In this document: in pieces, positions 1 through 64,000 of the stretch
How positions within the stretch are numbered: position 1 is the first letter of the stretch
Layout: the number at the start of each line of letters is the position of its first letter
Source of the DNA: Escherichia phage vB_EcoM-UFV09
Sequence record: MZ291552.2
Strand: one strand, 5' to 3'
DNA: 64,000 bases
The notes under the pieces: model-generated
Databases searched by the model: none
What the model was told of the DNA's origin: nothing
Seen by the model: the letters and a program-made list of their open reading frames with translations, nothing else
Translations under genes and position numbers: made by a program

Positions 1-1
1 G

Positions 2-961
2 TCTGGTGGATTATCATCAAATGCTGAAGTAACAGCAGGAGATTTGATGGAAGCTTGGGACTTCTTTGCTGACCGTGAATCTGTTGACGTTCAACTGTTT
101 ATTGCGGGTTCTTGTGCTGGTGAATCTTTAGAAACAGCATCTACTGTCCAAAAACACGTCGTTTCAATTGGTGATGCTCGCCAGGATTGCTTAGTATTGT
201 GCTCACCACCGCGTGAAACTGTAGTTGGAATTCCTGTAACCCGTGCTGTTGATAACTTAGTCAATTGGAGAACTGCAGCAGGTTCATACACTGATAATAA
301 CTTTAATATCAGTTCAACCTACGCAGCAATTGATGGCAACTACAAATATCAGTATGACAAATATAATGATGTGAATCGTTGGGTCCCATTAGCAGCTGAT
401 ATTGCTGGATTGTGTGCAAGAACTGATAACGTATCTCAGACTTGGATGTCTCCAGCTGGTTATAATCGTGGCCAGATTCTTAACGTTATTAAACTTGCTA
501 TTGAAACTCGCCAGGCTCAGCGCGACCGTTTATACCAAGAAGCTATCAACCCGGTAACTGGTACAGGTGGTGATGGTTACGTATTGTATGGTGATAAAAC
601 AGCTACTTCTGTTCCTTCTCCATTTGATCGTATTAACGTTCGTCGTCTGTTTAATATGTTGAAAACGAATATCGGACGTAGTTCAAAATATCGTTTGTTC
701 GAATTAAACAATGCGTTTACTCGTTCATCATTCCGCACAGAAACTGCCCAGTACTTACAGGGAATTAAAGCTCTCGGTGGAATTTATGAATATCGTGTAG
801 TTTGCGATACAACAAATAACACTCCGTCAGTAATTGATAGAAATGAGTTTGTTGCAACATTCTACATCCAACCGGCTAGAAGCATTAACTACATTACCTT
901 AAACTTCGTAGCAACTGCTACCGGTGCAGATTTCGATGAGTTAACTGGTCTTGCAGGTTAA
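2..961 (+). CDS. 18: Tail sheath protein, C-terminal part (gene starts upstream of window)
   Basis: Frame is open to the window edge with no stop; sits immediately upstream of a recognisable gp19; T4 order 18-19-20. Confidence 0.75.
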   Translation, partial: SGGLSSNAEVTAGDLMEAWDFFADRESVDVQLFIAGSCAGESLETASTVQKHVVSIGDARQDCLVLCSPPRETVVGIPVTRAVDNLVNWRTAAGSYTDNNFNISSTYAAIDGNYKYQYDKYNDVNRWVPLAADIAGLCARTDNVSQTWMSPAGYNRGQILNVIKLAIETRQAQRDRLYQEAINPVTGTGGDGYVLYGDKTATSVPSPFDRINVRRLFNMLKTNIGRSSKYRLFELNNAFTRSSFRTETAQYLQGIKALGGIYEYRVVCDTTNNTPSVIDRNEFVATFYIQPARSINYITLNFVATATGADFDELTGLAG

Positions 962-977
962 TACAGTGCATTCTAAA

Positions 978-995
978 GGCCTGTTTCGACAGGCC
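978..995 (+). terminator. Stem-loop with UUCG tetraloop after gene 18 stop
   Basis: ggcctgt-ttcg-acaggcc read directly; no strong U tract, so may be a stability or processing hairpin rather than a terminator. Confidence 0.35.
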
Positions 996-996
996 A

Positions 997-1004
997 TATA
1001 AATA
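997..1004 (+). promoter_or_regulatory. T4-type late promoter box TATAAATA
   Basis: Exact TATAAATA upstream of gene 19. Confidence 0.45.
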
Positions 1005-1055
1005 CACTATATCCTTAATTCTTTAATTCTATATGCCCTAGGTTAAACATAGGGA

Positions 1056-1063
1056 TATAAATA
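1056..1063 (+). promoter_or_regulatory. T4-type late promoter box TATAAATA
   Basis: Exact TATAAATA about 15 bp upstream of the gene 19 start codon. Confidence 0.5.
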
Positions 1064-1077
1064 CTACAGAGGCTAAT

Positions 1078-1569
1078 ATGTTTGTAGATGATGTAACACG
1101 AGCGTTTGAATCTGGTGATTTTGCTCGACCTAACTTATTCCAAGTAGAAATTTCTTATCTTGGACAAAATTTTACGTTCCAATGTAAAGCCACTGCTTTA
1201 CCAGCTGGTATTGTAGAAAAAATTCCAGTCGGATTTATGAACCGTAAAATTAACGTGGCAGGCGATCGTACATTCGATGACTGGACTGTTACAGTAATGA
1301 ACGATGAAGCTCATGATGCTCGCCAGAAGTTTGTTGATTGGCAAAGCATTGCCGCAGGACAAGGAAACGAAATTACTGGTGGAAAACCTGCAGAGTATAA
1401 AAAGAGCGCTATTGTTCGCCAATATGCTCGTGACGCTAAAACAGTAACAAAAGAAATTGAAATTAAAGGTCTATGGCCTACTAACGTGGGTGAACTTCAA
1501 TTAGATTGGGATTCAAACAATGAAATCCAAACATTTGAAGTAACTCTTGCTCTCGATTATTGGGAATAA
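1078..1569 (+). CDS. 19: Tail tube protein
   Basis: 163 aa, same length as T4 gp19; N-terminus MFVDDVTRAFESGDF recognised; synteny. Confidence 0.9.
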   Translation: MFVDDVTRAFESGDFARPNLFQVEISYLGQNFTFQCKATALPAGIVEKIPVGFMNRKINVAGDRTFDDWTVTVMNDEAHDARQKFVDWQSIAAGQGNEITGGKPAEYKKSAIVRQYARDAKTVTKEIEIKGLWPTNVGELQLDWDSNNEIQTFEVTLALDYWE

Positions 1570-1601
1570 AATGAATGGGGAGAAATCCCCATCCTGCTTA
1601 A

Positions 1602-3226
<1,625 letters not shown>

Positions 3227-3227
<1 letters not shown>

Positions 3228-3472
3228 TGGAAGGTTTAATTGAAGCTATTAAATCAAACGACCTCGTAGCCGCTCGTAAATTATTTGCTGAAGCCATGGC
3301 TGCAAGAACGACTGATTTAATTAAAGAAGAAAAAATCACTATCGCTCGTAATTTCTTAATCGAGGGTGAAGAACCTGAAGACGAGGATGAAGATGAAGAT
3401 GATGACGAAGATAGCGATGATAAAGACGACAAAAAAGACAAAGACTCTGACGAAGACGAGGATGATGAATAA
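3227..3472 (+). CDS. 67: Prohead core protein with acidic C-terminal tail
   Basis: 81 aa; TAATG overlap with gene 20; Asp/Glu-rich tail; position between genes 20 and 68. Confidence 0.8.
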
Positions 3473-3897
3473 TGATTCTAATCCCTGAAACTCATGAATT
3501 AGTTCTCGAGAATGTCGAAGCACTTATTCCTGAAGCACAGGGTCGCTTTGACGAGTTGTCTTCTGCTTTAAATAAAGACGATATAAATAAAATTATCGAG
3601 AATATGCTTGATGATGAAACTGATTTAGCGGTTGCATTAGCTTCTATTAATGAAAATATGCCGTTAAATGAATTTATCGTTAAACATGTTTCTGCCCGTG
3701 GTGAAATTACTCGCACTAAAGATCGCAAAACCCGCGAACGTAATGCATTTCAAACTACCGGGTTGTCTAAAGCAAAACGTAGACAAATTGCTCGTAAAGC
3801 TACCAAAACGAAGATTGCCAATCCAGCAGGTCAATCTCGTGCTCAGCGTAAGCGTAAAAAAGCTCTCAAACGCCGTAAAGCATTAGGATTAAGCTAA
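3472..3897 (+). CDS. 68: Prohead core protein
   Basis: 141 aa, same as T4 gp68; basic C-terminus; synteny. Confidence 0.8.
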
Positions 3898-4535
3898 TGA
3901 ATGAACCCCAATTACTAATTGAAACTTGGGGTCAACCTGGCGAAATTATTGATGGCGTACCAATGCTTGAATCCCATGATGGAAAAGACTTAGGTTTAAA
4001 ACCTGGTTTATACATCGAAGGAATATTCATGCAAGCGGAAGTCGTCAATAGAAATAAACGTCTTTATCCAAAACGTATATTAGAAAAAGCGGTAAAAGAC
4101 TATATCAATGAGCAAGTTTTAACTAAACAAGCTCTCGGAGAATTAAATCATCCTCCACGCGCTAATGTTGACCCGATGCAAGCCGCTATCATTATAGAAG
4201 ATATGTGGTGGAAAGGAAATGACGTATACGGACGAGCTCGTGTTATTGAAGGTGACCATGGTCCTGGAGATAAATTAGCAGCTAATATTCGTGCCGGATG
4301 GATTCCAGGAGTTTCTTCTCGTGGATTAGGTTCATTGACTGACACAAATAAAGGTTATCGTATCGTAAACGAAGGATTCAAATTAACTGTAGGTGTTGAT
4401 GCAGTATGGGGTCCAAGTGCTCCAGATGCATGGGTAACTCCTAAGGAAATTACAGAATCACAGACGGCGGAAGCCGATACAAGTGCCGATGACGCCTATA
4501 TGGCTCTCGCAGAGGCCATGAAAAAAGCGTTATAA
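3897..4535 (+). CDS. 21: Prohead core scaffold protease
   Basis: 212 aa, same as T4 gp21; position between 68 and 22. Confidence 0.85.
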   Translation: MNEPQLLIETWGQPGEIIDGVPMLESHDGKDLGLKPGLYIEGIFMQAEVVNRNKRLYPKRILEKAVKDYINEQVLTKQALGELNHPPRANVDPMQAAIIIEDMWWKGNDVYGRARVIEGDHGPGDKLAANIRAGWIPGVSSRGLGSLTDTNKGYRIVNEGFKLTVGVDAVWGPSAPDAWVTPKEITESQTAEADTSADDAYMALAEAMKKAL

Positions 4536-4538
4536 ATA
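4531..4538 (+). promoter_or_regulatory. T4-type late promoter box TATAAATA
   Basis: Exact TATAAATA overlapping the gene 21 stop, about 28 bp upstream of gene 22. Confidence 0.5.
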
Positions 4539-4565
4539 TTATTATCTAAACAACAGGACTACAAA

Positions 4566-5375
4566 ATGCTTAAAGAACAACTGATTGCCGAAGCGCAGAA
4601 AATTGATGCTTCCGTTGCTCTTGATAGTATTTTCGAATCAGTTAATATTTCTCCGGAAGCAAAAGAAACTTTCGGCACTGTATTCGAAGCTACCGTCAAG
4701 CAGCACGCCGTTAAATTAGCTGAATCTCATATCGCTAAAATTGCTGAAAAAGCAGAAGAAGAAGTAGAAAAAAATAAAGAAGAAGCAGAAGAAAAAGCTG
4801 AGAAGAAAATCGCTGAGCAAGCTTCTAAATTCCTTGACCATCTTGCAAAAGAATGGCTCACTGAAAATAAATTAGCAGTAGATAAAGGTATCAAAGCCGA
4901 ACTGTTTGAATCCATGCTTGGTGGATTGAAAGAGCTCTTCGTTGAACACAACGTTGTTGTTCCAGAAGAATCAGTTGATGTTGTAGCTGAAATGGAAGAA
5001 GAACTGCAAGAACATAAAGAAGAATCAGCTCGTCTGTTCGAAGAACTCAATAAGCGTGACGCATATATCAATTATGTGCAGCGTGAAGTGGCATTGAGCG
5101 AAAGTACTAAAGATCTGACTGAGTCTCAAAAAGAAAAAGTCTCTGCTCTGGTCGAAGGTATTGATTATTCAGATGCATTCTCAAGCAAATTGAGTGCCAT
5201 CGTAGAAATGGTGAAGAAATCTAATAAAGATGAAAGCACTATTACTGAGAGTATAAATACTCCTGATACTGAAGCAGCCGGACTGAATTTCGTCACTGAA
5301 GCTGTAGAAGATAAATCTGCGCAAGGTGCAGAAGATATTGTAAGTGTATATGCGAAAGTCGCATCTCGTTTCTAA
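4566..5375 (+). CDS. 22: Major prohead scaffolding core protein
   Basis: 269 aa, same as T4 gp22; Glu/Lys-rich coiled-coil-like composition; synteny. Confidence 0.85.
   Translation: MLKEQLIAEAQKIDASVALDSIFESVNISPEAKETFGTVFEATVKQHAVKLAESHIAKIAEKAEEEVEKNKEEAEEKAEKKIAEQASKFLDHLAKEWLTENKLAVDKGIKAELFESMLGGLKELFVEHNVVVPEESVDVVAEMEEELQEHKEESARLFEELNKRDAYINYVQREVALSESTKDLTESQKEKVSALVEGIDYSDAFSSKLSAIVEMVKKSNKDESTITESINTPDTEAAGLNFVTEAVEDKSAQGAEDIVSVYAKVASRF
5252..5259 (+). promoter_or_regulatory. Candidate late promoter for gene 23, inside the 3' end of gene 22
   Basis: Exact TATAAATA about 135 bp upstream of the gene 23 start. Confidence 0.4.
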
Positions 5376-5393
5376 TTTTAAAGGTTAACACAA

Positions 5394-6959
5394 ATGACTA
5401 TCAAAACTAAAGCTGAACTTTTGAACAAATGGAAGCCATTACTGGAAGGTGAAGGTTTACCGGAAATTGCTAATAGCAAACAAGCGATTATCGCTAAAAT
5501 CTTTGAAAACCAGGAAAAAGATTTCCAGACAGCTCCGGAATATAAAGACGAAAAAATTGCTCAGGCATTCGGTTCTTTCTTAACAGAAGCTGAAATCGGT
5601 GGTGACCACGGTTACAATGCTACCAACATCGCTGCAGGTCAGACTTCTGGCGCAGTAACCCAGATTGGCCCGGCTGTTATGGGTATGGTACGTCGTGCTA
5701 TTCCTAACCTGATTGCTTTCGATATTTGTGGTGTTCAGCCAATGAACAGCCCGACTGGTCAGGTATTCGCACTGCGCGCAGTATATGGTAAAGATCCAAT
5801 CGCTTCCGGCGCTAAAGAAGCATTCCACCCAATGTATGGTCCAGATGCAATGTTCTCTGGTCAGGGTGCTGCTAAGAAATTCGCTGCTTTGAAAGCAAGT
5901 GATACTCTTGAAGTTGGAACTATTTACACCCACTTCTTCCAGGACACTGGTACAGTATATCTGCAAGCTACAGAAGCTAAACAAATTGATTCAGGCGCAT
6001 CTGACGCAGCTAAATTAGATGCTGAAATTAAGAAACAAATGGAAGCAGGTGTACTGGTAGAAATCGCTGAAGGTATGGCTACTTCTATCGCTGAACTTCA
6101 GGAAGGTTTTAACGGTTCTACCGATAACCCATGGAATGAAATGGGCTTCCGTATCGATAAGCAAGTTATCGAAGCTAAATCTCGTCAGCTGAAAGCTGCT
6201 TACTCTATTGAATTAGCACAAGACCTCCGCGCTGTTCACGGTATGGATGCTGATGCTGAACTGTCTGGTATTCTGGCTACAGAAATTATGCTGGAAATCA
6301 ACCGTGAAGTTGTTGATTGGATTAACTACTCCGCTCAGGTTGGTAAATCTGGTATGACCCTGACTCCGGGTTCTAAAGCTGGTGTATTCGACTTCCAGGA
6401 CCCAATCGATATTCGTGGTGCTCGCTGGGCGGGTGAATCCTTTAAAGCTCTGTTGTTCCAGATTGACAAAGAAGCAGTTGAAATTGCTCGTCAGACCGGT
6501 CGTGGTGAAGGTAACTTCATTATTGCTTCCCGTAACGTAGTTAACGTTCTGGCTTCAGTTGATACCGGCATTTCTTATGCTGCACAGGGTCTGGCTACCG
6601 GCTTTAACACTGATACTACCAAGTCAGTATTTGCTGGTGTTCTGGGTGGTAAATACCGTGTATATATCGACCAGTATGCTAAACAGGATTATTTCACTGT
6701 AGGTTATAAAGGTCCGAACGAAATGGATGCTGGTATTTACTACGCTCCATATGTAGCTCTGACTCCACTGCGTGGTTCTGATCCGAAGAACTTCCAACCG
6801 GTAATGGGGTTCAAAACTCGTTACGGTATCGGTATCAACCCATTTGCAGAATCCGCTGCTCAGGCTCCGGCTTCTCGCATTCAGAGTGGTATGCCTTCTA
6901 TCCTGAACAGCCTTGGTAAGAACGCTTACTTCCGCCGTGTATATGTTAAAGGTATCTAA
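5394..6959 (+). CDS. 23: Major capsid protein
   Basis: 521 aa; N-terminus MTIKTKAELLNKWKPLLEGEG recognised as T4 gp23; strong codon bias typical of a highly expressed gene. Confidence 0.95.
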   Translation: MTIKTKAELLNKWKPLLEGEGLPEIANSKQAIIAKIFENQEKDFQTAPEYKDEKIAQAFGSFLTEAEIGGDHGYNATNIAAGQTSGAVTQIGPAVMGMVRRAIPNLIAFDICGVQPMNSPTGQVFALRAVYGKDPIASGAKEAFHPMYGPDAMFSGQGAAKKFAALKASDTLEVGTIYTHFFQDTGTVYLQATEAKQIDSGASDAAKLDAEIKKQMEAGVLVEIAEGMATSIAELQEGFNGSTDNPWNEMGFRIDKQVIEAKSRQLKAAYSIELAQDLRAVHGMDADAELSGILATEIMLEINREVVDWINYSAQVGKSGMTLTPGSKAGVFDFQDPIDIRGARWAGESFKALLFQIDKEAVEIARQTGRGEGNFIIASRNVVNVLASVDTGISYAAQGLATGFNTDTTKSVFAGVLGGKYRVYIDQYAKQDYFTVGYKGPNEMDAGIYYAPYVALTPLRGSDPKNFQPVMGFKTRYGIGINPFAESAAQAPASRIQSGMPSILNSLGKNAYFRRVYVKGI

Positions 6960-6974
6960 TCTTTGACGATTTAA

Positions 6975-7005
6975 GGGACCTTCGGGTCCCTTTAGTTGTT
7001 TTTAT
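6975..7005 (+). terminator. Rho-independent terminator after gene 23
   Basis: gggacc-ttcg-ggtccc hairpin followed by a T-rich tract. Confidence 0.7.
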
Positions 7006-7007
7006 GG

Positions 7008-7015
7008 TATAAATA
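7008..7015 (+). promoter_or_regulatory. T4-type late promoter box TATAAATA
   Basis: Exact TATAAATA about 28 bp upstream of gene 24. Confidence 0.5.
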
Positions 7016-7042
7016 AATCATATAAACTGAAAGGAAAGCGCA

Positions 7043-8326
7043 ATGGCTAAAATCAACGAACTTCTGCGCGAATCAACCACAACGAATAGCAACTCAATCG
7101 GTCGCCCAAATCTCGTTGCTTTGACTCGCGCTACCACTAAATTAATATATTCTGACATTGTAGCAACGCAAAGAACTAATCAACCTGTTGCTGCTTTTTA
7201 TGGTATCAAATACCTTAACCCAGACAACGAATTTACATTTAAAACTGGTGCTACTTATGCTGGCGAAGCTGGATATGTAGACCGAGAACAAATCACAGAA
7301 TTAACAGAAGAGTCTAAATTAACTCTCAATAAAGGCGATTTATTCAAATATAATAATATCGTTTATAAAGTATTAGAAGATACACCATTTGCTGATATTG
7401 AAGAAAGTGATTTAGAATTAGCTCTTCAGATTGCAATTGTTCTTTTAAAGGTTCGTCTATTTTCTGACGCAGCGTCAACAAGCAAATTTGAAAGCTCTGA
7501 TAGTGAAATTGCGGATGCTAGATTCCAGATTAATAAATGGCAAACCGCAGTTAAATCTCGCAAACTTAAAACTGGTATCACAGTTGAATTAGCACAAGAT
7601 TTAGAAGCAAACGGATTCGATGCTCCTAATTTCTTAGAAGATTTGCTTGCAACCGAAATGGCAGATGAAATCAATAAAGATATTCTGCAGTCTTTGATTA
7701 CAGTATCAAAACGTTATAAAGTTACAGGAATTACTGATACTGGATTCATTGATTTGAGTTATGCATCTGCACCTGAAGCTGGTCGTTCATTATACCGAAT
7801 GGTATGCGAAATGGTTTCACATATCCAGAAAGAATCAACTTATACTGCAACGTTCTGTGTTGCTTCAGCTCGTGCTGCTGCGATTCTTGCTGCATCAGGT
7901 TGGTTAAAACATAAACCAGAAGATGATAAATATCTTTCACAAAATGCCTATGGGTTCTTAGCTAATGGTTTGCCGCTTTATTGCGATACTAACAGCCCAT
8001 TAGATTATGTAATCGTTGGCGTAGTAGAAAATATCGGTGAAAAAGAAATTGTTGGATCAATTTTCTATGCTCCATATACAGAAGGTCTCGACTTAGATGA
8101 CCCTGAACATGTAGGTGCATTTAAAGTTGTGGTTGATCCAGAAAGCTTACAACCGTCTATCGGTTTATTAGTTAGATATGCTTTATCTGCAAATCCTTAC
8201 ACCGTAGCAAAAGATGAAAAAGAAGCAAGAGTAATTGATGGTGGAGACATGGATAAAATGGCGGGTCGTTCAGATTTGTCTGTTTTATTAGGTGTTAAGC
8301 TACCGAAAATTATCATTGATGAATAA
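7043..8326 (+). CDS. 24: Capsid vertex protein
   Basis: 427 aa, same as T4 gp24; follows gene 23. Confidence 0.9.
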   Translation: MAKINELLRESTTTNSNSIGRPNLVALTRATTKLIYSDIVATQRTNQPVAAFYGIKYLNPDNEFTFKTGATYAGEAGYVDREQITELTEESKLTLNKGDLFKYNNIVYKVLEDTPFADIEESDLELALQIAIVLLKVRLFSDAASTSKFESSDSEIADARFQINKWQTAVKSRKLKTGITVELAQDLEANGFDAPNFLEDLLATEMADEINKDILQSLITVSKRYKVTGITDTGFIDLSYASAPEAGRSLYRMVCEMVSHIQKESTYTATFCVASARAAAILAASGWLKHKPEDDKYLSQNAYGFLANGLPLYCDTNSPLDYVIVGVVENIGEKEIVGSIFYAPYTEGLDLDDPEHVGAFKVVVDPESLQPSIGLLVRYALSANPYTVAKDEKEARVIDGGDMDKMAGRSDLSVLLGVKLPKIIIDE

Positions 8327-8332
8327 AACAAA

Positions 8333-8357
8333 GGGACCGAAAGGTCCCTTTTTATTT
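8333..8357. terminator. Bidirectional hairpin terminator between convergent genes 24 and rnlB
   Basis: gggacc-gaaa-ggtccc flanked by A tract on one side and T tract on the other. Confidence 0.65.
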
Positions 8358-9360
8358 AGCTCACCAACTCAATCCAAGCCGGACGAAGTACATCTTGTAC
8401 CATTTTAACTAATTCCTTTTTAACCAAAGAAGGATTATCCGCTTGAGTTAGAGTAATACCTTCACGAGAAGTTTCTTCCAAAATATCTTGAACAGTTAAT
8501 CCCATCACCTTTCCAAAATCTTTTGGACCAATTTCGCCAATTTTGGAAATAACGTTATTTACTCGGTTCAATGTAACATAACAAGCTAAAATTCCAACCA
8601 ATTTATTATCAGCTTCTGACAATTCAACTTTAGCTTTAATAGGCTTATCAGACTTTTTCTTTTCACTAAATTTAGAGTTCTTGCATTTGATGGCCACACG
8701 ATTGCGATTAGGCAGCCAAGAAGGATAACAAGGTTTCAATACATATCCTTCAGCAGTAAATACTTCGCCTTTTGCTTCGGCATTCCAAACGCATTTATTT
8801 GCATCAACTAATCCAGCATGGTCTACTGTAAAATTATAATCTTGGACGACAGAATCTAAATCATTTGGCAATTTAATAAGCTCTTCAAATTTACCGCGAC
8901 CTAAAAGTGGAGCCATTTTAAATTTAAATGTATTACAGAATGATTCCATCATATAATCATCGACATAAGTCACATCACCACTTTCTGTAGTGACAATAAT
9001 GTCAAATACATAAAAATCTTTATCACCATAATCAACATTCTTCTGAATGCCAGGACCAGCGAATTCGCCAAATACCTGATAAGTCACAACAGCTGAAGTT
9101 TCCATAATATCTTGTACTGCTTTAATGGAATCAGCGTAATTCTTTAGAATAATTTCATACCCAAAGAAATCTTCAGCAGGAAGAATCGGTCCAGTACGTT
9201 TAGCGCAAGTTAATTTATCACGCTCAATAATCAATGAGAAATTTGTGCCGTGAATCTTTTCACGAGCTACCCATTCGCCGCCAGTCAATCCCAAGCTATA
9301 AAGTTTTTCAATAAATTTAGAGTTGTAATGATTTTCAAGACTGCTATACTTTTTAAACAT
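8356..9360 (-). CDS. rnlB: RNA ligase 2
   Basis: 334 aa, same as T4 Rnl2; nucleotidyltransferase motif I KIHGTN present; synteny after gene 24. Confidence 0.85.
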
Positions 9361-9369
9361 AATTAATCC

Positions 9370-9648
9370 TCAAAATGTAATTTCTAACCAATCACCATCA
9401 CGCTGATCACTATTGACTTTAAAATTAAATCCTTCTTTTCTCAACCAATCACCAATTTCTTCAGTAATCAATTTATCGCGAGCAGTACAATAATAACTAA
9501 AATATGTTTTACCTTGTTCAGCTGCTTTATTAGCAAGTTCTGAAAAATCTTTAATAAAGCACTCTAGCTTAAACTGTTTGCTTTTTAATGCTTTTTCGCG
9601 TAATTGATTAGCAAAAGATTCATTTTCATAAAGATCATACTGTTCCAT
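9370..9648 (-). CDS. Hypothetical protein (T4 24.2 position)
   Basis: 92-aa ORF in a packed operon; no motif recognised. Confidence 0.6.
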   Translation of the reverse strand: MEQYDLYENESFANQLREKALKSKQFKLECFIKDFSELANKAAEQGKTYFSYYCTARDKLITEEIGDWLRKEGFNFKVNSDQRDGDWLEITF

Positions 9649-9850
9649 TTTTCACCTTTTTATTGATATGTCTTTTTCTATAGACAACTTTTTCTCGAGT
9701 TTCAAATTTATTCTTAGCAGTCATAGCTCGAGCCCATAATACAGCCACTTCTTTTGCCTGTAAGTTCAATTCACGAGCAATTTCAATGAATGACTTTCCA
9801 GACTCATGAAGAGTAAACACCACAACCTCAGTTCTCATAATCAATCTCAT
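9635..9850 (-). CDS. Hypothetical small protein with possible helix-turn-helix (T4 24.3 position)
   Basis: 71-aa ORF; segment SFIEIARELNLQAKEVA looks like an HTH (inference only). Confidence 0.5.
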   Translation of the reverse strand: MRLIMRTEVVVFTLHESGKSFIEIARELNLQAKEVAVLWARAMTAKNKFETREKVVYRKRHINKKVKNGTV

Positions 9851-9904
9851 GTTATTGAGTTGGTGCCATTATATACATCGTTTTCTGATTGTGTTTTGTG
9901 TGCT

Positions 9905-9938
9905 TTCAAAATGAAGAAAGGGGCCGAAGCCCCTTACG
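9905..9938 (-). terminator. Rho-independent terminator downstream of hoc
   Basis: ggggc-cgaa-gcccc hairpin; on the minus strand it is followed by a U-rich tract. Confidence 0.6.
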
Positions 9939-9939
9939 A

Positions 9940-11358
9940 TTATGGATAGGTATAGATGATACCAGTTTCTAAAGCTGTTTTGTGAATGATGTATCCATTA
10001 CGCGATTCTTGGACATCAACTTCTGGATAGTCTTTCATCATCTTCTGAAGCGTATAACGATGCAAGTAGTACTTACTATCTGGGTCGTCAGTTTTCCAAT
10101 CTTTACCTTCTTCAGTCATTTTTTGGATTTCATCCATAACCCACCAACCGCACCAGATATAAGCTGAAGTACGGTGCGGAAGAGGATGAACATAAGGCAA
10201 TTCACCTTCTGGTTCTGGAGCAACTTTATCAGTCACTTGAACTTGACCTGTTGTTTTAACTGTTTTGCTATCATAATCAGTTGCTGTAACGACAGCAGTA
10301 ACTTCAATAGTTTGACTTCCAACAGATGAGGTATCGACAGTATATACGTTAGTTGACCCTTCTACAGGAGAAGAATCTTTCTTCCACGAGTAAGTAATTT
10401 GTGCTTCTTCTGGAGCATCCGTAACATTAGCAGTAAATGTAGCCGAAGCATCTTGCTGAACGTTAATAGAAGGAGGAGTCAATGTAACCTGTGGATTCAT
10501 TGTCTTCTTATTAACTGTCAATGATACTTCATTAGAAGTAACTTCCTTTTCATTGTAATTTTCTGCTGTTACTTGGGCTACGCATTTAATTCTTTTTACT
10601 CCACTTGTAGTTGGAGTATAGCTAAATGTAGAGTTAGTTTCTCCACCAACTTGTGAATCATCTACATACCATTTATATGTAGCAGACGCTCCATCAGGTT
10701 GAGAAGCTAAGGCAGCAGTAAATTGAACTGGGGTTCCAATTACTCCAGCTGAAGGACTAGCAGGAGTTACTGCCAATGTAGTTGTCTGTGTCTTTTTATT
10801 AACAGTCAGTGATACTTCATTCGAAGTAACGGTTTTTTCATCATAATTTGTCGCGGTTACTTGAGCTACACACTTGATTTTTTTAACTCCGCTTGCGGCA
10901 GGAGTGTAATTGAATGTAGCAGAAGTCGCTTCGTCTACAGGAGAACTGTCAACGTACCATTGATACGTAGCAGATGCACCTGATGGCTGCGAAGCTAAAG
11001 CAGCGGTAAATTTAACAGCTGTTCCAATTACTCCTGCTGGAGGACTATTGGGAGTTACGGCTAAGGTAGTCGTCTGAGTTTTGTTTTTGACTGTGATAGT
11101 TGTAGTAGCTTCTGCTGTTTCAGCTTCAGATTCTGGAACTGTATTTGTTGCAACAACTTTAATAGTCTTTTAACCAGCAGGACCTTTTAATACATAATCA
11201 AAAGTTGCTTCAGACCCATCTTGTGGAGCATTATCTACACTCCAAGCATAAGTAATAGTTCCACCTCCAGTTTCACCACTGGGTGCAGCAGTAAACTGCT
11301 TGGTTTCATCAATAACTCCTGACGGTGCTTTAGGAGTTATATCAACTGTAAAAGCCAT
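9940..11358 (-). pseudogene. hoc: Highly immunogenic outer capsid protein Hoc, interrupted by one in-frame TAA (plus 11170-11172); about 472 codons if read through
   Basis: N-terminal piece MAFTVDITPKAPSGVIDETKQF...LKGPAG then TAA; the same frame continues KTIKVVATN... with no further stop to 9940 (hand translation); Ig-like repeats and C-terminal capsid-binding region recognised. Confidence 0.8.
10500..11080 (-). repeat. Tandem duplicated Ig-like domain coding units inside hoc (two units of about 290 bp)
   Basis: The two DNA units align with frequent substitutions; encoded peptides LAVTPNSPPAGVIGTAVKFTAALASQPSGASATYQWYVD and LAVTPASPSAGVIGTPVQFTAALASQPDGASATYKWYVD. Confidence 0.7.
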
Positions 11359-11367
11359 AAGTTATCC

Positions 11368-12048
11368 TTATTTTAATGTTACGAAAGAAGAATTGCGTGT
11401 TTCACGAATTAAAACTGATCCGTCGCGATTAATGTAATAAATTAAGCTAAACAAAGTTTGGTGTGCTGACGCGTGTTCAAAACTAGTTGGATGAGATTTC
11501 CAATCAGGAGTTTCAGCGATCCATTGATAAATCCACCAAGGAACCGTACAGAATCCTGGATTTTTCCCCAATAATTGAAGATTCGGGCTAAAGTTTTCCG
11601 GAAGAGTAAATACAGACGGCTTTTCAGATTCAATAATCTCAGCTACAGCTTGTTCAAACTTTTCTTCAACAAAAGGAGTGTCTTCAATCAAAACATCAGT
11701 ATTTTCAGGAATTTTATCCGTTTCTACAACTTCAATTTTAATATCAGATTTAACTGGAGAATCAATCAGAAGCGCTGCTTCTGGATTAACTTCTTCATCG
11801 TCATATTTTAATCCCTCTGCAGCATCAGCAGCATCAATTAAGTCTTTAATAGATAACCCATCAGTCTCTGGCATAGGTTCACTAGCGAGCTTCTGGAGGG
11901 CTTCTTCAATATCAACAACGATATTATCAAAAGATTTATTCTTTTTGACCTTTATACCAAACTGTTCAGCATATTCAGCTAATTTAGCTTTAGCTTCTTT
12001 ATTATCATCAAGAGCCTTCAGCTCTGCAATATAATCTTTATCTATCAT
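11368..12048 (-). CDS. inh: Inhibitor of prohead protease
   Basis: 226 aa, same as T4 Inh; adjacent to hoc. Confidence 0.7.
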   Translation of the reverse strand: MIDKDYIAELKALDDNKEAKAKLAEYAEQFGIKVKKNKSFDNIVVDIEEALQKLASEPMPETDGLSIKDLIDAADAAEGLKYDDEEVNPEAALLIDSPVKSDIKIEVVETDKIPENTDVLIEDTPFVEEKFEQAVAEIIESEKPSVFTLPENFSPNLQLLGKNPGFCTVPWWIYQWIAETPDWKSHPTSFEHASAHQTLFSLIYYINRDGSVLIRETRNSSFVTLK

Positions 12049-12098
12049 AATATTTCCTCAGTATAAATATAGATATATTTATTACATGGTATTTAGAC

Positions 12099-13610
12099 AT
12101 GACTGACATTAAAGTACATTTTTATGATTTTAGTCACGTGAGAATTGATTGTGAAGAAAGTACATTTCATGAACTCCGTGATTTCTTTTCGTTTGAGGCC
12201 GATGGATATAGATTTAACCCTCGCTTCAGATATGGCAACTGGGATGGACGAATCCGTCTTTTAGATTATAATCGCCTTCTTCCATTCGGCTTAGTCGGGC
12301 AAATTAAAAAGTTCTGTGATAACTTTGGCTATAAAGCCTGGATTGACCCACAAATTAACGAAAAAGAAGAATTATCAAGAAAAGATTTTGATGAATGGCT
12401 TTCTAAATTAGAAATCTATTCAGGAAATAAAAGAATTGAACCACACTGGTATCAAAAAGATGCAGTGTTCGAAGGATTAGTTAATCGTCGTAGAATTCTT
12501 AATCTTCCAACATCTGCAGGTAAATCTTTAATTCAAGCTTTGCTTGCACGTTATTATTTGGAAAATTATGAAGGTAAAATTCTTATCATTGTTCCAACAA
12601 CTGCTCTGACAACTCAGATGGCTGATGACTTTGTTGACTATCGTTTATTCAGTCATGCAATGATAAAGAAAATTGGTGGCGGAGCATCAAAAGATGATAA
12701 ATATAAAAATGATGCACCAGTCGTTGTTGGTACATGGCAAACTGTAGTAAAACAACCAAAAGAATGGTTCTCACAATTTGGAATGATGATGAATGATGAA
12801 TGTCATCTTGCTACAGGAAAAAGTATTTCATCTATCATATCAGGTTTAAATAACTGCATGTTCAAATTTGGTCTATCAGGTTCATTACGTGATGGCAAAG
12901 CCAATATCATGCAGTATGTTGGAATGTTCGGTGAAATATTTAAGCCAGTAACGACTTCTAAATTAATGGAAGATGGGCAAGTAACTGAGCTAAAAATTAA
13001 TAGTATTTTTCTTCGTTATCCTGATGAGTTCACTACTAAATTAAAGGGAAAAACTTACCAAGAAGAAATAAAAATTATTACTGGGCTCAGTAAAAGAAAT
13101 AAATGGATCGCTAAATTAGCTATTAAGCTTGCGCAAAAAGATGAAAACGCTTTTGTCATGTTTAAACATGTATCGCACGGTAAAGCTATTTTCGATTTAA
13201 TTAAAAATGAATACGATAAAGTTTATTACGTATCAGGGGAAGTTGATACCGAAACCCGCAATATAATGAAAACCTTAGCTGAAAATGGTAAAGGAATAAT
13301 TATAGTAGCTAGTTATGGTGTATTTTCTACTGGTATTTCAGTTAAAAATCTGCATCACGTTGTTTTAGCGCACGGTGTTAAATCAAAAATCATTGTATTA
13401 CAAACAATCGGTCGTGTATTACGTAAGCATGGTTCTAAAACAATCGCAACTGTCTGGGACCTCATAGATGATTGTGGTGTTAAGCCAAAATCTGCTAATA
13501 CGAAAAAGAAATATGTTCATTTGAACTATCTTTTAAAACACGGCATTGATCGTATTCAGCGCTACGCAGATGAAAAATTCAATTACGTAATGAAAACAGT
13601 TAATTTATAA
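12099..13610 (+). CDS. uvsW: UvsW ATP-dependent DNA helicase
   Basis: 503 aa; Walker A-like PTSAGKS and DECH box (MMNDECH); T4 synteny. Confidence 0.9.
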   Translation: MTDIKVHFYDFSHVRIDCEESTFHELRDFFSFEADGYRFNPRFRYGNWDGRIRLLDYNRLLPFGLVGQIKKFCDNFGYKAWIDPQINEKEELSRKDFDEWLSKLEIYSGNKRIEPHWYQKDAVFEGLVNRRRILNLPTSAGKSLIQALLARYYLENYEGKILIIVPTTALTTQMADDFVDYRLFSHAMIKKIGGGASKDDKYKNDAPVVVGTWQTVVKQPKEWFSQFGMMMNDECHLATGKSISSIISGLNNCMFKFGLSGSLRDGKANIMQYVGMFGEIFKPVTTSKLMEDGQVTELKINSIFLRYPDEFTTKLKGKTYQEEIKIITGLSKRNKWIAKLAIKLAQKDENAFVMFKHVSHGKAIFDLIKNEYDKVYYVSGEVDTETRNIMKTLAENGKGIIIVASYGVFSTGISVKNLHHVVLAHGVKSKIIVLQTIGRVLRKHGSKTIATVWDLIDDCGVKPKSANTKKKYVHLNYLLKHGIDRIQRYADEKFNYVMKTVNL

Positions 13611-13623
13611 GGGCTTCGGCCCT

Positions 13624-13869
13624 TTGGAGAAAAAGATGTTACTAGAATTTAAACAATTTCTTTATGAAGCTTCTATTGATGAATTTATGGGTAAAATTGC
13701 CTCTTGTCAAACATTAGAAGGTTTAGAAGAACTTGAAGCTTATTATAAGAAAAGAGTCAAAGAAACTGAATTAAAAGATACTGATGACATCTCTGTGAGA
13801 GATGCTTTGGCAGGAAAAAGAGCTGAATTAGAAGATTCAGACGATGATGAAGTAGAAGAAAGTTTTTAA
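13624..13869 (+). CDS. Small acidic protein (T4 uvsW.1 position)
   Basis: 81-aa ORF directly after uvsW; acidic C-terminus. Confidence 0.6.
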   Translation: MEKKMLLEFKQFLYEASIDEFMGKIASCQTLEGLEELEAYYKKRVKETELKDTDDISVRDALAGKRAELEDSDDDEVEESF

Positions 13870-13924
13870 ATAAAAAAGGCCCAACCAAAAAAGGAAGGGC
13901 CAAAACTATAGACTAAAGGTCACA

Positions 13925-14155
13925 CTATAGCAAAAGTTGTGTTTCATTTAATTGTTCTTCCGAACTTTCTGAAACTGGTAGTTCTTTAATGTAATTATAG
14001 CAAGGCCCAGGATGTACAGGACCTTTGTCTGTTTCAACAACCAATGCAGAATCGATTGGAGTTTTACAGACAACACAAATCTTATCTGACATGATTGTCT
14101 CCTTTTGAATATAGTAATATTTATAAACCCATTTTAATCCGCATTTCTTGTACAC
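13925..14155 (-). CDS. Hypothetical small protein (uvsY-adjacent)
   Basis: 76-aa ORF; true start may be the internal Met (MSDKICVVCK...). Confidence 0.5.
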   Translation of the reverse strand: MYKKCGLKWVYKYYYIQKETIMSDKICVVCKTPIDSALVVETDKGPVHPGPCYNYIKELPVSESSEEQLNETQLLL

Positions 14156-14215
14156 GGATTAAGCAAGCTTCCATCTCTGCTAATAGTCGAAATACTTCTT
14201 TATAATCTGTCATAT

Positions 14216-14443
14216 TTACCCCATATCTCTCATATGCATATCAATGCCCATATCTTTAGAATAAAAATATTCATCAAGATATCCGGCAAATTTTCCTTTA
14301 ATATAAAGAACATCTTCACCACATGGGTGGTCGGCCAGGATACGAATATCCTGACGCTTAAGATTATGCTTTTTCATTAAGAATTGAATTTCCGTTTCAA
14401 ATTCTTCTTCATAATTAAAAGCATCATCAATGCTATATCTCAT
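14216..14443 (-). CDS. Hypothetical small protein (uvsY-adjacent)
   Basis: 75-aa ORF abutting uvsY. Confidence 0.6.
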   Translation of the reverse strand: MRYSIDDAFNYEEEFETEIQFLMKKHNLKRQDIRILADHPCGEDVLYIKGKFAGYLDEYFYSKDMGIDMHMRDMG

Positions 14444-14856
14444 TATTTTCCAGCCTCAAATGCTCGCATGTCTTGAATATGCTTAATAGCAAATCCACGT
14501 GATTTAATAGCATCAAGAGCTCCGCTACAGAAATCTAATAAAATTCCCCAATATTGTAATGAAGTATCAACCTTTAAAACATCCTTATCAGCTGATAGGA
14601 CTGTCTTCATTTCTGATTTCTCGTAACGATCCATACTAAATTCATCACCATCTCCTCGTCCCGAGTAGTAATCTAATTTAGCTTTAAGAGCAACTTTTTT
14701 CTGTGCTTCAATTCTAAGCATTTCCTTTTTAATACTTGAATGCTTATTAAGCCATTTACTATATAACATCACATTATTAGCTGCTTCATACTGTAATTTA
14801 GTCGAATCTATAAACACATCTTTCTTCAATTCTTCTTGAAGATCTTCTAATCTCAT
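14443..14856 (-). CDS. uvsY: UvsY recombination mediator protein
   Basis: 137 aa, same as T4 UvsY; position between uvsW and gene 25. Confidence 0.85.
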   Translation of the reverse strand: MRLEDLQEELKKDVFIDSTKLQYEAANNVMLYSKWLNKHSSIKKEMLRIEAQKKVALKAKLDYYSGRGDGDEFSMDRYEKSEMKTVLSADKDVLKVDTSLQYWGILLDFCSGALDAIKSRGFAIKHIQDMRAFEAGK

Positions 14857-14922
14857 ATTGTTCTCTATTCAATTGTTATTGGATGGACTTAGATTCATTA
14901 TACCACGTTTTAACGTGAAGCA

Positions 14923-15321
14923 TTATACCCTATTACTGGAAGCCAGTTGCAGTTTTATCTGCTCAATATCATCAGGATTATCGATGACCGAAAAGCGTAT
15001 TTCTACTATCAGAGTATAATCATCATAAACCGGTATTACATTAACTGCTAATTTATCAATACGTGGCTCATAGTTTCTTACTGCGCTTTCGATATTGCGC
15101 TCAACCGTGTCAGCAGTAAGAGGAGTCATATTCTCAAAAAGCTGGTCAGATAAATCACATCCAAATTCAGGGTCAAACGGTCTTGAACCTTTTCTTGTTG
15201 TAATAATTCCTAAAAGACTATTTTTAATTGACCTTAATCCAAGTGATCTTGAAACGTCTTTGTTCCAATCCATTTTCATCTCTGGGTCAATATCAGAATA
15301 AAGCTTATTAATATTTGCCAT
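14923..15321 (-). CDS. 25: Baseplate wedge subunit
   Basis: 132 aa, same as T4 gp25; synteny. Confidence 0.85.
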   Translation of the reverse strand: MANINKLYSDIDPEMKMDWNKDVSRSLGLRSIKNSLLGIITTRKGSRPFDPEFGCDLSDQLFENMTPLTADTVERNIESAVRNYEPRIDKLAVNVIPVYDDYTLIVEIRFSVIDNPDDIEQIKLQLASSNRV

Positions 15322-15947
15322 TACAATAGCTCAAAGAATTCTTTGAGTCCTCTTATTACATGAGCGTGAGTTTTTCCACACTCTGGACATTTAATTGGAA
15401 CAGCCAAATAAACAGTAGGCTTTAAAAGAATATCTTTTATAGCTACAATATCTGACTCTGTGATGATAGAATATAAATCTTCCAACTCTTTTTCATTCAA
15501 GTCTTCAACTGGAATGCTTTCCCCGTTAGCGTGAATCGTTTCTATACATGATACTATCATGTGGGCTATATTTTTATCATCAAAAATTTTAGGGTAATGG
15601 AATTTAATTTTAATGTCACCCAGTGTATACCAGAGGTCTTCTGGTGCATCTATTTGTGTATGTAATAGATTTATATGGGTTGGTATTTCAGTTCCGCAGG
15701 TGCACTTCCAGGAGTTTTCGTGATTAACTTCGCCAAGAGAATGTGCCCATAAATGAATCAACAATAGTTCTGATTCTTGACGATTTAAATCTTTTGCATT
15801 TGTGCAGTCTTTGATTAGCTTTTTAACAATTACTTCTACGGAACCATTATTTTTGGCAGTAATAAGTTCTAGATATTCTTTAAGCGTGAATGCGCGACAA
15901 TTGATTATTTTAGAACCAACTCTCACATCAAATTTGTATTCATACAT
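15321..15947 (-). CDS. 26: Baseplate hub subunit
   Basis: 208 aa, same as T4 gp26; C-terminal CxxC pair; synteny. Confidence 0.8.
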
Positions 15948-15968
15948 ATTTAGCTCCTTTATTTATCA

Positions 15969-15980
15969 TATTTATAAATA
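15969..15980. promoter_or_regulatory. Palindromic late promoter element TATTTATAAATA serving divergent genes 26 (minus) and 51 (plus)
   Basis: The 12-mer is its own reverse complement and contains TATAAATA on both strands, between divergent late genes. Confidence 0.55.
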
Positions 15981-15997
15981 GAATAAAAGGAGCATCT

Positions 15998-16750
15998 ATG
16001 GCAAACATTATTCGTTGTAAATTACCAGATGGTGTTCATCGTTTTAAACCATTTACGGTAGAAGATTATCGAGATTTTTTGTTAGTTCGAAACGATATAG
16101 AACATCGGTCACCACAAGAACAAAAAGAAGTAATTGCTGATTTAATTGCTGATTATTTTGGAGACTATCCAAAGACTTGGCAACCATTTATATTTTTGCA
16201 GGTATTTGTAGGTTCAATAGGTAAAACTAAAGTACCAGTCACATTTGTATGTCCAAAATGTAAAAAAGAAAAGACAGTTCCATTTGAAATATATCAAAAA
16301 GAATTAAAGGAACCTATTTTTGATGTAGCTAATGTTAAAATTAAATTAAATTTTCCTTCTGAGTTTTATGAAAATAAAGCAAAGATGATTACTGAAAATA
16401 TTCATTCTGTTCAAGTAGATGAAATGTGGTATGATTGGAAGGAAATTAGTGAATCAAGTCAAATAGAACTTGTTGACGCCATCGAGATAGAAACATTAGA
16501 AAAAATTCTCGATGCAATGAATCCTATTAATTTAACATTGCACATGTCGTGTTGCGATAAGTACATTAAAAAATACACTGATATAGTAGATGTGTTTAAG
16601 CTATTAGTTAATCCAGATGAGATATTTACTTTTTATCAAATCAATCACACGCTTGTAAAAAGTAATTATAGCTTAAATTCAATAATGAAAATGATTCCTG
16701 CCGAGCGCGGATTCGTATTAAAACTGATTGAGAAGGATAAACATCAATGA
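15998..16750 (+). CDS. 51: Baseplate hub assembly catalyst
   Basis: 250 aa (T4 gp51 249 aa); synteny. Confidence 0.8.
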
Positions 16751-17919
16751 GTATGTTACAACGTCCTGGATATCCAAATCTCAGCGTTAAATTATTTGAG
16801 AGTTATGACGCTTGGAGTAATAATAGATTTGTTGAATTAGCTGCTACTATTACCACATTAACTATGCGTGACTCTCTTTATGGTCGAAATGAAGGAATGC
16901 TGCAGTTTTATGATTCTAAAAACATCCATACAAAAATGGATGGAAATGAAATAATTCAGATTTCTGTAGCTAATGCAAACGATATTAATAATGTTAAAAC
17001 ACGAATTTATGGATGCAAGCATTTTTCCGTGTCAGTAGATTCAAAAGGCGATAACATCATTGCTATTGAATTGGGAACTATTCATTCTATAGAAAATCTT
17101 AAATTTGGTAGACCATTTTTCCCTGATGCCGGTGAATCTATAAAGGAAATGCTTGGCGTAATTTATCAAGATCGTACATTATTAACTCCAGCGATAAATG
17201 CTATTAATGCTTATGTTCCTGATATTCCATGGACTAGCACATTTGAAAACTATTTGTCATATGTAAGAGAAGTTGCTCTAGCGGTAGGAAGCGATAAGTT
17301 CGTGTTTGTATGGCAAGACATCATGGGAGTTAACATGATGGACTATGATATGATGATAAATCAAGAACCATATCCAATGATTGTCGGTGAGCCAACTTTA
17401 ATAGGTCAATTCGTCCAAGAATTGAAATATCCATTAGCATATGATTTTGTTTGGTTGACTAAATCAAACCCGCATAAACGCGATCCAATGAAAAATGCTA
17501 CTATCTATGCTCATTCATTTTTAGATTCTTCATTACCAATGATTACTACAGGAAAGGGTGAAAACTCTATTGTAGTGTCAAGGTCAGGTGCTTATTCTGA
17601 AATGACTTATAGAAATGGATATGAAGAAGCTATTCGTCTTCAGACTATGGCGCAGTATGATGGTTACGCTAAATGTTCTACTGTCGGTAATTTTAACTTG
17701 ACTCCTGGCGTTAAAATTATTTTTAATGATAGTAAAAACCAATTTAAAACAGAATTTTACGTTGATGAAGTTATTCACGAATTATCAAATAATAATTCCG
17801 TAACTCATCTTTATATGTTCACTAATGCAACGAAACTGGAAACAATCGACCCAGTTAAGGTTAAAAATGAATTTAAAACTGATACTACCACTGAAGAAAG
17901 TAGTTCTTCCGATAAGTAA
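16747..17919 (+). CDS. 27: Baseplate hub subunit
   Basis: 390 aa (T4 gp27 391 aa); synteny. Confidence 0.85.
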
Positions 17920-18400
17920 TAAAGAAGTTTCTATTCCTAAGATGGGTCTTAAACATTATAACATTTTAAAAGATGTTAAAGGTCCTGATGAAAATTTAAA
18001 GCTTCTTATTGATTCTATTTGTCCAAATTTATCACCGGCAGAAGTTGATTTCGTTTCTATTCATTTGCTAGAATTTAATGGAAAGATTAAATCTCGTAAA
18101 GAAATAGATGGTTATACTTATGATATTAATGACGTTTATGTATGTCAAAGATTGGAATTTCAATACCAAGGAAATACATTTTATTTTAGACCTCCTGGAA
18201 AATTTGAACAATTTTTAACTGTAAGCGATATGTTATCCAAATGCTTGCTTAAGGTCAATGATGAAGTTAAAGAAATTAATTTTCTTGAGATGCCAGCATT
18301 TGTTTTAAAATGGGCAAATGATATTTCTACAACTTTAGCAATTCCTGGCCCTAATGGTCCAATAACCGGAATTGGCAATATTATTGGATTATTTGAATGA
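17867..18400 (+). CDS. 28: Baseplate hub distal subunit
   Basis: ATG at 17867 gives 177 aa as in T4 gp28; overlaps the 3' end of gene 27 in another frame. Confidence 0.75.
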
Positions 18401-20169
18401 AAAAGCCACAAGAAATGCAAACGATGCGTAGAAAAGTTATTTCAGATAATAAACCAACACAGGAAGCGGCTAAATCCGCTTCTAATACTTTATCTGGTCT
18501 TAATGACATTTCTACAAAATTAGATGATGCTCAAGCTGCCTCTGAATTAATAGCTCAAACTGTCGAAGAAAAATCGAATGAAATAGTTGGAGCAATTGAT
18601 AACGTTGAAAGCGCAGTAAGTGATACTACTGCCGGTTCTGAGTTAATTGCTGAAACTGTTGAAATTGGCAACAATATTAATAAAGAAATCGGTGAATCGC
18701 TCGGAAGCAAATTAGATAAATTAACAAGTTTACTGGAACAAAAAATTCAGACAGCTGGAATTCAGCAAACTGGAACGAGTTTAGCAGTAGTCGAAAATGC
18801 TATTCCTGTTAAAGTCGTCGAGGATGATACAGCTGAATCTGTGGGTCCTTTATTACCGGCTCCTGAAGCAGTTAATAATGATCCTGATGCTGATTTTTTC
18901 CCTACTCCTCAGCCAATTGAACAAAAACAAGAGTCTCCAGAAGAGAAGCAAAAAAGAGACGCATTTAACTTAAAAATATCTAATGCATTAGATAAATTAA
19001 CAAAGACAGTTGATTTCGGATTTAAGAAATCTATTTCAATTACTGATAAAATATCTAGTATGCTATTTAAGTATACCGTCAGTGCTGCTATTGAAGCTGC
19101 TAAAATGGTTGCATTGATAATGGCTGTTGTTATTGGAATAGACCTGCTGATGGTTCATTTTAAATACTGGTCAGATAAATTTTCAAAAGCCTGGGATTTA
19201 TTTGGTACTGATTTTACTAAATTCTCTAGCGAAACCGGAACATGGGGTCCTTTATTACAGAGCATCTTTGATTCTATTGATAAAATTAAACAACTTTGGG
19301 AAGCTGGAGATTGGGGCGGATTAACAGTAGCTATTGTTGAAGGGCTTGGAAGTGTTCTTTATAATTTAGGAGAGCTTATTCAATTAGGTATGGCTAAATT
19401 ATCTGCAGCAATTCTTCGAGTCATTCCTGGCATGAAGGATACTGCTGATGAAGTAGAAGGAAGAGCATTAGAAAATTTCCAAAATTCTACTGGAGCATCT
19501 CTTAATAAAGAAGACCAAGAAAAAGTAGCAAATTATCAAGATAAACGAATGAATGACGATCTTGGCCCAATAGCAAAAGGATTAGACAAAATTGCGAACT
19601 GGAAAACTCGTGCATCTAACTGGATTCGTGGTGTAGATAATAAAGAAGCATTGACTACTGACGAAGAACGTGCAGCAGAAGAAGAAAAATTAAAACAACT
19701 TTCACCGGAAGAAAGAAAAAATGCTTTAATGAAAGCTAATGAAGCTCGTGCTGCGATGATTCGTTTTGAAAAATACGCTGATTCAGCTGATATGAGCAAA
19801 GACTCGACAGTTAAATCAATTGAAGCTGCTCATGAAGACCTTAAAAAACGAATGAATGATCCGGATTTAAATAATTCACCAGCGGTTAAAAAAGAACTTG
19901 CTTCTAGATTTGCTAAAATTGATGCCACTTATCAAGAGCTCAAGAAAAATCAACCTGAAGCAAAACCTGAAACTTCTGCTAAATCACCAGAAGCAAAACA
20001 GGTCCAGGTGATTGAAAAGAACAAAGCACAACAAGCTCCTGTTCAACAAGCATCTCCTTCAATCAATAATACTAATAATGTTATTAAGAAAAATACTGTC
20101 GTTCATAACATGACACCTGTCACAAGCACAACTGCTCCTGGTGTATTTGGCGCGACGGGAGTTAATTAA
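18397..20169 (+). CDS. 29: Baseplate hub subunit and tail length determinant
   Basis: 590 aa, same as T4 gp29; synteny. Confidence 0.85.
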   Translation: MKKPQEMQTMRRKVISDNKPTQEAAKSASNTLSGLNDISTKLDDAQAASELIAQTVEEKSNEIVGAIDNVESAVSDTTAGSELIAETVEIGNNINKEIGESLGSKLDKLTSLLEQKIQTAGIQQTGTSLAVVENAIPVKVVEDDTAESVGPLLPAPEAVNNDPDADFFPTPQPIEQKQESPEEKQKRDAFNLKISNALDKLTKTVDFGFKKSISITDKISSMLFKYTVSAAIEAAKMVALIMAVVIGIDLLMVHFKYWSDKFSKAWDLFGTDFTKFSSETGTWGPLLQSIFDSIDKIKQLWEAGDWGGLTVAIVEGLGSVLYNLGELIQLGMAKLSAAILRVIPGMKDTADEVEGRALENFQNSTGASLNKEDQEKVANYQDKRMNDDLGPIAKGLDKIANWKTRASNWIRGVDNKEALTTDEERAAEEEKLKQLSPEERKNALMKANEARAAMIRFEKYADSADMSKDSTVKSIEAAHEDLKKRMNDPDLNNSPAVKKELASRFAKIDATYQELKKNQPEAKPETSAKSPEAKQVQVIEKNKAQQAPVQQASPSINNTNNVIKKNTVVHNMTPVTSTTAPGVFGATGVN

Positions 20170-20177
20170 GGAATAAT

Positions 20178-21272
20178 ATGGCAATTGTTAAAGAAATAAC
20201 TGCTGATTTAATTAAAAAGTCCGGTGAAACAATTTCAGCCGGACAGAGTACTAAATCAGAAGTAGGAACTAAAACATACACAGCCCAGTTTCCAACTGGG
20301 CGTGCTAGTGGTAATGACACTACAGGGGACTTCCAGGTAACAGATCTATATAAGAATGGATTATTATTTACTGCATACAATATGTCATCTAGGGATTCTG
20401 GAAGTCTTAGAACGATGAGATCTAACTACTCTTCTTCATCTTCGAGTATTTTACGTACAGCCAGAAACACTATCAGTAATACAGTATCAAAACTATCAAA
20501 TGGACTAATATCAGATAATAATTCAGGAACAATAAGTAAAGTTCCTGTTGCAAATATTCTTTTACCTAGATCTAAATCTGACGTCGATACGTCATCACAT
20601 AGATTTAATGATGTTCAAGATAGTCTTATTACAAAAGGCGGAGGTACTGCTACTGGTGTGCTAAGCAATATGGCTTCAACCGCAGTATTTGGAGCGTTGG
20701 AAAGTATAACACAAGGTATAATGGCTGATAATAATGAACAGATCTATACAACAGCCAGAAGCATGTACGGCGGTGCTGAAAATAGAACAAAAGTGTTCAC
20801 TTGGGATTTGACTCCACGCTCAACAGAAGATTTAATGGCTATTATTAATATCTATCAGTATTTTAACTATTTTTCTTACGGTGAAACTGGTAAATCTCAA
20901 TATGCTGCTGAAATAAAAGGATATTTAGATGAGTGGTATCGTTCTACATTTATTGAACCATTAACGCCAGAAGACGCGATTAAAAACAAGACGTTATTTG
21001 AAAAAATGACATCGAGTTTAACGAACGTTCTTGTAGTTTCAAACCCGACAATTTGGATGGTGAAAAACTTTGGTGCAACTTCTAAATTTGATGGAAAGAC
21101 TGAAGTATTCGGTCCATGCCAAATACAGAGTATTAGATTTGATAAAACACCAAATGGTAACTTTAATGGATTAGCTATTGCTCCTAACCTTCCAAGTTCT
21201 TTTACACTCGAGATTACTATGAGAGAGATTATTACGTTAAACCGTGCTTCTTTATATACGGGGACTTTCTAA
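20178..21272 (+). CDS. 48: Baseplate tail tube cap
   Basis: 364 aa, same as T4 gp48; synteny. Confidence 0.85.
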   Translation: MAIVKEITADLIKKSGETISAGQSTKSEVGTKTYTAQFPTGRASGNDTTGDFQVTDLYKNGLLFTAYNMSSRDSGSLRTMRSNYSSSSSSILRTARNTISNTVSKLSNGLISDNNSGTISKVPVANILLPRSKSDVDTSSHRFNDVQDSLITKGGGTATGVLSNMASTAVFGALESITQGIMADNNEQIYTTARSMYGGAENRTKVFTWDLTPRSTEDLMAIINIYQYFNYFSYGETGKSQYAAEIKGYLDEWYRSTFIEPLTPEDAIKNKTLFEKMTSSLTNVLVVSNPTIWMVKNFGATSKFDGKTEVFGPCQIQSIRFDKTPNGNFNGLAIAPNLPSSFTLEITMREIITLNRASLYTGTF

Positions 21273-22237
21273 TGTATTCTTTAGAGGAATTTAATAATCA
21301 AGCAATAAACGCAGACTTCCAACGTAATAATATGTTCAGCTGTGTTTTTGCTACAACTCCATCAACTAAAAGCTCATCGTTAATAAGCTCAATTAGTAAC
21401 TTTGCTTATAATAACTTGGGTCTAAATTCAGATTGGTTGGGATTAACTCAAGGTGATATTAATCAGGGAATTACCACGCTAATTACTGCTGGCACACAAA
21501 AACTAATAAGAAAATCGGGAGTCAGTAAATATCTTATTGGCGCTATGAGTCAGCGTACTGTTCAGAGTTTATTAGGCTCATTTACAGTTGGTACATATTT
21601 AATTGACTTCTTTAACATGGCATATAACTCATCTGGATTGATGATATACTCTGTAAAAATGCCAGAGAATAGATTATCCTATGAAACTGACTGGAACTAT
21701 AATTCTCCTAATATTCGTATAACTGGAAGAGAATTAGACCCTTTGGTTATTTCATTCAGAATGGATTCAGAAGCTTGTAACTATCGTGCAATGCAAGACT
21801 GGGTTAACGCTGTTCAAGACCCAGTAACTGGATTGCGTGCTTTGCCGCAAGATGTCGAGGCAGATATTCAGGTTAATCTTCATTCTCGCAATGGATTACC
21901 TCATACTGCGGTGATGTTCACTGGATGCATTCCAATATCAGTGAGCGCTCCTGAGTTATCATATGATGGAGATAACCAAATAACTACATTTGACGTTACT
22001 TTTGCGTATAGAGTGATGCAGGCTGGAGCAGTTGATAGACAAGCTGCCCTTGAATGGCTTGAATCTGCTACTATAAATGGTATTCAAAGCGTTCTCGGAA
22101 ATAGTGGAGGTGTTACTGGACTATCTAATTCGCTTTCACGACTTAGTAGATTAGGGGGAACTGCAGGAAGCATTTCAAATATTAATACTATGACAGGAAT
22201 TGTCAATTCGCAAAGTAAAATATTAGGAGCAATATAA
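21272..22237 (+). CDS. 54: Baseplate tail tube initiator
   Basis: 321 aa (T4 gp54 320 aa); synteny. Confidence 0.85.
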   Translation: MYSLEEFNNQAINADFQRNNMFSCVFATTPSTKSSSLISSISNFAYNNLGLNSDWLGLTQGDINQGITTLITAGTQKLIRKSGVSKYLIGAMSQRTVQSLLGSFTVGTYLIDFFNMAYNSSGLMIYSVKMPENRLSYETDWNYNSPNIRITGRELDPLVISFRMDSEACNYRAMQDWVNAVQDPVTGLRALPQDVEADIQVNLHSRNGLPHTAVMFTGCIPISVSAPELSYDGDNQITTFDVTFAYRVMQAGAVDRQAALEWLESATINGIQSVLGNSGGVTGLSNSLSRLSRLGGTAGSISNINTMTGIVNSQSKILGAI

Positions 22238-22241
22238 CAAT

Positions 22242-22270
22242 GGGGACCGAAAGGTCCCCATATTTTTATT
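22242..22270. terminator. Bidirectional hairpin terminator between gene 54 and the convergent minus-strand ORF
   Basis: ggggacc-gaaa-ggtcccc followed by a T tract. Confidence 0.65.
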
Positions 22271-22556
22271 TACGGAATGAAATAAAAGCAGCAACTGAAG
22301 CAACAGAGGTTTCTTCAATATAAACCTCAATTTTTACCGGAGCTTCTGACTCAAATTTACCTGTTACTACACCTTGGAAAATACTTTCAGTCTGTTCTGG
22401 CTTTGAAAAATTTTCAGAAGGAAAAATTCCAAACTTTTTATCGGTTCCGAAAATTTTAATAAATTCATCATAAACTGCTTCATTGAAAGCGTTATCAGCG
22501 GGAATAACGCCTTCAACGACGAGTTCTTGACCTAAAAAGCGCAAAGAAGATTTCAT
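22266..22556 (-). CDS. Hypothetical protein downstream of the Alt paralog
   Basis: 96-aa ORF preceded by an early-promoter and RBS cassette. Confidence 0.6.
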   Translation of the reverse strand: MKSSLRFLGQELVVEGVIPADNAFNEAVYDEFIKIFGTDKKFGIFPSENFSKPEQTESIFQGVVTGKFESEAPVKIEVYIEETSVASVAAFISFRK

Positions 22557-22563
22557 TTTGTGT

Positions 22564-22617
22564 TCCTCATGTTATGTCAGTAAGATTATTATAACACAAC
22601 ACGAGGGACTTGTAAAC
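22564..22617 (-). promoter_or_regulatory. Sigma70-type early promoter and leader: -35 TTTACA, 17-bp spacer, -10 TATAAT, then GAGGA RBS (copy 1 of a 54-bp exact repeat)
   Basis: Minus strand reads GTTTACA-17 nt-TATAAT; the identical 54-mer recurs at 37872-37925. Confidence 0.65.
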
Positions 22618-24674
22618 TACATTTTGAACTTTTTAGACATTCCGTTGATGTTAACCAAAGAAGCTAAGATTTGAGAAACTTCGTTTTCCTCTTCTTTTGA
22701 TTCTTCTACAAGGAATTGATTAAATCCAGCCATTGGACGAACTTCACCAGTTTCCATCAGATGGTCGCCATCATATACTGATTCTTCTAATTGTTCAGAA
22801 GGAGGAACGATTGTACCTTCGATTAGATACTTGTTATAAGCAGTTTCTTTCATCATGTACGTACTTACTTTATTAATCTTCAGTAAAATTCCACGCGGCA
22901 AAATAACTTCAGCTTCGGATGGAAATCCTGATAAATGACCTGGAACGATAACTTTAACTCGTTCAGCTCCTTTAATTACCATACCTACATTAGTTTCAGC
23001 GTCTTCATTCGCATATGTAGAATGACTACCCATATGCATTAAATCTTCAGCATCAACTGAACCTTCTCCTTCACCAGAAAATACTGCTCCGGAATCATCT
23101 AAGGCCATATAATTTTTACCATATTCACCGAAGATATTTGGCTTGAGTGAAGTAGATACAAAGTTCTTGAAATAGAACATTTTATTTTCTATATTATGAC
23201 GTAAAGTTTTAAAGGTAACTTCTTGCCCACGATAAAGAGTAGTTCCTGGAGGAAGAACTGAACCTTTAGAAAATGCAGAATCCAGCGTCTCAATATGTTT
23301 AATAGCTCGTTCCATATATTCTTCACGGGTAGAATCAGGTTTACCTAGAAGGAACGAGTTCATTTCAACATATGAATCTGCGCAATAATCTTCAATTACA
23401 TCAGACTCAGCCTGAGTTAATCCTTTTGGAGTTACTTCAGTGCTTGCATATTCATATGCCTGAGCAGCAGATTCATCAATTAATTTATAAATTCCATTCA
23501 TTACAAATTGAATAATAGCTGTCTTTTCATCTGGTGTAGCTTTAGAACCTTTAACTAAATCATTGACAATTTTCTTAATAACATCAAAGCTATTAGAAAT
23601 ATTAATGTCAGCAAGATCGCTTAAAATTTTATCAGTTTTATAATCAAAGAATTCTTTATTCTTTAAATATTCTTGAGAACCTTGATATGTTATATCGCTC
23701 TGCAGCTTGATAGATGGATCGCGTAAACGTGCATGGGCCAATGCAATATGATTTCGGAAGCTTTCGAGTTCATAATCACTAGATTTAAAACGAGAAGCAC
23801 TTCTCATACCACCGATAGCTCCTTTGCTAAAGTTTGAACCAACCTGAATAACGCCAGAGTTCATTGGTCCTTCTGCTTTATATACCGGAACTTTAGATTC
23901 AAACTCTTGATATTTCTTAGCAGCGAAGCTATCACCCTGAAGTGAAGCATCAACAGTAGAATATTGAGCTTGTGCTGCTAATCGACGACTAATTTTAGTT
24001 TTCTGAATAACAGCTTGATCCGTGCGCTTATCATTTTCTAAAGCAATAGAAGCAGCAACAGCAACAGCTTTAGGAACAGCATTACCTGTTTTAACGTCTA
24101 CATAAACATCACCAACCTTTGATTCAACTTTTGTGAATAACTCGGTTGAAATAGGAGGTACACCTGGAATGTCTTCTAAATTGGCATTTTTACGGTAAAC
24201 CATAATATATGCGTACTTTTTATCATAATCCCAGATTTCCTTTAAAAGAACATATCGACCTGCTCCTTTAGTACGTACTAAACGGTCAGCAATAACTTGC
24301 ATTTGCCGAGCAGCGCCATTTGTTTTACTTTTTAGTACGCGGAATAAGCATGCATCAATTTTATACTGTTTCATTGTTTGAAGAGCAGTATCAAAAACAG
24401 CATTAATGACGCCAATTGGATTTCCACCCAAGTTTTTAAGCTTAACTAATGATAGTTTCTCATTAACGCCTATCATTACGATATGCATCATTTTGTCGCC
24501 TGGCTTAACGTTTTTATTCGTATCACCGCCAGAGGTGTATGTACAAAATCTAAATCCAGGAAGCACGCTTTCTTCACCTGCTTGAATAGCAAAAATTTGA
24601 GGTATTTTATGCTTAGGATTTAAGTTAACAACCGGCGCCGAAGCGCCGTCAAATAATTCTGTAATAAGTTCCAT
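22617..24674 (-). CDS. Alt-family ADP-ribosyltransferase paralog (internal head protein-like)
   Basis: 685 aa; N-terminus MELITELFD shared with the adjacent Alt; C-terminal R (LYRGQ), STS (NFVSTSL) and E-x-E (EAEVILPRG) motifs. Confidence 0.75.
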   Translation of the reverse strand: MELITELFDGASAPVVNLNPKHKIPQIFAIQAGEESVLPGFRFCTYTSGGDTNKNVKPGDKMMHIVMIGVNEKLSLVKLKNLGGNPIGVINAVFDTALQTMKQYKIDACLFRVLKSKTNGAARQMQVIADRLVRTKGAGRYVLLKEIWDYDKKYAYIMVYRKNANLEDIPGVPPISTELFTKVESKVGDVYVDVKTGNAVPKAVAVAASIALENDKRTDQAVIQKTKISRRLAAQAQYSTVDASLQGDSFAAKKYQEFESKVPVYKAEGPMNSGVIQVGSNFSKGAIGGMRSASRFKSSDYELESFRNHIALAHARLRDPSIKLQSDITYQGSQEYLKNKEFFDYKTDKILSDLADINISNSFDVIKKIVNDLVKGSKATPDEKTAIIQFVMNGIYKLIDESAAQAYEYASTEVTPKGLTQAESDVIEDYCADSYVEMNSFLLGKPDSTREEYMERAIKHIETLDSAFSKGSVLPPGTTLYRGQEVTFKTLRHNIENKMFYFKNFVSTSLKPNIFGEYGKNYMALDDSGAVFSGEGEGSVDAEDLMHMGSHSTYANEDAETNVGMVIKGAERVKVIVPGHLSGFPSEAEVILPRGILLKINKVSTYMMKETAYNKYLIEGTIVPPSEQLEESVYDGDHLMETGEVRPMAGFNQFLVEESKEEENEVSQILASLVNINGMSKKFKM

Positions 24675-24677
24675 GAT

Positions 24678-26771
24678 TTATCCTTGAACGAACTTGTAAG
24701 GCATGTTTGTAATATCTATGCAAGACGCAATAATTCCAAGAGATGATTCTACTTTCTGTTTAATATTTGATGAAACAAATGATGCAAAGTCAACTCTGTC
24801 TTCTATTTCAATATCACCTGTCATTGCAACCAATTCACCAGTTTCCATTAAATGGTCTCCATCATAGATTACCGATTCGGTGAGCTCTTCCGTGGTCATA
24901 ACTTCAGCTTGAATGAGTTTTGTATTATTAGATGTTGTTCCGTCATTATTAGAAGCATCGATTATTTTATTAACTTTGACCATCAATCCACGCGGTAGAA
25001 TAACTTCAGCTTCTGTTGCTATTCCGAGACTTCCTGGATATACAACATTAACTTTATGAGCTCCATCAATTGCCCATCCTATTTGAACTTTAACATATTC
25101 AGGATTTTCTTTATACGCTCTTATTTCGTTTGGATTAATAGTTATTCCTTCTTCATTTTTATCAACTGTTAATTCATTGCGAGCTTCTGGTTCTAAAAGA
25201 CCAATACCAGCATGTGTGATTCCAAAACGTCCAAAAATGATAGGAGTTAAAGAAGTAGATACAAAATTTCTGAAGTAGAACACTTTATTTTTAACTAACG
25301 CTTCATATATAGGAGCAGTCATACTTTGAGCACGATAAACTGTAATGCCTTCTGGTATACGGTCACCATTTTCAAAAGCTGAATCTAAGTTATTTATAGC
25401 AGATTCAATTTCTTTTTCACTCATTACATCGTATCGTTCTGGATTGTAACGACCTAAAAGAAGATTATTGATGTCAGTATATCCTGAACCGCAATATTCT
25501 CTAATGCCACGCTTTTGTGATGGAGTATATTTAGAACCATCGCGGGCAATAGTAATATCAATCATTGGACCAGCACCAATTCCAGAAAAACTGTAAATCA
25601 TTCGTTTGAGGAATTTAGTTTTTGCTGCGTTCCAGGAATTTTTAGTTATTTCTTCCCAGACTTCATCTGGTTGTCCTTTACGATTTTTATTATGATTAGC
25701 AAGCCATTTATCTTTATAATCTTCAAAGAATTGATTTACAGCTGCTGCGTATTTCTCTAAACATTTTATTGAAGTAGTTGGTTCATTTTTAATTGCATTA
25801 AAAATTACTTCTTTAATTTTTTCTGAAACTTCACCGACTTGACTCATTGGAAAGAATTTATAATCATAGTGAAGTTCATCTGCCGTTCCTTCAGCAATAA
25901 TTTTTGCTGCCTTTGTTTTAGAAGCTAATGAATTAATTCCAATTTTCATTTCTTCTGCTTCGGGAATTAAAGGTGCAGTAGCTGGTTTATTAAAATTAGC
26001 TGCTGTAGATTCATACTTCTGGAATAATTCACTTTCAAATCTAGAAGATTCCAATGACTGACTTTGTGCAATTGCTCTACGGGAAATTTTAACTTTAACG
26101 ATTACAGCTTGGTCAGAACGTTTATCATTTTCTTGCGCAATAGATGCTGCAATTGCTTCATTTTTAGTTACTTGAGCTCCAGTATCTTTATTGATATAAA
26201 CATCACCGACCTTCGATTCAACTTTAGTAAAGAGTTCAGTGCTAATTTCTGGAACTCCTGGAATGTCTTCTAATGATACATTTTTGCGATGTATAAGAAT
26301 ATATGCATACTTTTTATCGTAATCCCAGAGTTCCTTAAGAAGGACGTATCTGCCACCTGAACGACTACGGATAAGTCTATCAGCAATAACTTGAATTTGT
26401 CGAGCTTGGCCAGCAGTTTTAGACTTAAGAATACGAAGCATGCAGGCATCAATTTTATATTGACGCATCGTTTGCATTGCAACAGTAAAAACTGAATTGA
26501 TATAATTAATTGGGCTTGGACCAAGACCTTTTAATTTAGCAATTGAGCCTTTAGCAGTTAATGTAAAAGGAACAATATGCATCATTTTATCGCCCATCTT
26601 TAAATCGCGATTAGTATCACCTCCAGATGTATAGGTACATAAACGAAAGCCTGGTTGTTCAATTGCATCATCAACATGAACTGAAAAAATTTGTGGTATT
26701 TTCTTCTTTGGATTTAAGTTTGTAATCGGAAGAGTAGTATCTTCGTCAAATAATTCTGTAATAAGTTCCAT
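24678..26771 (-). CDS. alt: ADP-ribosyltransferase Alt (packaged, injected RNAP-modifying enzyme)
   Basis: 697 aa; N-terminus MELITELFDEDTTLPITNL recognised as T4 Alt-like; VYRAQ, NFVSTSL and EAEVILPRG motifs; position next to gene 30. Confidence 0.8.
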   Translation of the reverse strand: MELITELFDEDTTLPITNLNPKKKIPQIFSVHVDDAIEQPGFRLCTYTSGGDTNRDLKMGDKMMHIVPFTLTAKGSIAKLKGLGPSPINYINSVFTVAMQTMRQYKIDACMLRILKSKTAGQARQIQVIADRLIRSRSGGRYVLLKELWDYDKKYAYILIHRKNVSLEDIPGVPEISTELFTKVESKVGDVYINKDTGAQVTKNEAIAASIAQENDKRSDQAVIVKVKISRRAIAQSQSLESSRFESELFQKYESTAANFNKPATAPLIPEAEEMKIGINSLASKTKAAKIIAEGTADELHYDYKFFPMSQVGEVSEKIKEVIFNAIKNEPTTSIKCLEKYAAAVNQFFEDYKDKWLANHNKNRKGQPDEVWEEITKNSWNAAKTKFLKRMIYSFSGIGAGPMIDITIARDGSKYTPSQKRGIREYCGSGYTDINNLLLGRYNPERYDVMSEKEIESAINNLDSAFENGDRIPEGITVYRAQSMTAPIYEALVKNKVFYFRNFVSTSLTPIIFGRFGITHAGIGLLEPEARNELTVDKNEEGITINPNEIRAYKENPEYVKVQIGWAIDGAHKVNVVYPGSLGIATEAEVILPRGLMVKVNKIIDASNNDGTTSNNTKLIQAEVMTTEELTESVIYDGDHLMETGELVAMTGDIEIEDRVDFASFVSSNIKQKVESSLGIIASCIDITNMPYKFVQG

Positions 26772-26794
26772 GTTATCCTCTCTAGTGTTTATTC

Positions 26795-26802
26795 TATTTA
26801 TA
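26795..26802 (-). promoter_or_regulatory. T4-type late promoter box (TATAAATA on minus strand) upstream of alt
   Basis: TATTTATA on plus strand, about 24 bp upstream of the alt start. Confidence 0.45.
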
Positions 26803-26827
26803 AAATTAAAGGCCCGAAGGCCTTTAA

Positions 26828-27013
26828 TTAATAGAGAGCTAAAAGAGTACGATATACTTCAAACTTTGGACCTTTTTCATATGGATCAAATCTTTCCGTG
26901 AATTCATCATATGCTAGTTTATCTGGGAATTCAAGAATAACCTGCGATACCGCAGTGGAAACATCTCCACCTTCTTTTTGAGCCACGACAATTGTTTCTA
27001 AGTAAGCTTTCAT
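26828..27013 (-). CDS. Hypothetical small protein between gene 30 and alt
   Basis: 61-aa ORF overlapping the gene 30 stop. Confidence 0.55.
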   Translation of the reverse strand: MKAYLETIVVAQKEGGDVSTAVSQVILEFPDKLAYDEFTERFDPYEKGPKFEVYRTLLALY

Positions 27014-28473
27014 AAACCAGTTACCTCATGAAAATCGCCAAATACATCTTCGAACGTATTAGCTTTAGTTTTATCTTCACGTAAACGAATTGCAATTGGA
27101 AGAAATAGCTTAACGTAATCAGTACGTCCATCTAATTTTACCCAGCCGTTGCATTCGCACTCTAGAATTTTTCCAATATAATAATTTTGGTTTTCCATAA
27201 TGCGAGTACGATCAAGTTCATGCGATTTTATACCGGCTTTATCTTTTAAGCCTGAACCAGCATTTACTTTAATTTTTCCACACTCTGATTCAAGAATGAA
27301 ACCACCTGCTTTAGTAGGGTCTTTACGGTGAGGATAAATTCCTACAATTTTTAAATCAACATCAATTACTTCTTTAAATTTATAAAGATTTTTTGAACGA
27401 GCATTTTCCCATAATCCATCGATATTTTTGAGAATAATACCTTCAAGACCTTGGTCAATATACTTTTTATAAATTACCTTAGCTTCATCTAGGTTATTTA
27501 CTATCTGGTTTTCAATTAAAATTACTTTATCATAGCCTGATGTCATTTGTTCTAGTTTAGAAAAACGTACATCATATTTTAAACGAAATGCTGGAAGACC
27601 ATATATTTCTACTAATGGAACATAGTCCCAGACCTGAAACTTCATGCATTGTGCTTCTTTTTCCGAAATGGTTCCCTTTAAAGATTTATTAGCGATTCCA
27701 TTAGAAGTAGTACGTGATTCAGCTACTTCGGCGAATTCTTTAGCTTTACTAATTTCAGGATAAGCATCAAAAAGAAAATCTAGGCCTTCTGGCTCCTTTT
27801 TAACCTGCTCATGGTATACCAATTCGCCATCAATTAACACACCTTCTGGATGAATCTGGCGAGCTTCTGCAGTCATTTTGATTAACTCTTCTTTAAGAAG
27901 ATCTAATCCTAGATATTCATTGCCAGCTCGTGATAAAAGACGAACATCATCTAATTCATCACCTCTGACTTCAGCAAAACAGCGAGCTCCATCAGCTTTT
28001 AGCTGTGCAAAGGCTGGAAATTTGATATTCTTATTAATGCCTTTTTCGTCATAAGAACTTGCTAGCATTTGAGGTTGTTCAGGAATTAAACCTGGCCAAA
28101 CTTTGTTTGCAATAGATACTGATGCACCGCATTCAAGGTCTCGCATCATCACCCGACGCAAAACTTCAACATCATCTTTTTTACCATCGGTGATATATCC
28201 GATTAATTCCTCAATTGCCGCATTTCCAGTCAATTTCCGAGTAGCTAACGTGAATTCAATGAAGTCAAGCATATCGGTAAGAGTCAACATTCCAAAACTC
28301 TGGGTAGTAATACCCGGTTTAGGCCATTTCTTGATATAATACTGTAACCCACGAGAATAAGTCAGACGATATACTCGTTTAAGCAATTCATTATCTTTAT
28401 TCTTTTCAAGAATTGCTTGCTTCTGCTTAGTTGAACCAATAGATGCTATTTCGTTCAGAATTTTAAGAATCAT
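27010..28473 (-). CDS. 30: ATP-dependent DNA ligase
   Basis: 487 aa, same as T4 ligase; adenylation motif KADG (AQLKADGARCF); N-terminus MILKILNEIASIGSTKQKQAILEKNK. Confidence 0.95.
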   Translation of the reverse strand: MILKILNEIASIGSTKQKQAILEKNKDNELLKRVYRLTYSRGLQYYIKKWPKPGITTQSFGMLTLTDMLDFIEFTLATRKLTGNAAIEELIGYITDGKKDDVEVLRRVMMRDLECGASVSIANKVWPGLIPEQPQMLASSYDEKGINKNIKFPAFAQLKADGARCFAEVRGDELDDVRLLSRAGNEYLGLDLLKEELIKMTAEARQIHPEGVLIDGELVYHEQVKKEPEGLDFLFDAYPEISKAKEFAEVAESRTTSNGIANKSLKGTISEKEAQCMKFQVWDYVPLVEIYGLPAFRLKYDVRFSKLEQMTSGYDKVILIENQIVNNLDEAKVIYKKYIDQGLEGIILKNIDGLWENARSKNLYKFKEVIDVDLKIVGIYPHRKDPTKAGGFILESECGKIKVNAGSGLKDKAGIKSHELDRTRIMENQNYYIGKILECECNGWVKLDGRTDYVKLFLPIAIRLREDKTKANTFEDVFGDFHEVTGL

Positions 28474-28739
28474 TGTTCATCCTTTAGAGTTTGGTTTACA
28501 GCTCTATTATAAATCAATTCATCATTAAGCTCAGTCAAAGACCTGTGGTACGTGGTTCTAACTTTATTTCCTTGCATCCAGTGCTTGACGTAAATGAAAC
28601 CTTGCTCTACACATTTTTTAAAAATTCGTTCGTCTTTTTGAGCTCGGAATTCTGGATTGCATCTAAAAAATTGATTTACGTGACCGTAATCACGTGTAGT
28701 ATTACCTTCATTTTCATAAATAGTATGAACAACAAACAT
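28470..28739 (-). CDS. Hypothetical protein (T4 30.1 position)
   Basis: 89-aa ORF overlapping neighbours by a few nt. Confidence 0.6.
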   Translation of the reverse strand: MFVVHTIYENEGNTTRDYGHVNQFFRCNPEFRAQKDERIFKKCVEQGFIYVKHWMQGNKVRTTYHRSLTELNDELIYNRAVNQTLKDEQ

Positions 28740-29581
28740 TAGAATGCTCCTTGTAAAATATTATCACCACTAGTAGGTCTATTATACAAATACTCTATGC
28801 CACCGGGTTTAATATAATTCCATGTCTGAAACGGATACACATGATATGGATGTGTATAATATGGATGGTATGGATTTAATCCAGGAGTTCTCCAGGTAGT
28901 GTTCCAAGGAAAAGAATCGTTTTTAATCATCTTTTCAATTACATCTTTTATAGCTTTTTCACTATCAAAACTTTCTTTATTTTCCTTCGATGGAAAAAGC
29001 TTATTCTCTACATCATTCCATGTATAAACTCGCTGTGCAGTTTTTGGAATACTGTCACGCTCCCCTCGAGCCATCCAATAAACAGGAACATTTAATATTT
29101 CACTCGCATGATCGCAGTGGTGAGCGAGATCGTCAATATAACAAATTACGTTATATTTCTCTTTTGCCTTTTTGAATAACTCTTCTTTTGAAGAATCATG
29201 ACCACACATCAATACTTCTGAGAAGGCACCAGGAAAAAGAGCATTCAAATTAAATTGACGATTCAGCAGAGCGTCAATAGAATCACCCAGTGCTGTAACA
29301 GCTACAAAATTATAATCTTCTTTTAATTTGTTAATTACACACAGGGCATCTTTATATGGAGACAAATAGCGAATAAAATCTGAACGATTATACTTTTCGA
29401 TTAATTTAACACCAAGTTCTTCATCGCAATTAAAGAGCTTACCAGGAGAAATAAATTTTTCATCCTGAATCATTTTTAAAATATGTTCTAACGGAAGATT
29501 ATATTTTTGGGCAAAATAAGGAAGGCCTGATTGCCAGCTTAAACACACCCCGTCAATATCAGTCAAAATAGTAGGCTTCAT
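28739..29581 (-). CDS. HAD-superfamily hydrolase-like protein (T4 30.2 position)
   Basis: 280 aa; N-terminal LTDIDGV (DxD nucleophile motif) and a later YIDD acidic motif; inference from motifs. Confidence 0.55.
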   Translation of the reverse strand: MKPTILTDIDGVCLSWQSGLPYFAQKYNLPLEHILKMIQDEKFISPGKLFNCDEELGVKLIEKYNRSDFIRYLSPYKDALCVINKLKEDYNFVAVTALGDSIDALLNRQFNLNALFPGAFSEVLMCGHDSSKEELFKKAKEKYNVICYIDDLAHHCDHASEILNVPVYWMARGERDSIPKTAQRVYTWNDVENKLFPSKENKESFDSEKAIKDVIEKMIKNDSFPWNTTWRTPGLNPYHPYYTHPYHVYPFQTWNYIKPGGIEYLYNRPTSGDNILQGAF

Positions 29582-30042
29582 AGAGAGTCTCTTAATAGGT
29601 TTAACACATCAATAAATTCAGCTTCGGTTAGTATTGTATCATCTTTTGTTAGACCACTAGCCATGCTGTGCTTCAAAACTTTTCCTTTTGAGGCTTGTAA
29701 GGCATCACGAAACCCCTTGTTTTGAATCGCTGCTTCAAAATATGCATTTGTATACAACTCTTTCCATGCTGCAGAGTATCTTGAAAAGGGAATTCCAAGC
29801 CAGAAAAGCGTCCCACGGTCCGCAGCTCTTGCATAAGCTCTTCCACTTTGCTGGGCGGCCAAGCCGGAGAGCCTAAATATACGACGTTGTTGTTCAACAT
29901 TTTTCACCTTGCATCCTTGGAGGAATCCTTCAAGACCTCCGAATTGAATACCATCCATGACGAAAGGCCATTGGGCGAAATTACTTAATGCACACGATGG
30001 CCATCTAAAATTGCTTCTAATCTCTAACTCAGACATTTTCAA
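29578..30042 (-). CDS. YbiA/NADAR (DUF1768)-like protein (T4 30.3 position)
   Basis: 154 aa; segment SNFAQWPFVMDGIQF resembles the YbiA signature FSNFAAWPIKVDGKTW recalled from memory. Confidence 0.5.
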   Translation of the reverse strand: MKMSELEIRSNFRWPSCALSNFAQWPFVMDGIQFGGLEGFLQGCKVKNVEQQRRIFRLSGLAAQQSGRAYARAADRGTLFWLGIPFSRYSAAWKELYTNAYFEAAIQNKGFRDALQASKGKVLKHSMASGLTKDDTILTEAEFIDVLNLLRDSL

Positions 30043-30235
30043 TACTTATAATTTCAACATCAGCCCAATGACCATAGCAAGGAAGACGAAATTCAACTGG
30101 CCAGTTAGGGTCCTTTTCTAATATAATAGACTTAACTTGTGGTTCTTCATGTTCATCAGTATATGGATTTTTATCTGTTACTTTATATGTGACCTTAATG
30201 TATTGAATTCCAAAAATCTTATTAATTATATTCAT
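30029..30235 (-). CDS. Hypothetical small protein
   Basis: 68-aa ORF in the operon. Confidence 0.5.
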   Translation of the reverse strand: MNIINKIFGIQYIKVTYKVTDKNPYTDEHEEPQVKSIILEKDPNWPVEFRLPCYGHWADVEIISIENV

Positions 30236-30429
30236 ACTAATTCCTTTAATCCGTAAATAGGAGACAATTCATCACCCATACGAAGGTCTTCATTTCCATC
30301 TACCCAGGAAACAATATAAGCCTCTTTTATTTGAACACCACTCCATTTAAACGGAGGTAGAACCTTAGAAATTAATCCAGGTATACCAACTCCCTTTAAT
30401 TCAACAGTTTGACCTAAAAAGAATTTCAT
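30232..30429 (-). CDS. Hypothetical small protein
   Basis: 65-aa ORF, overlap-coupled to neighbours. Confidence 0.5.
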   Translation of the reverse strand: MKFFLGQTVELKGVGIPGLISKVLPPFKWSGVQIKEAYIVSWVDGNEDLRMGDELSPIYGLKELV

Positions 30430-30716
30430 TAGAACCTCATCTGAAAACCATGCGATTTAACATTACCGCCGCCAATATCAGAAATATTAATTTCACGCGC
30501 AATCGAAGGATCGATGTCAATTTCACGATTAAGTTTAGCGATAGCTAAAGTATCACGCCCATTTACAGTACGGAACTCTAAAGGACAAACCACATCAACG
30601 TAATTTTTAATCGATTCACTGGTAGGTTGCAAATGAGCAGGAAGGTCTTTGGGCGCCTTTGAGAAAACCACTTCACAGAAATTTTTGCGGGTGTCAAAAT
30701 AAGTAGTCATAAACAT
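30429..30716 (-). CDS. Hypothetical protein
   Basis: 95-aa ORF. Confidence 0.55.
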   Translation of the reverse strand: MFMTTYFDTRKNFCEVVFSKAPKDLPAHLQPTSESIKNYVDVVCPLEFRTVNGRDTLAIAKLNREIDIDPSIAREINISDIGGGNVKSHGFQMRF

Positions 30717-30757
30717 AATATTTTCCTCAGTAAGGGGCCGAAGCCCCTCATTTATTT

Positions 30758-31123
30758 TTAAATATCAAATTCGTTAAGAACTACATCAAAGATTGCTTCA
30801 AGATGCTCAGGTTTAGCTCTGTTACTCAGAATATGACGAATCCAAGTTTTAACCAAAAGCTTACGATTATCACCATTCCAGCAAGGATGAGTCCCTAAAT
30901 CGCGTTGACGAAAATCATCATCCAAAGCGATTTTGAAGTTGGAACCTTCCATTGTGATTGAAACCGTGATGCCATTTTCAAATCGCATATAAACATAATT
31001 AGGAGTCATATACTGTTCAATTTCGCATACTGATCCATTTTGATGTTTCCAAAGGCAAATAGTATCAATAGAACCTGCAATACCATTAGAAACATATTTA
31101 CGTTCAAAGTTGATGTAGTTCAT
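30758..31123 (-). CDS. Hypothetical protein
   Basis: 121-aa ORF. Confidence 0.55.
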   Translation of the reverse strand: MNYINFERKYVSNGIAGSIDTICLWKHQNGSVCEIEQYMTPNYVYMRFENGITVSITMEGSNFKIALDDDFRQRDLGTHPCWNGDNRKLLVKTWIRHILSNRAKPEHLEAIFDVVLNEFDI

Positions 31124-31191
31124 TTTTGTTCTCCGAGATGTTTAATTGCGGTACAGGTATATAATATCATATCCTGTACCAAAGTAAACAA

Positions 31192-31524
31192 TTATTTTAC
31201 TACTTTCCAGTGCTGCATGTCAAGTTTACCGACTTTTTTCATCTTCTCAATTAAGCGTTCGGCACGTTGGCGAGCTGTAACATAATACCATTCACCTAAT
31301 TCATTTTGTTCAATTTTTCCAACGATTACTGTATTCAATTCATAAATCCAACCAGTAAAGAAATTATGAACTTGAATTGTAAAGGTGAAATCTGTTCCCA
31401 TACCTTCTGTTGTTTCTACTTCAATAATATCACCTTCAACTGCCATTAAGAACCACATAGTTTCGTTATATTCACCATTGAAGCATTTAGCTTTAACTGA
31501 AGCGTTCAGATTAATCGTTTTCAT
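31192..31524 (-). CDS. Hypothetical protein
   Basis: 110-aa ORF with AAGGAG RBS. Confidence 0.55.
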   Translation of the reverse strand: MKTINLNASVKAKCFNGEYNETMWFLMAVEGDIIEVETTEGMGTDFTFTIQVHNFFTGWIYELNTVIVGKIEQNELGEWYYVTARQRAERLIEKMKKVGKLDMQHWKVVK

Positions 31525-31551
31525 TTTATTCTCCTTTGTTTGTGTAAGATA

Positions 31552-31580
31552 ATACTATCACAAAGGAACCATACTGTAAA
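31552..31580 (-). promoter_or_regulatory. Candidate early promoter (-35 TTTACA, 17 bp, -10 TAGTAT) upstream of the 110-aa ORF
   Basis: Minus-strand pattern TTTACA-17 nt-TAGTAT read from sequence. Confidence 0.35.
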
Positions 31581-31599
31581 CAACTTTATGCAATCGTTG

Positions 31600-31629
31600 G
31601 AAAATAAAAAAGGACTCCCGAAGGAGTCC
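31600..31629 (-). terminator. Rho-independent terminator after the small basic protein gene
   Basis: ggactcc-cgaa-ggagtcc hairpin followed on the minus strand by UUUUUUAUUUU. Confidence 0.65.
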
Positions 31630-31634
31630 TCAAC

Positions 31635-31811
31635 TTATGCTTTCTGCTTACCAAAACGAGAAGCATCATCTCGAAGAACCGCACGTGCTCGGCGCATGAT
31701 CTTCTCAACAGTTTGATTGATACGAGAGTTCGACCCACGCTTGTAGCCAGCGCGTTTAGAATCACCAACTTTCTTTTCAACTGCTTTCTTTGCTTTAACT
31801 TGTTTTGCCAT
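31635..31811 (-). CDS. Small basic protein (T4 30.9 region); start uncertain (31811 or 31853)
   Basis: Lys/Arg-rich ORF MAKQVKAKKAVEKK...; the track ORF extends 14 codons upstream. Confidence 0.5.
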   Translation of the reverse strand: MAKQVKAKKAVEKKVGDSKRAGYKRGSNSRINQTVEKIMRRARAVLRDDASRFGKQKA

Positions 31812-32056
31812 TATAAATTCTCTTTTAAATGAAAATGCAGGACTTATTGGCATTGCCTGCGCAAGCCCTCAAGGGGAACATAGGTTTTTGGGTATTTAAC
31901 GACCAGGATAACCATAAACCCGTCATCATTCACATTCAAGAGGTACACCATAAAACTGCCGGGGTCTTAAAACTATAATGATTCGCAAATCATTAATCAG
32001 ACAGTTCGATGGCTCCTCGATTTTAGCTCACACTAAGGCAGTGAATCTCCAATAAA

Positions 32057-32305
32057 TTACTTCAATGTTACCACAAAGTGACGAACTGCTTTTCGTGCAG
32101 CAGAAGCCAGAGGCTTAGCATACTTAAGTTCATCTTTTTCCTGAAGCTCAGCAGCTAATGCAGTTTGAGCAGGATTTAGATGTTTGAAATAACGCAGGAT
32201 TTCAAGAGCTTCGGCTTCAACATCAATAGATGCGCCATAGTTTTCGTGACCATTATTCCATGCGTTTCGTTGCAGTTCAAGAGCGTGTTGTAATTGTTTA
32301 ATCAT
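32057..32305 (-). CDS. rIII: rIII lysis inhibition accessory protein
   Basis: 82 aa, same as T4 RIII; position next to gene 31. Confidence 0.8.
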   Translation of the reverse strand: MIKQLQHALELQRNAWNNGHENYGASIDVEAEALEILRYFKHLNPAQTALAAELQEKDELKYAKPLASAARKAVRHFVVTLK

Positions 32306-32452
32306 TTAAAAATTCTCGTTAGAGATTAAAACTCGGTAGTCACGTTCTTCTGAATTTCATCTTCTTTCGACAGATCTCTCAGTTGTAGACTACCACATAG
32401 AATTGTTCGGTTAACTTATTATTCCGACACCCAATTCATATTATTATTTATA

Positions 32453-32788
32453 TCACTTATAAAGACATGGAATAGCTTTATAGTGACAAGTAACGAATTT
32501 TTGTTTAATTTCTTTTGGCTGCTTAAGACCCAGAGCTACAAAAGGATGCGGAACATTTCGAATTTGACCAACTGGAAGAGAAGTCAAATCACCGACTTCG
32601 CAGAAACCTTCAGGAACATCAGGACCAACAGAGTGAACTACACACAGTTCAGGAACTTCACCTTGAACACGTTTACCGATAATAAGTCCTGATTCTGTAA
32701 CTTCTTCATCACCAGCCTGTGCAGGTTCAGAAACTAAAATAACATATTCACCGACAGCACGAATTGGTAGCTGTTGTACTTCAGACAT
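32453..32788 (-). CDS. 31: Co-chaperonin for GroEL (GroES-like)
   Basis: 111 aa, same as T4 gp31; N-terminus [19 protein letters not shown]. Confidence 0.85.
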
Positions 32789-32844
32789 CGTTTTTCCTTT
32801 TTGTTAACAGATGAATTAATAATAACAAATAATTCTTAAAGCAT

Positions 32845-33153
32845 TTATTTACCAATAAATTGAAGCAAATGCTCAACTTTCATACCATTAACAGAAATCA
32901 ATTTGTCAATAGAAAAACCTCGCCATGCGCCAAGTTCAACATCAAATATCGGAATCATATCAGTAGATTCTTTCCGAGTAGATTCAGTCAATTTACCAGT
33001 TTGCATGGTTGGCATAAAGTCTGCATCACGAGTACCTTTCATAATACGAATAGTACCATCAGATTTTTCAAAAACTACGTTTGAAACACCCATGGACAAT
33101 TTGGTTTTCAAAATTTCGCGAATTGCTACTTTCTGCTCAGTTGTCAGTTTCAT
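32845..33153 (-). CDS. Hypothetical protein (T4 31.1 position)
   Basis: 102-aa ORF. Confidence 0.6.
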   Translation of the reverse strand: MKLTTEQKVAIREILKTKLSMGVSNVVFEKSDGTIRIMKGTRDADFMPTMQTGKLTESTRKESTDMIPIFDVELGAWRGFSIDKLISVNGMKVEHLLQFIGK

Positions 33154-33390
33154 TTATTTACCTATTACAGTTTTAATATGAGTTGTTCCACGTTCTTTAA
33201 GGGTGGAAAGTAATTTTTGGCATTTTTCTAAATCAGATTTCCAACTATATGGTCTATCAATACTAGTCCAATCAGTTTTATAATACTGTTTCCATTTAGA
33301 GAAAAAATATTTCTTATACTCTACAGCAAACGAGATGTTCTCGTTAGAATAAGAACTAATTGCTGTGAGCTTTACCAAACGAAATTTCAT
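33154..33390 (-). CDS. Hypothetical protein (T4 31.2 position)
   Basis: 78-aa ORF. Confidence 0.55.
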   Translation of the reverse strand: MKFRLVKLTAISSYSNENISFAVEYKKYFFSKWKQYYKTDWTSIDRPYSWKSDLEKCQKLLSTLKERGTTHIKTVIGK

Positions 33391-33971
33391 TATTCACCAC
33401 AGAATTCGTTGATATTTTCCCAGTTTAACTTATTCAAGTTTTTCTTAGGAACATTAAACACTTCAATACCTGCATTTCGCAGAATATCATCCCAGCCAGG
33501 TTTATTTTTATCGTATGTTTCACAATAAACCAACTTTTTAATTCCAGATTGAGCTATTGCTTTTGCACAATCTGGGCAAGGAGAAAGTGTTACATACATA
33601 GTAGCACCTTCAATTGAAGAACCATTTCGTGCAGCAAACAAAATCGCATTTAGTTCAGCATGAATTTCATTTTTAGACGACCATTCAGAGTGAGCGCTAC
33701 GATGTTCTTTCGCCAAGACAAAACGATCAGTTGAACCAAATGATACACATTCAGGCTTATGACCTTGAATGATAGTATGTTTAGGTTTATTCAGCAACCA
33801 ACCTTGCTCAGCGGCATAATCACAACAGTTCACACCACCAGCAGGTGAACCGTTATATCCAGTAGAAATAATACGTCCATTCTTTTCAATTACTGCTCCT
33901 ACCTTCCAGGAGCAACATTTTGATTCTTGTGATACTAAATATGCAATTTGAAGTACTGTACTCGCTTTCAT
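33390..33971 (-). CDS. cd: dCMP deaminase
   Basis: 193 aa; zinc-binding motifs HAELNA and PCPDC. Confidence 0.9.
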   Translation of the reverse strand: MKASTVLQIAYLVSQESKCCSWKVGAVIEKNGRIISTGYNGSPAGGVNCCDYAAEQGWLLNKPKHTIIQGHKPECVSFGSTDRFVLAKEHRSAHSEWSSKNEIHAELNAILFAARNGSSIEGATMYVTLSPCPDCAKAIAQSGIKKLVYCETYDKNKPGWDDILRNAGIEVFNVPKKNLNKLNWENINEFCGE

Positions 33972-34306
33972 TTCATAATCACCAGATAAGCAGATTTAGC
34001 AGTTTCAACACGATAAATTTCATGACGAAGTTTAGTTATACTTTTAATAACAGAACTAATTATATTCTGTCCGTCTTTAAAGCGGTTTTTCTTATCAATA
34101 AAAATTGCACCAACCATCTTTTTGTGAAGCTCAACTGGATACTTCGTCACAATAATAGCATCATACACAGAAGGATGAATACTATTCACCAGAGTGTCAT
34201 TCATTAAAGTTATTCTAATGAACTGCGCTGTTTCAGAGTCAAGCGCTCTATGATCGCCAGTATCATTTTCAAGACAATTATCAATTATATCAGTTAAATT
34301 CATCAT
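33968..34306 (-). CDS. Hypothetical protein (cd.1 position)
   Basis: 112-aa ORF. Confidence 0.55.
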   Translation of the reverse strand: MMNLTDIIDNCLENDTGDHRALDSETAQFIRITLMNDTLVNSIHPSVYDAIIVTKYPVELHKKMVGAIFIDKKNRFKDGQNIISSVIKSITKLRHEIYRVETAKSAYLVIMK

Positions 34307-34542
34307 AGTACGCCATACACCCTTTGTGCTTCAACTAATCCATCAAAATCTAATTTAAGATGCGATATTTGATCGCCATCACCTGGATTCACAATTACTA
34401 ATACTGAACGAGGAATTTCGGTAATAACACGAACCGATGTTTCTGGAAATCGTTCAGAAACCTTATTTACCAATTCCTGAGCAAATAGTTTAACTTTTTC
34501 TTGGAATTCTTTAACAGTAATTGGTTTTTCACTTAGCAGCAT
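34303..34542 (-). CDS. Hypothetical protein (cd.2 position)
   Basis: 79-aa ORF. Confidence 0.55.
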   Translation of the reverse strand: MLLSEKPITVKEFQEKVKLFAQELVNKVSERFPETSVRVITEIPRSVLVIVNPGDGDQISHLKLDFDGLVEAQRVYGVL

Positions 34543-34603
34543 TTTGTTTTCCTCATTTATTTGGTAGAGCTATAATATCACAACTCTACCGTAAAGTAAA
34601 CTA

Positions 34604-34885
34604 TTAAATTGCTTTGAATTCTGCTGTCTGCGATTCAAAACGAATATCGCCTTTGATGACTAGCTCAGCATCAAGACCGAATACGACAATGATATGTGCG
34701 GAACCTGGATACAGCGTAATTGCAATAGAATCCACCTGGTCTGGAAGCAAAGTGTTCAATACATGAGTCACTTGAGCATGAATTCGAAGCTCGGCTGCGT
34801 TATCAAGCTTTTCAAACATATTATTAGCGATAATTTGACTAAACACTACTTCTACGATTTTAGAATAAGTCGGAAACATATTCAC
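34604..34885 (-). CDS. Hypothetical protein (cd.3 position)
   Basis: 93-aa ORF. Confidence 0.55.
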   Translation of the reverse strand: MNMFPTYSKIVEVVFSQIIANNMFEKLDNAAELRIHAQVTHVLNTLLPDQVDSIAITLYPGSAHIIVVFGLDAELVIKGDIRFESQTAEFKAI

Positions 34886-35082
34886 CTCACATAATTTTCT
34901 TCAAGCCAATTAATAACATCCAACGCATTATCAAAAGTTGAACCATCTACTATGTCTTCTGTTTCATAATCAAGAATATCTAAGTCTACTCTTCCATCAA
35001 CAATAGGCCATAAACAAAATAGATATTTCTTTTCTTTTTCAATTTTATCACAAAGTTGATAAATCTTTTCTATGTTATTCAT
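34882..35082 (-). CDS. Hypothetical protein (cd.4 position)
   Basis: 66-aa ORF. Confidence 0.5.
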   Translation of the reverse strand: MNNIEKIYQLCDKIEKEKKYLFCLWPIVDGRVDLDILDYETEDIVDGSTFDNALDVINWLEENYVR

Positions 35083-35271
35083 AAGTTTTCCATGGTAAAG
35101 GCAGTTTAGTTTTCTTTACTGTTAGTTCAACATCAGGATTCTTTTCTCTTAATTTAAGACATTCCTCCCAAGCTCTGATTTCACTAGTGAATACACAAAA
35201 TTGCCCATTACTAGTACCAACTAAACCACTATTTACAATAACAATAGACCAAGTTTCATGATGCCACGCCA

Positions 35272-35272
<1 letters not shown>
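35075..35272 (-). CDS. Hypothetical protein (cd.5 position)
   Basis: ATG at 35272 overlaps the pseT stop (TAATG); 65 aa. Confidence 0.5.
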
Positions 35273-36493
<1,221 letters not shown>

Positions 36494-36497
<4 letters not shown>

Positions 36498-36724
36498 TTA
36501 TTTTTCTCAACTAATGATTGAATATAATCATGCAGATCTTTAGACGCCTTAGCCCAATTATTTTGATATTCATTTTTAAGATTAGCACGTGATTGAGCTA
36601 ATAAAACATCATTAGTTGGAGGTAAAGATTCTAACCGCTGAATCTGGCGTCCGTAAATCATTGCAGCCATCTCGGATTCATAAATCAATCCTTTGAGATG
36701 TTCAAATTGATGCCATGAAATCAT
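36494..36724 (-). CDS. Hypothetical protein
   Basis: 76-aa ORF. Confidence 0.55.
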
Positions 36725-37020
36725 TTACATTTATCCTCTTTTAACTCTTGACGATAATAACATATCATAGTTTTTTGATCATGTACATATCGTTTTACAT
36801 CATTAAGCCAAATACGAAATTCCTGGGAATCTTCAAATGGCATACCGACCCAAGCTTTACCATCAATAACTTTAACTTGCCAAGATAGTTTAGCTTCGTC
36901 ATATGACTTTATTTGTACAGGCCAATTAGGATGAACTGTTTCTTTCTTTACTTCTAGAGGCTTTGTCGAACAACCAACTAGAAGACCAATAGATAATATT
37001 ACTGCTGATAGTTTAATCAT
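36721..37020 (-). CDS. Outer-membrane spanin (Rz1-like lipoprotein)
   Basis: 99 aa; lipoprotein signal MIKLSAVILSIGLLVGC with lipobox LVGC; adjacent to an i-spanin-like gene. Confidence 0.6.
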   Translation of the reverse strand: MIKLSAVILSIGLLVGCSTKPLEVKKETVHPNWPVQIKSYDEAKLSWQVKVIDGKAWVGMPFEDSQEFRIWLNDVKRYVHDQKTMICYYRQELKEDKCK

Positions 37021-37370
37021 TTAGAAAGGTCCTGGATGTCTTCTGCGAACTTGTTGAAGGAGTTGTTGATTTGTTTTTCAACCAATCCTGGCTTACGAGC
37101 CACCACATCCGCCTTCTTTGCGTCTTTGCGCAGCTTTTCATTTTCACGCTCAATAGCAGCAATTGCCTCACGATTTTTATTATTCATCGCGTCAATATAA
37201 TTATACTGAATTCGCAAATTATTTAATGCTAAGGCGTTTTCATTGGCCGTTTTTGTAATTTCAGTAACTGATGTTTCTAATCTTTCTACCTTATTTTTTA
37301 AAATAATAGATGTTCCGCCTAATGCTATTACAATTAATAGCAAACCTGCTGTAGTATTACTTAATTGCAT
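37017..37370 (-). CDS. Inner-membrane spanin (Rz-like)
   Basis: 117 aa; N-terminal transmembrane segment then coiled-coil-like periplasmic domain. Confidence 0.6.
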   Translation of the reverse strand: MQLSNTTAGLLLIVIALGGTSIILKNKVERLETSVTEITKTANENALALNNLRIQYNYIDAMNNKNREAIAAIERENEKLRKDAKKADVVARKPGLVEKQINNSFNKFAEDIQDLSK

Positions 37371-37864
37371 AAAGTTTTAATAACCTCTACAATATCATCT
37401 TGAGAAAGACCGTTAATTAAAATATGATGTTCAGCCGGAGATTTAGAAATTTTAAAGCATGCCTCAACATCTTCTGCCATATCCGATGCACTACGATTTG
37501 GATTACTAATTCCAAGACGATGCTTTCCAGTCAAAGGATTAACGATGATATAGCATTTACAGCTATTGATATGAACATTGGGCTGAGTCTGATTAATGAA
37601 CACTTCGCACTCATACTTAGCGAGTTGATTTTCTAAAAAGACTTTCATCTCTTCAACCGCATCAGGAAGCATATCGCGGGCTTGCTCAAGACGACGATTT
37701 CGATATTCTTTAATGGTAGTTTTCCGCTTGACTTGCTTAGCTAAATCTTTCTTAAGATCGGTGATATATCCAACTCGACGATTTCCTTTGAATACAGAAA
37801 TCCCATCTGTAGTATCACCGTATGCTTCAACGACCATCTCAGTAGTAATAAGCTGCAAATCCAT
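37361..37864 (-). CDS. alc: Alc, inhibitor of host transcription
   Basis: 167 aa, same as T4 Alc; position between pseT region and rnlA; early promoter upstream. Confidence 0.7.
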   Translation of the reverse strand: MDLQLITTEMVVEAYGDTTDGISVFKGNRRVGYITDLKKDLAKQVKRKTTIKEYRNRRLEQARDMLPDAVEEMKVFLENQLAKYECEVFINQTQPNVHINSCKCYIIVNPLTGKHRLGISNPNRSASDMAEDVEACFKISKSPAEHHILINGLSQDDIVEVIKTLCN

Positions 37865-37871
37865 TATAAAG

Positions 37872-37925
37872 TCCTCATGTTATGTCAGTAAGATTATTAT
37901 AACACAACACGAGGGACTTGTAAAC
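37872..37925 (-). promoter_or_regulatory. Sigma70-type early promoter and leader upstream of alc (copy 2 of the 54-bp exact repeat)
   Basis: Identical 54-mer to 22564-22617; -35 TTTACA, 17 bp, -10 TATAAT, GAGGA RBS. Confidence 0.65.
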
Positions 37926-37928
37926 AGC

Positions 37929-39516
<1,588 letters not shown>

Positions 39517-39543
39517 AATAAAATGGGCCTTGCGGCCCACTCC

Positions 39544-40722
39544 TTAAAAATATTTTTTAAAACTCATCATAACTTTATCATCAACATCATTATCAATCTG
39601 TGCAACAAGATAAGATGACAGTTCTACTTCTTGCGGCGCGGATTGAACATTATCAGAATTAAGGTATTCACGAATCCAAGGATATGGATGTTTAACCGGA
39701 GCATCGGTAATTGGGCATGGAAGACCGCACTGTTTCATACGAGATACAGTTAAGTAATCAATAAAACTCCACATGCTATTTGTATTTAATCCAGGAACAT
39801 CGCCATCTTTAAATAAATGAACTGCCCAATCTTTTTCTTGGCGGTTAACTTCCATGAAAATATCAACTGCTTCTTGTTCACACTCTTGAGCAATTTTAAC
39901 CCATTCATCGCCATCAGTGCCAAGTTGAAGTTGACGAATAATATATTGGGTGCCTTTAAGGTGAAGCTGCTCATCACGTGCAATGAACTTCATAATCTTG
40001 GCATTACCTTCCATGATTTCCATGTTTTTATGGAAGTTAAAGGTACATGCGAAAGATACATAAAAACGAATAGCTTCCAATGCGTTGATTACATGAAGGC
40101 AAAGATAAAGAGATTTCATTAGCTCACGCTTCCAATATGTCTCATGCTCAATAGCATCTTCAATAACGTCTTCGTCTGCATTAATTTCTTTTTGGTATTC
40201 GATATCAGCTTTAGCATTTTCCCAATAACGAGTTTTAGTCAGAACATCATCATAATAGCGTCCAATAGATTCGGCTCGTTTCATGATTGCTTCATCTAAT
40301 ACAATCTCATCAAATACCTTTGACGGATCAGTATAAAGATTTCGCATGATATGTGTATATGAACGACTGTGAATAGTTTCACTAAAAGTCCATGTAGCAA
40401 CCCATGTATCAAGGCTAGGGTCTGAAATTAATGACATAAGTACAGCAGATGGCGCACGACCCTGAATGCTATCCAAAAGTGATTGATACTTCAAGTTATT
40501 AGTAAAAATATTCTGCTGATACTGAGGAAGCTTATTAAACTGTGCAGCATCCATCATTAAGTTTACTTCTTCGGGACGCCAGAAAAATGATAAGGACTTC
40601 TCTGTAAGTTCTTCAAATACTCGATGCCGTTGAATATCATAACGCGCAATACCAAGACCTGAACCAAAAAACATAGGTTCTTTTAAAACATCAACTGGAT
40701 TTGTATTAAAAACTGTGCTCAT
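39544..40722 (-). CDS. nrdB: Ribonucleotide reductase small subunit, uninterrupted
   Basis: 392-aa continuous ORF; iron/radical site motifs; follows nrdA. Confidence 0.9.
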   Translation of the reverse strand: MSTVFNTNPVDVLKEPMFFGSGLGIARYDIQRHRVFEELTEKSLSFFWRPEEVNLMMDAAQFNKLPQYQQNIFTNNLKYQSLLDSIQGRAPSAVLMSLISDPSLDTWVATWTFSETIHSRSYTHIMRNLYTDPSKVFDEIVLDEAIMKRAESIGRYYDDVLTKTRYWENAKADIEYQKEINADEDVIEDAIEHETYWKRELMKSLYLCLHVINALEAIRFYVSFACTFNFHKNMEIMEGNAKIMKFIARDEQLHLKGTQYIIRQLQLGTDGDEWVKIAQECEQEAVDIFMEVNRQEKDWAVHLFKDGDVPGLNTNSMWSFIDYLTVSRMKQCGLPCPITDAPVKHPYPWIREYLNSDNVQSAPQEVELSSYLVAQIDNDVDDKVMMSFKKYF

Positions 40723-40773
40723 AAATTTTCCACTTAGTTAATAGTTGGTGACTCGTCCGTGAGTCAAATTATA

Positions 40774-43038
40774 TCATAATTTACAGGATGAACAATCTTC
40801 AGCTTTAGGAGTTTCTATTTCATAATCATCAGTACCAGAACCATCACGGGTATTATGATAATAGAAATTTTTAATGCCATAATACCATCCGTATAGCATG
40901 TCATCAATCATTATTGACATTGGAACCTTTCCTTTTGGAAAAATCTGTGGGTCATAATATGTATTCGCTGAAGCTGATTGACATACCCATTTCAGCATAA
41001 TAGCTACCTGCGTAAGATAAGGTTTATTACCTTTCTTAGCTAATTTCCATGTATAATCATAGAGGTCTATGTTATGCTCAATATTGGGCACGACTTGATT
41101 AAAGGAACCCTCTTTTGATTCTTTAACAGAGACTGGTCCACGTGGAGGCTCGATACCGTTTGTACTGTTAGAAACTTGGGAAGATGACTCACATGGCATA
41201 AGTGCTGATAATGTGCTATTACGGATGCCAAAGAGCTTAAGGTCTTCCCGCAGCGACGACCAGTCACAAACGTATTTTGGAGCTGCGATTTGGTCAATCT
41301 TTTTATTGTACCAGTCGATAGGTAATTCGCCTCGAGACCAACGAGTGTCTGAATAATATTCACAAGGTCCTTTTTCTTTGGCGAGCTTAATGGATGCTTT
41401 AATGAGTCCATACTGTAATCTCTCAAATAGTTCATGTGTTAAATCGTTAGCATCTTCATAAGAAGCAAAGTTACTTGCCAGCCAAGCTGCATAGTTAGTA
41501 ACACCTACACCGAGGTTACGACGCTTTTTAGCTTTTTCTGCTTCAGGAACTGGATATCCTTGGTAATCCAAAAGATTATCAAGAGCACGAACTTGGACTT
41601 CTGCCAATTCATTAATTTTATCTTGGTCTTGCCAATCGAAGTTATCCAGCACAAATGCAGATAACGTGCACAATCCAATTTCAGCATCAGGACTATTCAC
41701 ATCATTTGTTGGAATAGCAATTTCACAACACAAGTTACTCTGACGAATAGGTGCCTTTTCACGAATAAACGGAGTATAGTTATTCGTATTATCAATGAAC
41801 TGTACATAAATCCTTGCTGTTCCTGAACGTTCAGTCATGAGCAATTCAAATAGTTCACGGGCTTTAATACGCTTTTTACGAATATTAGGGTCTTTTTCTG
41901 CTGCTTCGTATAATTCACGGAAACGGTCTTGGTCTTTAAAATAAGAATAATAAAGCTCTCCACCCATTTCATGCGGACTGAACAAAGTAATGTAATCGTT
42001 CTTTCCAAAACGTTCCATCATCAAATCATTCAGCTGGACGCCATAATCCATATGACGGATACGGTTTTCTTCTACACCTTTGTTATTTTTCAAAACGAGA
42101 AGATTTTCAACTTCCAAATGCCAAATAGGATAATAAGCAGTAGCAGCGCCGCCCCGAATTCCACCTTGTGAGCATGATTTAACAGCAGTCTGAAAATGTT
42201 TCCAAAAAGGAATAACACCAGTATGGCGTACTTCACCCATGCCAATCTTAGAACCTTCGGCACGAATCATACCAACGTTAATACCAATTCCAGCACGTTT
42301 GGAGATATATTCAACAATTGAAGCGGAAGCCTTATTGATAGACTTTAATGAATCACCTGCCTCAATAACAACACATGAACTAAACTGTCGAGTCGGAGTA
42401 CGACAACCAGCCATAATAGGAGTTGGTAATGAAATCTGTCGAGTAGATACTGCTTCATAAAAATGAATAACATGTTTTAATCTATCAACAGGTTCATCTT
42501 GATGCAATGCCATTCCAATAGTCATAAATGCAAACTGAGGAGTTTCATAAATTTGACCAGTGGTTTTATCTTTAACTAGATATTTTTCTTTTAATTGCAT
42601 CGCCCCGGAATAAGTAAATTCCATATCCCGCTCGTGCTTAATTTTTGATTCTAAAAATGTAATTTCTTCTGCTGAATATTTTGACAATAATTCAGGGTCA
42701 TATTTACCTGCATTTACACAATAAGAAATATGGTCAATAAATGAACGCGGTTCATACTGCCCATAAACATGCTTACGAAGAGCGAACATTAGACAACGTG
42801 CAGCTACATATTGATAATCAGGCTCTTCAACCGAAATAGAATTCGCAGCGGCCTTAATGACAATAGTCTGAATATCATCAGTTGTCATTCCATCACGGAG
42901 ATAAGATTTAATATTTTCATATAATTCATAAGGATCGACTGATGTTCCTTCAGCTGCCCAAGATAAAACTTTAATAATTTTTTGTGGGTCAAAGCTCTGA
43001 GAAACACCACTACTTTTGATAACATTAATTAATTGCAT
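40774..43038 (-). CDS. nrdA: Ribonucleotide reductase large subunit
   Basis: 754 aa, same as T4 NrdA; ATP-cone N-terminus; catalytic NLCCEI motif. Confidence 0.9.
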   Translation of the reverse strand: MQLINVIKSSGVSQSFDPQKIIKVLSWAAEGTSVDPYELYENIKSYLRDGMTTDDIQTIVIKAAANSISVEEPDYQYVAARCLMFALRKHVYGQYEPRSFIDHISYCVNAGKYDPELLSKYSAEEITFLESKIKHERDMEFTYSGAMQLKEKYLVKDKTTGQIYETPQFAFMTIGMALHQDEPVDRLKHVIHFYEAVSTRQISLPTPIMAGCRTPTRQFSSCVVIEAGDSLKSINKASASIVEYISKRAGIGINVGMIRAEGSKIGMGEVRHTGVIPFWKHFQTAVKSCSQGGIRGGAATAYYPIWHLEVENLLVLKNNKGVEENRIRHMDYGVQLNDLMMERFGKNDYITLFSPHEMGGELYYSYFKDQDRFRELYEAAEKDPNIRKKRIKARELFELLMTERSGTARIYVQFIDNTNNYTPFIREKAPIRQSNLCCEIAIPTNDVNSPDAEIGLCTLSAFVLDNFDWQDQDKINELAEVQVRALDNLLDYQGYPVPEAEKAKKRRNLGVGVTNYAAWLASNFASYEDANDLTHELFERLQYGLIKASIKLAKEKGPCEYYSDTRWSRGELPIDWYNKKIDQIAAPKYVCDWSSLREDLKLFGIRNSTLSALMPCESSSQVSNSTNGIEPPRGPVSVKESKEGSFNQVVPNIEHNIDLYDYTWKLAKKGNKPYLTQVAIMLKWVCQSASANTYYDPQIFPKGKVPMSIMIDDMLYGWYYGIKNFYYHNTRDGSGTDDYEIETPKAEDCSSCKL

Positions 43039-43355
43039 AAGTCCTCAACTTGAAAATCGTCTTTAAACAATCGGTTAACTATATGAGCTATTATATCACC
43101 ATGACACGGCTTTGGTTTACATGTGCATCCTAGCCTCATTCCACGTAAAGGCTCTAAATGTGCTTTAGTTATTTCTCCGGATTTAATTCGACGTATAAAA
43201 TCTTTTTTGAATAATTCAATGGCAGCCTCCCGGCTGCCAGCATCTTTACCGACGTAATTTCCCCAAAATGTACCACGGTGAATATTAACATCAAAGTCGG
43301 ATTTATATTTATTCACTACCCGGCATAGACGGCCCGCGCGGTTGTAGGTGTTCAT
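43029..43355 (-). CDS. Hypothetical protein (nrdA.1 position)
   Basis: 108-aa ORF with a [11 protein letters not shown] Cys/His cluster. Confidence 0.55.
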
Positions 43356-43584
43356 ATTGTTCTTCCGTTAAAACAGTAATATCGTAGTAACAGTCAGAAG
43401 AAGTTTTAACTGTGGAAATTTTATTATCAAAATACTCACGAGTCATTTTATGAGTATAATATTTTTTGCCATAAATGATAATAGGCTGATTTGGTCCTGG
43501 AACTTCTAACTCACTTGGATTAGGAAGTGTAAAAAGAACGGCACCAGAAGTATCTTTAAATCGTAAAATCATATATCCTCTCAA
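43309..43584 (-). CDS. Hypothetical protein (nrdA.2 position)
   Basis: 91-aa ORF. Confidence 0.55.
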
Positions 43585-43595
43585 TTAAATTAAAA

Positions 43596-44456
43596 TTATA
43601 CCGCCATCTTTCCTTTAATTGACGGATGAGATACATAGTTATTAAGAACAAAATTATGAGGCTTTGCAAATTGACTCAACCAAAATACCTGCGATTCTGT
43701 GTCCCATTCATCAAATTCATCTGGAAATTTTAATTGTAATTCGCATAAATCCATAGGTTCACGGCGTAAAATTTCTTTACATTGTTCTACGTGATTCATA
43801 TAGATATGAGTATTACCACCAGAAAATATCAAATCTCCAGGAATAAGATTACACATTTTAGCTACAATATGAACTAACGTAGCATATGATGCAATATTAA
43901 ATGGAAGACCGAGGAAAACATCTACCGAACGTTGATACCACTGCAAATCCAAATAGCCATTACGCACATTAAACTGATAGAACATATGACAAGGCGGTAA
44001 TGCCATATATTTAAGTTCAGCTGGATTCCATGCAGAAACAATTTGACGCCTATCATTTGGCAGTTTTTTAATACGATCAATAACTTCTATAATTTGGTCT
44101 ACACCGCCAAAATCACGCCACTGTTTTCCATAAATTGGACCAAGTTCACCACTATGGTATCCTAAATCTTTTGCTTGATTTTCGTAATTTTCATCCCAGA
44201 CTGTTTTGCCTTGAATTAATGAATCATGTTGAATTAATCGTAAATCATTGACATTTGTGCTTCCTGATAAAAACCATATTAGCTCAGCAATGCATGCATT
44301 CCAGGCGAGCTTTTTAGTTGTTACTGCAGGAAAGCCTTTAGTTAAATCCCAACGCAATTTAGTACCGAACAGAGCAATTGTTCCTGTGCCCGTTCGGTCA
44401 TCGGTTTCATAGCCATTTTCAAAAATGTCTTTAATTAAATCTTGGTATTGTTTCAT
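43596..44456 (-). CDS. td: Thymidylate synthase, intron-less
   Basis: 286-aa continuous ORF; N-terminus MKQYQDLIKDIFENGYETDDRTGTGT; active-site region PPCH. Confidence 0.9.
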   Translation of the reverse strand: MKQYQDLIKDIFENGYETDDRTGTGTIALFGTKLRWDLTKGFPAVTTKKLAWNACIAELIWFLSGSTNVNDLRLIQHDSLIQGKTVWDENYENQAKDLGYHSGELGPIYGKQWRDFGGVDQIIEVIDRIKKLPNDRRQIVSAWNPAELKYMALPPCHMFYQFNVRNGYLDLQWYQRSVDVFLGLPFNIASYATLVHIVAKMCNLIPGDLIFSGGNTHIYMNHVEQCKEILRREPMDLCELQLKFPDEFDEWDTESQVFWLSQFAKPHNFVLNNYVSHPSIKGKMAV

Positions 44457-44501
44457 TTAGTACCTTATATAAATTATAATACATTTTATGAAGCTAAATA
44501 A

Positions 44502-44849
44502 TCAATACGGTTTAGCATCAAATTTTCTCTCAATTTCAGGCGTGAAATATAATTCTTTACCGCGTTTGGAAAAGCGACCAATAATATGATAATTATTCTC
44601 ATCAAACGTGATATTACCAATATCCATAGCTTTCAACCAAATATCGATATTTCTATCCAGCTTTATGTCAAAATTCCAATATGGAGAACTATTACCGAAA
44701 ATACTGCAAGCGGATTCAGTGAAACAACTGCTATAAATCTTGTCTTTAGGAACTACTAATTGATAGACACCTTTAATAAACTGAGGACCCTGCCACTTTG
44801 GCTGTTTCTCGTCTTTTTCTAATAGAATAGGGTAATAATTAAAATTCAT
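44502..44849 (-). CDS. Hypothetical protein encoded between frd and td
   Basis: 115-aa ORF filling a roughly 410-bp gap where T4 has frd and td overlapping. Confidence 0.55.
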   Translation of the reverse strand: MNFNYYPILLEKDEKQPKWQGPQFIKGVYQLVVPKDKIYSSCFTESACSIFGNSSPYWNFDIKLDRNIDIWLKAMDIGNITFDENNYHIIGRFSKRGKELYFTPEIERKFDAKPY

Positions 44850-44868
44850 ATTTCCGCCACGCGTTATT

Positions 44869-45694
<826 letters not shown>

Positions 45695-45710
<16 letters not shown>

Positions 45711-46054
45711 TGAAAAGAGTCATGAGCATATCCGCTAGCGTCAATCATTTTAACTAAAGTTACCATTCCTCTGTTAACTGCTTGTGCGATTTCATCAAAA
45801 ACTTCATCACTATCATCGTAAAGATCATTAAAAAGTTCTAACACGTTCTTCTGAACTTTTAATTTACGGCCGACAATTTCCCCTACAGTAAATTCGTTTC
45901 CGCCAAATCCAGCGTAAAATGTAATTACACCCATTAACTGGCTTTCACGGGAATCTATGTCGTGTGATAAATTAATAAAAGCCGTCCCAGGCGCGGTTTT
46001 AAGTTGGCAACGAATTTTTACTTGGGTAATTCCAGTTATATGAATGTTAGACAT
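45695..46054 (-). CDS. Hypothetical protein (frd.2 position)
   Basis: 119-aa ORF. Confidence 0.55.
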
Positions 46055-46064
46055 AATATTTTCC

Positions 46065-46307
46065 TCAGACAGACTTTTTCACAATTTTCCAATCAGCTTT
46101 AAACTGATCAACATCAGAATGATAAATCCAGAATCCTGCGCTTTCTCCATCTTCATAAAGAGGACATCCATCGCATTCATCTTCCCATCCCATATCACGT
46201 AAAAGATGTTCAGCTTTTTCAATGAGTTCAGAATCTTTACCGATGATATTAAAATACCATTTACCTCTAACTTCCGAATCTTTGATGCTCTGGCGTTGTA
46301 ATCTCAT
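46065..46307 (-). CDS. Hypothetical protein (frd.3 position)
   Basis: 80-aa ORF with GAGGAG RBS. Confidence 0.55.
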   Translation of the reverse strand: MRLQRQSIKDSEVRGKWYFNIIGKDSELIEKAEHLLRDMGWEDECDGCPLYEDGESAGFWIYHSDVDQFKADWKIVKKSV

Positions 46308-46335
46308 TTTATTCTCCTCAGTAGTTGATAGGGTA

Positions 46336-46364
46336 ATAGTATCACACTACTACCCTGTTGTAAA
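46336..46364 (-). promoter_or_regulatory. Candidate early promoter (-35 TTTACA, 17 bp, -10 TACTAT)
   Basis: Pattern read on the minus strand upstream of the 80-aa ORF. Confidence 0.35.
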
Positions 46365-46367
46365 CAA

Positions 46368-46670
46368 TTATTTTTGAATTTTATCTAGCCACTTACCAAG
46401 CTTAATCATTTCTTTAGTAGCCTTTTCCATACTTCTGAACTTAACCAATAGAGGATAGGTATCGACACTCATAACTAAATTGGTTGCAAGACTGTGTTCA
46501 CCCACAAGCCATAACGAATACGTTTGAATATCGAGTCCGTAATTTCTGTCTTTATGGACCCGTACACCCATCACTTCAAATTTCTCACTAGCTTTTTCTA
46601 CCGCATCCAGGAAATCATCTTTAGTCATATTAGGCCTTAAAAGTTTTTCGCAAAAGTTCAATGATTTCAT
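46368..46670 (-). CDS. Hypothetical protein
   Basis: 100-aa ORF. Confidence 0.5.
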   Translation of the reverse strand: MKSLNFCEKLLRPNMTKDDFLDAVEKASEKFEVMGVRVHKDRNYGLDIQTYSLWLVGEHSLATNLVMSVDTYPLLVKFRSMEKATKEMIKLGKWLDKIQK

Positions 46671-47016
46671 CTACATTGTTTTCGTCAACAATACAGTGAA
46701 TTTTTGTTACGCCAGAAACTATACCTTCATTAGCGGATTGAGGCTTTTCTAAAGTTACCTCAGTAAAGTATTTGAATTCTTCAGGGTAAATCTCAAAATA
46801 CGTCTCAAGTGGGCCACCCGCCATGTATTCAGTGCCATCTTCCATAGTTACACGTACCACACATTCACCAGTACAATCATCACTTTCCATTTCATCTACA
46901 ACAAAACTAGGTCCGTGCTTCTCTATTAAATTTAGCATCATTACATTGCAACGGCACTCGTTAGCAAAGTCATTTTTAAATAAAGGGTTAATGATATAAG
47001 TTTTTCCAACTTCCAT
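46630..47016 (-). CDS. Hypothetical protein
   Basis: 128-aa ORF. Confidence 0.5.
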   Translation of the reverse strand: MEVGKTYIINPLFKNDFANECRCNVMMLNLIEKHGPSFVVDEMESDDCTGECVVRVTMEDGTEYMAGGPLETYFEIYPEEFKYFTEVTLEKPQSANEGIVSGVTKIHCIVDENNVDEIIELLRKTFKA

Positions 47017-47061
47017 TTTGATTTCCTCATTTTAACGGGGCTATTATAGCCCCCTTGATAA

Positions 47062-47292
47062 TTATTGTTCAATCAATCCCATGTAAAATTCTGCGTCTTC
47101 AGAATCCATACCATCACAATATTCATTAGCCATAAAGCGGGTGAGGTCTTCAAGAGGACCTTCAATGACAATAGAAAAATTGCAATAATTGGGATCATCA
47201 TGAATACTTGTGATACTAAGTTCAGGATAACGATTACGAATAGTCTCTTCAATATATTCAAAATCAACGATGTCAATATCAACTTTAGCCAT
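47062..47292 (-). CDS. Hypothetical acidic small protein
   Basis: 76 aa from MAKVDIDIV with AGAGGA RBS; the track ORF extends upstream. Confidence 0.5.
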
Positions 47293-47384
47293 ATTATTTT
47301 CCTCTTTAATCATCAGCAGTATTGCCGATAGTTGTATAGTACCATGGAAGGACAAGGATGTAAACAGTTTTGTGAAAAATTTTT

Positions 47385-47415
47385 GAAATAAAAAAAGGGG
47401 ACCTCTAGGGTCCCC
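47385..47415 (-). terminator. Rho-independent terminator downstream of gene 32
   Basis: ggggacc-tctag-ggtcccc hairpin followed on the minus strand by a long U tract. Confidence 0.7.
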
Positions 47416-47437
47416 AATTAATTAGTAATATAATCTA

Positions 47438-48346
47438 TTAAAGGTCATTCAAAAGGTCATCCAGGTCCGTGTCATCAGCACTAGATGAACTGCCAGAGCT
47501 TGAGCTCATAAAATCATCTTCAGTTTTTGTTTTGAAGTCATCAACATTGAATGCATCCAAATCATCAGCAACTTTATCAGCTTTCTTAGCAGCAGTTGCA
47601 GCGGCACCGCCCATCACAGCAGTTCCCATAACTTGACCGAATTTAGTATTCAGTTCTTCAAACGATTTGAATTTATCTTTAGAAGTCATTTCAGAAAGGT
47701 CAACCATTTGTTCGAACAGTTCTTTCTGGAAAGATTCATCGTCAATGTTTGGAATCGCAGATTGATTCAGGAATTTAGATTCGTCGTAGTTACTAAATCC
47801 AGAAACTTGTTTAACTTTCAATACAAAGTTAGCACCTTCCCACGGACAAGTTACATCAACCGGAGTTTCACCCATTTCAACATCAACTGCAATCATTGCA
47901 TTGATTTTATCCCAGATTTTCTTACCGAAACGGTATTTAAATACTTTACCTTCATTTTCTGGAGCAGCTGGGTCTTTTACTACAAGAATGTTAGCCCAGT
48001 AAGAAGTTTTACGTTTAACAAGACCGTACTCTTTATTGTCAGTGTTGTACAAATCATTTTTACTGATGTACTGACATACTGGACAAGAATCGTAATCACC
48101 GTGTGTAGATGAACAGTTTTCAATATACCATTTACCATTTTTCTTGAAACCGTGATTTACAAGAATTGCGAATGGTGCTTGTTCATCATTTTTAGACGGA
48201 AGAAAACGAATTACTGCTTGACCGTTACCCGCATTGTCGAGTTTCAGTTTCCACTCGCCTTTATCTTCAGAAGAAAAACCACCTTTATTTCCAGCCAGTT
48301 TAGCCATTTGTGCAGCGAGTTCAGCAGTAGATTTACGTTTAAACAT
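47438..48346 (-). CDS. 32: Single-stranded DNA-binding protein
   Basis: 302 aa; N-terminus [17 protein letters not shown]; Ser/Asp-rich acidic C-terminus. Confidence 0.95.
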
Positions 48347-48430
48347 TTTTATTTCCTTTTTAATTTAATTAACAGTTGGTGCTATGACGATGTATGACCT
48401 CATAGCTGGTCAGTGAGATAATTATAATCT
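48347..48430 (-). promoter_or_regulatory. Gene 32 autoregulatory translational operator (A/U-rich site plus upstream pseudoknot-forming leader)
   Basis: mRNA-sense sequence UUAAUUAAAUUAAAAAGGAAAUAAAAAUG directly before the start codon, with GC-containing complementary segments upstream. Confidence 0.65.
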
Positions 48431-48445
48431 ATTTATAATAAGCAA

Positions 48446-49099
48446 TTAATACTTGCAAGATTTCACAGTTTCAATAAAAACTTTTTTAGCTTCCTGTGAA
48501 TCAATATTTAAAATTTTTCTATAAGCCTTTAACTTTATAGAATAATTATTCCAGACTAAATTATCAGTCTGTTCATCATGTTTATCGATTATATTTAAAA
48601 ACGAATCAAGCAAGATAAACGTCTCAAACGAAATTATATTCGATTGAAGTAGTTTAAAAATATAACTTGACTGAACTTTTGGATTATAATCAAAGATTTC
48701 TTTAAAAGCAGAAACTTCAACTTTTTTACTAAAATAATAAATGTTGCGAATATCTTCTTCAAACTTAAATTTAATTTGCTTTAAGCGTCCGATATATTCA
48801 CGATAAAACACAAGTGCATCAGCGTCAGAGATGTCACCAATCCAAGCATCCTGGTTAGCAACCAGATTGCTTATAAAGATTAAAGCAAGTTCCTTTAATT
48901 TATATTTTTCTGATAACTTCTGAAAAAAATACTTATCCCTTCGCTTTTGATAAGCGGCATCAGACACCCGCATGCACCAATTATACTTAATAACATCATA
49001 CTTTCCATTCATATGTTGTTTTATCATTAAGTATAATTTATAAACTGATTTACCATCAATATATCTTTCACCACCAGCAGGCATGCGGAGTTTAATCAT
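48446..49099 (-). CDS. 59: Helicase loader
   Basis: 217 aa, same as T4 gp59; position between genes 33 and 32. Confidence 0.8.
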   Translation of the reverse strand: MIKLRMPAGGERYIDGKSVYKLYLMIKQHMNGKYDVIKYNWCMRVSDAAYQKRRDKYFFQKLSEKYKLKELALIFISNLVANQDAWIGDISDADALVFYREYIGRLKQIKFKFEEDIRNIYYFSKKVEVSAFKEIFDYNPKVQSSYIFKLLQSNIISFETFILLDSFLNIIDKHDEQTDNLVWNNYSIKLKAYRKILNIDSQEAKKVFIETVKSCKY

Positions 49100-49434
49100 A
49101 GCAGAAAGTCTAACGTATTTGTTTTTTCACAACGAACAACAGAAGGACGTAAAAGATTTTCGTCAATAGCTTCTGACTGAATTTTTTCAATTATACCCGA
49201 AGGAATAAATTTAGCAAATTGAGTTTCAGGAATAGAGTTTTCTTCCAAGAATGCTGTCGTAGCTTCAAGATAACTCATTCCAAACTCTTCTACCATTTTT
49301 TCAATAATAAATCCATTTTCTTGACGATCAAGAAGCTTTGCTATTTCATCCTTTTCTTTCTTAATTGAAAGTTCTTTTTCTGAAAGACCGGTCTCATCGA
49401 CCGGACGAATATCATTTAGAGAAAACTGTGTCAT
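49096..49434 (-). CDS. 33: Late transcription co-activator
   Basis: 112 aa from MTQFSLNDIRPV; synteny. Confidence 0.75.
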   Translation of the reverse strand: MTQFSLNDIRPVDETGLSEKELSIKKEKDEIAKLLDRQENGFIIEKMVEEFGMSYLEATTAFLEENSIPETQFAKFIPSGIIEKIQSEAIDENLLRPSVVRCEKTNTLDFLL

Positions 49435-49681
49435 AAAGTTCAACTACCTCTTCGGTTTCAGCTTCAAACACATCACGGTTATCTTTATGATACAAAGCTA
49501 ATAGACGATTAAACATCTTACCATCAACGCCAAGTTCATCTTTGGCACGAATTCGAATATCTTTAATCAGTTCATTATAACCGGAAATTTTCAGTTTATG
49601 ATCAGATGCTTCTTTGATAAATTTAGCCAAGTCTTCGCCATGGATAGCTTCATCAAATTCAACCATTTCTTTTTTAGCCAT
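49412..49681 (-). CDS. dsbA: Double-stranded DNA-binding protein
   Basis: 89 aa, same as T4 DsbA; position between rnh and gene 33. Confidence 0.7.
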   Translation of the reverse strand: MAKKEMVEFDEAIHGEDLAKFIKEASDHKLKISGYNELIKDIRIRAKDELGVDGKMFNRLLALYHKDNRDVFEAETEEVVELYDTVFSK

Positions 49682-49689
49682 TATTCACC

Positions 49690-50607
49690 TCAAAATTCAT
49701 TAATGCTGTTAGTTAATTTAGAAAGACCAGATTTTACAAAATAAGAATAAATTTTGCCACGCGGTGGTAATTTATATGAATTATAGTAATTCACAATGTT
49801 TGAAGCAATATTATCAGGAATATAATCAAAATCAATTAGAACTAAATTTTCTTTATAACGATTATATTCAGATTCTGTGAGAAGCACCTTAGCTTGTTCA
49901 CGGTCATTAGCAATAGCTTCAACGATTGAAGTTTTCATTGAAGGGGTTCGTTCACCTTCAACTTTGGTAAACCAAAAGTCAGATCGTACTTTAACTGAAG
50001 CAACGTTATCCTTTTTGTCACCTTTAAGGATTTTAGTCATACAGTCAATTTCAGCAGAACCGCTTTTAATTTTAACCCATTTCTTATGCATCGGTGACCA
50101 TTGCTTAACATTTGGATATTTGTGAAGTTGAGTAAAGTCACCATCCGATGAAATGATTAAAATCTTGTGTCCTTCTAAAGAGAACTTTTTAACAAGAACA
50201 GCAATATGGTCATCTGCTTCATACTTATCAATATCCATAACAATGTATGGCATATAAGCTTTCAATTCATCTATAACTTTATGGCTGGATTCAAAATAAC
50301 CTTCCCAGTCCCAAGTTGATTCTTCTCGTGCTTTTCCACGGTTTTTCTTATAATAATACGCGAAATCACGACGCCAGTATCCAGATTTCGCATTATCAAT
50401 ACACAGTACAATTTTAGTGTATCCAAGAGTTTTTGCTTTTTTGACATTAAACTTAATTGAGTTCAATATCAAATGACGAACCATTGATAAATTAATTTTT
50501 TCTTTATCTGGGAAGTTTACCAGAGCAGTTGAAAGCGCAATTTGACTAAAGTCAATAAAGCAAATTCCTTCTTTGTAATCTTCATCCAGCATCATTTCTA
50601 AATCCAT
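49690..50607 (-). CDS. rnh: RNase H / 5'-3' exonuclease (FEN-like)
   Basis: 305 aa from the internal Met; synteny before gene 34. Confidence 0.8.
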   Translation of the reverse strand: MDLEMMLDEDYKEGICFIDFSQIALSTALVNFPDKEKINLSMVRHLILNSIKFNVKKAKTLGYTKIVLCIDNAKSGYWRRDFAYYYKKNRGKAREESTWDWEGYFESSHKVIDELKAYMPYIVMDIDKYEADDHIAVLVKKFSLEGHKILIISSDGDFTQLHKYPNVKQWSPMHKKWVKIKSGSAEIDCMTKILKGDKKDNVASVKVRSDFWFTKVEGERTPSMKTSIVEAIANDREQAKVLLTESEYNRYKENLVLIDFDYIPDNIASNIVNYYNSYKLPPRGKIYSYFVKSGLSKLTNSINEF

Positions 50608-50669
50608 ATGAACCTCGTTCAATTAGTGAGATTTCTATTATATACCATCCAAATCTTAAAGTAAACAAG

Positions 50670-50677
50670 TATAAATA
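50670..50677 (+). promoter_or_regulatory. T4-type late promoter box TATAAATA upstream of gene 34
   Basis: Exact TATAAATA about 35 bp upstream of the gene 34 ATG. Confidence 0.5.
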
Positions 50678-50711
50678 CTTATTATTGAAAACACAATAGG
50701 AGCCCGGGAGA

Positions 50712-53700
50712 ATGGCCGAGATTAAAAGAAAGTTCAGAGCAGAAGACGGTCTGGACGCAGGTGGTGATAAAATAATCAACGTAGCTTTAGCTGATCGTAC
50801 CGTAGGAACTGACGGTGTTAACGTTGATTACTTAATTCAAGAAAACACAGTTCAACAATATGATCCAACTCGTGGATATTTAAAAGATTTTGTAATCATT
50901 TATGATAACCGCTTTTGGGCTGCTATAAATGATATTCCAAAACCAGCAGGAGCTTTTAATAGCGTACGATGGAGAGCGTTACGTACTGATGCAAACTGGA
51001 CAACTGTTTCGTCAGGACCTTATCAATTAAAATCAGGCGAATCGATTTCAGTTAACACTGCAGCGGGTAATGACATTACATTTACTTTGCCATCTTCTCC
51101 AATTGATGGTGATACTATCGTTCTCCAAGATATTGGAGGAAAACCTGGAGTTAACCAGGTTTTAATTACAGCTCCGGTACAAAGCATTGTAAACTTTAGA
51201 GGTCAACAAGTACGCTCAGTACTAATGACTCATCCAAAATCACAGATAGTTTTAATTTTTAGTAATCGTCTGTGGCAAATGTATGTTGCTGATTATAGCA
51301 GAGAAGCGGCAGTTGTAACGCCAGCGAGTCTTTATCAAGCGCAATCAAACGATTTTATCGTGCGTAGATTTACTTCTGCTTCAGCAATTAATATTAAACT
51401 TCCTAGATTTGCTAATCATGGGGATATTATTAATTTTGTTGATTTAGATAAATTAAATCCGTTATATCATACTATCGTTACTACATACGATGAAACGACT
51501 TCAGTACAAGAAGTTGGAACTCATTCCATTGAAGGCCGTACATCTATTGATGGTTTCTTAATGTTTGATGATAATGAGAAATTGTGGAGATTATTTGACG
51601 GTGATAGTAAAGCGCGTTTACGCATTATAACAACTAATTCAAACATTCGTCCAAATGAAGAAGTCATGGTATTTGGCGCGAATAATGGAACAACTCAAAC
51701 GATTGAACTTCAGCTTCCAACTGATATTTCTATCGGTGATACTGTTAAGATTTCCATGAATTACATGAGAAAAGGACAAACAGTTAAAATCAAAGCTGCC
51801 GGTGAAGATAAAATTGCTTCTTCAGTTCAATTGTTGCAATTTCCAAAACGTTCAGAATACCCACCTGAAACTAAATGGGTGACTGTTCAAGAATTAGTTT
51901 TTAACGGCGAAACTAATTATGTTCCAGTTTTACAGCTTGCTTATATCGAAGATTCCGATGGAAAATATTGGGTTGTACAGCAAAACGTTCCAACAGTTGA
52001 AAGAGTAGACTCTTTAAATAATTCTACTAGAGCAAGATTAGGTGTAATTGCATTAGCTACACAGGCTCAAGCTAATGCAGATTTAGAAAATTCTCCACAA
52101 AAAGAATTGGCAATTACTCCAGAAACGTTAGCTAATCGTACTGCTACAGAAACTCGTAGAGGTATTGCAAGAATAGCAACAACTGCGCAAGTAAACCAGG
52201 ATACCACATTCTCTTTTGCAGATGACCTTATCATCACTCCTAAAAAGTTGAATGAAAGAACTGCTACAGAAACTCGCAGAGGTGTCGCAGAAATTGCTAC
52301 GCAGCAGGAAACTAATACAGGTACTGATGATACTACAATCATTACTCCTAAAAAGCTTCAAGCTCGCCAAGGTTCTGAATCATTATCTGGTATTGTAACT
52401 TTTGTATCTACTGCAGGAGCTACTCCAGCTTCTAGCCGCGAATTAAATGGTACGAATGTTTATAATAAAAACACTAATAACTTAGTTGTTTCACCTAAAG
52501 CCTTGGATCAGTATAAAGCTACTCCAACACAGCAAGGTGCGGTAATTTTAGCAGTTGAAAGTGAAGTAATTGCTGGACAAAGTCAAGAAGGATGGGCAAA
52601 TGCGGTTGTAACGCCAGAAACGTTACATAAAAAGACATCAACTGATGGAAGAATTGGTTTAATTGAAATTGCTACTCAAAGTGAAGTTAATACAGGAACT
52701 GATTATACTCGTGCAGTCACTCCTAAAACTTTAAATGACCGTAGAGCAACTGAAAGTTTAAGTGGTATAGCTGAAATTGCTACACAAGTTGAATTCGACG
52801 CAGGCGTCGACGATACTCGTATCTCTACACCATTAAAAATTAAAACTAGATTTAATAGTACTGATCGTACTTCAATTGCTACACAAGTTGAATTCGACGC
52901 AGGCGTCGACGATACTCGTATCTCTACACCATTAAAAATTAAAACTAGATTTAATAGTACTGATCGTACTTCTGTTGTTGCTCTATCTGGATTAGTTGAA
53001 TCAGGAACTCTCTGGGACCATTATACCCTTAATATTCTTGAAGCAAATGAGACACAACGTGGTACACTTCGTGTGGCTACACAAGTTGAAGCTGCTGCCG
53101 GAAAATTAGATAATGTTTTAATAACTCCTAAAAAGCTTTTAGGTACTAAATCTACCGAATCGCAAGAAGGTGTTATTAAAGTTGCAACTCAGTCTGAAAC
53201 TGTGGCTGGAACGTCAGTAAACACTGCTGTATCTCCAAAAAATTTAAAATGGATTGTACAGAGTGAACCTACCTGGGCAGCTACTACTGCGATAAGAGGT
53301 TTTGTTAAAACTTCATCTGGTTCAATTACATTTGTCGGTAATGATACAGTCGGTTCTACCCAAGATTTAGAACTGTATGAGAAAAATAGCTATGCAGTAT
53401 CACCATATGAATTAAACCGTGTATTAGCAAATTATTTGCCATTAAAAGCAAAAGCTGCAGATAGTAATTTATTGGATGGTCTAGATTCATCTCAGTTCAT
53501 TCGTAGGGACATTGCGCAGACGGTTAATGGTTCACTAACCTTAACCCAACAAACGAATCTGAGTGCCCCTCTTGTATCATCTAGTACTGCTACGTTTGGT
53601 GGATCAGTTTCAGCAAATAGTACATTAACTATTTCTAATACTGGAACAGCAACTCGATTGATTTTTGAGAAAGGACCTCAAACTGGAACAAACCCAGCCC

Positions 53701-54680
53701 AAACGATGACTGTTAGAGTGTGGGGAAATCAATTTAGTGGGGAATTAGATACAACACGTTCTACCGTATTTGAAGTTAGTGATGAAACATCTAGTCATTT
53801 TTATTCTCAGCGCAATAAAGCCGGAAATATAACATTTAATATCAACGGTACAGTAACACCGATAAATGTTAATGCTTCAGGAACATTGAATGCAAATGGC
53901 GTAGCAACATTTGGTAATTCAGTCACTGCAACTGGTGAAATTATTTCTCGAAGCGCAAATGCTTTCCGTGCTATTAACGGAAATTATGGTTTCATTGTTC
54001 GCAATGATGGATCAGTAACGAATTTTATGCTTACTGCATCGGGTGATCAGACTGGTGGATTTAACGGATTACGTCCTTTGGCTATTAATAATGCATCTGG
54101 TCAAGTAACGATTGGTGAAAGCTTAATCATCGCCAAAGGTGCTACTATAAATTCTGGTGGTTTAACTGTTAATTCGAGAATTCGTTCTCAAGGTACTAAA
54201 ACTTCTGATTTATATACCCGTGCGCCAACATCTGATACTGTAGGATTCTGGTCAATTGATATTAATGATTCAGCTACTTATAACCAGTTCCCCGGTTATT
54301 TTAAAATGGTTGAAAAAACTAATGAAGTGACTGGACTTCCGTACTTAGAACGTGGCGAAGAAGTTAAATCTCCTGGTACACTGACACAGTTTGGTAACAC
54401 ACTTGATTCGCTTTACCAAGATTGGATTACTTATCCAACGACACCAGAAGCGCGTACCACTCGTTGGACCCGCACATGGCAGAAAACCAAAAATTCTTGG
54501 TCAAGTTTTGTTCAGGTATTTGATGGAGGTAACCCTCCTCAACCGTCTGATATCGGTGCTTTACCATCTGATAATGCTACAATGGGGAATCTTACTATTC
54601 GTGATTTCTTACGAATTGGTAATGTTCGCATTATTCCTGACCCAGTGAATAAAACTGTTAAATTTGAATGGGTTGAATAA
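50712..54680 (+). CDS. 34: Long tail fibre proximal subunit
   Basis: 1322 aa (T4 gp34 1289 aa); characteristic repeated ITPK/ATE-RRG-A-IAT motifs; starts the tail fibre operon. Confidence 0.9.
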   Translation: MAEIKRKFRAEDGLDAGGDKIINVALADRTVGTDGVNVDYLIQENTVQQYDPTRGYLKDFVIIYDNRFWAAINDIPKPAGAFNSVRWRALRTDANWTTVSSGPYQLKSGESISVNTAAGNDITFTLPSSPIDGDTIVLQDIGGKPGVNQVLITAPVQSIVNFRGQQVRSVLMTHPKSQIVLIFSNRLWQMYVADYSREAAVVTPASLYQAQSNDFIVRRFTSASAINIKLPRFANHGDIINFVDLDKLNPLYHTIVTTYDETTSVQEVGTHSIEGRTSIDGFLMFDDNEKLWRLFDGDSKARLRIITTNSNIRPNEEVMVFGANNGTTQTIELQLPTDISIGDTVKISMNYMRKGQTVKIKAAGEDKIASSVQLLQFPKRSEYPPETKWVTVQELVFNGETNYVPVLQLAYIEDSDGKYWVVQQNVPTVERVDSLNNSTRARLGVIALATQAQANADLENSPQKELAITPETLANRTATETRRGIARIATTAQVNQDTTFSFADDLIITPKKLNERTATETRRGVAEIATQQETNTGTDDTTIITPKKLQARQGSESLSGIVTFVSTAGATPASSRELNGTNVYNKNTNNLVVSPKALDQYKATPTQQGAVILAVESEVIAGQSQEGWANAVVTPETLHKKTSTDGRIGLIEIATQSEVNTGTDYTRAVTPKTLNDRRATESLSGIAEIATQVEFDAGVDDTRISTPLKIKTRFNSTDRTSIATQVEFDAGVDDTRISTPLKIKTRFNSTDRTSVVALSGLVESGTLWDHYTLNILEANETQRGTLRVATQVEAAAGKLDNVLITPKKLLGTKSTESQEGVIKVATQSETVAGTSVNTAVSPKNLKWIVQSEPTWAATTAIRGFVKTSSGSITFVGNDTVGSTQDLELYEKNSYAVSPYELNRVLANYLPLKAKAADSNLLDGLDSSQFIRRDIAQTVNGSLTLTQQTNLSAPLVSSSTATFGGSVSANSTLTISNTGTATRLIFEKGPQTGTNPAQTMTVRVWGNQFSGELDTTRSTVFEVSDETSSHFYSQRNKAGNITFNINGTVTPINVNASGTLNANGVATFGNSVTATGEIISRSANAFRAINGNYGFIVRNDGSVTNFMLTASGDQTGGFNGLRPLAINNASGQVTIGESLIIAKGATINSGGLTVNSRIRSQGTKTSDLYTRAPTSDTVGFWSIDINDSATYNQFPGYFKMVEKTNEVTGLPYLERGEEVKSPGTLTQFGNTLDSLYQDWITYPTTPEARTTRWTRTWQKTKNSWSSFVQVFDGGNPPQPSDIGALPSDNATMGNLTIRDFLRIGNVRIIPDPVNKTVKFEWVE
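52775..52972 (+). repeat. Perfect 99-bp in-frame tandem duplication inside gene 34 (33 aa duplicated)
   Basis: Two identical 99-nt units; encoded IATQVEFDAGVDDTRISTPLKIKTRFNSTDRTS appears twice in succession. Confidence 0.85.
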
Positions 54681-54688
54681 GAGGTATT

Positions 54689-55804
54689 ATGGAAAAATTT
54701 ATGGCAGAGTTTGGACAAGGATATGTCCAAACGCCATTTTTATCGGAAAGCAATTCAGTAAGATATAAAATAAGCATAGCGGGTTCTTGCCCGCTTTCTA
54801 CAGCAGGATCATACGTTAAATTTCAGGATAATCCTGTAGGAAGTCAAACATTTAGTGCAGGTCTTCATTTAAGAGTTTTTGACCCTTCCACGGGAGCATT
54901 GGTTGATAGTAAGTCATATGTTTTTTCTACTTCAAATGATACAACATCTGCTGCTTTTGTTAGTTTCATGAATTCTTTTTCAAGCAATAGACTTGTTGCC
55001 ATATTAACTAGCGGAAAGGTTAATTTTCCTCCTGAAGTAGTATCTTGGTTAAGAACGGCAGGAACATCTGCTTTTCCATCTGATTCTTTATTGTCAAGAT
55101 TTGATGTATCATATGCTGCCTTTTACACTTCTTCTAAAAGAGCTATCGCACTAGAGCATGTTAAACTGAGTAACAGAAAAAGCACAGATGACTATCAAAC
55201 TATATTAGATGTAGTATTTGACAGTTTAGAAGATGTTGGAGCGACAGGATTTCCTAAAAGAACATATGAAAGCGTTGAGCAATTTATGTCAGCTGTTGGT
55301 GGAACTAATAACGAAATTGCACGTCTACCTACAGCATCTGCAATAAGTAAACTTTCTGACTATAATTTAATTCCTGGAGATGTTCTTTATCTTAAAGCAC
55401 AACTATATGCTGATGCTGATTTACTTGCTCTTGGAACTACAAATATATCTATCCGTTTTTATAATGCGTCGAATGGATATATTTCCTCGACACAAGCTGA
55501 GTTTACCGGACAAGCTGGGTCTTGGGAATTAAAGGAAGATTATGTAGTTGTTCCTGAAAATGCAGTTGGATTTACGATATATGCACAGAGAACTGCTCAA
55601 GCGGGACAAGGCGGTATGCGAAATTTAAGCTTTTCTGAAGTATCAAGAAACGGCGGTATTTCAAAACCTGCTGAATTTGGCGTCAATGGTATTCGTGTTA
55701 ATTATATCTGTGAATCTGCTTCACCTCCGGATATAATGGTACTTCCTACGCAAGCATCGTCTAAAACTGGTAAAGTGTTTGGACAGGAATTTAGAGAAGT
55801 TTAA
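54689..55804 (+). CDS. 35: Long tail fibre hinge connector
   Basis: 371 aa (T4 gp35 372 aa); synteny. Confidence 0.85.
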   Translation: MEKFMAEFGQGYVQTPFLSESNSVRYKISIAGSCPLSTAGSYVKFQDNPVGSQTFSAGLHLRVFDPSTGALVDSKSYVFSTSNDTTSAAFVSFMNSFSSNRLVAILTSGKVNFPPEVVSWLRTAGTSAFPSDSLLSRFDVSYAAFYTSSKRAIALEHVKLSNRKSTDDYQTILDVVFDSLEDVGATGFPKRTYESVEQFMSAVGGTNNEIARLPTASAISKLSDYNLIPGDVLYLKAQLYADADLLALGTTNISIRFYNASNGYISSTQAEFTGQAGSWELKEDYVVVPENAVGFTIYAQRTAQAGQGGMRNLSFSEVSRNGGISKPAEFGVNGIRVNYICESASPPDIMVLPTQASSKTGKVFGQEFREV

Positions 55805-55809
55805 ATTGA

Positions 55810-55836
55810 GGGAGCCTTCGGGTTCCCTTTTTCTTT
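55810..55836 (+). terminator. Hairpin terminator after gene 35
   Basis: gggagcc-ttcg-ggttccc followed by a T tract. Confidence 0.6.
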
Positions 55837-55843
55837 ATAAATA
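55836..55843 (+). promoter_or_regulatory. T4-type late promoter box TATAAATA upstream of gene 36
   Basis: Exact TATAAATA about 24 bp upstream of the gene 36 ATG. Confidence 0.5.
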
Positions 55844-55866
55844 CTATTAAAATAAAGGGGCATACA

Positions 55867-56523
55867 ATGGCTGATTTAAAAGTAGGTTCAACAACCGGAG
55901 GCTCTGTCATTTGGCATCAAGGAAATTTTCCATTGAATCCAGCCGGTGACGATGTACTCTATAAATCATTTAAAATATATTCAGAATATAATAAACCACA
56001 AGCAACTGATAACGATTTCGTTTCTAAAGCTAATGGTGGTACTTATTTAAATAAAGTAATTTTTAATAAAGGAATGACTGTTCCTGGTGCTGGGTCAGGT
56101 GACAACGGTATTTTTGCCGGTCCTGGTGATAATGCCACATATGATACTACAAATATGGATATTGTTTCATGGTATGGTATCGGCTTTAAATCATCACAAG
56201 GAGCAGCAGGTAGAACTGTAGTAATTAACACACGAAACGGAGATATTAGCTCAAAGGGTGTAATTGAAGCATCACAAATACGCGCAACTTCGTTATCACC
56301 AGTAAATAATTATGACCTTACGAGAAAAGATTATGTTGATGGAGCAATAAATATTGTTACAACAAATGCAAACTCTAGAGTATTACGCTCTGGAGACACT
56401 ATGACAGGAAATTTAACTGCGCCAAACCTTTTTTCACAGAATCCTGCATCTCAACCCTCGCATGTTCCGCGATTTGACCAAATCGTAATTAAGGATTCTG
56501 TTCAAGATTTCGGCTATTATTAA
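55867..56523 (+). CDS. 36: Long tail fibre distal connector
   Basis: 218 aa (T4 gp36 221 aa); synteny. Confidence 0.85.
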   Translation: MADLKVGSTTGGSVIWHQGNFPLNPAGDDVLYKSFKIYSEYNKPQATDNDFVSKANGGTYLNKVIFNKGMTVPGAGSGDNGIFAGPGDNATYDTTNMDIVSWYGIGFKSSQGAAGRTVVINTRNGDISSKGVIEASQIRATSLSPVNNYDLTRKDYVDGAINIVTTNANSRVLRSGDTMTGNLTAPNLFSQNPASQPSHVPRFDQIVIKDSVQDFGYY

Positions 56524-56531
56524 GAGGACTT

Positions 56532-59500
56532 ATGGCTACTTTAAAACAAATACAATTTAAAAGAAGCAAAACGGCAGGTCAACGTCCAGCTGCTTCAGTA
56601 TTAGCCGAAGGTGAATTGGCTATAAACTTAAAAGACCGTGTACTTTTTACTAAAGATGACCAGGGAAATATTATTGATTTAGGTTTTGCTAAAGGCGGTA
56701 GTATTGACGGGAATGTTATTCATAAAGGCAATTATAACCAAACTGGAGATTATACTTTAAACGGTACATTCACCCAGACTGGTAATTTTAATTTAACCGG
56801 TATTGCTCGAGTAACTCGTGATATTATTGCTGCTGGGCAGATTATGACTGAAGGCGGAGAACTTATTACAAAAAGTTCAGGTACATCACATGTTCGTTTT
56901 CATGATTCAGCTGACCGTGAACGCGGTATTATTTTTTCTCCTGCTAATGATGGATTAACTACACAAGTAATTAACATCAGAGTTCAAGATTACAAAGCCG
57001 GTTCAGAAAATACTTTTTCTTTTAGCGGTAGTGGTCTTTTCACATCGCCGGAAGTTTCTGCATGGAAATCTATGTCAACCCCCCAGATTTTGACTAACAA
57101 AGTCATTACTAATAATAAATCTACGAGTGATTATGACATTTATTCGATGGCAGACAATGTTCCATTGTCTGAAAGCACTACTGCTATTAATCATCTTCGT
57201 GTTATGCGTAATGCAGTTGGTTCTGGTATTTTTCATGAAGTTAAAGATAATGATGGAATAACATGGTATAGTGGAGATGGATTAGATGCTTATCTGTGGT
57301 CATTTACCTGGAGCGGCGGAATTAAATCAAGTCACTCAATTTCCATCGGTTTAACACCCGGACCTAAGGATTACTCAATATTAGGACCGTCTAGTATCGC
57401 TTTAGGAGATAATGATACTGGATTTAAATGGCATCAAGACGGATATTATTTCAGTGTTAACAATGGCACAAAAACGTTTTTATTTAGTCCCAGCGAAACA
57501 ACTAGCCTAAGAAAATTTGTAGCTGGATATTCTACTAACGGAACCGATTTAACTACTCCTCCAACTGAAAATTATGCTCTTGCTACTGTAGTGACATACC
57601 ACGATAATAACGCGTTTGAAGATGGTCAGACTCTTTTAGGATATTATCAAGGCGGTAATTATCATCACTATTTCCGCGGTAAAGGTACTACAAACATTAA
57701 TACTCACGGTGGTTTGTTAGTTACTCCTGGTAATATTGACGTTATTGGTGGTTCTGTTAATATCGATGGTAGAAATAATGCTTCTACACTGATGTTTAGA
57801 GGTAACACAACTGGTAGTAGTTCAGTTGATAATATGACAATTTCCGTTTGGGGCAATACGTTTACTAATCCTAGTGTAGGTAATCGTAAAAACGTCATGG
57901 AAATTTCTGATGCAACTAGTTGGATGAGCTATATTCAAAGACTTACAACAGGTGAAGTAGAAATGAACGTTAACGGTTCATTTGAATCATCTGGTGTTAC
58001 TGCTGGAAATAGAGGAGTTCACACAACAGGCGAAATTTCATCTGGAGCAGTGAATGCGCTTCGTATTTGGAACGCAGATTATGGAGCCATTTTTAGACGT
58101 TCAGAAGGTAGTCTTCATATTATTCCGACTGCTTATGGTGAAGGCAAAAATGGTGATATCGGTCCACTTCGTCCATTTAGTATTGCTTTGGATACTGGTA
58201 AGGTTGTTATTCCAGATTTAGAATCAAGTTATAACACGTTTGCTGCAAATGGCTACATTAAATTTGCTGGTCATGGCGCGGGTGCAGGTGGTTATGATAT
58301 TCAGTATTCACAAGCTGCTCCTATTTTCCAAGAAATCGATGATGCTGCTGTAAGCAAATATTATCCTATTGTTAAACAGAAGTTTTTAAATGGTAAAGCT
58401 GTCTGGTCTTTGGGTACTGAAATTAATTCTGGTACATTTGTTTTACATCATTTGAAAGAAGATGGTTCACAAGGCCATACATCAAGATTTAATGCTGATG
58501 GTACAGTCAATTTCCCCGATAACGTTCAAGTCGGTGGTGGTGAAGCTACTATTGCTCGTAATGGTAATATTTTCTCAGATATTTGGAAATCGTTTACTTC
58601 TGCGGGAGAAACCACAAATATTCGCGATGCAATAGCTACTCGTGTTGCCAAAGAAGGCGATACGATGACTGGCAAATTAATCGTTAAAAGAGGCTCTGAC
58701 GCTATTAACATTGCTGCCGATGAAAATGATTCTTGCTATTTACTTGGAACATCGGGTGGAGCGAATTCATGGTACATTGGTAAAGGAGGAGCAGATGACA
58801 CTGCTTCATTTTATAATTTCAAAACTACCGCAGGAATTACTCTTAATAGTGTTGGTGATATTGATTTTAACGTTAAAAATCAAGCTACTGCAGCTTCATT
58901 AAATTTTTATCGTTTATATTTAAATGGAAGACAGTGGACAGCTACACAAGGACATGGATATAATAATCAATGGCAAACAGAAGCCCCATTCTTCGTTGAC
59001 TTTGGCGAATCTGTTCCGAAAGATAGTTATATGCCTATAATTAAAGGAAGAAGCCAAATCATTAACGAAGGATATGCCACAAAGGCAGATTTTGGTATTA
59101 TTCGATTAGGCGGAAATGCTACTTGGGGAAATGCAGTAATTCGTGTTGGTTCTGCAGAAAGCGGAGATAGCAGTCATCCTAATGCAATATTTGTGTTTCA
59201 GGCTAATGGCGATTTTAAAGCTCCGGCTGGCCTTCGTGCTGGTGTTAACTTGGGCGTCGGCACAATTCCAGTATGGGGCGGAGCATCTATCGCCATCGGT
59301 GATGATGATACCGGTTTAGTTCATGGCGGCGATGGTCGAATTAATATGTATGCTAACGCGCAGCATATTGCATCATGGGGCACGATGTATCAATCTCATC
59401 CAGGCCTTTGGGATTCATATGGAGCTTTTTGGACAGAAGTTGGCAAAGCAATTATTTCTCATGGCCATTTAGTTCAGGCGAATGACAGTTATTCCACATA

Positions 59501-59858
59501 TGTACGCGATGTTTATGTCCGCTCTGATATTCGTGTCAAAAAGGACCTAGTTAAATTTGAAAATGCTTCTGAGAAGCTTTCAAAAATTAACGGTTACACT
59601 TATATGCAGAAGCGAGGTCTAGATGAAGAAGGTAATCAAAAATGGGAACCTAACGCAGGTTTAATTGCTCAAGAAGTTCAAGCTATTTTACCTGAATTAG
59701 TTGAAGGCGATCAGGATGGTGAAGCACTACTTCGTTTGAACTACAACGGTGTAATCGGTTTAAATACAGCTGCAATCAATGAGCATACTGCAGAAATTGC
59801 AGAACTTAAGTCAGAGATTGAAGAGCTTAAAAAATTAGTCAAATCATTGTTAAAATAA
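56532..59858 (+). CDS. 37: Long tail fibre distal subunit with C-terminal chaperone-like domain
   Basis: 1108 aa; synteny; C-terminal [26 protein letters not shown]...[14 protein letters not shown] followed by a coiled-coil tail. Confidence 0.85.
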
Positions 59859-59863
59859 AATGA

Positions 59864-59877
59864 GGGGCTTCGGCCCC
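59864..59877 (+). terminator. Stem-loop with UUCG tetraloop directly after the gene 37 stop
   Basis: ggggc-ttcg-gcccc; weak U tract, so may be an attenuator or stability element. Confidence 0.4.
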
Positions 59878-59889
59878 TTGGAGGTTTAT

Positions 59890-60684
59890 ATGGCAGTTGA
59901 AGGACCGTGGGTAGGATGGTCTGCGAGGGTACAAACTGGAGACCCTTGGATGGGTGGTGCCGCGCAGAGATTGAGAATGGGAATTCCGTTTTGGATGAGT
60001 AATATGATAGGTCGATCTGTTGAAGTAATTCACACACTTGGAGCGGACCATAACTTCAATGGTCAATGGTTCCGAGATAGATGTTTTGAGGCAGGTAGTG
60101 CACCTATAGTGTTTAATATTACCGGAAATTTGGTATCATATTCTAGAGACGTTCCTTTATTCTTTATGTATGGAGATACACCTAATGAATATGTTCAGTT
60201 GAATATTGGTGGCGGCGTCCATATGTGGGGTAGAGGTGGACAAGGTGGATGGACTCATTCCGGCGGAGATGGTAATGGTCAACAAGGTGGTCATTGTATT
60301 CAAAATGACATCGGTGGACGATTAAGAATTAATAACGGTGGAGTAATTTGCGGTGGAGGTGGAGGTGGAGGTGGTATCGCTTATCGTCCTCGCTCTGGCG
60401 CAAAATGGCAAGATATTGGTGGTGGCGGTGGAAGACCATTTGGCCCAGGAGGTGGCGGCGGTTACTCGGGTGGCGCAGCTTCATACGACGGTCCAGGAGG
60501 TGGTTATCAATACGGAAATGCTCACTCCGGCCAGGGTGGCGATGCCGGAGGAAATGGACAAAATGCCTGGTCGGATGGCGGTAAAGTTCTAAAAGTTGGA
60601 GCTGGTGGCGCTGCCGGATATGCTGTTATAGGATCCGCTCCAACATGGCAAAATGTTGGAGTAATATATGGTCCAAGGGTATAA
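59890..60684 (+). CDS. 38: T2-type receptor-recognising adhesin with glycine-rich motifs
   Basis: 264 aa from MAVEGPW with GGAGG RBS; poly-Gly tracts separated by short variable segments; conserved C-terminus [22 protein letters not shown]. Confidence 0.8.
60352..60375 (+). repeat. (GGTGGA)x4 microsatellite encoding a poly-Gly tract in gene 38
   Basis: ggtggaggtggaggtggaggtggt read directly. Confidence 0.8.
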
Positions 60685-60714
60685 TTTGAATAAATATCCT
60701 TAAAAGGAGGGTCT

Positions 60715-61371
60715 ATGGCAGCACCTAGAATATCATTTTCGCCCTCTGATATTCTATTTGGTGTTCTAGATCGCTTGTTCAAAGATAACGCTACCGGGAA
60801 AGTTCTTGCTTCCCGGGTAGCTGTCGTAATTCTTTTATTTATGATGGCGATTGTTTGGTATAGGGGAGATAGTTTCTTTGAGTACTATAAGCAATCAAAG
60901 TATGAAACATACAGTGAAATTATTGAAAAGGAAAGAAATGCACGCTTTGAATCTGTCGCCCTGGAACAACTCCAGATAGTTCACATATCATCTGAGGCAG
61001 ACTTTAGTGCGGTGTATTCTTTCCGCCCTAAAAACTTAAACTATTTTGTCGATATTATAGCATATGAAGGAAAATTACCTTCAACAATAAGTGAAAAATC
61101 ACTTGGAGGATATCCTGTTGATAAAACTATGGATGAATATGCAGTTCATTTAAATGGACGTCATTATTATTCCAACTCAAAATTTGCTTTTTTACCAACT
61201 AAAAAGCCTACTCCCGAAATAAACTACATGTACAGTTGTCCATATTTTAATTTGGATAATATCTATGCTGGAACGATAACCATGTACTGGTATAGAAATG
61301 ATCATATAAGTAATGACCGCCTTGAATCAATATGCGCCCAGGCGGCCAGAATATTAGGAAGGGCTAAATAA
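60715..61371 (+). CDS. t: Holin
   Basis: 218 aa, same as T4 T; N-terminal TM segment; sequence MAAPRISFSPSDILFGVLDRLFKDNATGKVLASR. Confidence 0.9.
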   Translation: MAAPRISFSPSDILFGVLDRLFKDNATGKVLASRVAVVILLFMMAIVWYRGDSFFEYYKQSKYETYSEIIEKERNARFESVALEQLQIVHISSEADFSAVYSFRPKNLNYFVDIIAYEGKLPSTISEKSLGGYPVDKTMDEYAVHLNGRHYYSNSKFAFLPTKKPTPEINYMYSCPYFNLDNIYAGTITMYWYRNDHISNDRLESICAQAARILGRAK

Positions 61372-61644
61372 TTATTTGTTCGTATACATCTCTAGATATC
61401 GATATACACCCTCAAAACCCTCGTTGAATTCGTCGATGAGGGTTTTCTTATCTTCTTGAGTTAATTCAGAAACAATTTTACGGAATGAATTCTGATTTAA
61501 TTTTCTACCTTCATGTGTTACTCCAATCTCATTCAGAAATGCAATAAAATTAGCACGATTTTCAACAATATCTTCTCTGGAAAATTTAATCAAAATAGAC
61601 GCAACAGTAATAATTTCACGAACTGTATCAATATTTTTATTCAT
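61372..61644 (-). CDS. asiA: Anti-sigma70 factor
   Basis: 90 aa; sequence MNKNIDTVREIITVASILIKFSREDIVENRANFIAF recognised as T4 AsiA. Confidence 0.9.
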   Translation of the reverse strand: MNKNIDTVREIITVASILIKFSREDIVENRANFIAFLNEIGVTHEGRKLNQNSFRKIVSELTQEDKKTLIDEFNEGFEGVYRYLEMYTNK

Positions 61645-61656
61645 TAACTATACCAC

Positions 61657-61809
61657 TCAATTAGTTGACTTTGTTATAATATCATCAGACGCTTGATTTG
61701 TAAACTGGTCTGTGTTATTTTCTTCAAAAATTTTTTCTACGAATTCCTTGAACGACTTACGTTCCTGAGCTACATTATGCTCGATTACTTTTTCAAGATT
61801 ATGACTCAT
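61657..61809 (-). CDS. Unlisted small acidic ORF (50 aa) between asiA and arn
   Basis: Hand-translated MSHNLEKVIEHNVAQERKSFKEFVEKIFEENNTDQFTNQASDDIITKSTN; its ATG overlaps the upstream stop as ATGA. Confidence 0.4.
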   Translation of the reverse strand: MSHNLEKVIEHNVAQERKSFKEFVEKIFEENNTDQFTNQASDDIITKSTN

Positions 61810-62084
61810 TCGAAATAATCTTCAATTTCATAATCATGGACGTAAATCATTATAGTTTTTAATACATCATCAATACTTTTTCCTGGAGCTGGAATTACGT
61901 AGAAATATCCTGCTTTTGAGAGGTCTTTATAAGTTCCAATCAGGAAATCATTATTCTCGAGATGTAGTTCTTCAACTAATTCATTAACAATTGAGTGGTA
62001 TAAATTTGGTAGAAACTTATGTAGCTTTTCTAGAATATCAATTTTGATTGTGTATTGAACCACAGACTGAGAATCAATAATCAT
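61806..62084 (-). CDS. arn: Anti-restriction nuclease (candidate DNA-mimic inhibitor of McrBC)
   Basis: 92 aa, same as T4 Arn; acidic C-terminus; position next to asiA. Confidence 0.6.
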   Translation of the reverse strand: MIIDSQSVVQYTIKIDILEKLHKFLPNLYHSIVNELVEELHLENNDFLIGTYKDLSKAGYFYVIPAPGKSIDDVLKTIMIYVHDYEIEDYFE

Positions 62085-62167
62085 AGACCTTCCCCTTATG
62101 TTTCTGTTTACGATTAGAATCTTTAAACGCTTTCTTCTTATCTTTATGAACAGAAGCTTTATTAAAA

Positions 62168-62386
62168 TTATGTTTTGCGACTAAATTGTTCATAGTGCTG
62201 AATTACCTCTCTTAAACATTTGCATGTGAATGAGAACTTTTTAGCTACACCACATTCAAATATATGTTCTCTTAAATCACGTGTATCAGTATATCCCATC
62301 TCAACAATAAAATGCCTTATTAGATTTTTATCTTTATCATTGAGAGAATTAAAATAATCAGATTTTGAATTAATTTCCCTGGCCAA
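62168..62386 (-). CDS. Hypothetical small protein
   Basis: 72-aa ORF with a Cys cluster. Confidence 0.5.
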   Translation of the reverse strand: MAREINSKSDYFNSLNDKDKNLIRHFIVEMGYTDTRDLREHIFECGVAKKFSFTCKCLREVIQHYEQFSRKT

Positions 62387-62582
62387 ATTGAATCACCTTC
62401 AGTTGACGTTTTAATTCTTTTATCATTTCTTCGTTCATCGCAATATAAAGATCGCGTAAAGCAGGTTTTAGCATTCCATTTACCGGAGAACTAAATGGGC
62501 ATACATAATCTTTTCCTACAAGCTTTTTGGTAAATTCCATATCACAAAATTTAAATGCTGGCTCATTCGCATAAATCCCCAA
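62370..62582 (-). CDS. Hypothetical small protein; may be the 3' part of a frameshifted gene extending to 62664
   Basis: 70-aa ORF; a 49-aa ORF in another frame lies directly upstream and the two join if one G is added to a GGGG run. Confidence 0.45.
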   Translation of the reverse strand: MGIYANEPAFKFCDMEFTKKLVGKDYVCPFSSPVNGMLKPALRDLYIAMNEEMIKELKRQLKVIQFGQGN

Positions 62583-62664
62583 TTAGTTGACATCATTTTA
62601 TTGGCATATTCCAGTGCCTGAATTTGATTCATAATTCCATCAATTTGAAACTTTTTAATATTCA

Positions 62665-63126
62665 TTAGTAAAGGTCCTCAGAGTAAAGTTCTTTTTCACT
62701 ACCACCACGTTCAATACGTACTTGTCCAGCGTAAGTTGCAATAATCATTGCTTCTTCGCGTGTCCAATAATTACTGTATTGGTCAATAAACCCTTGGTCA
62801 TCATCACAAACTTGTTGAGTAACTAATTGAGGTTTAACTACATCTAAAACTTCTGCCATATCTTTAGAATAATGACGAGCACCTGGAATAACGAGAGTTC
62901 GTCCATCTTTTAATTTAAAACGGTTGGCTGCACAGACAATTCGTCGTTGATACTTTTGGTTTTCATCCCAATACGCAGTCTGCCAACATATTTCAGGAAC
63001 TTCATCTAAAACATTTTGTTCTGTATATTCACCGCCGTAAGAAGCTAATTTAGCAGCCAGACTTTCCGGAGTCTCACGTAACAAAGCTTTATCTAACAGA
63101 GCTAAACGTTCTTTAAAAGTTTTCAT
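62665..63126 (-). CDS. Hypothetical protein
   Basis: 153-aa ORF. Confidence 0.55.
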
Positions 63127-63452
63127 TTAAACCATCCTTTAATACGTTGCCACAAAGTTTTCTGTTGAGCTTTGTTAACACCAATTGAGCGAATAACCGG
63201 TTGAGATTCCTGGAATTCTTTATAATCAGCAAGATAAATTTCGTAAGCTGCATCTGTAAAGGAACTTATCGCTGCCATAAAATTATTACGAATACCTACT
63301 GGAGCATCTTTACTTTCACGAATAATCATGTATTTACCAGTCTTAATCTTTACGATAGTTCCAAGATAAGCTCCATGATACCAGATGTCCCAACCCTCTT
63401 GAGTAGGTTCTGCACAACGACGAAGTTCATTGACAATTTCTAACTTGTTCAT
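63123..63452 (-). CDS. Hypothetical protein
   Basis: 109-aa ORF overlapping the neighbour stop. Confidence 0.55.
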
Positions 63453-63462
63453 TATTTATTCC

Positions 63463-64000
63463 TCACAGTTCAGATGCTACAGTTATTACTGCTTCAATGT
63501 TTTCTGCTGAGCGTTTAATGTCAAGATACACATTACCGTTTTTAGCGATTTTACATGACATTCCGATGTCAGTAAATTTCTGAATATGATGTTCCATCAT
63601 TTTGTATCCAAAAATTCGCATGTTTCCATTATTGTTAATTTCAAAATTGCGAATTCCGTGAGTGCGTTTTTCTAAAATAGCAAGATAGTTACTGCGGTAA
63701 GTTTCAACCTTTTTAAGAACAAATCCATTTTCATCTAAAAGTTTTAACATGAGGTCTTTATCTTCTTCCATATCGGAAGTAATTTCGCGAGCTTTACGAG
63801 TTGCTCGTTTTTTCAGCAGTTCGGGAGCATTTTCCTGTGCATATAAAGTTGCTGCATTTGAAATAATATCCTGAGCTTCACCAGTAATGATTAATCCATC
63901 ACCAGATTTCTCTACCAGGCCTTTTTTAATCAATACCCCAATATTATTATTAACTACTGCGTTACCTAAATCTGGATGCACCTCACGAACTTCTGCAGCT
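63463..64000 (-). CDS. motA: MotA middle-transcription activator, truncated at window end (N-terminus outside window)
   Basis: Sequence HPDLGNAVVNNNIGVLIKKGLVEKSGDGLIITGEAQDI recognised as T4 MotA; frame open to the window edge. Confidence 0.85.
   Translation of the reverse strand, partial: AAEVREVHPDLGNAVVNNNIGVLIKKGLVEKSGDGLIITGEAQDIISNAATLYAQENAPELLKKRATRKAREITSDMEEDKDLMLKLLDENGFVLKKVETYRSNYLAILEKRTHGIRNFEINNNGNMRIFGYKMMEHHIQKFTDIGMSCKIAKNGNVYLDIKRSAENIEAVITVASEL

Follow-up and report, generated by a model that had tools for sequence, protein, structure and literature searches.

The window, by which we mean the whole stretch of 64,000 nucleotides from Escherichia phage vB_EcoM-UFV09 (sequence record MZ291552.2), is, judged by its sequence, that of a Tequatrovirus, a T4-like phage. 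All genes at the locus studied here are carried on the minus strand, namely td, a 115-aa ORF, frd, six small ORFs, gene 32, and gene 59, with the six small ORFs lying consecutively between frd (44869-45453) and gene 32 (47438-48346). Over the 4-kb locus, Escherichia phages vB_EcoM-UFV05, -06, -10, and -11 have the same sequence (100% identity), and many other Tequatrovirus genomes are 95-97% identical. About 630 records matched the stretch from frd.1 to gene 32 in a DNA search, and T4 covered 51% of the region at the DNA level. The locus is already known, as it is identical to deposited phage genomes and its six small proteins belong to PHROG or Pfam families, and the gene layout was annotated in phage RB51 in 2009.

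Starting from the frd side, the first small ORF encodes an acidic protein of 81 aa (45453-45698) of the RB32ORF231c family (phrog_3183) that is not found in T4. It is followed by an ORF of 119 aa (45695-46054) that corresponds to RB51ncORF237c and is labelled RB51ORF237 in T6; its product matched Pfam DUF7247 (PF23905) with 121.6 bits (E 2.8e-35, cutoff 27). The other four are the frd.1 orthologue (80 aa, 46065-46307), an accessory ORF of 86 aa (46368-46628) of the RB51ncORF239c/phrog_4423 family, the frd.2 orthologue (128 aa, 46630-47016), and the frd.3 orthologue (76 aa, pI 4.05, 47062-47292). All six had a PHROG family match (E <= 3e-36), and a Shine-Dalgarno-like motif was present for each, as the preliminary description of this DNA had stated for the ribosome-binding sites of the three ORFs nearest gene 32.

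In the T4 reference (NC_000866), the same interval contains only frd.1 (80 aa), frd.2 (128 aa), and frd.3 (75 aa). The ORF list and the T4 annotation thus agree with the earlier count of six small ORFs against three in T4. The identities then given to the ORFs fared worse. The three ORFs in 46368-47355 had all been taken as additional to T4, and the 80-aa ORF had been assigned the position of frd.3. However, the 80-aa product was 98% identical to T4 Frd.1 by BLASTP, lies at the orthologous position, and matched Pfam DUF5417 with 115.4 bits (E 1.4e-33, cutoff 23.9). The 128-aa product was 45% identical to T4 Frd.2, which has the same length (128 aa; BLASTP, E 8e-29), and matched positions 2-95 of the 96-position Pfam profile FRD2 (PF03197) with 116.4 bits (E 1e-33, gathering cutoff 29). 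The 76-aa product was 86% identical to T4 Frd.3 by BLASTP and matched Pfam Phage_FRD3 (PF05798) over its full length with 129.8 bits (E 5.5e-38, gathering cutoff 28.1). The sizes of the T4 genes had therefore been assigned to the wrong genes. A check against the T4 reference showed that both the 128-aa and the 76-aa ORF have T4 counterparts, and the 86-aa ORF is the only one in the span without one. Two of the three flagged ORFs thus have matching sequences in T4, so that the earlier reading is partly refuted on its own terms, although the T4 count is still three. Of the six ORFs, three are absent from T4, and only one of these lies in the flagged span. The other two lie at 45453-46054, between frd.1 and frd and outside that span.

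We considered whether the three ORFs adjoining gene 32 might still be insertions beyond frd.3 with no T4 counterpart. The ORF count does exceed that of T4 by three, and the 128-aa ORF differs so strongly from T4 in its N-terminal part that it looks foreign at the DNA level. However, the 128-aa and 76-aa ORFs belong to FRD2 and Phage_FRD3 according to both BLASTP and Pfam, the positions and lengths of Frd.2 and Frd.3 are as in T4, and the flanking terminator, promoter, and ribosome-binding site are conserved with T4, which leaves this explanation with hardly any credibility. Corrected labels for frd.1, frd.2, and frd.3 are one addition of the present analysis.

The divergence of frd.2 is confined to one part of the gene. 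Of the last 30 residues of Frd.2, only the final one differs from T4, with A in place of K. Across alleles, this C-terminal segment (VSGVTKIHCIVDENNVDEIIELLRKTFK) is nearly invariant, and T-even phages carry at least three classes of alleles for the N-terminal ~95 codons, with ~89 records of the window type and ~155 of the T4 type, giving frd.2 a mosaic appearance. The N-terminal beta-domain of T4 Frd.2 has been predicted to be LSm-like and related to GoF and MotB.1, and this published prediction includes a possible RNA-binding role (PMC12152347). The 128-aa protein of the window shares Pfam FRD2 with T4 Frd.2, which is placed in the GoF/MotB.1/Frd.2 LSm-like family by Kim et al. 2025 (PMC12152347). 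It should be noted that the prediction was made for T4 Frd.2, and that the N-terminal domain bearing the predicted fold, a bent five-stranded antiparallel beta-sheet, is the diverged part here. Amber mutants of frd.2 had similar EOPs on suppressing and nonsuppressing hosts (PMC12152347), and frd.2 was the only T4 gene of unknown function scored as 'Fit' by CRISPRi-ART (PMC11879866).

The ribosome-binding site of frd.3 is AAAGAGGAAA. A 97-aa reading of frd.3 started at TTG and extending up to 47355 was rejected as an over-extension. Frd.3 aligned to positions 317-391 of the 391-position phrog_1764 profile; this match at the profile end alone suggests that some family members are much longer proteins with a Frd.3-like C-terminus. 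In T4, frd.2 and frd.3 are expressed as early RNA and early protein, and frd.1 as early RNA and middle protein (supplement of PMC9697503). Among the T4 RNAs that carry an NAD cap, frd.3 mRNA is one of the abundant ones (bioRxiv 10.1101/2024.04.04.588121). Frd.1 and the 81-aa protein both contain a CxxC motif, and a paralogous relationship between them was rejected (BLASTP E = 8).

Putative transcription signals surround these genes, all read on the minus strand. An intrinsic terminator (47397-47415; GGGGACC-CTAGA-GGTCCCC followed by a T run) lies directly past the stop codon of gene 32 and is identical in T4. Its hairpin is upstream of a T4-type early promoter (47364-47336; TTTACA-N17-TACTAT with TG before the -10 box), which is located 5' of frd.3 and conserved in T4. 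A second promoter of the same form (46364-46336), 5' of frd.1, is combined with a 12-bp stem-loop (46356-46330) into an element of the PeSL type (46364-46330). The stem overlaps the -10 box and has a folding energy of -15.2 kcal/mol (z -2.05). In T4, the frd.1 promoter element sits directly past the frd.2 stop codon. Exact matches to the T4/PST-type consensus TTTACW-N17-TAYWAT (PMC4122927) numbered eight in the window against 0.32 expected, and seven of the eight were on the minus strand. The early-promoter-like elements of the preliminary description are thus present as two exact consensus matches, but they would serve frd.3 and frd.1 and not the extra ORF.

The element at 46364-46330 resembles the PeSL (promoter-early stem-loop) cassettes, mobile regulatory elements described previously in T4-type phages (Arbiol 2010, PMC2839356; Comeau 2014, PMC4122927). 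It lies between genes, shares the T4/PST consensus and the overlapping stem-loop, and has neighbouring ORFs that vary between close relatives. However, the 86-aa ORF has such an element on one side only, and its other junction is the stop codon of frd.2. Promoter and terminator activity as well as ORF mini-circles belong to the PeSL cassettes of PMC2839356, whereas the element described here is known from its sequence.

A GC-rich hairpin without a T run (47056-47034; -13.7 kcal/mol, z -3.99) is conserved between frd.3 and frd.2. Its loop contains a perfect TATAAT 18 nt past TTGAAC (47072-47043, minus strand), with 10 of 12 consensus matches, and frd.2 and the 86-aa ORF may thus have an additional weak promoter. 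T4 has kept the hairpin, but with a different loop that lacks the -10 box. Structured RNA in the region was rejected as an explanation, since Rfam gave a chance hit only.

The 86-aa ORF fills the interval from the frd.2 stop to the second promoter exactly. Its ATG lies 1 nt past the frd.2 stop, and a UAAGG Shine-Dalgarno motif is found inside the last frd.2 codons. The preliminary description, although right that this ORF is absent from T4, had overestimated its length by 14 codons: the 100-aa reading uses an upstream ATG that falls inside frd.2. We assign 86 aa because the second ATG is the start in all homologues, in the GenBank annotation, and in the PHROG profile, whose alignment begins at residue 15 of the longer reading. 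The match to phrog_4423 covered profile positions 1-86 of 86 (E 3.6e-48). Compared with Dhakavirus WG01, the ORF showed 22 synonymous and 6 non-synonymous differences (dN/dS 0.05), and all amino-acid changes fell in residues 48-58, a single loop. The 86-aa ORF is, by this substitution pattern, a real gene under strong purifying selection. That it is a chance open frame and no gene might be proposed from the lack of its own promoter, a Shine-Dalgarno motif of only 5 nt, and the lack of a Pfam family. Yet a dN/dS of 0.05 over 28 substitutions, the strength of the PHROG match, and a family of exclusively single-domain proteins in 21 clusters at 90% identity (12 at 50%) make a chance frame extremely improbable.

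The 86-aa ORF was found in 198 phage records by DNA search and its family in 349 by tblastn. The family is restricted to virulent phages of enterobacteria, in which three lineages without relation to one another carry it: the T4-like phages, the T1-like phages (ADB-2 and ~50-kb Klebsiella siphoviruses), and Phapecoctavirus. The 12 representatives at 50% identity came from an exhaustive HMMER search of 1.84 billion representative proteins, which revealed no fusions of the family. All relatives had a length of 64-98 aa, and those of 64 and 73 aa, the shortest two, cover only part of the profile. No match to the 86-aa protein was found in Pfam, NCBIfam, or PADLOC, and the best match in a profile search of PDB sequences had an E value of about 1. 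An AlphaFold2 model of moderate confidence (pLDDT 68.9) had an alpha-beta-beta-beta-alpha order, for which RNA-binding folds of the SRP9/14 and dsRBD-like kind were considered as possible relatives, and fold searches with this model (pLDDT 69) gave no specific structural neighbours. Overall, family, motif, and fold searches returned no functional assignment for the extra ORFs and speak neither for nor against the host-takeover or anti-defence functions suggested in the preliminary description.

The location of the 86-aa ORF 1 nt past frd.2 in two genera would be explained if its product were a partner of Frd.2, such as a cofactor or modulator kept at a fixed ratio by translational coupling. 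Consistent with such a role, the stop-N-ATG junction and its flanks are identical in Tequatrovirus (the window and RB51) and Dhakavirus WG01, and a CRISPRi screen found an effect of frd.2 on the fitness of T4 (PMC11879866). However, most T-even phages carry frd.2 without the 86-aa ORF (198 versus about 630 records), the family members in T1-like phages, Phapecoctavirus, and metagenomic contigs have no FRD2 neighbour, and the profiles of the two families show no similarity. We therefore regard a Frd.2 partner as unlikely. That the 86-aa ORF strictly accompanies frd.2 was rejected, as distant members occur in contigs of non-T4 phages with no FRD2 gene nearby. The 86-aa protein as a paralogue of Frd.2 was also rejected (hhalign probability below 1%), and neither profile nor fold relates it to the LSm-like family.

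The same distribution bears on a role in the conflict with the host. The 86-aa protein, and possibly also the DUF7247 and 81-aa proteins, could be factors for anti-defence or host takeover that unrelated virulent phages of enterobacteria exchange horizontally. The patchy occurrence of the 86-aa ORF within Tequatrovirus, its family's presence in three unrelated phage lineages, the strong purifying selection, the placement in an early transcription unit, and the gathering of amino-acid changes in one loop (residues 48-58) are all consistent with such a role, which we put forward as a tentative proposal, well short of probable. That phrog_4423 in particular is an uncharacterised early host-takeover or anti-defence factor without recognisable fold relatives is conceivable but doubtful. 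The family shared by T4-like phages, T1-like phages, and Phapecoctavirus is nevertheless a reasonable candidate for anti-defence and host-takeover screens. This widely exchanged and strongly constrained family is the only lead from the cluster, and a modest one; the cluster is otherwise ordinary.

At the start of the 86-aa ORF, the junction (stop-N-ATG and flanks) is identical in the window, RB51, and Dhakavirus WG01. Phages without the ORF (T4, T6, T2, and phiD1) all have one junction, AAAACTTTCAAAAAGTAG-TTTACA, whatever their frd.2 allele. A simple microhomology deletion of the 86-aa ORF was rejected, since the T4 junction was not exactly reproduced and frd.2 would lose its stop codon. We considered both gain and loss of the ORF, and the microhomology seen at the junction is suggestive only.

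The other two genes absent from T4 are arranged tightly. The 81-aa ORF abuts the start of frd and overlaps the stop codon of the DUF7247 ORF by ATGA (45695-45698). The pair matched 457 records in a DNA search, 220 of which contained both genes, and PF23905 was recognised in all 18 clusters of DUF7247 homologues. The model of the DUF7247 protein had five strands and two helices (pLDDT 69), and a fold search found no specific neighbours for it. Structural and profile comparisons of DUF7247 with Frd.2, Hfq, and SH3-like barrels revealed no similarity, and DUF7247 as a paralogue of Frd.2 was rejected (hhalign probability below 1%).

In T4, frd.1 and frd are separated by a spacer of 71 bp (L004 692-762), which we compared with positions 45440-46075 of the window. 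The spacer retains the ribosome-binding site, the ATG, and ~45 nt (~80% identical) of the 5' end of the DUF7247 ORF, leaving a 16-codon remnant ORF that joins the last ~15 nt of the 81-aa ORF and then the start of frd. Since the 5' end of the DUF7247 ORF remains, the T4 lineage most likely lost the DUF7247 and 81-aa ORFs through a deletion of ~545 bp. Laboratory T4 would accordingly represent a depleted state of the cluster with a recognisable deletion scar, which we add to the published picture. The ATGA overlap, the joint loss in T4, and one metagenomic fusion suggest that the DUF7247 and 81-aa ORFs are possibly a two-gene module. The fusion is a 196-aa metagenomic protein (P0038) in which the two are joined in frame; it may hint at such a module or may be an assembly frameshift. 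In T2, the 81-aa ORF follows frd.1 behind the same 10-nt spacer, which suggests that the DUF7247 ORF behaves as an ATG-to-ATG cassette.

Gene content differed among the named relatives. RB51 (FJ839693) has the same six-ORF layout as the window (frd.3, frd.2, RB51ncORF239c, frd.1, RB51ncORF237c, RB51ncORF236c), with the 86-aa ORF directly past frd.2 and the DUF7247 ORF past frd.1. Its frd.2 allele is that of the window (98.5% DNA identity), but the 113-aa RB51ncORF236c takes the place of the 81-aa ORF. T4 shares the frd.1, frd.2, and frd.3 orthologues in the same order, the gene 32 terminator, the two early promoters, and the ribosome-binding sites. It differs in the lack of the 86-aa ORF, the DUF7247 ORF (5' remnant only), and the 81-aa ORF and in its frd.2 N-terminal allele. 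T6 contains the DUF7247 ORF and the 81-aa ORF (RB32ORF231c) at 95% DNA identity, as well as the 115-aa ORF between td and frd; unlike the window, it has no 86-aa ORF, and its td intron is present. T2 and phiD1 have only the 81-aa ORF of the three non-T4 genes and lack the 86-aa ORF. As annotated in these relatives, two of the three genes occur in RB51, two in T6, and one in T2.

We conclude that the interval is very probably an ordinary T-even early accessory cluster between gene 32 and frd that is fuller than that of T4. This arrangement also fits the view, put forward in the preliminary description, that such early accessory regions are plastic. In the predicted order of transcription on the minus strand, gene 32 and its terminator are followed by the first early promoter, frd.3, the hairpin, frd.2, and the 86-aa ORF, and then by the second early promoter with its PeSL-type stem-loop, frd.1, the DUF7247 ORF, the 81-aa ORF, and frd. 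By analogy with T4, the host sigma-70 RNA polymerase would read the cluster from the two promoters as soon as infection begins. Lacking its own promoter, the 86-aa ORF would be translated from the frd.3-frd.2 transcript, with its translation probably coupled to that of frd.2 through the stop, 1 nt, ATG arrangement. Gene content may shift through recombination at short conserved junctions, such as ribosome-binding and start sequences and the promoter/stem-loop element, for which recombination in PeSL cassettes provides a model of gain and loss (PMC2839356).

The products of the cluster are small, mostly acidic, non-enzymatic proteins. The extra ones may be dispensable infection modulators that bind host or phage macromolecules, possibly in counter-defence, a suggestion that we consider plausible but on balance not probable. 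Beyond the corrected labels and the T4 scar, the analysis adds a short list of three early accessory genes, conserved and clearly coding, whose function is unknown.

Several minor features of the surrounding region were also observed. The 115-aa ORF between td and frd (44502-44849, minus strand) belongs to the RB32ORF229c family (phrog_1928). It is absent from T4, where td and frd overlap, and in the RB51 annotation it is flanked by a 9-bp repeat. In the window, td (43596-44456) contains neither the intron nor I-TevI, and the interval between genes 32 and 59 (48347-48445) has no segG homing endonuclease gene, unlike T4. A 34-aa CDS annotated in the UFV05 GenBank record (47313-47417, minus strand) overlaps two regulatory elements, the terminator of gene 32 and the early promoter of frd.3, and we regard this gene call as almost certainly spurious. 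Between the frd.1 early promoter and frd.1, T4 and T6 contain an unannotated hydrophobic micro-ORF of 22 codons (MFAPYIMAAVMLVCLYLLIKAC*) with a GGAG ribosome-binding site, which was not found in the window, RB51, T2, or phiD1. In T4, it lies at L004 1016-1084 (minus strand), corresponding to positions 146015-146083 of AF158101/NC_000866.

Follow-up and report, generated by a model that had tools for sequence, protein, structure and literature searches.

The long tail fibre gene 34 of Escherichia phage vB_EcoM-UFV09 (MZ291552.2) contains, as deposited, a segment of 99 bp that is present twice in immediate succession and without a single difference, which raises the question of whether this phage possesses a lengthened fibre or whether the repeat arose when the genome was assembled. 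The first-pass annotation had described the repeat as a perfect in-frame duplication that encodes the same 33 residues twice, and had taken the zero divergence between the copies to mean either a very recent event or an artefact. In the following, coordinates refer to the window, i.e., the whole stretch of 64,000 nucleotides that was analyzed, unless another record is named. The features of the locus are:

50712..54680, + strand: deposited ORF of gene 34, encoding the proximal subunit of the long tail fibre (UXR08759.1); 1322 aa, including 33 aa that are almost certainly spurious
52775..52873, + strand: copy 1 of the 99-bp unit (Tandem Repeats Finder, extension test)
52874..52972, + strand: copy 2 of the 99-bp unit, redundant; its deletion gives back the sibling sequence
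52859..52888, + strand: novel junction, GATCGTACTTC followed directly by AATTGCTACAC (as a 30-mer, ACTGATCGTACTTCAATTGCTACACAAGTT), found in the UFV09 record alone

The structure of the repeat is unambiguous: Tandem Repeats Finder places a single array at 52775..52972, with a period of 99, 2.0 copies, 100% matches and 0 indels, and base-by-base extension confines the repeat to exactly 198 bases, with no further match beyond either edge. The copies are identical, abut directly, and encode IATQVEFDAGVDDTRISTPLKIKTRFNSTDRTS at aa 689-721 and again at aa 722-754, so that the initial description of the duplication is borne out by repeat detection, extension and translation alike. An exact repeat of 99 bases is far beyond what could be expected by chance, and no other perfect tandem duplication with a period of 15-300 is present in the 64-kb window. 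The genuine copy can be either copy 1 or copy 2, which are equally assignable; when 52874..52972 is taken out, the region of 6,902 bp surrounding gene 34 aligns without a single mismatch to UFV05, a near-identical phage. A real, very recent duplication in the UFV09 stock, brought about by slippage or illegitimate recombination and adding 33 residues to the shaft of the proximal half-fibre, would agree with the intact ORF and the in-frame position of the copies, and a fresh duplication would indeed show zero divergence. However, since 99 = 3 x 33, any duplication of 99 bp is automatically in frame, and the in-frame state of the copies is not a sign of selection.

As a separate observation, the window contains a hoc-like head decoration gene (9940..11358, - strand, 472 codons), whose reading frame is broken at codon 63 by one in-frame TAA, between ...KGPAG and KTIKV...; this may be a true nonsense mutation, the gene being non-essential, or an error common to the records. 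The tandem array at 10501..11076, which has a period of 288 bp (96 aa) and 76% matches, represents two repeated domains of this gene that lie side by side, and the sequence of the gene is the same in UFV10 and UFV11.

The identity of the affected gene is well supported. The 1322-aa protein scores above the curated Pfam cut-offs for Gp34_trimer (PF21446; E = 7.8e-32) and Gp34_2nd (PF21560; E = 1.7e-37), i.e., both the C-terminal trimerisation domain and the second C-terminal domain of gp34 are present. The gene is flanked by rnh upstream, on the opposite strand, and by genes 35 and 36 downstream (window ORFs; annotation of Aplg8 and UFV05), and the homologous region in relatives is annotated as gp34 or long tail fibre proximal subunit. 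Together, domains and gene order uphold the assignment to gene 34 that had been made earlier. By exact sequence match, the deposited protein is UXR08759.1, “long tail fiber”, of vB_EcoM-UFV09, and it belongs to a protein cluster at 90% identity with 371 members; among those listed, the others have 1289-1290 aa, save one partial entry of 473 aa. The cluster includes the T4 isolate T4_ev151 with 1289 aa, and the excess of 33 aa over T4 that had been noted from 1322 versus 1289 aa is thereby confirmed. T4 gp34 and the UFV09 gene share neighbours and C-terminal Pfam domains and are of equal length once the extra copy is subtracted; the sole difference of the deposited protein from T4 gp34 in this comparison consists of the 33 residues at aa 722-754, which are almost certainly spurious.

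The duplication lies within a series of native repeats in the gp34 shaft, and it is conceivable that such a region changes in length and that a phage might tolerate additional in-frame sequence in a fibre shaft so rich in repeats. The native units start at aa 524, 560, 609, 649, 685, 784, and 820, comprise about 36-49 aa, and follow the pattern G-x-x-x-[IVL]-A-T-x-x-E ... TP..L. The unit at the site of the duplication has 37 aa, namely GIAE plus the 33 aa, and the copy is without these first four residues. The possibility that one native structural repeat was duplicated was therefore rejected: a segment of 33 aa is four residues short of the 37-aa unit and out of register with the series, which also argues against a real event. 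For the same reason, the earlier suggestion that the shaft, if the duplication were real, would be longer by one repeat unit does not stand, as the leading G-I-A-E is missing.

A T4 replication origin, ori(34), sits within gene 34. The annotation of Aplg8 (KT184308.1) places an “ori type 2 repeat” in this gene (2830..2839 of the compared segment L001, corresponding to about 52729..52738 in the window), which is about 40 bp upstream of the segment that is duplicated in UFV09, and further an “insertion site ... similar to attP of HK022” (L001 2591..2601, about 52490..52500 in the window). A connection between the duplication and the replication origin was considered and dropped, as the duplication is judged not to be real.

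The most informative comparison is provided by the sibling phages vB_EcoM-UFV05, UFV06, UFV10, and UFV11, which come from wastewater in Brazil. Window positions 40000-64000 are 100% identical to all four, with a matching span that is exactly 99 bp shorter in the siblings, and gene 34 of UFV10, UFV11, and UFV06 has one copy. Within the 49 kb compared by megablast, UFV10, UFV11, and UFV06 are 100% identical to UFV09, and window positions 1-25000 reach the self-match (maximum) score against UFV10 and UFV11, with zero differences. UFV11 and UFV06 differ from each other by 2 mismatches and no gaps over 46,092 bp when their duplications are collapsed. The records of UFV09, UFV10, and UFV11 have a length of 165,859 bp each, and that of UFV06 has 165,858 bp. 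As the siblings are 99 bp shorter at gene 34 and yet near-equal in total length, each of them must therefore contain about 99 extra bases elsewhere. These bases were found as one perfect tandem duplication of exactly 99 bp per record:

UFV09: window 52775..52972, perfect 99-bp duplication in gene 34 (UXR08759.1)
UFV10 (OP555981.1): record 11793..11991 (segment L007), perfect 99-bp duplication in a ribosyltransferase gene (UYL84162.1; 233 vs 200 aa)
UFV11 (OP555982.1): about 55601..55798 (5702..5899 of segment L008), perfect 99-bp duplication in a gene for a small hypothetical protein (UYL84536.1; 90 vs 57 aa)
UFV06 (OP555980.1): about 83384..83581 (10485..10682 of segment L010), perfect 99-bp duplication in the gene for a gp8-like baseplate wedge protein (UYL84018.1; 367 vs 334 aa)

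Over the roughly 206 kb of these genomes that were examined, these four are the only perfect tandem duplications with a period of 15-300. That each duplication is private to its record was judged by the coordinate offsets in pairwise megablast, by CDS lengths, and by junction searches. The site in UFV10 is single-copy in UFV11 and UFV06 (span of 24,901 vs 25,000), the site in UFV11 is single-copy in UFV06 (CDS of 174 vs 273 nt), and the site in UFV06 is single-copy in UFV11 (CDS of 1005 vs 1104 nt); UFV09 itself is probably single-copy at all three, as its equal total length suggests. The records of UFV10 and UFV06 open with the stop codon of rIIA, and the first base of UFV11 lies 10 bases ahead of it, from which it follows that the sibling records were re-oriented after assembly. 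Co-linearity and equal record length indicate that UFV09 was presumably rotated as well.

Two further observations concern the sibling records as such. UFV05 (OP572230.1, 165,776 bp) has a 99-bp gain nowhere, and relative to UFV10 it differs from its siblings by a net +7 bp within 1-25 kb and +9 bp within 50-96 kb. In UFV10, UFV11, and UFV06, the automatically assigned product names look unreliable, with runs of adjacent genes that are named “thioredoxin”, “molybdenum ABC transporter ...”, “exonuclease”, or “transcriptional regulator”.

The private duplications decide between the two possibilities that had been left side by side on account of the zero divergence: because three near-identical siblings each hold their own 99-bp repeat elsewhere, the duplication in gene 34 is almost certainly an artefact of the individual record and does not belong to the genome of the phage. 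A recent event, the other half of that claim, loses ground further by the distribution of the junction, which was met nowhere else. A query of 1001 bp spanning the repeat has matches in 557 phage records, and all 60 of these that were listed match in two pieces over 901-902 bases, i.e., with one copy. The junction itself gave no match in 50,697 phage records when megablast was run with queries of 100 nt and 40 nt, the latter being centred on the junction such that seeding is possible only where the junction exists. As a positive control, the UFV10 junction was recovered by the same kind of junction megablast, in UFV10 alone. In exact scans, a junction 24-mer does not occur in IMG/VR, in JGI metagenomes, or in 185,579 prokaryote genomes (GTDB, one per species), while the native single-copy boundary 24-mer, which served as a control, is found in 6 IMG/VR contigs; relatives are therefore represented in that collection. 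Neither the 100%-identical siblings nor about 500 Tequatrovirus gene-34 sequences, which are independent sequences of related phages, contain the duplication.

Microhomology at the four junctions amounts to 0, 1, 0 and 0 bases, as chance would have it and unlike what slippage or recombination gives; at gene 34, there is none. Slippage or recombination through local homology was rejected for this site on the same grounds, and nearby TTGCT motifs would predict a duplication of 102 bp, not 99 bp.

T4-like genomes are circularly permuted, and 99 belongs to the standard k values with which de Bruijn assemblers, for instance SPAdes and MEGAHIT, are run. The simplest explanation for the duplication in gene 34, which we consider very probable, is an untrimmed end overlap of k = 99 in a “circular” de Bruijn contig, and hence an artefact of genome finishing. 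From a circularly permuted genome, a de Bruijn-graph assembler would give an apparently circular contig, of which the last k bases equal the first k; here, k would be 99, and the breakpoint of the contig would be arbitrary and vary from run to run. If such a contig were rotated until rIIA came first, as in T4, and its ends fused without trimming of the overlap, one exact 99-bp tandem duplication would be left at the old breakpoint, which in UFV09 would have fallen within gene 34 by chance. What the records contain is in line with this sequence of steps: a fixed length of 99 bp, one duplication per record, sites that differ between records, junctions that are independent of homology, and re-oriented sibling records.

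Comparable cases are documented. A phage contig assembled with SPAdes carried direct terminal repeats of 127 bp, one of which was taken out (PMC9009655), and apparent circularisation and repeats misplaced inside contigs are named among common assembly errors in the Phage Annotation Guide (PMC8785237). The terminal k-mer overlaps of SPAdes resemble the duplication in UFV09 in their exactness, in a length that is fixed by a parameter, in their occurrence once per assembly, and in an arbitrary position that does not depend on the sequence, and in both the 127-bp case and UFV09 the phage genome is circularly permuted. The difference is that the 127-bp overlap was situated at the contig ends, whereas the presumed 99-bp overlap in UFV09 is internal, where it resembles an in-frame gene duplication; 127 is also the more familiar of the two lengths. 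For the UFV phages, no description of the assembly method was found in the papers that were searched, and the UFV09 paper states the sequencing only; the type of assembler and the value of k are those to which the pattern in the records points. The pipeline was not fully uniform, since UFV05 is without a 99-bp gain.

An untrimmed k-mer overlap is not the only technical error that could insert 99 bases. A manual or reference-guided merge of contigs that overlap by 99 bases, or an overlap whose length was set by the reads, would likewise fit the evidence for a per-record artefact, and the laboratory has used SeqMan NGen, an assembler of the overlap type, for another of its phages. We nevertheless hold such an origin to be very improbable: that four separate records agree on 99 bases exactly speaks for a value fixed in the program rather than for ad hoc merges, and the restriction to one site per record is what the closure of a single circular contig would leave.

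A genuine duplication in UFV09 is very improbable as well. Superficially, the gene resembles cases of true fibre-shaft length variation, in that a repeat-like segment has been gained in frame within a shaft of tandem motifs. Such events, however, are inherited, common to relatives, and usually accompanied by some divergence or by homology at the junction, none of which applies to UFV09. Nor do they turn up with one fixed length in different, unrelated genes across sibling genomes, as the duplications in the UFV records do. Moreover, a real event would demand that four near-clonal isolates had, independently of one another, each gained a duplication of exactly 99 bp, and this at unrelated positions that include two structural genes (gene 34 and that of the gp8-like baseplate wedge protein). 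Otherwise, UFV09 shows no difference from UFV10 and UFV11 in the stretches compared, and comparisons there that involve UFV06 yield no more than 2 mismatches and an indel of 1 bp. A duplication that physically exists in the UFV09 stock, with the sibling duplications as an unrelated coincidence or artefact, is just as hard to credit; in that event, the proximal half-fibre of the phage would be both viable and longer by 33 residues, with an extra repeat out of register.

The practical relevance of the duplication lies in the quality of the databases. Four GenBank records, UFV09 and OP555980-OP555982 (UFV06, UFV10, and UFV11), almost certainly contain one spurious 99-bp duplication each, and at least four proteins in nr, UXR08759.1, UYL84018.1, UYL84162.1, and UYL84536.1, are accordingly 33 residues too long. 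Such overlong proteins can mislead comparative or structural studies of fibre length. As a screen, we suggest to look in rotated phage genomes for an exact internal tandem duplication with the length of a common k (55, 77, 99, 127), and to presume that such a duplication is an untrimmed circular overlap unless reads show otherwise. For the phage itself, the duplication in gene 34 has no biological importance: the true gp34 of UFV09 is expected to have 1289 aa, as in T4, and its fibre is built from an ordinary T4-type gp34.

Follow-up and report, generated by a model that had tools for sequence, protein, structure and literature searches.

Organisation of the tail fibre locus

The analysed stretch of 64,000 nucleotides from Escherichia phage vB_EcoM-UFV09, referred to below as the window, contained genes in the order gp34-gp35-gp36-gp37-gp38-holin, which is that of the long-tail-fibre cluster of T-even phages. 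Gene 37 was preceded by ORFs of 1322, 371 and 218 aa and followed by a glycine-rich ORF of 264 aa and another one of 218 aa. Its product is the distal subunit of the long tail fibre, a trimeric protein (PMC3157838), and displayed two Pfam domains, Gp34_trimer and Peptidase_S74. The gp37 region was 100% identical to that of Escherichia phages vB_EcoM-UFV10 and UFV11 (genus Tequatrovirus; UFV10 CDS UYL84401.1) and ~96.5% identical to that of phages wV7 and KIT03. In the GenBank record of UFV10 the identical gp37 CDS is annotated merely as "hypothetical protein" and gp38 carries the erroneous label "tail protein and peptidase"; the domain and gp38 identities given here improve on both labels. The features considered are collected in Table 1.

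Table 1. Features of genes 37 and 38 in the window, with the evidence on which each was placed
Feature	Position	Strand	Evidence
Gene 37, distal subunit of the long tail fibre, 1108 aa plus stop	56532..59858	+	ORF, synteny, Pfam, GenBank identity
Last 40 residues of the predicted mature gp37 tip, 958-997 (...RDVYVR)	59403..59522	+	Alignment with 6F45_A, from its residue 55 to the cleavage site
Predicted autocleavage site Arg997/Ser998; Ser998 (59523-59525) is the predicted nucleophile	59520..59525	+	Alignment with S16
Whole predicted intramolecular chaperone domain, residues 998-1108, 111 aa, 12.4 kDa	59523..59855	+	Pfam, 6F45_A alignment, model, Foldseek
Core Peptidase_S74 / chaperone-of-endosialidase match, residues 998-1057, with the GLIAQ...PE motif inside	59523..59702	+	Pfam PF13884
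Lys1003, predicted general base of the Ser-Lys dyad (Ser + 5)	59538..59540	+	Conservation, alignment
C-terminal amphipathic helix of 37 residues, 1071-1107, with heptad pattern	59742..59852	+	DSSP on the model, heptad rows, DNA period
Gene 38, tail fibre adhesin of S16/T2 type, 264 aa	59890..60684	+	Pfam, matches to PDB 6F45_D and 9V85, GenBank start

The product of gene 38 was identified as the cognate adhesin. It matched the Pfam families GP38 (PF05268, E = 1.9e-68) and, at its N-terminus, the attachment domain Gp38_N (PF21721, E = 1.5e-19). It also aligned over its full length with the adhesin of Salmonella phage S16 (6F45_D, E = 9.1e-50), and 9V85 was matched as well. A longer ORF of 274 aa, starting at the ATG at 59860, was considered as gp38 and rejected: Gp38_N begins only at its residue 11, S16 gp38 aligns from the methionine at 59890, and this is also where the GenBank CDS starts.

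The C-terminal chaperone domain of gp37

A preliminary description of this DNA, made without database searches, had quoted a C-terminal peptide of gp37 and likened it to the intramolecular chaperones (IMCs) that drive trimerisation of other fibre and spike proteins. The peptide occurred verbatim in the plus-strand ORF at 56532..59858, and the C-terminus of gp37 is a member of the curated Peptidase_S74 / intramolecular chaperone family. The corresponding profile, PF13884 (Peptidase_S74, "chaperone of endosialidase"), which had been named beforehand as the check on the chaperone reading, scored 48.4 bits with whole gp37, over profile positions 1-57 of 58. With the C-terminal 151 aa it scored 52.7 bits (E = 5.4e-14), the curated gathering cut-off being 22 bits. 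Each of the 32 homologues retrieved from the database for the last 171 gp37 residues carried the same domain. By tblastn the IMC domain was recovered from 1262 phage records, of which 176 reached at least 95% identity; the coverage ends at residue 90 of 112, since the program treats the final 22 residues as low complexity and masks them.

Among PDB sequences, the last 171 residues matched the gp37 construct of Salmonella phage S16 (6F45_A) with E = 9.1e-40, and more weakly the auto-processing domain of MyRF (7DC3) and a phage tail fibre (8JOV). A profile built from 25 homologues found 7DC3 (MyRF ICA) at E = 6.6e-10 and 8JOV at 7.9e-6, while the IMC of the GA-1 neck appendage (3GUD) was a weak match (0.061). 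The structures of endoNF (3GW6) and T5 pb1 (4UW8) were not reached by this sequence profile, even at E <= 10, and the link to the endosialidase and to T5 pb1 is based on the Pfam profile and on the fold search described below.

The domain occupied the extreme C-terminus of gp37, residues 998-1108 of 1108. The preliminary description had placed roughly 120 residues of chaperone from position 59480 onwards, which corresponds to codon 983; a domain was indeed found there, but it comprised 111 residues and began at Ser998 (59523), ending just before the TAA stop at 59856-59858.

An AlphaFold2 model of the monomer, built on a 25-sequence alignment, was used for the fold. Within the IMC (modelled residues 994-1108) pLDDT ranged from 81 to 98 in blocks of ten residues, the final single-residue block excepted. 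DSSP assigned a beta-hairpin, its two strands spanning residues 84-93 and 99-107 of the fragment, and a helix spanning residues 134-170; both elements of the IMC fold, the beta-hairpin "tentacle" region and the long C-terminal helix, were thus present in the monomer model. In solved IMCs, a helical bundle is combined with three "tentacles" (PMC9608196). Foldseek searches against the PDB returned 7DC3 (MyRF ICA) with a probability of 1.00 and a TM-score of 0.63-0.67 on the target, followed by 3GW6, the "Intramolecular Chaperone" of endosialidase, with probabilities of 0.91-0.98 at only 12-14% sequence identity. Beyond 7DC3 and 3GW6, no PDB chain was found by Foldseek with E < 0.3. The likeness to C-terminal chaperone domains, first noticed from the letters of the gene, was thereby borne out in sequence (6F45_A) as well as in the predicted fold of the monomer.

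The terminal helix, predicted with high confidence, displayed a regular heptad pattern. One heptad position was occupied by I1075, I1082, I1089, I1096 and V1103 and another by L1092, L1099 and L1106, which follow I1089, I1096 and V1103, respectively, at a distance of three residues; at the DNA level the tail was echoed as a period of 21 nt at 59791-59830. This pattern is compatible with the trimeric helix bundle which the IMC is presumed to form. It could also be taken for an independent and permanent coiled-coil trimerisation tag of the foldon kind, unrelated to any chaperone or protease domain, and the clean I/L pattern of about four heptads would suit such a tag. Against this stand the contiguity of the helix with the S74 core, its co-alignment with that core in S16, its inclusion in the part of the model that Foldseek matched to 7DC3 and 3GW6, and the presence of such a bundle in solved IMCs, all of which leave this alternative with a next to negligible probability. 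The 6F45_A alignment spans gp37 residues 958-1108, running through the heptad helix to the final residue, and the helix was for this reason counted as part of the IMC. It is an integral, presumably bundle-forming part of the domain and no separate appendage. Hence the heptads reported in the preliminary description were real, but their status as a coiled-coil tail next to the chaperone was not retained: a stand-alone coiled coil was contradicted by the S16 co-alignment and by the fold matches to 7DC3 and 3GW6.

Predicted cleavage, assembly and gp38 docking

The domain opened with S998-D-I-R-V-K1003 and so displayed a Ser-x4-Lys pair, which we take, following the literature on endoNF and MyRF, to be the catalytic dyad of the S74 family (Ser and Lys at +5). 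Both residues (Lys1003 being K66 of the fragment) were at least 90% conserved in the alignment of 25 sequences. The GLIAQ...PE core was kept as well, with invariant columns at G106, L107, I108, A109, Q110, P117 and E118 in fragment numbering. The gp37 segment DVYVR/SDIRVKK matched DLNVS/SDRRIKK of S16 column for column. Lys1003 paired with a lysine in S16, MyRF (7DC3) and 8JOV, and Ser998 with a serine in S16 and 8JOV and with an alanine in the 7DC3 chain. At the equivalent place T2 gp37 displayed NVYIR-SDIRLK, in the same domain.

Cleavage is predicted between Arg997 and Ser998, since the motif aligns with the reported S16 site and with its T2 equivalent. The site was assigned purely by alignment, and the residue preceding the nucleophile was arginine here and in T2 and serine in S16. 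A cut at this bond would divide the full-length chain of 119.4 kDa into a mature gp37 of 997 aa (computed mass 107.0 kDa) and a fragment of 111 aa (12.4 kDa). For S16 gp37, PMC7917993 describes autocleavage between two serines with release of the last 113 residues, and PMC7289586 states autoproteolysis as the mechanism for the IMCs of S16, K1F and T5. In T2 and T6 the gp37 C-terminus is proteolytically cleaved and the fibre is then capped by gp38, as given in PMC3157838, citing Drexler et al. 1986. Cleavage of gp37 goes without mention in the CASP13 author note on the S16 structure (PMC6851490) and in the paper on PP01 gp38 (PMC12892980).

If a distinct protease of host or phage origin, and not Ser998 and Lys1003, removed the C-terminus, this would agree with PMC3157838 insofar as this source reports the T2/T6 cleavage and names no protease. 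The Ser-x4-Lys dyad is, however, conserved across distant homologues including MyRF, and with autoproteolysis being the stated mechanism in S16, K1F and T5 the action of such a protease is highly improbable.

The tip preceding the predicted site (residues 958-997) displayed moderate similarity to the distal beta-helix of S16. Its pLDDT was below 50 in the monomer model, as expected for a segment which folds only as an interdigitated trimeric beta-helix. In S16 the base of this beta-helix docks gp38 (PMC6851490, PMC7917993), three tryptophans of gp38 being inserted into hydrophobic pockets at that base (PMC6851490); the docking surface becomes exposed by removal of the IMC, as described in PMC7917993. 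The gp38 of the window kept all three, W7, W20 and W35 pairing with W7, W20 and W36 of S16 gp38.

These observations also bear on the possibility that the S74-type IMC aids trimerisation but stays uncleaved on the mature fibre, gp38 binding elsewhere or to the IMC itself. The P1 residue differing from that of S16 (Arg instead of Ser) would speak for it. It is nevertheless very unlikely, as both catalytic residues are conserved, T2 with the same R/SDIR-K context belongs to the group with reported gp37 cleavage (PMC3157838), and the tryptophans which dock onto the surface exposed in S16 only after IMC removal are kept here.

The reading that gp37 trimerises by means of its IMC, cleaves itself and is then capped at the tip by gp38 was given a probability of about 0.9. 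Nucleation of the trimer, self-cleavage of gp37 and the order of these events are proposed on the model of the homologous S16, T2, K1F and T5 systems. The IMCs would bring three nascent gp37 chains into register: their C-terminal helices would associate as a trimeric bundle, and the N-terminal parts of the IMCs would embrace the end of the fibre. The IMC trimer would then nucleate folding of the interdigitated triple beta-helix of gp37 from the C-terminus, in the C-to-N direction. Once the trimer has folded, Ser998, activated by Lys1003, would attack the bond between Arg997 and Ser998 in every chain, setting free the IMC of 12.4 kDa. One copy of gp38 may finally cap the base newly formed at the C-terminus of the 997-residue gp37 trimer; the N-terminal helical bundle of gp38 would insert W7, W20 and W35 into hydrophobic pockets of gp37. 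There is at best a slim chance that, in addition, an IMC of the S16 type, with its longer heptad helix, persists after cleavage as a non-covalent cap which is displaced by the cognate gp38 and so acts as a checkpoint for the compatibility of gp37 and gp38 subtypes.

The chaperone reading of the preliminary description was thus supported by the profile, the Ser/Lys pair, the fold and the neighbouring gp38 of S16/T2 type, processing of this gp37 being proposed by homology. The finding is correct and already known: the domain belongs to an established Pfam family, S16 has been characterised both structurally and biochemically, and processing of T2-type gp37 has been known since 1986. In practice, constructs for expressing or swapping this fibre tip should keep the IMC together with the matching gp38 N-terminus, and the mature gp37 is predicted to end at Arg997.

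Comparison with known systems

MyRF ICA (7DC3) was the best structural match to the gp37 IMC and carries a lysine at the equivalent of Lys1003. It belongs, however, to a membrane-bound transcription factor of eukaryotes, the cleavage of which frees an N-terminal DNA-binding trimer outside any fibre context. The IMCs of K1F endoNF (3GW6), T5 pb1 (4UW8) and GA-1 gp12 (3GUD) are members of the same Pfam family as that of gp37, and the one of endoNF was assigned to the same fold class by Foldseek. Like the mechanism proposed here, they bring about trimerisation of a triple beta-helix before excising themselves (PMC7289586), whereas their clients are tailspikes or other fibres which bind receptors directly, without a later adhesin cap.

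T4 gp37 is encoded by the orthologous fibre gene at the same locus. In contrast to the present protein, T4 gp37 binds the receptor with a tip of its own, and its folding is carried out by two separate chaperones, gp38 and gp57A, T4 gp38 being no adhesin (PMC7289586, PMC3157838, PMC6851490).

T2 gp37, like those of the T6/K3 type, shares the Tequatrovirus fibre architecture and has kept the S74 domain along with the VY(V/I)RSDIR(V/L)K motif. Over their last 170-171 residues, T2 gp37 and the present gp37 were nevertheless only 33% identical, which fits the known subtypes of compatibility between gp37 tip and gp38 N-terminus, T2 belonging to a different one (PMC3157838, PMC12892980). The T2 IMC is also shorter (99 aa), lacking the last ~11 residues of the heptad helix. 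As in S16, the terminal helix of the present gp37 exceeded that of T2 and most homologues by about 11-13 residues.

S16 gp37 (PDB 6F45, Dunne et al. 2018) was the closest in organisation, with the same gene position, a gp38 adhesin as partner and an S-D-x-x-x-K motif. The two sequences have diverged, and the S16 IMC is reported to comprise 113 residues, compared with 111 here; the remainder of gp37 was longer in the window (1108 aa in total). The alignment between the two proteins nonetheless covered the tip and all of the IMC with its extended terminal helix, and their gp38 partners displayed the same three tryptophans.

Features located in and around the tail fibre genes
Feature	Position in window (nt)	Location	Remarks
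Tandem duplication, 99 bp (33 aa)	52775-52972	Inside gp34 (50712..54680)	In-frame, exact
C(UUCG)G tetraloop hairpin	59861-59880	Within the 31-nt gap, gp37 stop codon to gp38 start codon	
Mosaic boundary	~59270-59300	gp37 residues ~914-923	Nucleotide matches to T-even phages

Possible length variation in gp34

The two copies of the gp34 duplication matched each other at 100 %, and the protein carrying them reached 1322 aa, with one extra shaft repeat (IATQVEFDAGVDDTRISTPLKIKTRFNSTDRTS). A single copy of the 99-bp unit was displayed by 12 out of 12 of the best-matching phage records listed, in which the 551 window bases of this stretch were aligned in two pieces with 452 record bases. UFV05, UFV06, UFV10 and UFV11 were among these single-copy records and the rest of the stretch was 100 % identical to the window; the gene was 3969 nt long in the window versus 3870 nt in UFV10. 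The duplication could be a genuine fibre-length variant, or else an assembly or sequence artefact.

The junction between gp37 and gp38

The mechanical ORF list opened gp38 at ATG 59860, as a 274-aa product overlapping the gp37 stop codon (TAAAATG). This start was rejected, as the Pfam Gp38_N match to the long ORF does not begin until residue 11, the alignment with S16 gp38 begins at residue 1 of the short form, and the short form is the one used by GenBank. The conserved start of gp38 is ATG 59890, which yields 264 aa with the N-terminus MAVEGPW.

The hairpin located in this gap displayed an 8-bp stem (five G-C pairs), a centroid energy of -12.8 kcal/mol and a shuffle z-score of only -1.1. A GGAGG Shine-Dalgarno sequence was found directly downstream, and no T-run was encountered 3' of the hairpin. 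CUUCGG hairpins are known in T4 intercistronic regions; the one found here may act in mRNA stability or in translational coupling.

Annotation of gp37 and gp38 in public records

In OP555981.1, from Escherichia phage vB_EcoM-UFV10 and 100 % identical here, gp37 with its S74 peptidase domain (locus positions 3533-6859) was labelled "hypothetical protein", and the gp38 adhesin (6891-7685) "tail protein and peptidase"; these labels appear to be shifted.

Several 170-aa "tail fiber domain-containing proteins" assigned to Escherichia coli (P0001, P0004 and P0005, homologues of the gp37 C-terminus) were found on contigs of ~166-167 kb and began at an internal Met slightly upstream of the intramolecular chaperone domain (IMC). 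Their sources look like T-even phage genomes filed as E. coli contigs, in which gp37 would seem to be fragmented or miscalled.

Mosaicism of the gp37 tip

Many T-even phages, among them Jbel, AV119, HY03, FL08, F1, SH7 and others displayed 87-93 % identity to the window downstream of the mosaic boundary only. With 59000-60700 as query, their matches began at query positions 272-299 and the upstream sequences diverged. Besides the gp37 tip, the matched stretch took in both the IMC and gp38; these alignments are consistent with the three having been swapped as a single cassette. The boundary coincided with a G-D-x-D-T-G motif, which T2 likewise possesses (FGDSDTGIKQNGDG).

What the first reader, a model, noticed from the sequence alone, without database searches (positions are those of the whole stretch)
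59890..60684. T2-type gp38 adhesin with glycine-rich motifs and a slippage-prone microsatellite
Gene 38 encodes a 264-aa glycine-rich protein with poly-Gly tracts separated by short variable segments and a conserved C-terminal block. This is the architecture of the receptor-binding adhesin found at the fibre tip in T2-like phages, as opposed to the T4-type assembly chaperone. The variable segments between glycine runs are the likely host-range determinants, and a (GGTGGA)x4 repeat at 60352-60375 could expand or contract by slippage.
Basis: partly seen in the sequence, partly recalled or inferred. Interest (0 to 1): 0.45.

Follow-up and report, generated by a model that had tools for sequence, protein, structure and literature searches.

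The report
Known gp38 tail-fibre tip adhesin
This gene encodes the well-studied gp38 receptor-binding cap of a T-even phage long tail fibre, almost certainly an OmpA binder, and its short glycine-coding DNA repeat shows no sign of changing length, so the finding is correct but ordinary.

Summary
The ORF at 59890-60684 (+, 264 aa, 27% Gly) is real and is an adhesin-type gp38. It matches Pfam GP38 (1.7e-68) and Gp38_N (1.4e-19), and the crystal structures of PP01 gp38 (1.3e-72) and S16 gp38 (9e-50). It has no similarity to the T4 gp38 chaperone (E 0.85). The gene is 100% identical to Escherichia phages vB_EcoM-UFV05/06/10/11.

Its hypervariable region (aa 163-238) is 95% identical to RB32 and 92-93% identical to AV119 and FL08. 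All three are OmpA-dependent by experiment, so OmpA is the likely receptor.

The repeat is (GGTGGA)x3 plus GGTGGT, 3.8 copies. It encodes G155-G162, which aligns with the eight-glycine PGII helix 3 at the centre of the S16 polyglycine sandwich. The tract keeps the same codon number in every relative checked: 25 phage records, 18 DNA sequences of the IAY subgroup and about 42 protein cluster representatives. Its codons drift synonymously. Slippage-driven variation is therefore not supported.

The gene varies in two other ways. A cassette at nt ~462-684 is phage-FT-like inside a wV7/RB32-like backbone. One substitution in a receptor loop, H168R, was seen only in this gene and the UFV phages.

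Verdict: adhesin reading supported, microsatellite reading rejected, already known, low interest.

The parts
59890..60684 (+). Gene 38: gp38 long-tail-fibre tip adhesin, 264 aa plus stop
   Evidence: Pfam PF05268 GP38 1.7e-68 and PF21721 Gp38_N 1.4e-19. PDB 9V85 1.3e-72 and 6F45_D 9e-50. 100% nt identity to UFV05/06/10/11. AF2 model pLDDT 86.7, with gp38 structures as the only significant PDB fold matches.
59880..59884 (+). Shine-Dalgarno GGAGG, 5 nt before the ATG at 59890
   Evidence: Direct reading.
59861..59880 (+). Intercistronic hairpin with a C(UUCG)G tetraloop between the gene 37 stop and the gene 38 ribosome-binding site
   Evidence: Eight-bp stem in the MFE and centroid structures. 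The equivalent site is annotated as a putative terminator in phage WFL6982. Its function is inferred only.
59890..60009 (+). N-terminal attachment domain (aa 1-40) that docks on the gp37 trimer. W7, W20 and W35 match the three conserved tryptophans of S16 gp38.
   Evidence: Pfam Gp38_N covers 1-40. W7, W20 and W35 are nearly invariant in 62 homologues and align with S16. The role of the tryptophans is from PMC6851490.
60229..60249 (+). Glycine-rich motif 1 (G114 R115 G116 G117 Q118 G119 G120)
   Evidence: G114, R115, G116, G117 and G119 are invariant columns.
60250..60282 (+). Hypervariable segment 1 (about aa 121-131), corresponding to PP01 loop A
   Evidence: Low identity and gaps in the conservation profile. 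Mapped to PP01 W119-I124 through the alignment and the loop definitions.
60352..60375 (+). (GGTGGA)x3 + GGTGGT, encoding G155-G162: glycine-rich motif 3, the central polyglycine-II helix
   Evidence: TRF. Aligns with the G8 run of S16 and of PP01. S16 helix 3 is 151-GGGGGGGG-158, and GRM3 is the central helix with a saturated hydrogen-bond network. Length is invariant in relatives.
60376..60417 (+). Hypervariable segment 2 (aa 163-176, [14 protein letters not shown]), corresponding to PP01 loop B. Carries R166, R168 (unique here) and K172.
   Evidence: Conservation profile, clade alignment, loop mapping. R165 in AV119 numbering, R166 here, is named as the key OmpA contact in PMC12032242.
60418..60444 (+). 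Glycine-rich motif 4 (GGGGGRPFG, aa 177-185)
   Evidence: G180, G181, P183 and G185 invariant. G177-179, R182 and F184 nearly invariant.
60463..60603 (+). Hypervariable segments 3-4 with short interspersed glycine motifs (aa 192-238), corresponding to PP01 loops C, D and E. Carries Q207, N222 and S228.
60604..60681 (+). Conserved C-terminal block (aa 239-264, [26 protein letters not shown])
   Evidence: High identity in 98 homologues. Nearly invariant columns G240-G261.
60351..60573 (+). Recombinant cassette (gene nt ~462-684, aa 154-228). It is FT-like, while the flanks are wV7/RB32-like.
   Evidence: 4 differences from phage FT against 26 from wV7 inside the cassette. Outside it, 3 and 1 differences from wV7 against 20 and 14 from FT. 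FT is the best non-UFV match for this patch, at 98.0%.
56532..59858 (+). Gene 37, distal long-tail-fibre subunit: the partner on which gp38 sits. It has a C-terminal intramolecular chaperone domain.
   Evidence: Pfam Peptidase_S74 at aa 998-1057, 1.2e-12. The last 194 aa match S16 gp37 in the gp37-gp38 crystal complex 6F45_A, 5.2e-45.

Best explanation
Gene 38 encodes the monomeric receptor-binding cap of the long tail fibre of a Tequatrovirus. The window is identical, over 40000-64000, to Escherichia phages vB_EcoM-UFV05/06/10/11 apart from a 99-bp duplication in gene 34. The N-terminal 40 residues should dock, through three conserved tryptophans, onto the tip of the gp37 trimer left after its C-terminal chaperone domain is removed. 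The rest should fold into a beta-helix from which glycine-rich motifs extend as polyglycine-II helices packed into a sandwich. The hypervariable segments between the motifs form the distal loops that touch the host outer-membrane receptor. That receptor is most likely OmpA, possibly with help from LPS. The (GGTGGA)3.8 repeat is simply the coding sequence of the eight-glycine central helix. Its length is fixed by the structure, and it does not act as a variable microsatellite. Diversification of this gene comes from homologous exchange of the segment from glycine motif 3 to hypervariable segment 4, and from point substitutions in the loops, here H168R. Shown here: family membership, fold prediction, synteny, length invariance, the mosaic pattern, and near-identity of the loops to experimentally typed adhesins. 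Inferred: the docking, OmpA binding by this particular protein, and intolerance of length changes.
For: Family and fold. Not the T4 type. Synteny 34-35-36-37-38-t, as in T2, KIT03 and the UFV phages. The gp37 tip and chaperone domain match the S16 complex. Receptor: aa 163-238 are 95% identical to RB32, 93% to AV119 and 92% to FL08, against 29-42% to adhesins for Tsx, OmpC or FadL/OmpF and to the other OmpA type. AV119 and FL08 depend on OmpA (PMC12032242). The RB32 adhesin targets OmpA and LPS (PMC3157838). The residues that study names as OmpA contacts (R165, D217, R262 in AV119 numbering) are present here as R166, D218 and R263. Repeat: the G8 aligns with S16 helix 3. Deletions of GRM2, GRM3 and GRM4 gave no viable T6 recombinants. 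Within the IAY subgroup there are always 8 residues between the I-C/A anchor and IAY, in about 42 cluster representatives and 18 DNA sequences. There are 16 synonymous versions of the tract. The exact tract occurs in 8 named phages. None of 25 phage records shows a length difference around the repeat. Mosaic.
Against: No experiment exists on this protein. R168 is unique among the relatives examined and lies in loop B next to the proposed OmpA-contact arginine. A single loop substitution is known to switch a gp38 from OmpF to OmpW (bioRxiv 10.64898/2026.04.02.716166). The OmpA contact residues come from in silico models. Length invariance among deposited genomes cannot exclude rare within-population slippage variants that selection removes. 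In gp38 subtypes outside the IAY subgroup, the 3' boundary of the glycine run is ambiguous (runs of 5-10 G), so strict invariance is demonstrated only within that subgroup.
Confidence: 0.85

Rival explanations
1. The adhesin binds a receptor other than OmpA, such as Tsx, OmpC, OmpF, FadL, OmpW or LPS alone. This would follow if the UFV-specific H168R change, or the combination of K172 with the FT-like cassette, has shifted specificity.
For: R168 was found in no other sequence among 98 cluster representatives or the fetched phage loci. It lies in hypervariable segment 2 / loop B. There is precedent for a single-residue receptor switch in a gp38 loop. RB32 also uses LPS.
Against: All other loop residues occur in OmpA-typed relatives. 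The hypervariable region is 92-95% identical to three OmpA-dependent adhesins and at most 42% identical to every other class tested. The proposed contact residues are conserved.
Confidence: 0.12
2. The (GGTGGA) repeat is a slippage-prone microsatellite. It would expand or contract in steps of two glycines to vary the adhesin and so the host range.
For: A perfect period-6 stretch of 23 nt exists. It is more regular than random codon choice: P 0.004 for period 6 and 0.02 for any short period. Several relatives carry other periodic versions, such as (GGCGGTGGT)x2.7.
Against: There are only 3.8 copies. No copy-number variant was seen in 25 phage records. None was seen in the 8 named phages that share the exact tract while their flanks differ. 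None was seen among the IAY-subgroup sequences, which use 9 of the 16 distinct synonymous versions of the tract. The tract encodes the invariant central PGII helix, and GRM3 deletion was not viable in T6. Given its own codons, the periodicity has P = 0.07. The only indel inside the IAY subgroup is one Gly codon at aa 107-109, elsewhere in the gene.
Confidence: 0.03
3. The gene encodes a T4-type gp38, an assembly chaperone for gp37 that is absent from the virion.
For: Same genomic slot between genes 37 and t. Several GenBank records of close relatives still carry the label 'distal long tail fiber assembly catalyst'.
Against: No sequence similarity to T4 gp38 (best E 0.85). Full-length matches to adhesin Pfam families and crystal structures. 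gp37 here carries its own intramolecular chaperone domain.
Confidence: 0.01

Closest known systems
gp38 of Escherichia phages vB_EcoM-UFV05/06/10/11 (GenBank OP572230, OP555980-82)
   Same: 100% identical at nucleotide and protein level. The surrounding 24 kb is also 100% identical.
   Different: No difference in gene 38. Those records label it 'tail protein and peptidase', which is uninformative. The window has an extra 99 bp in gene 34.
RB32/RB33 gp38 (OmpA + LPS adhesin; Trojet et al. 2011, PMC3157838)
   Same: The specificity domain, aa 104-264, is 98% identical (157/161), with the same G8 tract at DNA level.
   Different: The N-terminal attachment domain is a different allele (MAVVGVPGWIGSS..., two residues longer). 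There are four loop-region differences: H168R, N207Q, A222N, H228S (RB32 residue first). The cassette at nt 462-684 differs at 26 sites.
AV119 / FL08 'type 1' OmpA-binding gp38 (Lutz et al. 2025, PMC12032242)
   Same: 96% and 94% overall identity. They share Q207, N222 and S228 with the window. The proposed contact residues are conserved. OmpA dependence was shown experimentally for these phages.
   Different: They are 263 aa, with one Gly codon fewer at aa 107-109. They have V167/H168/N172 and V200/A201 where the window has P167/R168/K172 and D200/G201. The G8 codons are different.
PP01 gp38 (PDB 9V85, OmpC) and S16 gp38 (PDB 6F45, OmpC)
   Same: Same domain plan and predicted fold: Foldseek E 3e-26 and 4e-22, TM-score by target 0.86 and 0.83. 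Identical eight-glycine helix 3. Residues 37-150 are nearly identical to PP01.
   Different: The hypervariable loops are unrelated (36-37% identity over aa 163-238), consistent with a different receptor.
T2 gp38
   Same: Same family, same gene order, same arrangement of glycine motifs and hypervariable segments.
   Different: Only 41% identity overall and 39% in the hypervariable region. T2 uses FadL/OmpF (own knowledge).
T4 gp38 (assembly chaperone)
   Same: Only the gene name and the position between genes 37 and t.
   Different: Unrelated sequence (E 0.85) and 183 aa. It is not a virion component (annotation note in NC_000866).

Membership tests
gp38 tail-fibre adhesin (Pfam PF05268 GP38 + PF21721 Gp38_N) | Sequence match above the curated thresholds over the full length of both models | tested here: met
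   231.2 bits against a cut-off of 25, model positions 1-218/218. 70.2 bits against 25, positions 1-40/40.
gp38 tail-fibre adhesin (Pfam PF05268 GP38 + PF21721 Gp38_N) | N-terminal attachment domain with three conserved tryptophans that insert into gp37 pockets | tested here: met
   W7, W20 and W35 are present, align with S16 and are nearly invariant in 62 homologues. Their role is from PMC6851490. Actual docking was not tested.
gp38 tail-fibre adhesin (Pfam PF05268 GP38 + PF21721 Gp38_N) | C-terminal specificity domain of conserved glycine-rich motifs alternating with hypervariable segments, including the G8 motif 3 and GGGGGRPF | tested here: met
   Invariant glycine columns, with variable and gapped segments between them.
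gp38 tail-fibre adhesin (Pfam PF05268 GP38 + PF21721 Gp38_N) | Beta-helix plus polyglycine-II sandwich fold | tested here: met
   AF2 model with pLDDT 86.7 and pTM 0.78. The only significant PDB matches are 9V85 and 6F45_D. This is a prediction, not a solved structure.
gp38 tail-fibre adhesin (Pfam PF05268 GP38 + PF21721 Gp38_N) | Encoded directly downstream of a gene 37 whose product has an S16/T2-type tip and a cleavable C-terminal chaperone domain, and upstream of holin t | tested here: met
gp38 tail-fibre adhesin (Pfam PF05268 GP38 + PF21721 Gp38_N) | Present in the virion at the fibre tip and required for adsorption | not testable with these tools
   Needs virion proteomics or electron microscopy, plus gene 38 mutants.
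'Type 1' OmpA-binding gp38 (RB32 / AV119 / FL08 group) | Hypervariable segments of the type-1 allele set | tested here: met
   92-95% identity over aa 163-238 to RB32, AV119 and FL08, against 29% to type-2 FL18 and 37% to M1. Clade alignment.
'Type 1' OmpA-binding gp38 (RB32 / AV119 / FL08 group) | Proposed OmpA contact residues R165, D217 and R262 (AV119 numbering) | tested here: met
   R166, D218 and R263 are present here. The contacts themselves are in silico predictions in the source paper.
'Type 1' OmpA-binding gp38 (RB32 / AV119 / FL08 group) | Infection depends on OmpA | not testable with these tools
   Needs plating on ompA deletion and complemented strains. No receptor data on the UFV05-11 phages turned up in the literature search.
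T4-type gp38 assembly chaperone | Sequence similarity to T4 gp38 | tested here: not met
   BLASTP best E 0.85 over 50 residues at 14% identity.
Simple-sequence contingency locus (slippage-driven length variation) | Copy-number polymorphism of the repeat among close relatives or isolates | tested here: not met
   0 of 25 phage records differ in length. 8 named phages carry the identical tract. Codon number is constant through 16 synonymous versions within the IAY subgroup.
Simple-sequence contingency locus (slippage-driven length variation) | Within-population length heterogeneity at read level | not testable with these tools
   No reads were available.

The most novel reading that the evidence does not exclude
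H168R is a single G-for-A change at gene nt 503, found only in this gene and the UFV phages. It sits in receptor loop B, two residues from the arginine proposed to contact OmpA. Combined with an FT-like loop cassette in a wV7/RB32-like backbone, it might change which OmpA loop variants are recognised, or add a second receptor. That would give these phages a host range different from RB32, AV119 and wV7.
Probability: 0.12. Interest if true: 0.3.

Novelty: already known. Interest (0 to 1): 0.12.

Why it matters
In practice it allows a sequence-based receptor call, OmpA, for a phage group whose GenBank annotation of this gene is uninformative. That helps in designing phage cocktails, because resistance would arise through ompA loss. 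It also corrects a tempting misreading. Glycine-codon repeats in gp38 encode rigid polyglycine-II helices of fixed length and are not contingency repeats. Host-range change in this gene runs through cassette recombination and loop point mutations. None of this is new to specialists.

Tried and rejected
1. I scanned public collections for copy-number variants with a gapped pattern anchored on the repeat's flanks. Viral contigs gave one locus with the normal 24-nt tract. Metagenome contigs gave nothing. These scans were too sparse to help, so I used span comparison in 25 phage records instead.

2. I tested whether the tract's periodicity across relatives hints at past slippage and homogenisation. 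Of 16 tract versions, 2 have permutation P below 0.05 and 4 below 0.1, which is only weakly above expectation. I did not pursue this as evidence.

3. A literature search for a KIT03 receptor returned only papers that turned out irrelevant or were not followed up. The UFV papers found concern UFV13, not UFV05-11.

4. RB33's GenBank record has a truncated gene 38. The cause is a 1-nt deletion at gene nt 346, in glycine motif 1, not in the hexamer repeat. Trojet et al. report RB33 gene 38 as identical to RB32, so this is probably a sequencing error.

5. The alternative start at 59860 (274 aa) was rejected. It has no Shine-Dalgarno, it lies inside the hairpin, and all homologues begin at MAV.

6. 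The T4-type chaperone reading was rejected.

Full report
**Observation.**
The window carries an ORF at 59890-60684 on the + strand. It is 264 codons long and is preceded by GGAGG at 59880-59884. A mechanically longer ORF starts at 59860, but every homologue begins with MAV at the position of 59890.

The protein is 27% glycine. Its glycine runs are G8 (155-162), G5 (177-181), G5 (187-191) and two G3. Tandem Repeats Finder reports a perfect period-6 array at 60352-60374 with 3.8 copies. Read directly, it is GGTGGA three times followed by GGTGGT.

**What the gene is.**
- The protein matches Pfam GP38 end to end (1.7e-68) and Gp38_N (1.4e-19).
- It matches two solved adhesins by sequence. These are the PP01 gp38 receptor-binding domain (9V85, 1.3e-72) and S16 gp38 in complex with gp37 (6F45 chain D, 9e-50).
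- An AlphaFold2 model built on 62 homologues has mean pLDDT 86.7. In a Foldseek search of the PDB, its only significant matches are those same two structures, with TM-scores by target of 0.86 and 0.83.
BLASTP against T4 gp38 finds nothing (E 0.85), while T2 gp38 aligns over the full length at 41% identity (1e-33).
- The neighbours are genes 34, 35, 36 and 37 upstream and holin t downstream, the same order as in T2, KIT03 and the UFV phages.
- Gene 37 ends with a Peptidase_S74 intramolecular chaperone domain. Its last 194 residues match S16 gp37 from the gp37-gp38 crystal complex (5.2e-45).
- W7, W20 and W35 are conserved. They align with the three tryptophans that anchor S16 gp38 on the gp37 trimer.

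Membership of the adhesin family is as firm as sequence analysis can make it.

**Identity of the phage.**
Gene 38 is 100% identical to Escherichia phages vB_EcoM-UFV05, 06, 10 and 11. Window 40000-64000 is also 100% identical to them. The protein is 98% identical to wV7 and KIT03, 96% to AV119 and 94% to FL08.

**Receptor.**
I compared the hypervariable region (aa 163-238) with adhesins whose receptor is known from experiment.

| Phage gp38 | Receptor | Identity over aa 163-238 |
|---|---|---|
| RB32 | OmpA + LPS | 95% |
| AV119 | OmpA (type 1) | 93% |
| FL08 | OmpA (type 1) | 92% |
| T6 | Tsx | 42% |
| T2 | FadL/OmpF | 39% |
| M1 | OmpA | 37% |
| S16 | OmpC | 37% |
| PP01 | OmpC | 36% |
| FL18 | OmpA (type 2) | 29% |

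- RB32's adhesin targets OmpA and LPS, and transferring its hypervariable region transfers that specificity (Trojet et al. 2011).
- AV119 and FL08 depend on OmpA and define the broad-host-range 'type 1' OmpA adhesins (Lutz et al. 2025).
- The residues those authors single out (R165, D217, R262 in AV119 numbering) are present here as R166, D218 and R263.

OmpA is thus the best-supported receptor. It is an inference from close homologues, not a test of this protein.

One caveat applies. R168 is found in no other sequence I examined. It lies in the loop equivalent to PP01 loop B. A single loop substitution has been shown to switch another gp38 from OmpF to OmpW.

**The repeat.**
The 24 nt at 60352-60375 encode G155-G162. 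This run aligns residue for residue with the eight-glycine run of S16 and of PP01. In S16 it is helix 3 (151-GGGGGGGG-158), and glycine-rich motif 3 is the central polyglycine-II helix, hydrogen-bonded to its neighbours on all sides. G156-G160 are invariant and G161 nearly invariant in 62 diverse homologues.

Evidence on length variation:
- Every member of the subgroup whose next residues are IAY has exactly eight positions between the I-C/A anchor and IAY. This holds in about 42 protein cluster representatives and 18 DNA sequences.
- The codons drift freely among GGT, GGA and GGC. Sixteen distinct nucleotide versions occur among the loci. The window's version is shared exactly by UFV05, KIT03, wV7, CE1, RB32, RB33, FT and fHoEco02, which differ elsewhere in the gene.
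- All 25 phage records matching 60290-60440 span exactly the same number of bases as the query.
- Trojet et al. could not recover viable T6 phages with motif 2, 3 or 4 deleted.
- The periodicity is not remarkable once the tract's own codon composition is considered (P = 0.07).
- The only length polymorphism inside the IAY subgroup is one glycine codon at aa 107-109, in AV119, FL08 and fHoEco02. That is elsewhere in the gene.

I conclude that the repeat is a by-product of coding eight glycines with the two commonest glycine codons. Changes in its length are not a source of variation that survives. Read-level data could still show rare transient slippage.

**How the gene actually varies.**
Nucleotide differences from relatives are sharply clustered.

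| Gene segment | Differences from wV7 | Differences from FT |
|---|---|---|
| nt 145-444 | 3 | 20 |
| nt 462-684 | 26 | 4 |
| nt 705-795 | 1 | 14 |

- Phage FT is the best non-UFV match for the middle patch, at 98.0%.
- The exchanged block runs from just before the G8 tract to the small GG motif at aa 230-231. It covers glycine motif 3 through hypervariable segment 4, which is the set of receptor loops B to E.
- This fits the published picture of crossovers in or beside conserved glycine motifs. It also fits a recent engineering result in which only the part of gene 38 from hypervariable segment 2 onwards was exchanged.
- The N-terminal attachment domain also occurs as two alleles that assort independently of the C-terminal domain. 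RB32 and FT carry one, and the window, wV7 and AV119 carry the other.
- Which lineage is the recombinant cannot be decided from these data.

**Comparison and novelty.**
Everything here is known. The family was described in the 1980s, and its modular design was analysed in 2011. Crystal structures date from 2018 and 2026, and receptor typing of near-identical adhesins from 2011 and 2025. The exact sequence is already in GenBank.

What this analysis adds:
- a receptor call for the UFV phage group, whose records name the gene 'tail protein and peptidase';
- a clean example of a loop-cassette mosaic;
- a negative result on slippage.

Interest is low.

**Limits.**
- No wet-lab data exist for this protein.
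- The OmpA contact residues in the literature are computational.
- Outside the IAY subgroup, the 3' end of the glycine run cannot be separated from the start of hypervariable segment 2, so strict length invariance is shown only within that subgroup.
- The scans of viral and metagenome collections for copy-number variants returned almost nothing.

Noticed in passing
window 52775-52972 (inside gene 34, ORF 50712-54680): A perfect 99-bp x2 tandem duplication, in frame, adding 33 aa. It makes gp34 1322 aa instead of the 1289 aa seen in UFV05 and T4. It is absent from the four otherwise 100% identical UFV genomes and from the other best-matching records, all of which span 99 bp less. It could be a real variant of the proximal fibre shaft or an assembly artefact.
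   Followed up: partly
window 59861-59880: A stable hairpin with a C(UUCG)G tetraloop lies between the gene 37 stop and the gene 38 Shine-Dalgarno, and its 3' arm touches the first G of the Shine-Dalgarno. For the 71-nt context the MFE is -18 kcal/mol and z is -1.9. The same spot is annotated as a putative terminator in phage WFL6982.
   Followed up: partly
L031 (RB33, KM607001) 315-755: The RB33 GenBank record has gene 38 truncated to 146 aa by a 1-nt deletion at gene nt 346 relative to RB32. Trojet et al. report the two genes as identical. This is probably a sequencing error in the record.
   Followed up: yes
window 60208-60216 (aa 107-109, GGT GGC GGC): This short glycine run, not the flagged hexamer repeat, is the one place where close relatives (AV119, FL08, fHoEco02) differ by one Gly codon.
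   Followed up: yes
window 54689-55804 (gene 35): gp35 gives a Pfam hit to ILEI (interleukin-like EMT inducer domain), E 3.4e-7 and 31.1 bits against a cut-off of 27, over aa 58-127.
   Followed up: no
window 10501-11076: A diverged 288-bp x2 tandem repeat, 76% match. Not examined.
   Followed up: no
window 59791-59830 (3' end of gene 37): A 21-nt x1.9 repeat encodes the coiled-coil-like [15 protein letters not shown] tail of the gp37 intramolecular chaperone domain.
   Followed up: no

Follow-up and report, generated by a model that had tools for sequence, protein, structure and literature searches.

What do the small genes lying between arn and motA of T-even phages encode, and do they act against the host or its defences? 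We addressed this question in a 64,000-nucleotide stretch of DNA from Escherichia phage vB_EcoM-UFV09 (sequence record MZ291552.2; hereafter the window), in which an earlier note had listed four small, uncharacterised genes of 72, 70, 153 and 109 aa and had proposed them as candidates for new anti-restriction or host-takeover functions. The window comes from a Tequatrovirus: the region is 100% identical in DNA sequence to Escherichia phages vB_EcoM-UFV05/06/10/11 and 97% identical to phages whose annotation uses T4 gene names, its gene order is syntenic with that of the T4 reference, and its orientation between motA and arn/asiA matches that of the T-even arn operon. Judged by sequence and gene order, the four ORFs are the T4 genes arn.1, arn.2, arn.3 and arn.4 (in T4, NP_049869-NP_049872), arranged from motA towards arn as follows:

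63463 onward: motA, the other flank of the cluster.
63123-63452, minus strand: arn.4, 109 aa; Pfam PF26821 (Phage_T4_Y16F), phrog_1594.
62665-63126, minus strand: arn.3, 153 aa; predicted N-terminal two-helix module and T4_Y16D core (Pfam PF26092; phrog_839, 4e-73).
62370-62665, minus strand: arn.2; Pfam PF26819 (Phage_T4_Y16C), phrog_1844; inactivated by loss of 1 nt at about 62576/62577.
62168-62386, minus strand: arn.1, 72 aa with a TTG start; phrog_4452.
62074-62193, minus strand: 39-aa ORF; Pfam DUF7230 (1.8e-11), phrog_1359; basic, pI 10.2.
61806-62084, minus strand: arn; Pfam DM_Arn (3.1e-53); McrBC-inhibiting DNA mimic, flanking landmark and last characterised gene of the operon.

The four ORFs that the earlier note had described are present, on the minus strand, but the 70-aa one proved to be a C-terminal fragment of arn.2 rather than a gene, and the list had missed the conserved 39-aa DUF7230 ORF between arn and arn.1. 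The placement of the cluster within a host-directed module holds, with asiA, arn and motA as its flanks. In tblastn comparisons with T4, identity was 99% for Arn.4, 83% for Arn.3, 100% for Arn.1 and 98% for Arn.2; for the last, the query was the intact copy of NR1, since arn.2 of the window is frameshifted. The PHROG matches of all four ORFs (1e-33 to 4e-73), together with the conservation of Arn.1-Arn.4 homologues as protein in divergent T4-like genomes, indicate that these are not chance ORFs. Nor are they newly noticed, as they carry T4 names and occur in hundreds of deposited genomes.

The genes form a head-to-tail overlapping array of motA, arn.4, arn.3, arn.2, arn.1, the 39-aa DUF7230 gene, arn and asiA.1, in which starts and stops of neighbouring genes abut or overlap throughout. 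On the minus strand, promoter and terminator signals did not rise above shuffled expectation, and no MotA-box middle promoter pattern was found in 61300-64000. In T2, RNA-seq indicates that the arn operon is a single middle-mode mRNA, which the host sRNA ArcZ stabilises via the arn.2/arn.1 junction, and expression is documented by RNA-seq and by immunoblots of His-Arn.2 (preprint 10.64898/2026.06.19.733364). The window shares with the T4/T2 operon the position between motA and arn, protein identities of 83-100%, the Pfam and PHROG families, and the ArcZ site at the 3' end of arn.2; it differs in the frameshift in arn.2 and in the N-terminal module of Arn.3, which is just 45% identical to that of T4, as against 97% for the core. 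The lengths of arn.1 and arn.4 also differ between T4 and the window, which reflects a problem of T4 annotation and no biological difference. Taken as a whole, the region is very probably the arn.4-arn.3-arn.2-arn.1 part of the T-even arn operon, with products in phage families that lack known function. That the genes are uncharacterised is borne out by the June 2026 preprint, which still describes arn.1-arn.4 as genes of unknown function and speculates about counter-defence (10.64898/2026.06.19.733364). The companion claim that they carry no recognisable motif is true insofar as their families lack a known function, but all four fall within described families and Arn.3 matches the profile of a defence antitoxin. 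We also looked for homology to housekeeping proteins, which the earlier note had named as a finding that would speak against its proposal; none of the four matches such a protein.

Are these proteins then relatives of Arn? The product names in deposited genomes and the description of phrog_4452 present arn.1-arn.4 as 'anti-restriction nucleases' related to Arn. We consider this scarcely credible, and it is already contradicted at the sequence level: the label goes back to the names arn.1-arn.4, which are positional, Pfam DM_Arn matches arn alone among the ORFs of the window, BLASTP of Arn against Arn.1-Arn.4 gave no match, and the structural models are unlike a nuclease fold. Arn.1-Arn.4 share with Arn the operon and a similar size, and Arn.3 (pI 4.9) is acidic like Arn itself, a DNA mimic with a pI of 4.7. 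Arn.1 (pI 8.5), Arn.2 (9.2) and Arn.4 (9.2), however, are basic, sequence similarity to Arn is lacking, and the predicted folds differ. The suggestion that these genes are anti-restriction candidates thus finds no sequence support, none being similar to Arn and three of the four being basic rather than acidic DNA mimics. Scans of all ORFs against Pfam, NCBIfam and PADLOC returned DUF-type families and a match to the CmdA profile, and nothing else. Searches of the PDB with Arn.1-Arn.4, both as single proteins and as profiles, gave no significant match; the best hits (E 0.08-0.7, to the C-terminal helix of YfiA, a phage RNA polymerase and the CRISPR protein CT1133) were treated as chance. Dmd, AdfA, gp30.3/AdfN and TifA, counter-defence proteins of T-even phages that bind toxins or resemble orphan antitoxins, are small, dispensable and made in the early or middle period, and some derive from antitoxins; Arn.1-Arn.4 are homologous to none of these.

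Intact copies of arn.2 elsewhere encode 98 aa. In the window, one A has been lost (GGGGAATTT to GGGGATTT), leaving two fragments:

62516-62665, minus strand: N-terminal fragment of arn.2, 49 aa, of which 30 are native.
62370-62582, minus strand: C-terminal fragment of arn.2 (the '70-aa ORF').

A 66-nt probe spanning the deletion site matched 332 phage records, among which gap-free matches were confined to the four UFV genomes; the eight other records listed each gave an alignment of 67 record bases at 98.5%, which is what retention of the extra base would produce. If the frameshift is real, the UFV lineage at least can do without arn.2.

The T4 reference annotates just the last 43 aa of arn.1. 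In divergent phages, an ATG with a Shine-Dalgarno sequence occupies the position equivalent to the TTG of arn.1, and Leu replaces Met30, the 'start' in T4. Moreover, over arn.1 codons 5-29 the variable sites number 14, 10 and 21 of 25 at the first, second and third codon positions, and all 13 loci keep this frame open, the other two frames having 1-8 stops. These patterns show that the 72-aa, TTG-start form is the true arn.1, and the '70-nt intergenic region' of the preprint is therefore coding. With arn.1 longer than annotated, its coding sequence contains both the ArcZ site and the site proposed for RNase E:

62373-62382, minus strand: ArcZ sRNA pairing site CCAGGGAAAT, at arn.1 codons 2-4 (TTG GCC AGG GAA ATT).
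62311-62315, minus strand: GCAUU, the putative RNase E motif of preprint 10.64898/2026.06.19.733364, at arn.1 codons Arg24-His25-Phe26.

The GCAUU motif lies 11 nt upstream of the ATG annotated as the arn.1 start in T4. We take CCAGGGAAAT, as the preprint also does, to be complementary to ArcZ. In T2, the pairing site was located at arn.2 +285 to +294 (preprint 10.64898/2026.06.19.733364).

These sites bear on the possibility that the arn.2-arn.1 stretch works mainly at the RNA level, as a platform that regulates expression of the downstream arn in cis through ArcZ pairing and RNase E cleavage, the peptides being secondary. ArcZ-dependent stabilisation and its suppression by deletion of mcrC (preprint 10.64898/2026.06.19.733364) argue for such a platform, as do the intact ArcZ site in the window and the tolerance of UFV phages for the arn.2 frameshift. 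The supposed intergenic region nevertheless evolves as coding, Arn.2 is 33-66% identical as protein across genera, and Arn.1 is conserved in phages without arn.2, without the ArcZ site or without arn altogether; protein and RNA roles can, in addition, coexist. We regard a function mainly at the RNA level as quite unlikely. The position of the ArcZ and RNase E sites within arn.1 changes how the regulatory model of the preprint needs to be tested, for instance with regard to effects on arn.1 translation.

Two further genes call for corrected annotation. The 39-aa DUF7230 ORF shares 11 nt with the start of arn and 26 nt with the end of arn.1; it is conserved and is absent from the T4 annotation. 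For arn.4, the T4 reference annotates just the C-terminal 68 aa; the 109-aa form is the full-length, true arn.4, which in T4 would begin at a codon other than ATG. With arn.1 at 72 aa, arn.4 at 109 aa and the DUF7230 gene in the last gap, the operon has no real intergenic regions, and its annotation in current use is incomplete.

What remains is Arn.3, the one informative product of the four, which consists of two parts:

63037-63126, minus strand: Arn.3 residues 1-30, predicted hairpin (helix-turn-helix) matching the PADLOC PD-T4-9_B (CmdA antitoxin) profile.
62668-62997, minus strand: Arn.3 residues 44-153, T4_Y16D core.

The assignment of the core to PF26092 comes from the precomputed Pfam matches of the identical protein, which cover a core of about 95 residues with the conserved motifs. 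T4_Y16D is very widespread (2,573 representatives or clusters at 50% identity, at E<=1e-3), and occurs either standalone (83-110 aa) or as the C terminus of proteins of about 200-434 aa. Across this diverse family the invariant residues include Arg-His in RHY, Gln-Gly-Phe (QGF), Arg in TREEA, Gln in AGQ, and three residues (Leu, Glu, Tyr) in LYSEDLY at the C terminus; Asp115 is nearly invariant, as is a Cys for which many members have Ser instead. Structure prediction with a fold search, which the earlier note had recommended, yielded a confident AlphaFold2 model of Arn.3 (pLDDT 88.5, pTM 0.82) but no relative of T4_Y16D in the PDB, either by fold or by sequence. Two weak matches, to Pfam Prok-E2_B and to PADLOC E1-E2, hinted at an E2/UBC-like protein; we rejected this reading because both are sub-threshold and the structural model does not support a UBC fold.

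The invariance of these Arg, His, Gln and Tyr residues suggests that T4_Y16D may bind a nucleotide or another phosphorylated ligand; as to the activity of T4_Y16D, we can offer a guess. One such guess is that the cluster's proteins, or at least Arn.3, are accessories of nucleic-acid or nucleotide metabolism, T4_Y16D being a small enzyme or ligand-binding domain in replication or RNA repair. Consistent with this are the breadth of the family, its invariant polar residues, the basic character of Arn.1, Arn.2 and Arn.4 (pI 8.5-9.2), and neighbours of T4_Y16D genes that include DNA polymerase A, RNase H, and an RNA-ligase-like gene with NadR/PnuC-like genes. These neighbours vary between phages, however, and our survey of the gene neighbourhoods of T4_Y16D homologues in other phages did not find a consistent partner; furthermore, the domain resembles no known enzyme fold or family, and the Cys, being exchanged for Ser so often, is no obvious catalytic nucleophile. 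On balance we consider this role rather unlikely. T4_Y16D can in any case be flagged as a large phage domain family (>2,500 clusters) without structural or functional assignment.

The N-terminal module of Arn.3 points in another direction. It matches the CmdA profile with an E value of 3.5e-8 (32 bits) over profile positions 1-30, positions 31-77 being unmatched, and the match recurs in 9 of 41 members of the Arn.3 family; the AlphaFold2 model places the two helices at residues 4-11 and 20-29. CmdTAC (PD-T4-9), a toxin-antitoxin-chaperone defence system (Vassallo 2022, 2024), acts by abortive infection through an mRNA ADP-ribosyltransferase and is aimed at T-even phages. The gene for CmdA (RCP66310.1, WP_053886482.1) sits there between those for the CmdT ADP-ribosyltransferase (RCP66309.1) and the SecB-like CmdC, whereas the phage-encoded Arn.3 module is fused to T4_Y16D and its gene neighbours are arn.4 and arn.2, with no CmdT or CmdC adjacent. 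The likeness is thus confined to the N-terminal two-helix segment of about 30 residues: Arn.3 has neither the disordered chaperone-addiction tail of CmdA nor its C-terminal LAA/AA ClpXP degron, and ends in LYSEDLY. Among close relatives of Arn.3 the N-terminal module is 45-77% identical and the core 83-100%, a contrast between a fast module and a conserved core that an arms-race interface would show.

These features raise the possibility that Arn.3 is an orphan antitoxin-like counter-defence protein whose hairpin neutralises CmdT-type ADP-ribosyltransferases, N-terminal variants being suited to different toxin alleles. Such counter-defences are known in T4-like phages (PMC11257639), the two-helix architecture of the module corresponds to the published description of CmdA, a hypervariable hairpin lies beside a nearly invariant core, and Arn.3, lacking addiction tail and degron, would be stable. 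Several observations count against it. A stretch 69% identical to the module, which likewise matches the profile, lies within gp63 of Klebsiella phage Geezett, an unrelated, long, acidic, proline-rich protein of a Jedunavirus, which suggests a generic helical module; and published T4 escape mutants map to alt.-3, not to arn.3. In addition, the link between Arn.3 and CmdA stands at the level of a profile match: a real CmdA sequence was not found by tblastn of the Arn.3 module against plasmids, by blastn against E. coli genomes or by a degenerate-pattern scan of GTDB genomes, a word-indexed protein search with the 45-aa Arn.3 N terminus returned two short fragments and no CmdA, and a motif scan of IMG/VR returned T4-like and Geezett-like phages only, plus one motif-only protein that fails the CmdA profile.

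Published phenotypes also bear on the matter, if indirectly. T-even phages of the BASEL collection, including Bas36 (Paracelsus), are restricted 10^2- to 10^5-fold by the CmdTAC system of ECOR22, and Bas35 and Bas38 are resistant. The Arn.3 N terminus of Bas36 is identical to that of the window and scores 31.3 bits on the CmdA profile, and the Arn.3 proteins of the resistant Bas35 and Bas38 score lower, at 25.6 and 28.0 bits; among the BASEL phages, profile score thus does not correlate with resistance. Since Bas36 is sensitive despite an identical module, Arn.3 of the type in the window would not protect against the ECOR22 CmdTAC allele. The one concrete anti-defence lead in the cluster therefore fails to correlate with the published CmdTAC phenotypes, and we hold the idea of a plain orphan antitoxin to be improbable.

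The reading that we would prefer for Arn.3 takes both of its parts into account. The hairpin would be homologous to the toxin-facing N terminus of CmdA and joined to the strongly conserved T4_Y16D; it would be an interchangeable module for targeting or neutralisation, the conserved activity residing in the core. Arn.3 might then be a modular counter-defence protein in which an exchangeable, antitoxin-derived hairpin targets CmdT-type toxins or another host partner and delivers T4_Y16D, with possible binding or processing of a nucleotide or ADP-ribose-type ligand. We put this forward tentatively, as a distinctly unlikely account in its full form. The converse fits the same data: a prophage-borne CmdA could have copied a module of T-even phages.

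Because these genes have long been known and one of them is frameshifted, the cluster is an ordinary one, apart from the annotation corrections and the antitoxin-like module of Arn.3, and its value as a discovery is small: the T4 counterparts are already catalogued, and the literature itself notes that their functions are unknown. It is possible, at somewhat less than an even chance, that Arn.1-Arn.4 are dispensable host- or defence-directed accessories whose action relies on binding and not on restriction-type chemistry, and a counter-defence role of the cluster is plausible but unproven. The CmdA-like hairpin of Arn.3 offers one concrete testable lead. Whichever way the module had passed, a defence antitoxin would be directly linked in evolution to a phage operon in which an anti-restriction protein is already encoded.

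The four ORFs that the earlier note had listed between arn and motA as candidates for new functions are present at the lengths and coordinates it gave, but they are already known T4 genes, arn.1–arn.4, one of which is broken in the window. The annotation of phage vB_Eco_NR1 (NR1), together with the T4 reference, gives the minus-strand order motA, arn.4, arn.3, arn.2, arn.1, arn, asiA.1, asiA; Pfam matches in the window identify arn (DM_Arn, 3e-53) and asiA (1e-42). Each of the four ORFs has a very strong PHROG family match, and three have precomputed Pfam names (arn.4, Phage_T4_Y16F; arn.3, T4_Y16D; arn.2, Phage_T4_Y16C); the families matched are of the function-unknown class and named after T4 proteins.

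Features of the arn region in the window
62074-62193, minus strand: 39-aa ORF; Pfam DUF7230 (1.8e-11), phrog_1359 (1.8e-22)
62168-62386, minus strand: arn.1, 72 aa
62311-62315, minus strand: GCATT motif
62370-62582, minus strand: part of arn.2 (C-terminal fragment), 70 aa
62373-62382, minus strand: ArcZ pairing sequence, CCAGGGAAAT
62665-63126, minus strand: arn.3, 153 aa; Pfam T4_Y16D
63123-63452, minus strand: arn.4, 109 aa; Pfam Phage_T4_Y16F

Over 61300-64000 the window shares 100% identity with Escherichia phages vB_EcoM-UFV05/06/10/11 and 97–98% with hundreds of further Tequatrovirus genomes. Outside this region, gp38 (59860-60684, plus strand) is a glycine-rich T2/T6-type adhesin of 274 aa rather than a T4-type assembly chaperone, and the tail-fibre module marks the phage as T2-like despite its Tequatrovirus classification.

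The 70-aa ORF proved to be a fragment of arn.2 and not a gene of its own. In particular, positions 1–32 of phrog_1844 (98 positions) correspond to a 49-aa ORF at 62516-62665 and positions 30–97 to the 70-aa ORF, and alignment with NR1, in which arn.2 is intact, indicated that arn.2 is broken by the absence of one A (GGGGAATTT to GGGGATTT). Inspection of the sequence upstream of the 70-aa fragment revealed no convincing ribosome-binding site. A 66-nt probe spanning the deletion site matched 332 phage records; among those listed, only four UFV genomes matched without a gap, and 8 others aligned over 67 record bases (98.5%), as expected if the extra base is kept. The frameshift is thus confined to a single group of nearly identical isolates; it is a genuine loss in that lineage or else an artefact of assembly. 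It halts ribosomes ~130 nt upstream of the arn.1 start region, which could reduce arn.1 translation in UFV09.

The T4 annotation assigns 43 aa to arn.1 and 68 aa to arn.4, but conserved upstream codons, start codons in relatives and coding-type variation show that the earlier note's longer calls of 72 and 109 aa are right. The arn.4 start codon is ATA in T4 versus ATG in the window and NR1; the 41 upstream codons are otherwise intact in T4 (NC_000866 locus, minus-strand 4835-4957, the counterpart of 63330-63452 in the window) and are kept in 30 of 30 aligned homologues. The 68-aa annotation is an artefact of this ATA/ATG difference, and T4 either uses a non-canonical start codon or makes a truncated Arn.4. 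In the case of arn.1, loci from divergent phages (L006, L016, L018, L025, L029–L032) have a Shine-Dalgarno sequence and ATG where the window has TTG, and a Leu at the position of T4's annotated start, Met30. Variable sites across codons 5–29 number 14, 10 and 21 of 25 at the three codon positions, a coding pattern (annotated part: 21, 14 and 32 of 36), with no indels and a frame open in 13 of 13 loci, where the other two frames contain 1–8 stops. The earlier gene list was nevertheless incomplete, having missed the 39-aa DUF7230 ORF, which is very basic, overlaps arn and arn.1, and is kept at 51–97% identity (full-length, 65–97%) in almost every T4-like locus fetched; in the T4 reference it is present without annotation. 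With this gene and the longer arn.1 and arn.4, none of the 'intergenic gaps' in the T4 annotation is left: from motA through asiA.1, every gene abuts or overlaps the next.

A June 2026 preprint (10.64898/2026.06.19.733364) defined the arn operon in T2, with five genes abundant in one transcript, and considered the functions of arn.1–arn.4 unknown. It reported that the host sRNA ArcZ pairs with arn.2 at +285 to +294, shielding the mRNA from RNase E; it also put a GCAUU motif 11 nt before the arn.1 ATG, within a '70-nt intergenic region' (10.64898/2026.06.19.733364). Because arn.1 starts at TTG, the ArcZ site doubles as arn.1 codons 2–4 (TTG GCC AGG GAA ATT), and the GCAUU motif falls within conserved Arg-His-Phe codons of the gene, so that the reported conservation of both may in part reflect protein-coding constraint. 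ArcZ could act on arn.1 translation too. The published pairing site and the TTG start region of arn.1 occupy the same stretch (62373-62386, minus strand), and arn.2 ends with its stop codon 11 nt past that TTG (17-nt overlap), so control by the sRNA may meet translational coupling at this junction.

Arn.1, Arn.2 and Arn.4 are basic (pI 8.5–9.2). For Arn.1 and Arn.2, profile searches returned no significant PDB relatives, and there were no NCBIfam or PADLOC matches. None of Arn.1–Arn.4 resembles Arn; the frequent GenBank label 'anti-restriction nuclease' for arn.x genes reflects name propagation.

Arn.3 homologues have in common a core of ~95–110 residues, T4_Y16D, and the Arn.3 structure model is confident (pLDDT 88.5, pTM 0.82). 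Searching 1.84 billion representatives with the T4_Y16D profile identified 2,573 proteins at E<=1e-3 (1,000 at E<=1e-10), either standalone (83–110 aa) or with the domain at the C-terminus of ~200–434-aa proteins whose N-terminal parts contain no Pfam domains; all those tested belong to phrog_839. Diverse members share an invariant Ala, Arg-His, Gln-Gly-Phe, Arg, Gln and, at the very C-terminal end, Leu..Glu..Tyr, with a near-invariant Asp and Cys (often Ser in place of Cys), from which we would guess at a putative binding site for a phosphorylated ligand. Neighbouring genes vary between phages (DNA polymerase A; RNA-ligase-like with NadR/PnuC-like; RNase H with SMC-like). In an 84-kb phage contig (L065, 4002-8540), the T4_Y16D gene directly follows an RNA-ligase-like gene, with NadR-like and PnuC-like NAD-salvage genes nearby, a single case that is suggestive only in light of the ADP-ribosylation lead. 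The 61.8-kb record of Klebsiella phage SAKp28 carries the motA-arn.4-arn.3-arn.2 block twice, in inverted orientation (1282-5084), which suggests a misassembly or an incomplete T4-like genome.

The lead stems from the N-terminal module of Arn.3, whose residues 1–30 match positions 1–30 of the 77-position PADLOC profile PD-T4-9_B (E 3.5e-8), as do 9 of 41 family members. PD-T4-9 is CmdTAC, whose second gene encodes the antitoxin CmdA (CmdTAC literature); the likeness of Arn.3 to CmdA is one at the profile level. In published descriptions CmdA has a pair of N-terminal helices and then a disordered chaperone-addiction tail with LAA at its end, and the Arn.3 model likewise begins with two helices (residues 4–11 and 20–29). 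The module is mobile, since a 320-aa protein of the Klebsiella Jedunavirus Geezett contains an internal stretch 69% identical to a 35-residue Arn.3 segment. That protein and its counterpart (Geezett 2198-3160; locus L055, 63-1127) are acidic, proline-rich and 320–354 aa long, with a 'TGTPWDERIHS..ALNADGTWRLRR' segment after the module; an exonuclease gene adjoins, in a Jedunavirus.

Between close relatives the module changes far more quickly than the core (identity of module and core: window versus T4, 45% and 97%; window versus Bas38, 63% and 100%). CmdTAC restricted BASEL T-even phages 10^2- to 10^5-fold, all but Bas35 and Bas38 (CmdTAC paper). PD-T4-9_B scores were 25.6 bits for Bas35 and 28.0 bits for Bas38, the highest of the three BASEL phages compared was that of Bas36 (Paracelsus; 31.3 bits), and sensitive T4 scored 16.4 bits, so score and resistance did not correlate among Bas35, Bas36, Bas38 and T4. 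This argues that window-type Arn.3 does not defeat ECOR22 CmdTAC, Bas36 being restricted although its Arn.3 has exactly the N-terminal sequence of the window. T4 escape mutations were located in alt.-3. The homology with CmdA could mean that the module is specific to other alleles of CmdT, that it serves as a general helical adaptor, or that the prophage-borne antitoxin captured it from a phage. Bas35, one of the two resistant phages, carries an extra 51-aa ORF between arn.3 and arn.4 (WilhelmHis locus, 3841-3996), which has no PADLOC match.

The sole direct test of a specific mechanism, neutralisation of CmdT by Arn.3 (BASEL phages and T4), was negative. A counter-defence role for arn.1–arn.4, argued from context here as in the literature, would be a reasonable reading; Arn.3 is a tractable lead, and the annotation corrections bear on the ArcZ model.
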